From NCBI GenBank assembly GCA_043822705.1, contig JBDRBK010000180.1:1-15450 (forward strand): a stretch of 15,450 nt of DNA. Reading direction: 5' to 3'. Source of the stretch: Fidelibacterota bacterium. GTDB lineage: Bacteria; Fidelibacterota; Marinisomatia; Marinisomatales; TCS56. A model generated the notes under the pieces. That model did no database searches, was not told where the DNA came from, and saw only the letters and a list, made by a program, of their open reading frames with translations. How positions within the stretch are numbered: the first letter of the stretch is position 1; each line of letters opens with the position of its first letter. A program made the position numbers and the translations under genes. Shown here one piece after another: positions 1 through 15,450 of this stretch.

Positions 1-446
1 CCTTCAGCAAGGCCCGCGCCCTGGCCGGCGCCCGCCTGGGGATGGCATTTGCCCAGCCGGCGGTGATTGACCTGCTGAACCGGATCAAACCGCCGTATAA
101 CATCAACCAGTTGACCCAAAAAGCCGCCCTGGATTGTCTGGTGCAGACCGAGCGGTTCCGGACCCAGGTGGCGGAAATCGTGGAGGAACGGGGTAAATTA
201 AGTGCGGTGCTGGCGGGGCTGCCGCTGGTCACAAAGGTCTTTCCGTCGGCAGCTAATTTTGTACTAGTGCGGTTTCGTGATCCGTACCTGGTTTATCGCC
301 GACTGACTGAGCAGGGAACAATATTGCGGGACCGATCCGCCGCCGTAGCTGGCTGCCTGCGGATCACGGTCGGAACGCCCGCTGAAAATTTGAAATTAAT
401 CGAACAGCTAAAGCGGATCGAAAATGAAGAAAATCCTGTTTATTGA
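1..446 (+). CDS. hisC: Histidinol-phosphate aminotransferase, C-terminal part (5' truncated by the window edge)
   Basis: The frame is open from position 3 and reads [13 protein letters not shown], the PLP-lysine motif of class I/II aminotransferases. It continues with [14 protein letters not shown] and [12 protein letters not shown]. It lies directly upstream of hisB and overlaps it by 23 nt. Confidence 0.95.
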
Positions 447-1509
447 CCGCGACGGCACGATTATCAGCGAGCCGCCGGATGAACAAGTCGACAGCTTCGA
501 CAAGTTCCAATTCCTCCCTGGCGCCATCACCAACCTGGCCCGGATCGCCCGCGAGTTGGATTACCAACTGGTGCTGGTGACCAACCAGGACGGTCTCGGC
601 ACGGCCGCGTTTCCAGAGGATACCTTCTGGCCGGTGCAGAATAAAATGCTGGCAATTCTGGCCGGGGAAGGCGTGCGGTTTGCCGAAGTGCTGATCGACC
701 GCTCGTTTCCGGCCGACAACCGGCCCACCCGAAAACCGGGAATCGCCCTGCTGACGCACTACCTGCAGGGTGCTTACGATCTGGCTGCGTCTTTCACGAT
801 CGGCGATCGCGCCACCGATGTTGAACTGGCCCGCAACCTGGGCTGCCAGGCGATCCGGCTGGCCACCATACCGGATCCGAGCGCCGATTTTACCGCTGCC
901 GGCTGGGCGGAAATTTACCGGTATTTGCAGGGACAATCCCGCATCGGCCGGGTGGAGCGCCGGACCGGCGAAACAGCGATCACGGTTGAAGTCAATCTGG
1001 ATGGTTCCGGTCAATCACTAATCAGCACCGGGCTGGGATTTTTCGATCACATGCTGGAGCAACTGGCCCGCCACGGCAACCTGGACCTGACCGTCGATGT
1101 GAAGGGTGATTTGCAGGTCGACGAGCATCACACCGTGGAAGATACCGCCCTGGCCCTGGGGCAGGCCTTCGATCAGGCTCTGGGCAGCCGCAAAGGGATC
1201 GAACGTTACGGTTTTCTGCTGCCGATGGATGACTGCCTGGCCCAGGTGGCCATCGATTTCGGCGGCCGGCCCTGGCTGGAATGGACGGCTGAATTCAAAC
1301 GAGAAAAAATCGGCGACCTGCCCACGGAAATGTTCCGCCACTTTTTCAAATCATTCAGCGACGCTGCCCGCTGTAACCTGAATATTTCCGCCAGCGGCAC
1401 CAACGAACATCACAAGATCGAGGCCATTTTCAAGGCCTGGGCGCGGGCCATCAGAATGGCGGTCGCTAAAACCGGCGGCAACCTGCCCAGCACCAAGGGT
1501 GTGCTGTGA
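424..1509 (+). CDS. hisB: Bifunctional histidinol-phosphatase / imidazoleglycerol-phosphate dehydratase (HisNB fusion)
   Basis: N-terminal HAD domain (FIDRDGT, VTNQDG, RKP, IGDR). C-terminal IGPD domain ([40 protein letters not shown]). Confidence 0.97.
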
Positions 1510-2084
1510 TCGCGATCCTGAAATATAACGCCGGCAACATCCGTTCGGTGGCCAACGCTCTGAACCGGCTGGGGGTGGAATCGATCCTGACCGACGATCC
1601 GGACGTCCTGAACCGGGCCGATAAAGTGATTTTCCCCGGCGTGGGCGAAGCCGGCAGCGCCATGACCTACCTGCAAGCAAGGGGGCTGAATACGGTACTC
1701 AAACAATTGACGCAACCAGTCCTCGGAATCTGTCTGGGATTGCAGTTGCTGGGACGCCATTCCGAGGAAGGGGACACATCGGGTATCGGCATTTTCGCCG
1801 AACGGGTGCGGAAGTTCCCCCCCGGCGCCAAAGTGCCGCACATGGGCTGGAATAATTTCACTACCATCCGGGGCCCCCTTTTTGACGGCATCGCCGCGGA
1901 TGAGGACCTGTACTTCGTCCACAGCTACTACCTGGAAACCGGGCCCGACACGACCGCCGTCACCGAATATCAACTACCCTTCAGCGCCGCGGTGCAGAAG
2001 GATAATTTCCACGCCGTCCAGTTTCACCCGGAAAAATCGGCCGCCGTGGGTCAACGATTATTAAGGAATTTTCTGTCATTATGA
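1506..2084 (+). CDS. hisH: Imidazole glycerol phosphate synthase, glutamine amidotransferase subunit
   Basis: Motifs GNIRSV, FPGVG, GICLGLQ (catalytic Cys), VPHMGWN, YFVHSY and QFHPEKS. The GTG start overlaps the hisB stop (GTGA). Confidence 0.97.
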
Positions 2085-2797
2085 GAATCATCCCCGCCAT
2101 CGACATCATCGACGGCCAATGCGTACGCCTGACCCGGGGCGATTATGCCAGTAAAAAAGTGTACAACGCCGACCCGCTGGAAGTGGCCAAGTCCTACGAG
2201 GCGGCCGGAATCACCTGCCTGCACCTGGTGGACCTGGACGGCGCCCGCGACCGGCGGATCGTCAACTGGCCGGTGCTGGAAAAAATCGCGCGTAACACCG
2301 GACTGCAAATCGATTTCGGCGGCGGAATCAACAGCACCGAAGATTTAAGTATCGCCTTCGAAGCCGGCGCCCGGCAGGTCACCGGCGGCAGCGTAGCCGC
2401 CCGTAACCAGGAGCTGTTCCTGGAATGGCTGACAACCTTCGGTCCCGAAAAAATCATTCTGGGGGCCGACGCCCGAAACGGCCAAATCGCCACTGACGGC
2501 TGGCGCCGGTCCACGGCGATCGACCTGGTGGACTTCGTCGCCGGCTACCGGCAGCAGGGAATCGAATATGCAATCTGCACCGATATTGCCCGCGACGGCG
2601 CTTTCAGCGGCCCCGCCATGGAACTCTATCGCACTATCATAGCCCGGAGCCCGGGATTGAAACTGGTAGCCAGCGGCGGCATGACGACCATGACGGATAT
2701 TCGTGATCTGGAACCGCTCGGTGTGGATGGTGTCATCATCGGCAAGGCAATCTATGAAAACCGGATCACCCTAGCGGAATTGAGCGAATTATGCTGA
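2081..2797 (+). CDS. hisA: ProFAR isomerase
   Basis: Motifs [44 protein letters not shown] and [12 protein letters not shown] overlap with hisH. Confidence 0.97.
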
Positions 2798-3543
2798 AAA
2801 AAAGGATCATACCTTGCCTCGACATCCGTGACGGCCGGACGGTGAAAGGGGTAAATTTCGTCAATATCCGTGATGCCGGCGATCCGGTGGAACTGGCCCG
2901 CGCCTACGTGGACCAGGGTGCCGACGAACTGGTTTTCCTGGACATCACCGCCACCGTGGAGAAGCGGCGTACCTTCGCAACCCTTGTAGAACGGATCGCT
3001 CGTGAAATCGATATTCCGTTCACGGTGGGCGGCGGCATCAATTCCGTGGCCGATGTAGCCCGGCTGCTGGCGGCCGGCGCCGACAAGGTCAGCATCAATT
3101 CGGCGGCGGTGGCCCGGCCGGAACTGATCAACGAACTGGCCGGGCAATTCGGCCGGCAGTGCGTGGTGCTGGCGATCGACACCAATCTGGTTGGCGGCGA
3201 ATGGCTGGTGTACGTCCACGGCGGACGAACGGCCACAACGATTAAAACAATTGAATGGGCCACCGCAGCGGAAGCGCGCGGCGCCGGCGAGATTCTGCTC
3301 ACATCGATGGTCAATGACGGCACCAAGAACGGTTTCGCCATTGACATCACCAATCAGGTCTGCCGGGTGGTAAATATACCGGTGATCGCTTCCGGCGGCG
3401 CGGGCACCCCGGATCATTTCGCAGCCGTGTTCCGGCAAACCGGCGCCGACGCCGCCCTAGCGGCCAGTATCTTCCATTTCGGCGAAGTGCCGATTCCGGA
3501 TTTGAAAAATTACCTCAGAACTCAAAACATAGCAGTGCGATGA
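2791..3543 (+). CDS. hisF: Imidazole glycerol phosphate synthase, cyclase subunit
   Basis: Motifs [63 protein letters not shown] and ALAASIFH. Confidence 0.98.
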
Positions 3544-4124
3544 AAATAGATTTCGAAAAAATGAACGGCCTGGTACCGGCCATAGTGCAGGACAGTGTGA
3601 CCAATCAGGTGTTGATGGTGGGTTACATGAATCAGGCCGCCATCGATGAAACCCGGCGCAGCGGCAAAGTGACTTTTTACAGCCGCAGCAAGGGCCGGCT
3701 GTGGACCAAGGGTGAAACATCAGGTAATTATCTGCTGCTGAAGGATATTCTGGCCGACTGCGATGGTGATGCCCTGTTGGTAAAGGCCGAACCGCTGGGT
3801 CCCGTCTGTCACAGCGGCAGCGCCACCTGTTTCAATGAAAATTCCACCAGCGGCTTTCTCTACCGGCTGGAGCAGATCATCGCCGACCGGCAGCGGAACC
3901 CCACGCCAGAATCATACACCAGCAAACTGCTTTCCGCCGGGACCGGGAAAATCGCCCAAAAGGTTGGTGAAGAGGCGGTTGAACTGATTGTCGAGGCGTT
4001 GGGGGATAATGATGAATTGTTCGTCAATGAGGCCGCCGACCTGCTGTATCATTTACTGGTACTGCTGAATGACCGGGGGCTGCGGCTAGTCGATGTGGAA
4101 CGGGAATTACTGCGGCGGCACTGA
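3540..4124 (+). CDS. hisIE: Bifunctional phosphoribosyl-AMP cyclohydrolase / phosphoribosyl-ATP pyrophosphatase
   Basis: HisI motifs [25 protein letters not shown] and CHSGSATCF. HisE motifs [14 protein letters not shown] and [12 protein letters not shown] overlap with hisF. Confidence 0.97.
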
Positions 4125-5300
4125 TTATCGGGGAAATTTCAGACGTGCTATTTTAGTGTAAACCGACTGCGTAATTGACTGCTGGAACTTTGCTACTTCC
4201 CCTGGCTGGGGCGGACTGGCATGCCAGCGCTTTAATTGCTTTTCCGTCTTTTTAAATACCCAGTTCTGGATTTGATCGGTCTGCTGCTGCACATGGAGCA
4301 GGCGGGCGGCGTTGATGTATTCGGGGCGGGCGGTGTCGGGATAGACAAAGGCCTTCAATTCCTGAAAGACCAGATTCAGCGGTGCCCCACTGTCGCCATC
4401 CAGCAGTGACGGAACTTCACCGGCCAGAACCCACAACGGAATTGCTACTGAAACCGCCGGTTCGCCCAGGGTGATCCAGTAGGTAGTCAGGCACGGATCT
4501 TCGCCGTCCAAAACACTTTCGAAAATCGAACAGGATACGGTGCGGTGACGGTTCACCGTGCCACCGGTGGGGAACAGGGCCGTATCGGCCGCGGTGGGAT
4601 CGATCGTGGCAATATTGCGGGTCACGATAGAAACCAGGTAGGGCACCCTCAATTTTTTTATGGCCGCCCTGACATTGGCCAGGTCGACGGCATTTTTAAA
4701 GCGGCCGTGGCCGTAGGCCTCCTGGTTATAGCCGTGTTCGGCGAAATTGGCGCGGGCCATAAATCCGCTGGGGCAGACCGCTTCATCGCCGGCATCGAAC
4801 CGGAAATACTCGTGGTTGCCGGTCTCGAAAAAGGTCGCCGTACCGGCGGCGTCGATGACGCCGAAATTGCTGGTGACACCGCGACCGGCCAGATCGGTCT
4901 GCTGCAACAATTCTTCAAAATCGGCCACCGACCTGCACTGCAACAGGGCCGCTTTTATGAAATAGCCTTCTTCGTCATAAACCGTAGCCTCATTGGGCCG
5001 GGCCATATCCCGGGCTTCGGCATTCATGACGGCGAAACCGAAATTGTTGACGCCGGCCCAGATCTGGGTGGTGTCGTCAGCATTTATCACGCCGATCAAC
5101 TGGAATTCACCGCGATCCAGAAACACCATTTCATTGTTGCGGAAACTGGAGTCGCGATTCTTCCAGAGCAGGCAGCGACCGTCGGGCGTGGCCTTGCCGG
5201 CAGCCAGTCCGGTGGTGCAGGCAGCAGCCGGGATTAATTGCAGGACAAAAATTACCGACAGGATATAAAAGCTGTTGCTGCGAATGGACCGGATCATCAA
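4125..5300 (-). CDS. Secreted N-terminal-nucleophile (Cys) hydrolase, C45/C69-like (acyltransferase/carcinine hydrolase-like); substrate unknown
   Basis: A signal peptide ending AAA is followed by CTTGLAAGKATPDGRCLLWKNRD, typical of the Cys-Ntn hydrolase N-terminus. Also WAGVNNFGFAVMN and NFGVID. AAGGA lies upstream of TTG(5300)/ATG(5297), so the start is ambiguous. Confidence 0.75.
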   Translation of the reverse strand: MMIRSIRSNSFYILSVIFVLQLIPAAACTTGLAAGKATPDGRCLLWKNRDSSFRNNEMVFLDRGEFQLIGVINADDTTQIWAGVNNFGFAVMNAEARDMARPNEATVYDEEGYFIKAALLQCRSVADFEELLQQTDLAGRGVTSNFGVIDAAGTATFFETGNHEYFRFDAGDEAVCPSGFMARANFAEHGYNQEAYGHGRFKNAVDLANVRAAIKKLRVPYLVSIVTRNIATIDPTAADTALFPTGGTVNRHRTVSCSIFESVLDGEDPCLTTYWITLGEPAVSVAIPLWVLAGEVPSLLDGDSGAPLNLVFQELKAFVYPDTARPEYINAARLLHVQQQTDQIQNWVFKKTEKQLKRWHASPPQPGEVAKFQQSITQSVYTKIARLKFPR

Positions 5301-5390
5301 TCAAATTCCTTGAATAGCGGTTGGTGGCGGTTTCGAATGGCAGAAAATTACATTGAATTGGATGAATCAAAAAACCAACTATAGCCACAG

Positions 5391-7669
5391 TCAAACCAGC
5401 AGGTTCAGGGCGCCGCCGATGCGGTAAACGGCAAAGGCCAGCAGCCAGGCCAGCGTCAGCGAATAGAATATGGAAAAAAGGTATAGCCCCAGCTACCGGT
5501 TTCGCGGCGGATCACCGCCACCGTCGCCAGGCAGGGCGTGTACAACAGGGTAAACACCAGAAAGGCCAGGGCCACCAGGGGCGTCATGCCGGAGTGCCGC
5601 AGGCTGGCGATGATGCCGCGGCTTTCTGCCGTGGCGTCGGCGCCGACGCCAAACAGTACACCGTAGGTAGATACCACAATTTCTTTGGCGACGAAGCCGG
5701 TTACCAGGGCCACGCTTTCACGCCAGGAAAAACCCAGCGGCGCCAGCACCGGTTCAATTGTTTTCCCCAGCCGACCGATCCATTTCCGCTCCATCGTTTC
5801 CGCCATTCGCTGGTAGCGCAAGTGTTCCAATAATGAATCACGATCAGCGATTATATTTTCATGCAGCTCCGATTTTTTCTCTCGCAGCAGCTGGTATTCA
5901 CCGCTCTCCTCAAAGGGGACCAGAACCGATTGATAATGCTGGCGCGCGGCAGCCAGGGACTGTGCGAAACGTGACTCAATTTCCGCTTGCCCGGCTAATG
6001 ACTGCTGCTGAATTCCGGCGGCGATGGTGTTGTAATCTCTGGACAACACAACATCCTGCGGGAAATACCCCAGGGCCCAGATCAGGATCGAGCCGCTGAG
6101 GATCACCGTGCCCATCTTGCGGATGAAAATGATGCCACGCTCCCCGGTATGCAGCAATAGCGAGCGGGCCGTGGGCAACTGGTAGGGTGGCAATTCCATG
6201 ACGAATGGCTGAGATTGCCCGGCCAGAATCGTCCGGCTGAAGATTCGCCCCGAACCAATGGCCACCAGGATTCCCAGGGCGTACATGGCGAAAATGATCG
6301 TGCCGGCCTGTTGCGGAAAGAACGCCCCCGCTACCAGCACATAAACCGGGAAGCGGGCCGAACAGCTCATAAACGGATTGATCAGAATCGACAGAATCCG
6401 GTCGCGGCGGGTCTCCAGAATCCGCGTGCCCATGATTGCCGGCACATTACAGCCGAATCCCATAATCATGGGCACGAAAGCTTTGCCGTGGAGTCCCAGC
6501 GAATGCATCACCCGGTCCATGATGAAAGCCACTCGGGCCATGTAACCGCTGTCCTCCAGCAGGGCGATGATGAAAAACAAAATGAAGATATTAGGCAGAA
6601 AAACGGCAATCGCCCCCACGCCGCCGATGGCGCCGTCCACGATTAAGCTGGTCAGCATACCGGACGGCAGCAGCGTCGTTAATGCTGACATGAGCCAGGC
6701 TACCCCGGCGTCGATCCAGCCCATGGGGTAGGCGCCCACCGAATAGGTCAGCTGGAACATCAGCCACAGCATGGCGCCGAAGAACGGCAGCCCCAGCCAT
6801 TTGTGCGTCAGCACTTTATCGATTCGGCGGCTGTAATCAACGGGCGCAACCTGCGTCTCGCGCAGGCACTCCCGCAGGGCGCCCTGCACAAACGCATAAC
6901 GCGCCTTACTGATGATAGCCCGGCTGGTGTCGCCGTAGATCGCCTCGATCCGTTCGGAAGCAGCGGCGATCTGCTCCAATAGTGGACCCGCCCCCTCGAT
7001 ATTTTGCAGTTTCGCGGTGGATGTTTTGTCCCGTTCCAGCAGCTTAACGGCGCGCCAGCGTTGACGCCCGCGGGCCTCACCCAATCGTTCCAGCTCGGTA
7101 CTGATTTTATCGATTTCATCCTCAACTTCGCGGGGATAGGGAATCTGCAGCCGACGTTTTTCCCGAGCGCCGTCAGCCACCCGGGCGATCATTTTCTTCA
7201 GCTCGGGAATGCCCGCACCAGTGCGTCCCACCACCTTTACCACCGGCGCTCCCAGCAGGATTCCCAGCGTTTCGGCATCGATCTGGTAGCCTTTTTCGTC
7301 GGCCATATCCATCATGTTCAGCACTACCACCAGCGGCGCGCCCAGTTCAATCAACTGGGTCGTCAGATAGAGGTTGCGGCTAAGGTTGGAGGCATCCAGG
7401 ATATTGACCACCACATCGGGATGCTCGTCGATGATATAGGATCGTGCTATCGTTTCTTCAATCGAATAGGAGGCCAGCGAGTAGGTGCCCGGCAGATCGA
7501 CCACATTATAGGAAACCCGGTCATGGATCAAACGACCCTCTTTGCGCTCGACCGTCACGCCGGGCCAGTTGCCCACATGCTGATGGGCGCCGGTGAGGGC
7601 ATTGAAAAGCGTTGTTTTGCCGCTGTTGGGATTGCCGGCCAGGGCGATATTTTTACCGTAATCGTTCAA
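5391..7669 (-). CDS. feoB: Ferrous iron transporter FeoB, with an apparent 1-nt deletion frameshift at 5474-5479 (as sequenced, the ORF stops at 5456)
   Basis: GTPase motifs [21 protein letters not shown] and NMMD. Membrane motifs [30 protein letters not shown] and LYTPC. The typical final TM helix ([20 protein letters not shown]) is in the shifted frame, ending TGA at 5391. The TTG start overlaps the feoA stop (TTGA). Confidence 0.95.
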
Positions 7670-7965
7670 TTACCGATTCGTTCCACAGTGATTTTTTCGG
7701 CGTCGCGGACCCGTAGCACCAGATGATAACCTTTTAAAATTATTTCAATCGGGTCCTGTAGCGGGGCATACTTGCTGACTTCGATCGTTTCACCAGCCAG
7801 CAGTCCCATCTCCATCAATCGGATGCGGAAATGCTCGCTGCCGCCCACTTCCACAATCCGGGCGTGGTCACCGGCCTGCAAGTCGCTGAGGCAGAGCGCC
7901 CCGGGCTGCCAGTGCCGCCGACGGCGCTGGCGACTGAAGCCAAAACCGAAATTTCCAAATCGCAT
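7666..7965 (-). CDS. feoA: FeoA SH3-like protein with a basic/aromatic N-terminal extension
   Basis: [15 protein letters not shown]...[10 protein letters not shown]...[23 protein letters not shown] is the FeoA signature. Coupled to feoB. The exact start is uncertain. Confidence 0.9.
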
Positions 7966-7981
7966 TGCCGTGAACCTGCGG

Positions 7982-9808
7982 TTACAGATCGATAATCAGG
8001 ATTTGCTTACGGCCGTCGCGCAGCACTTCCACGCTGATCCGCTGCCCGACCTTGAATTCGGCCAGGCGGTGCATATATTCGTAAATGTCGCCCACCGGTC
8101 GCCCTTCCATGGCAACGATGATATCGCCCTTCCGGATTCCCGCCAAGGCTGCCGGCCGGTTAGGCATCACCAGATCCACCCGCATCCCGGTGATTCCAAC
8201 AGCAGCATGGTCGGGCATTACACCCAGTGATACTTTGAACCGGCGCCGGTAGCTATCACGGGTTTTTGGTCCCGCCTCCTGGAATACCAAAGTGGTCGGC
8301 CGGTCGGCAATTTCCCCGGCCAGATCGGCAATAAAATCGGCGATCTGTTTTTCGCCGGCATAGTTCAGAAATTCGGCGTCATCGGCCGGGGTGTGATAGC
8401 GGTCGTGGGCGCCGGTGAAAAAGAACAGCACCGGAATATCCTTGGAGTAAAACGCGGCATGATCGGAGGGACCGTAGCCTTCCGGTGAAAGGCTGGTCCG
8501 CAGTCCGTGGCACTCGGCTTGGGCCACTAATATATCCTGCAGACCGGCGGCGGTGCCGGTGCCCCCGACACTGATTACGACGGTATCAAGACTAGCGTTA
8601 CCCAGCATGTCCAGATTGAACATGGCGGTAATTCGGTCCAGCGGGACCGGTGGCTCATTGGTAAATTGCTTGGATCCCAGCAGACCCATTTCCTCGGCCG
8701 CGAAGGCGGCGAACACGATGCTGCGTTTCAGCGGCGGACGTCTCTTCGCCAGAACACTGGCGATCTCCAACAGGGCCGCCACTCCGGAGGCATTATCGTC
8801 GGCGCCATTGTGAATGGCGCTGGTATCCGGCCGCCGCGAACCGGAACCCGGTCCGCCCATTCCCAGATGATCGTAGTGCGCACCCAGCACGATAAATTCA
8901 TCCTTCAGGACCGGATCGCTGCCCGGCAGGATGGCCAGCACGTTTTGTGTTCTCGCCTCGGTTTTGACGATTTCGGCCCAGGCCGTCAGATCAGTACCCA
9001 AGTCGAAAGCGGCCAGTGACTGCCCGTCATTTAATTTTTGTTCCAGTTCGGCCACCGTTACACCCCGTAGCGCCAGCAGGCTGTCAGCCAGCGACCGGGT
9101 GATCTGCAGGACCGGCAACCCCAATGATCGCTGTTGGCCCTCGTAATACAGGTCGATCAGCTCATCATTTTCGTCGAACACCGGGCCGGAGACGAAAATT
9201 ACACCGGCGGCGCCCCGGTCGCGGGCGCTGAGCGCCTTGTCGCGCAGGGAACTGAACGGCAGATAGGGACTGTCGGAATTGTCCGGTTCAGGGTCGCCGC
9301 GCAGTAGCAGCACCCAGCGCCCGCTGACATCGACCGCTTCGTAGTCCCTGCGGGTCAGGCTGTCGGTGCTGAAATCGAATCCGTATCCGGCAAAGGTAAC
9401 GTCGGCCACCAGCTCGGCGTTTTCACTGAAGGCCAGGGAAGTAAAATTCTCACCAGCCCGGCCCACGATATTACCAAAAGTCAGATAATTGTTAGCCCCT
9501 GGCGTAAGTGCTGTCACGACCTGAAACGGTTGAAAACCAGCCTGCGCCAGTGGTTCGAGCCCGGCTGCATCGAATTGCCGCCGGATATACTCCGCCGCCA
9601 GTTTGTCGCCGGCACTGCCCGGTTTGCGACCCTGCAACGCATCACTGGCCAGGTAGGTCACGTGTTCCTGCAAACGCTTGCCTGAAATGCCGCCCGGTTT
9701 CGTCTGCGGCAGCGGCAAACAGGAACAGGTCAGCAGGCCGGCCAGACCTGCGGTTAATAAAAATCGTGAATAATGTCTTTGAAATAATATTCTGGTTGCG
9801 GCGCTCAT
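7982..9808 (-). CDS. M28 family zinc aminopeptidase with PA and C-terminal PDZ domains, probable lipoprotein
   Basis: M28 motifs YLASDALQGR, GAHYDHLG, NGADDNASG, FAAEEMGLLGS, NLDMLG, SDH and YHTPADD. PA insert (FAGYG...DY..VDV.GR.VL). PDZ (LGVMPD...PAALAGIRKGDII). Hydrophobic N-terminus ending LLTCSC. Confidence 0.9.
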   Translation of the reverse strand: MSAATRILFQRHYSRFLLTAGLAGLLTCSCLPLPQTKPGGISGKRLQEHVTYLASDALQGRKPGSAGDKLAAEYIRRQFDAAGLEPLAQAGFQPFQVVTALTPGANNYLTFGNIVGRAGENFTSLAFSENAELVADVTFAGYGFDFSTDSLTRRDYEAVDVSGRWVLLLRGDPEPDNSDSPYLPFSSLRDKALSARDRGAAGVIFVSGPVFDENDELIDLYYEGQQRSLGLPVLQITRSLADSLLALRGVTVAELEQKLNDGQSLAAFDLGTDLTAWAEIVKTEARTQNVLAILPGSDPVLKDEFIVLGAHYDHLGMGGPGSGSRRPDTSAIHNGADDNASGVAALLEIASVLAKRRPPLKRSIVFAAFAAEEMGLLGSKQFTNEPPVPLDRITAMFNLDMLGNASLDTVVISVGGTGTAAGLQDILVAQAECHGLRTSLSPEGYGPSDHAAFYSKDIPVLFFFTGAHDRYHTPADDAEFLNYAGEKQIADFIADLAGEIADRPTTLVFQEAGPKTRDSYRRRFKVSLGVMPDHAAVGITGMRVDLVMPNRPAALAGIRKGDIIVAMEGRPVGDIYEYMHRLAEFKVGQRISVEVLRDGRKQILIIDL

Positions 9809-9883
9809 AGCTGATACTTCCGAAATAATCCGTCCACGTTGGTCCTCAATTTAACCGGCAGCGGCATGACTAACAATCGTAAA

Positions 9884-9898
9884 TGAGACCTGGTCTCA
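9884..9898. promoter_or_regulatory. Perfect 7-1-7 palindrome TGAGACC-T-GGTCTCA, candidate repressor operator
   Basis: The inverted repeat is directly visible, with A/T-rich flanks. It lies just downstream of a putative promoter and upstream of the peptidase-feoA-feoB genes. Confidence 0.55.
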
Positions 9899-9910
9899 AA
9901 ATAGCCTGGT

Positions 9911-9942
9911 CAAATGTAAATCAGGATTTCCTTATCCGACAA
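9911..9942 (-). promoter_or_regulatory. Putative promoter for the M28 peptidase-feoAB unit
   Basis: TTGTCG-18 nt-TACATT(TG) on the - strand. The downstream element also fits TAnnTTTG. Confidence 0.45.
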
Positions 9943-9947
9943 TCGTT

Positions 9948-10874
9948 TTATCGGGCGGGTTGATTTTCGTTCAGGTAGGCCAGCTCGGTAATCGAGAAAC
10001 GCCGGGGGGAGATGCCGCAGGAGCGCCACGGTTCGTCGGCCGGACAGGTGTTGCCGGCCAGCAGCATTTCCAATTGGTCGCGGCTGATGGGGAATCCCGG
10101 CCAGCGGGCCAGGAGTTTCAGCGGTCCGGCCGGCACCGGTACCAGCCATTTGCAGCGACCGGTGGCGGCGGCGATCAGCCGCAGGATTTCTTTCCAGGAA
10201 ACGGTATCCGGTCCGCCAATTTCAATTATCCGCCGCCAGAGACCCGGTTGTTCCAGTAATTTCACCAGCACTTGTGCCAGATCAACGGCATGCACCGGCG
10301 AAAAGCGAAAAGCGCCGGCCCGACAGGGATTCCAACCGGAATAAAACAGCGGCGCCGGCAGGGACGGACGAATCAGTTGTCGGTACAGCTGGGTGACGAA
10401 TTCCATCTGGCCGCGGGGCGGACCATAAATGACCGACGGCCGCAAAATCAACCACTCAAGGTCGGTAGCGCGCAGATATTCCTCGGCCCGGTACTTGGTG
10501 GTTTGGTAGGCCGTTCCGTCGGGCTTGACGCCATTGGCGCTCATCAATAGCATACGGCCGGTACCCTCCGCCCTGGCAGCGTCGATCGCCCGGCAAGCGC
10601 CATTGAAATGCGCTTCCTCGAAGGTGATCCCGCGGGTTGGAAATTCCCGGAGCAATCCAGTCAGGTACACCCCCACCGGGCAGCCGCGCAGCACCTGGCG
10701 CAAGGCCTCCGAATCGGCAATTGAGCCGCTAACTAAATCACATTCGGCTGCCCGCCGGACTTTGGCAACACTGCCCGGTCGTACCAGCAGAACAGGCCGG
10801 TGCCCGACCGTCAGCAGTGCTTCCACCAGATATTGCCCGACAAAACCGGTACCGCCAATAATTCCAATTCGCAT
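9948..10874 (-). CDS. NAD(P)-binding atypical SDR, complex I NDUFA9-like / epimerase-dehydratase family
   Basis: Rossmann motif IIGGTGFVG, plus MSANG, YQTTK (YxxxK), ILRPSVIYG, PVHAVDLA and EIGGPD. Good SD (GGAGG) upstream of the ATG. Confidence 0.85.
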   Translation of the reverse strand: MRIGIIGGTGFVGQYLVEALLTVGHRPVLLVRPGSVAKVRRAAECDLVSGSIADSEALRQVLRGCPVGVYLTGLLREFPTRGITFEEAHFNGACRAIDAARAEGTGRMLLMSANGVKPDGTAYQTTKYRAEEYLRATDLEWLILRPSVIYGPPRGQMEFVTQLYRQLIRPSLPAPLFYSGWNPCRAGAFRFSPVHAVDLAQVLVKLLEQPGLWRRIIEIGGPDTVSWKEILRLIAAATGRCKWLVPVPAGPLKLLARWPGFPISRDQLEMLLAGNTCPADEPWRSCGISPRRFSITELAYLNENQPAR

Positions 10875-10964
10875 AGCGCCTCCGTAAAAGAATTGAACGT
10901 CCCCGAATATAAGCTGTACCGGGATATAAAAGTTACCGGGGATACCGGCTCGAATGAACGGCAG

Positions 10965-11516
10965 CTACAAGTGGGTTATCAGAATTCGCAGACCGATCAG
11001 GATCAGGATCAGACCGCTAAACAATTCGAATTTCTTGCCGAAGACCTGCTCGGTTTTCCGGCCCAGGTAAATACCCAAAATCGAGAACAGCATCGCCACG
11101 ATCCCGATGATAACGCTGGGATACATAATCCGGATCTGAATCACCGACAGGGTCAGACCGATTGCCAGGGCATCGATGCTAGTGGCGACGGACAGGGCCA
11201 GCAGCGACCAACCCCGGGAAATATCACGATCAAACTGCTCGGTCACTTGAAAGGATTCATAAATCATTTTGCCGCCTATAAGTGACAACAGTCCGAAGGC
11301 AATCCAGTGGTCGATGTTTTCCATATACCCTATGATGGTATTGCCCGCCAGCCAGCCCAGCACCGGCATCAGAAACTGGAACAGGCCGAAATGCCAGCTC
11401 AAGCGAAACACATGGCGGTAAGTAAGCGGGCGGATCGTGGCGCCGGCCACCACCGATACCGCAAAGGCATCCATGGCCAGGCTGACGGCAATTCCCAATA
11501 TGGTAATAGTATTCAT
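10965..11516 (-). CDS. mntP: Manganese efflux pump MntP
   Basis: Motifs SLAMDAFAVS, FGLFQFLMPVLGW, DHWIAFGLL..IGGKMI and ATSIDALAIG. The start is re-assigned to ATG 11516 (MNTITILG, 183 aa), matching the usual family length. Confidence 0.93.
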   Translation of the reverse strand: MNTITILGIAVSLAMDAFAVSVVAGATIRPLTYRHVFRLSWHFGLFQFLMPVLGWLAGNTIIGYMENIDHWIAFGLLSLIGGKMIYESFQVTEQFDRDISRGWSLLALSVATSIDALAIGLTLSVIQIRIMYPSVIIGIVAMLFSILGIYLGRKTEQVFGKKFELFSGLILILIGLRILITHL

Positions 11517-11529
11517 GGCAGAAGGACTG

Positions 11530-11560
11530 AAATTAGGCCGTCCGTCCTGAAAAACGGCAA
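11530..11560 (-). promoter_or_regulatory. Possible mntP promoter
   Basis: TTGCCG-19 nt-TAATTT on the - strand, 13 nt before the mntP ATG. The spacing is long. Confidence 0.25.
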
Positions 11561-11562
11561 CC

Positions 11563-11587
11563 AAAATGGCCGGGCACGGTACCGGCC
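11563..11587 (-). terminator. Possible weak intrinsic terminator after proA
   Basis: GGCCGG-8 nt-CCGGCC followed by ATTTT on the - strand, 7 nt after the proA stop. Confidence 0.35.
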
Positions 11588-11594
11588 GCTGCTG

Positions 11595-12854
11595 TTATTC
11601 CCGAACCTGGCCGCTACCACGCACTACAAATTTTGTCGTCGTCAGCTCGCGCAGACCCATGGGACCGAAAGAGTGGAGTTTGGTGGTGCTGATGCCGATC
11701 TCGGCCCCCAGCCCCAGCTGGCCGCCGTCGTTGAAGCGGGTCGATGCGTTGACCATGATCGCCGAACTGTCCAGGCTGCGAACGAAACGCTCCTGGTTCT
11801 CCGGCGATTCGCTGACGATCGCCTCGGTGTGATCGCTGGAATAGCGCTGGATATGCTCGATGGCCGCGGCGATGTCGTCCACCACCCGCAACGCCAACAC
11901 CAGGTCCAGGAATTCGGTGTCATAATCATCTTCCGTGGCCGGTTTAACGGCGGCTGAGTAGGTCTGGGTCTCGGCGCAACCACGAATTTCCACACCGGCG
12001 GCGGTAAGTTGCTCGATCAGCGCTGGCAACAGGGTCGGGGCGGTCTGGCGGTGCACCAGGACGGTTTCAGCGGCATTGCAGACACCGGGTCGCGGCACTT
12101 TGCTGTTCAAGACGATCGCCAGGGCCTTGGCGGCATCGGCCGGGTAATCGATATAGACATGGCAGTTGCCCTTGTAGTGGGCAATGACCGGCACGGTCGC
12201 GACGCTTTTCACGCGCCGGATCAAACCCTCGCCGCCACGAGGGATGATCACGTCCAGGCAGTCATCCAGGCGGGCCATGATGTCGACCGATTCACGGTCG
12301 GTGACCGGAATCATGTTGATTACATCAGCCAGTTCCTGGTCCCCCAGCACCTGCCGCATCAGATCGACCAGCGCCCGGTTGGAGTGGAAGGCTTCCGAGC
12401 CGCCCCGCAGCAGCAGACCATTACCGGCAAAGAAGCACAACGCCGCCGCTTCCACCGTCACATTCGGGCGCGACTCGTAAATCACGCCGATAACGCCCAG
12501 AGGAATCCGCCGCTTCTGCACCTGCAGGCCGTTGGGCCGGGTCCACTGTTCTGCAATTTCACCAACGGGGTCGGGCAGGGCGGCCACTTCCCGGACGCCG
12601 GCCGCCATCTCGGCGATGCGCTGGTCGTTCAGGGTCAGGCGATCGATCATCGCCGCCGCCATTCCCTGTTGGCGGGCCGCTGTCAAATCAAGCTTGTTGG
12701 CAGCGATTATTTCCGCTTGATGCTGTTCCAGTCGCTCGGCTATCTGCATCAGAATTAATTGTTTTTGCATGGTTGTCAGGGTCGGCAGAATCCGGCTAGC
12801 GGATTTAGTCGCCCGGCCCAGGGCATGGATACTGGCAGTCAAATTATCGTTCAT
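11595..12854 (-). CDS. proA: Gamma-glutamyl phosphate reductase
   Basis: Motifs PLGVIGVIYESRPNVT, LRGGSEA, IIPRGG, GNCHVY, CNAAET (catalytic Cys), HTEAI, VNASTRFNDG and GAEIGISTTKLH..GPMGL. ATGA overlap with proB. Confidence 0.98.
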   Translation of the reverse strand: MNDNLTASIHALGRATKSASRILPTLTTMQKQLILMQIAERLEQHQAEIIAANKLDLTAARQQGMAAAMIDRLTLNDQRIAEMAAGVREVAALPDPVGEIAEQWTRPNGLQVQKRRIPLGVIGVIYESRPNVTVEAAALCFFAGNGLLLRGGSEAFHSNRALVDLMRQVLGDQELADVINMIPVTDRESVDIMARLDDCLDVIIPRGGEGLIRRVKSVATVPVIAHYKGNCHVYIDYPADAAKALAIVLNSKVPRPGVCNAAETVLVHRQTAPTLLPALIEQLTAAGVEIRGCAETQTYSAAVKPATEDDYDTEFLDLVLALRVVDDIAAAIEHIQRYSSDHTEAIVSESPENQERFVRSLDSSAIMVNASTRFNDGGQLGLGAEIGISTTKLHSFGPMGLRELTTTKFVVRGSGQVRE

Positions 12855-14050
12855 TTTACCTCCGTGGTTATGACCAGGTTATCGCGATGAATCACACCCC
12901 GTTTATAGTGGAAACCCAAAATGCGCTCGATGGCGGAAGAGTGCTGGCCGGCGATTTTAGTGACTTCATCACTGCCGTATTCGACAATGCCGCGGGCCAC
13001 CTCGGTGCCATCCTCCAGACAGCAGCGGATGCCATCGCCCCGTTGAAACTGTCCCCGGGTAGCCAGTACGCCGGACGCCAGCAGGCTGACCTTCTTCTGC
13101 GTCAGAGCCCGCGCCGCCCCGCGGTCGATCACCACCGCCGCCTGTGGTCGCATGGCGTGCGCCAAGTAGGCCTTCCAGGAATTCAGTCGTTCGGTTGTGG
13201 GTACGATCAGCGTTCCAAGCGGTTCGCCGGCCAGCAGACGCAACAGGATATCCGGTGTACGGCTGTTGGCGATCACCGACGGTACGCCGTACTGGGCGGC
13301 CATCAGCGGCGCCTCGAGTTTGGTTGCCAGTCCGCCCCGGCCCAGCCCACCACTGCCGTTTTTACCGTTGCGGGTTGCCGCCAACAGGTCTTTTTTAATA
13401 TCCTGCAGTTGCTCGACAGTCAGTTTCTCGTAGGTTCGGGCAGCGGGATTCAACTTCGGATCCGCATCGGCAATTCCGTCAATGTCAGAAAGTATAATCA
13501 ACTGATCGACCGTAATCAATTTGGTACACAGGGCCGCCAGAAAATCATTGTCGCTGAAACGAATCTCTTCGGTGCAAACCGTATCATTCTCGTTGATGAT
13601 CGGCAGCACCCGACGGCTGATCAATTTCTTGATCGTATTGCGCGTATTCAGATAACGACGCCGGTTATTCAAATCGTCACCGGTCAGCAACAACTGGGCG
13701 ATCGGCAGGTTGTACTGCTCCAGCGCCTGCTGGATGATTCCCATCAGCAGCGGTTGGCCCACGGCGGCCGCGGCCTGTTGACTGACGACAGTGGAACCCA
13801 GTCCGCTCAGTATCTGGCGACCCGTGGCCACGGCGCCACTGAGGACCAGAATCACCGTCAGGCCCTGCTGGTGCAACCGGGCCACCTGTCCGGTCAGGGA
13901 ATTTATCTGTTCCCGGTCCAGCCGTCCATCGGGATGGCAGATACTGGAGCTACCGACCTTGACGACGATACGCGCCAGTTTCTGGAACTCGGGCCGTCCG
14001 GACACGACCATCCCGGCTGTGGTAGAATTGATATCCTGTATTTGTCTCAT
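12851..14050 (-). CDS. proB: Glutamate 5-kinase with C-terminal PUA domain
   Basis: Motifs IVVKVGSS, SGAV, AAAAVGQ, AQLLLT, PIINENDTV, DND and GGLATK. PUA domain (IDRGA..AL...SLLASGV...G.F.RGD, IHRDNL). Confidence 0.96.
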   Translation of the reverse strand: MRQIQDINSTTAGMVVSGRPEFQKLARIVVKVGSSSICHPDGRLDREQINSLTGQVARLHQQGLTVILVLSGAVATGRQILSGLGSTVVSQQAAAAVGQPLLMGIIQQALEQYNLPIAQLLLTGDDLNNRRRYLNTRNTIKKLISRRVLPIINENDTVCTEEIRFSDNDFLAALCTKLITVDQLIILSDIDGIADADPKLNPAARTYEKLTVEQLQDIKKDLLAATRNGKNGSGGLGRGGLATKLEAPLMAAQYGVPSVIANSRTPDILLRLLAGEPLGTLIVPTTERLNSWKAYLAHAMRPQAAVVIDRGAARALTQKKVSLLASGVLATRGQFQRGDGIRCCLEDGTEVARGIVEYGSDEVTKIAGQHSSAIERILGFHYKRGVIHRDNLVITTEVK

Positions 14051-14066
14051 GGTTTATTTTCCAAAC

Positions 14067-14096
14067 AAAAAAGCCCCCGGGAGACCCGGGGGCTTT
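14067..14096 (-). terminator. Strong intrinsic terminator (attenuator 3:4) ending 16 nt upstream of the proB start
   Basis: AAAGCCCCCGGG-TCT-CCCGGGGGCTTTTTT on the - strand, a perfect GC-rich stem followed by U6. Confidence 0.9.
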
Positions 14097-14121
14097 CAAA
14101 TTGATTCTTTTCAGGAAAAGA

Positions 14122-14196
14122 TTAGACGAAGCCGGCGGACCTCCTGCGGTTCAGGAAGCTGCGAGGGGTATGATCATATCGGCTGCGTCGCATCAT
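14122..14196 (-). CDS. Putative leader peptide MMRRSRYDHTPRSFLNRRRSAGFV (24 aa, 7 Arg)
   Basis: ATG ATG ... TAA, below the ORF-track size cutoff. Its last codons are the 5' strand of the antiterminator and its stop is 25 nt from the terminator. There is no SD, so it is possibly near-leaderless. Confidence 0.55.
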   Translation of the reverse strand: MMRRSRYDHTPRSFLNRRRSAGFV

Positions 14197-14204
14197 AATG
14201 GCGC

Positions 14205-14236
14205 CGAACTTAGGATCGGACCGGCGCCACTGGCAA
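14205..14236 (-). promoter_or_regulatory. Putative promoter of the leader-proBA transcript
   Basis: TTGCCA-18 nt-TAAGTT(CG) on the - strand, the same geometry as the element at 9911-9942. The predicted start site is around 14199. Confidence 0.45.
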
Positions 14237-14271
14237 CAATCAAATGTAAAAATATAAACCCACAGAATAAT

Positions 14272-15450
14272 TCAGGTAATATTCACTATTTCCAGCATCT
14301 GCTGGTAATCCTTCAGGAAGCGCCGGCGGATTTCGGCATTTTCCGGCCGGCGGAGATGGGGGTCCTCCGCCACCAGTCCGAAGGCTGCCTGCCGCGCCTC
14401 CCGGATCAGCGGTCCGTCGGTGACCATATCGGCGATTTTATATTTCACGAACCCGCTCTGCCGGGCACCGTAAAATTCCCCGGGGCCGCGCATTTTTAAA
14501 TCCTCGTCGGATATTTCAAACCCATCGCCGGTTCGCTCCATGATCGCCAGCCGCCGGCATGAATTATCGGTCGTGTTGCGCCGCACTAGGATACAATAGC
14601 TTTTGTCGCTGCCACGCCCCACCCGGCCGCGCAACTGGTGCAGCTGGGTCAGGCCGAAACGTTCGGCGTGTTCGATCAGCATGACCGTGGCGTTAGGCAC
14701 GTCGATGCCGACTTCGATCACCGTGGTGGAAACGATCACCTGGATTTCGTTGCGCTCGAAGGCATCCATTACGGCGTCCTTTTCCTCTTTTTTCAGGCGG
14801 CCGTGGATCAAACCAACGATCAGGTTCGGAAAAACGGTTCGGGATAATTCTTCGAAGGCCTCGGTAGCCGCCGCCAGATCGGATTTTTCGGTTTCTTCCA
14901 CCAGCGGATACACCACCATGCACTGGCGTCCCCGCCCGACTTCCTCGCTGATGAAATCATACACTTTGGGCAGCCGCTCCGGTTCGACGACCCTGGTAGT
15001 CACCGGAATCCGGTCTTTGGGCATTTCATCAATGATCGAAAGATCCATGTCGCCGTGGTAGGTAATCGCCAGGGTCCGGGGGATCGGCGTGGCCGTCATT
15101 GCCAGCAGGTGCGGATTCAGTCCCTTGGCCGTCAGATCGCCGCGCTGCAGTACGCCAAAGCGGTGCTGCTCGTCGACAATTACCAGACCAAGCGCTGCGA
15201 ATTCCACATCCTTCTGGATCAGGGCGTGGGTGCCGACGACAATATCGATCCGGCCGGCCAGCAACCCGGCGAGCAGTTTGCGGCGTTCGCCGGCCTTCTG
15301 GTTGCCCACCAGCAGGGCGCAGGTCATCCTGGCCGCATCGGCGTACTTTTTAAACGAGCGGTAATGCTGGTGCGCCAGAATCTCGGTGGGCGCCATCACC
15401 GCCACCTGCAGCCCGTTGCCCACCGCAATCGCCGCCGCCAGCACCGCCAC
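14272..15450 (-). CDS. recG: ATP-dependent DNA helicase RecG, C-terminal part (5' truncated by the window edge)
   Basis: Motifs MAPTEILAHQH, VVGTHALIQ, DEQHRFGV, MTATPIPRTL, HGR, STTVIEVGIDVPNA, ERFGLTQLHQLRGRVGRG and the TRG motif DGFEISDEDLKMRGPGE. Confidence 0.98.
   Translation of the reverse strand: MAVLAAAIAVGNGLQVAVMAPTEILAHQHYRSFKKYADAARMTCALLVGNQKAGERRKLLAGLLAGRIDIVVGTHALIQKDVEFAALGLVIVDEQHRFGVLQRGDLTAKGLNPHLLAMTATPIPRTLAITYHGDMDLSIIDEMPKDRIPVTTRVVEPERLPKVYDFISEEVGRGRQCMVVYPLVEETEKSDLAAATEAFEELSRTVFPNLIVGLIHGRLKKEEKDAVMDAFERNEIQVIVSTTVIEVGIDVPNATVMLIEHAERFGLTQLHQLRGRVGRGSDKSYCILVRRNTTDNSCRRLAIMERTGDGFEISDEDLKMRGPGEFYGARQSGFVKYKIADMVTDGPLIREARQAAFGLVAEDPHLRRPENAEIRRRFLKDYQQMLEIVNIT

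Follow-up and report, generated by a model that had tools for sequence, protein, structure and literature searches.

An Arg-rich leader upstream of proBA suggests ribosome-coupled attenuation of a probable animal-like, acetyl-free arginine route in a Fidelibacterota bacterium

Classical transcription attenuators (trpL, hisL, pheL, thrL, leuL and ilv) consist of a short open reading frame (ORF) with codons for the cognate amino acid, an antiterminator that overlaps the end of this ORF, and an intrinsic terminator; mixed operons can carry multivalent leaders. Leader-peptide attenuators have reportedly been described in actinobacteria as well. SpeFL, TnaC and the fungal arginine attenuator peptide represent another type of leader, in which an arrest peptide senses a metabolite. 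With respect to biosynthesis, N-acylation of glutamate is regarded as the step that separates bacterial arginine synthesis from proline synthesis.

The accessible portions of the GapMind work on arginine and ornithine synthesis deal with acetylated, succinylated and alternative enzymes and make no mention of a proBA-based route (PMC7311316, PMC13759103). Prokaryotic ornithine aminotransferase (OAT) is described as degradative in the available part of a review (PMC5372011, section 5.1.1), which also gives an equilibrium that favors ornithine breakdown (K 50-70). In Staphylococcus aureus, according to the part of the study available to us, the route to arginine draws on imported proline under the control of CcpA and AhrC; label from glutamate is not recovered in arginine, and the organism also carries the acetyl genes (PMC9239276). 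In the literature searched, mainly titles and the beginnings of abstracts with few subscription journals and no supplements, we found no description of an Arg-codon attenuator or of a bacterial proBA-based arginine route.

The DNA analyzed here (the window) is a 15,450-nucleotide stretch of a Fidelibacterota assembly (GCA_043822705.1, contig JBDRBK010000180.1, positions 1 to 15,450). Its minus strand carries, in order, recG, a 24-codon ORF, a terminator, proB, proA and an mntP-like gene. proB (12851..14050, minus strand) encodes a glutamate 5-kinase with a PUA domain (TIGR01027, 372 bits against a cut-off of 186) and proA (11595..12854, minus strand) encodes gamma-glutamyl phosphate reductase (TIGR00407, 448 against a cut-off of 317). 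The residues of the glutamate-binding loop are intact in the window’s ProB, which is consistent with free glutamate as its likely substrate, and in an alignment around the glutamate/proline site no residue change separated arg-linked ProBs from the others. The mntP-like gene (10965..11516, minus strand), which lies downstream of proA in the closest relative (G004) as well and is preceded by a weak terminator-like hairpin (11587-11568), is probably outside the pathway. Upstream of proB, the leader ORF (14122..14196, minus strand) has Arg at codons 3, 4, 6, 12, 17, 18 and 19 and Pro at codon 11. An intrinsic terminator hairpin with a U tract (14065..14097, minus strand; stem 14097-14069, 13 pairs, 9 of them G-C) begins 28 nt after the leader stop codon and would act as the attenuator; it is nearly identical to the terminator of argG in the same genome.

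We propose that this region is a ribosome-coupled attenuator reading charged tRNA-Arg and that proBA supplies ornithine and arginine synthesis in addition to proline synthesis, a combined reading that we favor with reasonable confidence. Taken separately, an Arg-sensing attenuator upstream of proBA is highly probable from its sequence features, and a contribution of proBA to ornithine is probable. Transcription would begin a few bases upstream of the leader ATG. When arginine is plentiful, a ribosome at the last codons or the stop codon would cover the antiterminator strand and the terminator would form; when arginine is scarce, stalling at Arg codon 3, 4, 6 or 12 would let the antiterminator pair with the 5’ arm of the terminator, and proBA would be transcribed. 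The single Pro codon may serve as a second, weaker input. ProB and ProA would then make glutamate-5-semialdehyde, which an omega-aminotransferase would turn into ornithine, drawn onward by ArgF, ArgG and ArgH.

The preliminary description of the window had suggested that proBA might be the organism’s entry to arginine synthesis, and both the gene inventory and the operon structure across the phylum support this, with the qualifications given below. The window’s genome, which is 93% complete, contains argG, argH, argF, carA, carB and an OAT-like gene. In this 93%-complete assembly we found no argB, argC/lysY, argJ, lysX, lysW, argR or ornithine cyclodeaminase gene (argA was outside the separate search); thus neither the acetylated nor the LysW pathway to ornithine was found. 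proC, already noted as missing from the window, was not found elsewhere in the assembly either. Of the 56 genomes with proB, 41 contain proC, the closest relative among them, so the failure to find it here may reflect a gap in the assembly, and proBA most likely still serves proline too.

To place the locus in context, proB and argG loci were mapped in 301 genomes of the phylum Marinimicrobia (NCBI: Fidelibacterota); these genomes are all related and mostly drafts, so the counts are non-independent. argG was present in 55/56 proB genomes and argC was absent from 44 of the 56. The remaining 12 have argC/lysY (8 in LysW clusters, 4 other), so an alternative ornithine route is possible there, and both proB and argC are absent from a further 18 genomes with argG. 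proB occurred together with argG/argH at 32/55 loci of the phylum compared to 0/96 distant loci. Three arrangements were seen: argG-argH-proB-proA, which was also found at 5/7 close metagenome loci (the other two had no upstream DNA); proB-proA-argG-argH; and, in one genus (g80), argR-argG-argH-aminotransferase-proB-proA, where the aminotransferase is ArgD-like. On a quick ProB tree the arg-linked arrangements are spread over three distinct clades, each with good support; independent origins of the linkage are not claimed. In sister families of the phylum, acetyl-type or LysW ornithine modules fill the slot that proBA holds in the arg operons.

The strongest alternative is that the attenuator senses arginine but proBA makes only proline, or that semialdehyde reaches ornithine by an unrecognized step; the argGH link would then reflect clustering of amino acid genes, and the leader would have been copied when proBA left an argGH operon. 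Such an origin fits the position of the window’s ProB, which is nested in a clade with 18/21 members in argGH operons, and clustering without a shared pathway fits the fusion of his genes into argGH-proBA operons in part of the phylum. The broad occurrence of proC and the lack of any transaminase that tracks proB also favor proline as the sole product, and proline dehydrogenase is present, so that proline could feed semialdehyde too. However, proC is mostly outside the operon (together with proB at 5/55 loci of the phylum), 43 genomes have proB and argG without argC, and in the argR-headed arrangement an aminotransferase lies between argH and proB. An Arg-rich leader also stands upstream of stand-alone proBA in four genomes from two families (G000, G004, G198 and G237). 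Weighing these observations, we consider the proline-only explanation unlikely.

The step from semialdehyde to ornithine can be assigned only to a candidate. The OAT-like gene on another contig (C13) appears to be the best candidate for the ornithine-forming omega-aminotransferase; it scored 372.7 bits, just below the cut-off of 378.4, and the solved structures nearest to its product are mostly OATs. The gene adjoins lysine-catabolism genes and lies before rsmI, in a slot that is taken by lysine 6-transaminase in another genome (G178). Across the phylum, OAT-type matches were not co-distributed with proB (25/56 proB genomes, 145/301 genomes overall), and many occurred in genomes without arg genes. 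In two of five proB and argG genomes without OAT that were checked (G075 and G178), the sole class III aminotransferase at E<=1e-30 was lysine 6-transaminase. A fungal lysine 6-transaminase accepts ornithine according to the available part of its description (PMC9854754), and a lysine 6-transaminase is therefore possible in the transaminase role. One apparent OAT gene, between argG and argH in genome G080, was rejected as a broken fragment.

Repression by ArgR would be the familiar means of arginine control, and ArgR was found in 39/301 genomes. It was not found in the window’s genome or in the leader-bearing families f8, f10, f13, f21 and f23, nor did we find a matching leader upstream of the argR-headed operons, which share an ARG-box-like palindrome. 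In the closest relative, argR lies upstream of argGH and the leader lies upstream of proBA. An ARG-box search upstream of stand-alone proB found no site, the best scoring 5.1 compared to 12.6-19.7 upstream of argR genes, although the latter scores are high by construction since the motif was trained on 16 argR promoters. Membership of proBA in an ArgR regulon was rejected, as neither argR in the genome nor an ARG box upstream was found. In families f25-f27, we found no leader and no ARG-box-like site at the stand-alone proBA. For the phylum as a whole, it is an evenly balanced proposition that an unacylated route of ProB, ProA and an omega-aminotransferase makes arginine de novo in much of Marinimicrobia, and that modular leaders, which combine Arg, His and Pro codons to suit the genes of each operon, replace ArgR there; bacteria would then have four ways to ornithine, the others being the acetyl, succinyl and LysW routes.

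The leader has 7 Arg codons out of 24 and a single Pro codon, counts that agree with the preliminary description. Stop-free dinucleotide shuffling predicts 3.3 Arg codons (p=0.019, which is modest for a single leader), and the two remaining frames hold 0 and 3 Arg codons. Among the genome’s 1333 intergenic ORFs that start with ATG and span 18-30 codons, only 3 reach the leader’s Arg share, and the fold of the leader region has a z-score of -4.3. An Rfam search of the window gave 23 weak matches, none of which reached its gathering score, whether for T-box or for other riboswitch and leader families; the His leader model scored 24.7 against a gathering score of 49 bits. A scan for a short ORF plus terminator upstream of genes returned 24 candidates in this genome, among which the leaders of proB (7/24) and argG (5/23) had the highest Arg content. 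The hisG leader contains 4 His codons without an Arg run, and the pheA leader contains 6 Phe/Tyr codons, so cognate-codon leaders exist in this organism.

Similar leaders recur across the phylum. A terminator was present at 39 argG, proB or hisG operon heads, and from these we defined 35 leaders in seven families as ATG ORFs of 21-27 codons ending 26-44 nt upstream of the terminator; the spacing rule (24-45 nt) was chosen after the loci were inspected, one leader was trimmed to an inner ATG, and two leaders head his operons with a broken argG. The terminator-bearing heads without a qualifying ORF were those of proB in G180 and G253, hisG in G030 and argG in G165. Arg accounted for 192/806 codons compared to 93 expected from composition-matched shuffles (2.1-fold), and for 39/771 and 63/771 in the off-frames. 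Tandem Arg codons were present in 35/35 leaders, and in the intact his-argG-argH-proB-proA operons they were accompanied by 3-5 His codons in 5/5 leaders. Orthologous as well as paralogous leaders kept their Arg codons, and the Arg columns of the alignment showed synonymous changes. This conservation, together with a genome in which no acetylated or LysW pathway was found, supports the earlier suggestion of control by arginine. The thrice-repeated Arg-Ser pattern pointed out earlier is present in the window’s leader, which has three such pairs, but it is not conserved, as three copies occur in only 2/33 leaders.

If the leader mainly sensed proline through Pro11, the Arg codons would be a by-product of G+C-rich stems. 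Pro11 does lie within the zone where stalling could signal, and proBA of Bacillus subtilis is under proline control by a T-box (PMC9245794, available in part). A Pro codon between codon 10 and six codons before the stop was found in 19/21 units with proBA compared to 2/12 argG-only units, where the codon window was picked post hoc and the argG-only set represents few lineages; of two held-out argGH-proBA leaders, one has no Pro. For these reasons dual sensing of Arg and Pro is treated as a lead only. A mainly proline-sensing leader is improbable, since Pro is depleted across the 35 leaders (40 compared to 59 expected) while Arg is doubled relative to composition-matched shuffles, Pro-free leaders of the same build stand upstream of argG, and the sensitive zone of the window’s leader holds four Arg codons and one Pro.

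The geometry of the switch is compatible with Arg-dependent attenuation for part of the leader. The predicted antiterminator strand (14127..14142, minus strand; leader codons 19-23) can pair with the 5’ arm of the terminator, although the duplex alone is not exceptional (p=0.32 compared to shuffles). The best partner of the terminator 5’ arm was formed by the last ORF codons in 35/35 leaders and beat shuffles (p<0.05) in 12 of them, the window’s leader not being among these. In a simple folding model, a ribosome at codons 1-16 left the antiterminator free with a pairing of 0.6-0.7, a ribosome at codons 17-18 lowered the pairing to 0.5 and 0.3, and a ribosome at codons 19-22 or at the stop abolished it. 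The preliminary description had proposed that stalling at Pro11/Arg12 best frees the antiterminator and that stalling at 17-19 partly masks it, and this geometry holds in the model. Under ribosome masking, therefore, Arg codons 3, 4, 6 and 12 as well as Pro11 can signal and Arg codons 17-19 mostly cannot, so that three of the seven Arg codons stand where stalling would mask the antiterminator, which counts against the attenuator. A strong 1:2 protector hairpin was also often missing in the fold model.

These late Arg codons would instead suit an arrest peptide on which ribosomes stall near the stop codon in response to free arginine or ornithine, promoting termination. In the folding model a stall from codon 19 to the stop keeps the antiterminator masked, and Arg codons 17-19 lie there; Asn is also enriched across the leaders (83 compared to 42 expected). 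The peptide, however, is not conserved, with 20% identity between families and 13% outside Arg, and the longest Arg run ends anywhere from 5 to 19 codons upstream of the stop, which leaves no fixed stall position. Leaders of the same build with His, Phe/Tyr or mixed His and Arg codons point to codon sensing, and a metabolite-sensing arrest peptide is accordingly very improbable.

Translation of the leader would probably begin close to the 5’ end of the transcript. The predicted sigma70-type -35 hexamer (14231..14236, minus strand) matches the consensus at 5/6 positions and was found by leader comparison, being absent from a stricter consensus promoter scan; the predicted -10 hexamer (14207..14212, minus strand) is 10 nt upstream of the leader ATG. 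A -10-like hexamer occurred 6-14 nt upstream of the ATG in 32/35 leaders compared to 27% in shuffles, and no Shine-Dalgarno-like (SD-like) motif was found in 34/35 leaders, including the window’s. The position of the -10 hexamer and the missing SD suggest that the leader transcripts are likely nearly leaderless, with the window’s transcript likely starting a few bases upstream of the leader ATG. That the ORF arose by chance and is not translated, with a terminator behind it that is constitutive or under some other control, as the missing SD-like motif and the modest p-value of the single leader might suggest, is hardly credible: the 35 leaders agree in ORF length, in stop-to-terminator spacing and in promoter position, and their Arg enrichment is frame-specific.

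If the proposed pathway is correct, bacteria can use the animal-type shortcut as a main arginine route, and pathway tools would have a new route to include. Auxotrophy calls would change for an abundant uncultured phylum in which argG genomes lack argB/argC. The leaders would provide a natural set of attenuators, some with a single input and others with mixed inputs.

In comparison with known systems, the proBA leader resembles the classical attenuators in its cognate-codon ORF, Arg-enriched and with conserved Arg codons in an otherwise free peptide, in the predicted position of its antiterminator over the end of the ORF, in the terminator before the first gene, and in the occurrence of mixed leaders on mixed operons. 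It differs in that it would sense Arg, control proBA and be nearly leaderless. The B. subtilis proBA T-box, as far as the accessible text describes it, is comparable in coupling proBA to tRNA charging by means of a terminator switch, but the T-box RNA itself reads tRNA-Pro, whereas the window has a translatable Arg-rich leader (PMC9245794). With the ArgR/AhrC-repressed arg operons that carry acetyl, succinyl or LysW modules, the organism shares the argF, argG, argH and carAB steps, based on the available parts of the sources (PMC7311316, PMC13759103); unlike in those operons, argB, argC, argJ, lysW/lysX and argR were not found in the window’s genome. The PutA-RocD-ArcB1-ArgG-ArgH route of S. 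aureus, again from a partly available source (PMC9239276), is similar in that a bacterial OAT works from P5C towards ornithine and feeds ArgG and ArgH, but the window’s organism would draw semialdehyde from glutamate via ProBA, and acetyl genes were not found. Another parallel is the P5CS-OAT route of the mammalian intestine, in which, according to the portion of the review available, glutamate is converted via semialdehyde to ornithine without N-acylation and with a carbamoyltransferase pull (PMC5372011). The bacterial version would use separate ProB and ProA proteins, and its transaminase is known as a candidate only. Placed behind an Arg-rich leader and an argG-type terminator, proBA suggests the start of an animal-like, acetyl-free arginine route.

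The best candidate for a dedicated enzyme converting glutamate-5-semialdehyde, the product of ProB and ProA, to ornithine comes from genus g80, in which five loci (L233, L237, L238, L245 and L248) encode, between argH and proB, an ArgD-like but divergent aminotransferase that is roughly 495 aa long. This protein has an N-terminal extension of about 100 residues and scored under every cut-off when compared with NCBIfam. A slot before rsmI is occupied by either a member of an ornithine aminotransferase-like subfamily (about 370 bits) or a lysine 6-transaminase, depending on the genome (contig C13, positions 30186-31532, in the window's own genome, G000; locus L376), and the sharing of one slot suggests that the two are interchangeable omega-aminotransferases. 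In genome G080, where proBA is present and argC is without a match, a disrupted aminotransferase fragment separates argG from argH in an argR-argG-argH-carA operon (L362, contig C44). G000 also contains two near-identical loci, on contigs C10 and C155, in which a DUF6206 gene accompanies the gene for a class III aminotransferase of 444 aa; the pair may reflect duplication or strain mixture, and contamination of this assembly is 6%.

In G000, a Phe/Tyr-rich leader of 25 codons, together with a terminator, is found upstream of a pheA-tyrA-like operon (C179, 17112-17189). A 28-codon ORF with four Arg and four Lys codons, followed by a terminator, heads a LysW cluster containing two lysX paralogues in genome G034 (L472, contig C157, near position 580) and is a candidate dual Lys/Arg leader. 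Among the 35 leaders at argG, proB or hisG operon heads of the phylum, Asn codons were enriched about 2-fold (83 versus 42), and tandem Arg codons were preceded by Asn at a distance of three codons or fewer in 25 of 33; the enrichment possibly reflects an unstructured A-rich spacer or an input of nitrogen status. Immediately upstream of the G000 argG leader is a divergent tRNA-Pro(TGG) gene (L027, 4842-4919, minus strand).

The his operon of G000 begins on contig C138 (3428-6455), where a 21-codon leader with four His codons and a terminator precede hisG, and continues in the window from the end of hisC to hisIE (1-4124, plus strand). In genomes G025 and G010 (L270 and L271), the argG trailing the his operon is disrupted by stop codons and the leaders have four to five His and three Arg codons, whereas in G034, where argGH is intact, the leader has three His and six Arg codons.

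Adjacent to the his genes of the window is a 391-aa ORF (4125-5300, minus strand) that had no match in Pfam or NCBIfam and has a counterpart downstream of feoB in the closest relative, G004. Its N-terminal cysteine, located behind a signal-like segment, is a sequence feature that we take to be reminiscent of Ntn hydrolases.

Follow-up and report, generated by a model that had tools for sequence, protein, structure and literature searches.

An arginine-codon leader ORF and intrinsic terminator before proBA form a likely ribosome-stalling attenuator in Marinisomatota

The window, by which we mean the whole 15,450-nt stretch that was analysed, carries on its minus strand proB, encoding glutamate 5-kinase (12851–14050; TIGR01027, 372 bits against a cut-off of 186), followed by proA, encoding glutamate-5-semialdehyde dehydrogenase (11595–12854; NF001221, 582 bits against a cut-off of 289), and by a gene resembling that of the manganese exporter MntP (10965–11564; PF02659), which is probably co-transcribed. 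Because the mntP-like gene lies directly 3' of proA both here and in a second genome, G004, it may share the attenuator of proBA. The upstream neighbour, also on the minus strand, is the 3' part of recG (14272–15450, a profile match), which lies outside the element described below; relatives have other genes upstream of the leader. The one RNA run matched 0.09 of words, covered only parts of recG and is uninformative for the leader.

Between recG and proB lies a leader of about 130 nt. It contains a 24-codon ORF (14196–14122, MMRRSRYDHTPRSFLNRRRSAGFV), of which seven codons are Arg and one is Pro and which has homologues in relatives, and an intrinsic terminator (14098–14067), recovered by terminator search and by folding, with a 13-pair stem (14097–14069) and a U6 tract (14072–14067). 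The distance from the U tract to the first proB ATG is 16 nt, and a promoter scan found no promoter-like site in this gap. The 5' strand of a predicted antiterminator (14144–14127) lies inside codons 18–24 and pairs in two segments, 14144–14136 with 14088–14080 and 14133–14127 with 14098–14091, so that the 5' arm and loop of the terminator (14098–14080) are at the same time the 3' strand of the antiterminator. The duplex has a predicted energy of −20.7 kcal/mol. A small spacer hairpin (14121–14106) follows the stop codon, and a 1:2-type hairpin (14159–14139) competes with the antiterminator from upstream. All of these elements had been proposed by the initial annotation, and a read-out by coordinate places each of them where it had put them. 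Its account lacked two features, the Arg richness of the ORF and an outer anti-antiterminator helix in which 14189–14180 pairs with 14135–14126, that is, Arg codons 3–6 with the antiterminator strand. The predicted control codons Arg3, Arg4 and Arg6 (CGA, CGC and CGA; 14190–14179), assigned from folding and codon usage, thus double as the 5' strand of this outer helix. The 176-nt region as a whole folds with a z-score of −4.2, and none of 200 shuffles was as stable.

A putative promoter lies upstream of the ORF, with a −35-like hexamer at 14236–14231, an 18-nt spacer and TAAGTT at 14212–14207. This site was missed by a sigma-70 scan and is read from its letters and from a motif that recurs among homologues, a TTG near −39 and TAnnTT near −16 to −11 of the leader ATG. 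Transcription is predicted to begin at about 14200–14199. Since a Shine-Dalgarno motif precedes the leader ATG in just 1 of 36 leaders, these uORFs are likely near-leaderless. We also observed an inverted repeat around the putative −10 box (14230–14197, minus strand) and another before the argG leader of the same genome (G000:C172), the two differing in sequence.

We modelled translation of the leader by masked folding, using an RNA truncated at the terminator loop together with a ribosome mask. For A sites 1–15, the terminator 5' arm was sequestered at 0.67–0.77 in this truncated RNA, and at A sites 10–13 (Thr, Pro, Arg, Ser) the full antiterminator helix was the minimum-energy fold. Pro11-Arg12 (14166–14161) is accordingly the predicted stall site that frees the full antiterminator. 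Sequestration fell to 0.03 or less at A sites 18–21 and to 0.00 at the stop codon, in line with the earlier proposal that a ribosome at the stop would favour termination. When only the footprint was masked, the profile was noisy, with 0.14–0.58 at late codons. Three of the seven Arg codons, Arg17–19, sit where stalling would favour termination; lying at or in the antiterminator 5' strand, they are predicted by the model not to act as control codons. Across leaders, an early mask led to antiterminator formation in 43 of 46.

The layout of uORF plus terminator recurs in relatives of two classes, kin that do not count as independent cases, so that the conservation of the uORF on which the initial reading depended is found. 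In the class of the window, 307 genomes were surveyed, with proB in 22 and argG in 51. The layout occurs at nine of the 22 proB loci, the others lying behind argH (11) or behind other genes with no terminator (2), and at 29 of the 51 argG loci, the others having an abutting upstream gene (19) or no upstream sequence (3). The 38 class leaders are ORFs of 17–28 codons that end 17–40 nt upstream of the terminator. Of 30 genomes in the second class, nine have argG and these same nine have proB; an Arg leader is present at all eight readable argG-argH-proB-proA operons. At KSB1 argG loci the layout was found at 2 of 50. Upstream of proB, no Arg leader turned up in KSB1 (29 readable loci; 30 of 33 matches fetched), in metagenomes (70 loci) or in GTDB (74 loci), and there was no leader terminator at the sister-family loci with a detected proB (14 of 31). 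Several loci depart from this pattern. Before argG in G107 and G108 (L145, L138), which are small AT-rich genomes, the terminator is retained and the uORF is Lys-rich with a single Arg; these leaders can be read as degenerate or re-specified. At three KSB1 loci before argG (L238, L240, L247), a conserved frame end with four consecutive Arg codons lies about 100 nt upstream; a U-tract terminator is lacking, and the arrangement may be a translational variant. In G203, G211, G141 and G034 (L259–L261, L102), the his operon continues straight into argG-argH-proB-proA.

The codons of these leaders point to arginine, possibly together with proline, as the sensed amino acid, which the initial annotation had left unnamed; this assignment is read from the sequences. 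In the first 14 codons past the start, nine proB leaders hold 37 Arg codons against 12.6 expected, and 28 argG leaders (one with Ns left out) hold 142 against 39.5, values reached in 0 of 2000 composition-matched shuffles in either set. This is an enrichment of about three-fold. The Arg runs draw on several synonymous codons, chiefly the rare CGA, which makes up 76 of 180 early leader Arg codons and 7.6% of Arg codons genome-wide in long ORFs. The argG leaders also show an excess of Asn (47 against 21.7 expected), and Pro is not enriched in proB leaders (12 against 15.9 expected by composition).

Proline nevertheless has to be considered on its own, with Pro11 as the control codon and the Arg codons as by-products of GC-rich pairing. 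Pro11 falls inside the best stall window, and the presence of a Pro codon in this window follows proB: 10 of 11 proB-containing units against 3 of 24 others in the class (one leader with no helix dropped, and G017 counted as a proB unit though its proB is 400 nt from argH), 7 of 8 leaders in the second class, which was read afterwards, 18 of 19 against 7 of 27 overall, and 7 of 7 against 0 of 8 in family f21, a comparison that was asked after the enrichment counts, uses a window of our own definition, draws on kin that are not independent and concerns a single codon. In addition, proC is present in 25 of 31 genomes with proB and in 1 of 13 without it, so that proline synthesis is a real second role of proBA. 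An attenuator answering to proline only, however, would leave the Arg excess over composition-matched shuffles, which Pro lacks, and the varied, mostly rare Arg codons as accidents, and the same leader heads argG operons with no Pro in the window. We therefore regard it as very unlikely. The argG leader of the window's own genome (G000) also has a Pro codon in the stall window, and the CC of the Pro codon may simply pair with the G-rich strand. Dual sensing of Arg and Pro by one leader is a possibility to which we give a little under even weight.

Another reading of the Arg runs is that the nascent peptide itself, inside the ribosome tunnel, senses ornithine or arginine by binding it and arrests translation, as for SpeFL. 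Arg-codon leaders with a metabolite input do exist, as the available parts of the reports on the speF leader describe (PMC6386406; 10.1101/604074). Here, the leader peptides compared by eye share only their Arg runs and no conserved motif, while length and sequence vary freely, and the stop codon lies 17–40 nt before an intrinsic terminator, as in attenuators that sense tRNA charging. These features make a metabolite-binding arrest peptide highly improbable at this locus.

We then consider whether the terminator is linked to translation of the ORF at all. When the ORF end was shuffled, 2 of 200 sequences equalled the window's antiterminator duplex, and 8 of 34 foreign terminators pair equally well with the window's G-rich strand. 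An alignment of 35 leaders was too poor column-wise because the helix register shifts; therefore, we compared cognate with non-cognate duplexes and counted covariation at the family level. Over 37 leaders (G107 left out for its Ns), cognate duplexes between ORF end and terminator have a mean of −19.4 kcal/mol. Partners taken from other genera reach −13.6 and −13.7, and shuffled ones −12.7; the cognate duplex was stronger than the other-genus partners in 35 and 36 of the 37 and stronger than shuffles in all 37. Column-wise covariation covers family f21 only, and the window was left out of this alignment, since the register of the helix is not constant within its order. Among the 16 f21 leaders, the 12-pair helix shows 20 both-side changes against 9.3 in shuffles (0 of 500), with 77% of cells paired against 70.5% in shuffles and 19–43% in slid registers, while two of the five covariation measures, both at the pair level, did not rise above shuffles (288/500 and 460/500). 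The antiterminator thus covaries, as the initial reading had led one to expect.

On the full-length RNA, the terminator fold is ahead by 13–25 kcal/mol under every mask, and the switch must therefore be kinetic. The same result is what one would see if this were a constitutive terminator of recG, or the end of a small RNA, with a chance ORF and with proBA read by leakage: the terminator is the equilibrium fold under all modelled conditions, and recG ends about 175 nt upstream. Such an arrangement, however, does not explain why the element accompanies argG or proB behind differing upstream genes, and from it neither the cognate pairing and covariation nor the Arg enrichment and the conserved promoter-like motif before the ATG would be expected, which leaves it only a very slim chance of being right. 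A riboswitch, T-box or protein-bound attenuator with an incidental ORF would have a precedent in the T-box control of B. subtilis proBA, as described in the accessible part of PMC9245794, yet it is extremely unlikely for a leader of about 130 nt that has no such family in Rfam even at E ≤ 10 and that keeps its reading frame and Arg codons although little of its primary sequence is conserved (mean column identity of 47% in the leader alignment). The Rfam search gave no match at gathering score; at E ≤ 10, it returned only weak, terminator-driven matches, with His_leader at 24.7 bits (gathering score 49) and Phe_leader at 23.1 bits (55), both below threshold. The conserved uORF, the covarying antiterminator, the absence of an Rfam family at gathering score and the lack of a promoter-like site after the terminator together support the trp/his/thr-type attenuator logic that had been suggested for the locus.

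The genome of the window has a second leader of like build, before argG (G000:C172), with 23 codons, five of them Arg, and a terminator near-identical to that of the proB leader. In global alignment with 45 other leaders, the proB leader scores highest against this one (103, the next being 87), and we regard the two as paralogues. A scan of the whole genome found 54 terminator-like hairpins preceding genes, and an Arg-dominated uORF was present only before proB and argG. The scan also contains a His-codon leader ORF (21 codons, 4 His) with a terminator before hisG (G000:C138, about 3428–3555), on a different contig from the window's his genes (hisC onward), and a Tyr/Phe-rich 25-codon leader ORF with a terminator before a prephenate dehydratase-like gene (G000:C179, about 17110–17245), which we take to resemble pheA. 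Leader-peptide attenuation is therefore apparently used elsewhere in this organism.

An attenuator on proBA that answers to arginine would make sense because ProBA, as judged from gene content, likely provides not only P5C for proline but also ornithine for arginine. In the class, 21 of the 22 proB genomes also have argG, and in 15 of the 22 proBA lies beside argG or argH. The genome of the window has argF, argG, argH and carAB; argB, argC and argJ were not found in this 93% complete assembly, nor were proC and ornithine cyclodeaminase. Matches to argC occur in 17 of 54 genomes. As a sign of the acetylated route, they were rejected for four of these 17, the clusters inspected, which are LysW clusters with lysW/lysX. 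One locus (L267; G112:C11 29600–38300) carries lysW, two lysX paralogues and lysYZJK, followed by an Arg leader and argG-argH, with no proB, so that a LysW-dependent ornithine route is possible in G112. Neither proB nor an argC match is present in 20 argG genomes.

A search of 54 genomes for the regulator ArgR found it in one, G004, whose argR heads argG and whose leader precedes proB. The order argG-argH-proB begins with an argR-like gene in two sister families; the scores of 100–127 bits lie below the cut-off of 130 (six tested), and no terminator precedes argG at the three such argR-headed loci that could be tested. In five sister-family loci, a class-III aminotransferase gene lies between argH and proB; in these argR-headed operons (L413:1804-3288, also L410, L414, L421 and L423), it encodes a 495-aa protein with an N-terminal extension. 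From its position, this operonic aminotransferase is a candidate for the enzyme that would convert the semialdehyde to ornithine. The genome of the window has an ornithine aminotransferase (OAT)-like protein that scores 371 bits, below the cut-off of 378, adjoins lysine-degradation-like (saccharopine-pathway-like) genes and is not an orthologue of the operonic aminotransferase. An OAT-like match at E ≤ 1e-80 was absent from 10 of the 14 class genomes with proB and no argC match, and was present in all five tested genomes of the second class.

Taken together, the element is real, conserved and attenuator-like, and we consider it likely, reading from sequence, that the region is an Arg-codon leader ORF plus intrinsic terminator, a ribosome-stalling attenuator read by Arg-tRNA that raises proBA expression when charged Arg-tRNA is scarce. 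In the mechanism we propose, transcription would start from a promoter about 10 nt upstream of the ATG and yield a near-leaderless mRNA. With arginine plentiful, the ribosome is predicted to pass codon 17 and reach the stop, covering 14144–14127 and letting the terminator form. With arginine short, a stall at Arg3, Arg4 or Arg6, or at Arg12, would open the 1:2 helices, and the freed 14144–14127 strand would capture the 5' arm and loop of the terminator before its 3' arm is synthesised. Glutamate-5-semialdehyde made by ProBA would then, rather more probably than otherwise, be converted to ornithine by a class-III aminotransferase and passed on to ArgF, ArgG and ArgH. The Pro codon beside the Arg run might add a proline input, as in multivalent thr/ilv attenuators, an idea that we hold at not quite even odds. 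A more comprehensive scheme for the Marinisomatota is tentative and less likely than not: ornithine made unacetylated by ProBA and an aminotransferase, a two-input attenuator in place of ArgR, duplicated from argG to proBA, and a Pro codon next to the Arg run in every unit that includes proBA.

Classical leader-peptide attenuators, such as hisL, trpL, leuL, pheL and the multivalent thrL and ilvL, combine a short uORF, clustered codons for the pathway product, alternative 1:2, 2:3 and 3:4 helices and a terminator, and the synthesis of arginine and of proline are their usual exceptions, the former being under ArgR and the latter under a T-box or no control. Like them, the present element has a conserved short uORF, clustered amino acid codons, an intrinsic terminator and a mutually exclusive, covarying antiterminator, the clustered codons fitting proBA only if, as the gene content suggests, ProBA feeds arginine. 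Unlike them, it has Arg control codons, a near-leaderless uORF and a His_leader score below threshold. In E. coli, the available part of PMC6345581 describes attenuation for the His and Trp operons, ArgR control for arginine and proline synthesis lacking enzyme-level regulation. In B. subtilis, according to the accessible part of PMC9245794, a T-box acts on proBA and AhrC on the arg genes. Termination control of proBA by tRNA charging would be common to B. subtilis and, as predicted, to the window; the B. subtilis T-box, however, is a tRNA-Pro-binding riboswitch with no peptide, whereas the leader here matches no T-box and its codons indicate Arg.

The other Arg-codon leaders found in print work in other ways. 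The speF leader of Salmonella and E. coli (orf34, SpeFL) resembles the one predicted here in being a uORF with consecutive Arg codons at which pausing changes downstream expression (PMC6386406). It acts on ornithine decarboxylase by way of Rho, RNase G and RBS structure, and its 34-residue peptide is conserved, in contrast to the intrinsic terminator, the biosynthetic genes and the lack of a conserved peptide found here. Similarly, rbfL of Staphylococcus aureus is a leader ORF that senses arginine by rare Arg codons (PMC13009471), as is predicted here, but at Arg shortage it keeps translation of a biofilm regulator from being initiated, with no terminator switch. The suggested route itself resembles that of mammalian intestinal P5CS and OAT, which leads from glutamate through the semialdehyde to ornithine with no acetylation; PMC5372011 covers OAT working in the direction of ornithine, calls the reaction reversible and treats the prokaryotic enzyme as degradative. 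Unlike the mammalian pathway, the route suggested here is deduced from gene context alone, and its transaminase is only a candidate.

The literature covered describes no Arg attenuator for an arg or a pro operon; subscription papers, supplements and the survey of Lopatovskaya et al. 2010, the widest attenuator survey we know of and one that could already list such leaders, fall outside this coverage and may bear on novelty. The accessible parts of PMC8632094, PMC4833913 and PMC5317091 hold no arg or pro leader. What is most likely new is the Arg-codon attenuator on proBA, the attenuator type itself being known. Its distinctive features, for what is most likely an Arg-tRNA-sensing element, are its position on proBA, its complementarity with ArgR, the unacetylated ornithine route that it implies and a possible dual input from Arg and Pro. 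With an element of 130 nt and dozens of natural variants, the system is small enough for reporter or in vitro work. If the reading is true, an Arg-codon attenuator on proBA adds Arg specificity to leader-peptide attenuation, in an uncultured phylum, and the leader is a regulatory tag indicating that 'proline' genes serve arginine synthesis. Such a tag could explain how ornithine is supplied in genomes that have argFGH and lack argB, argC and argJ.
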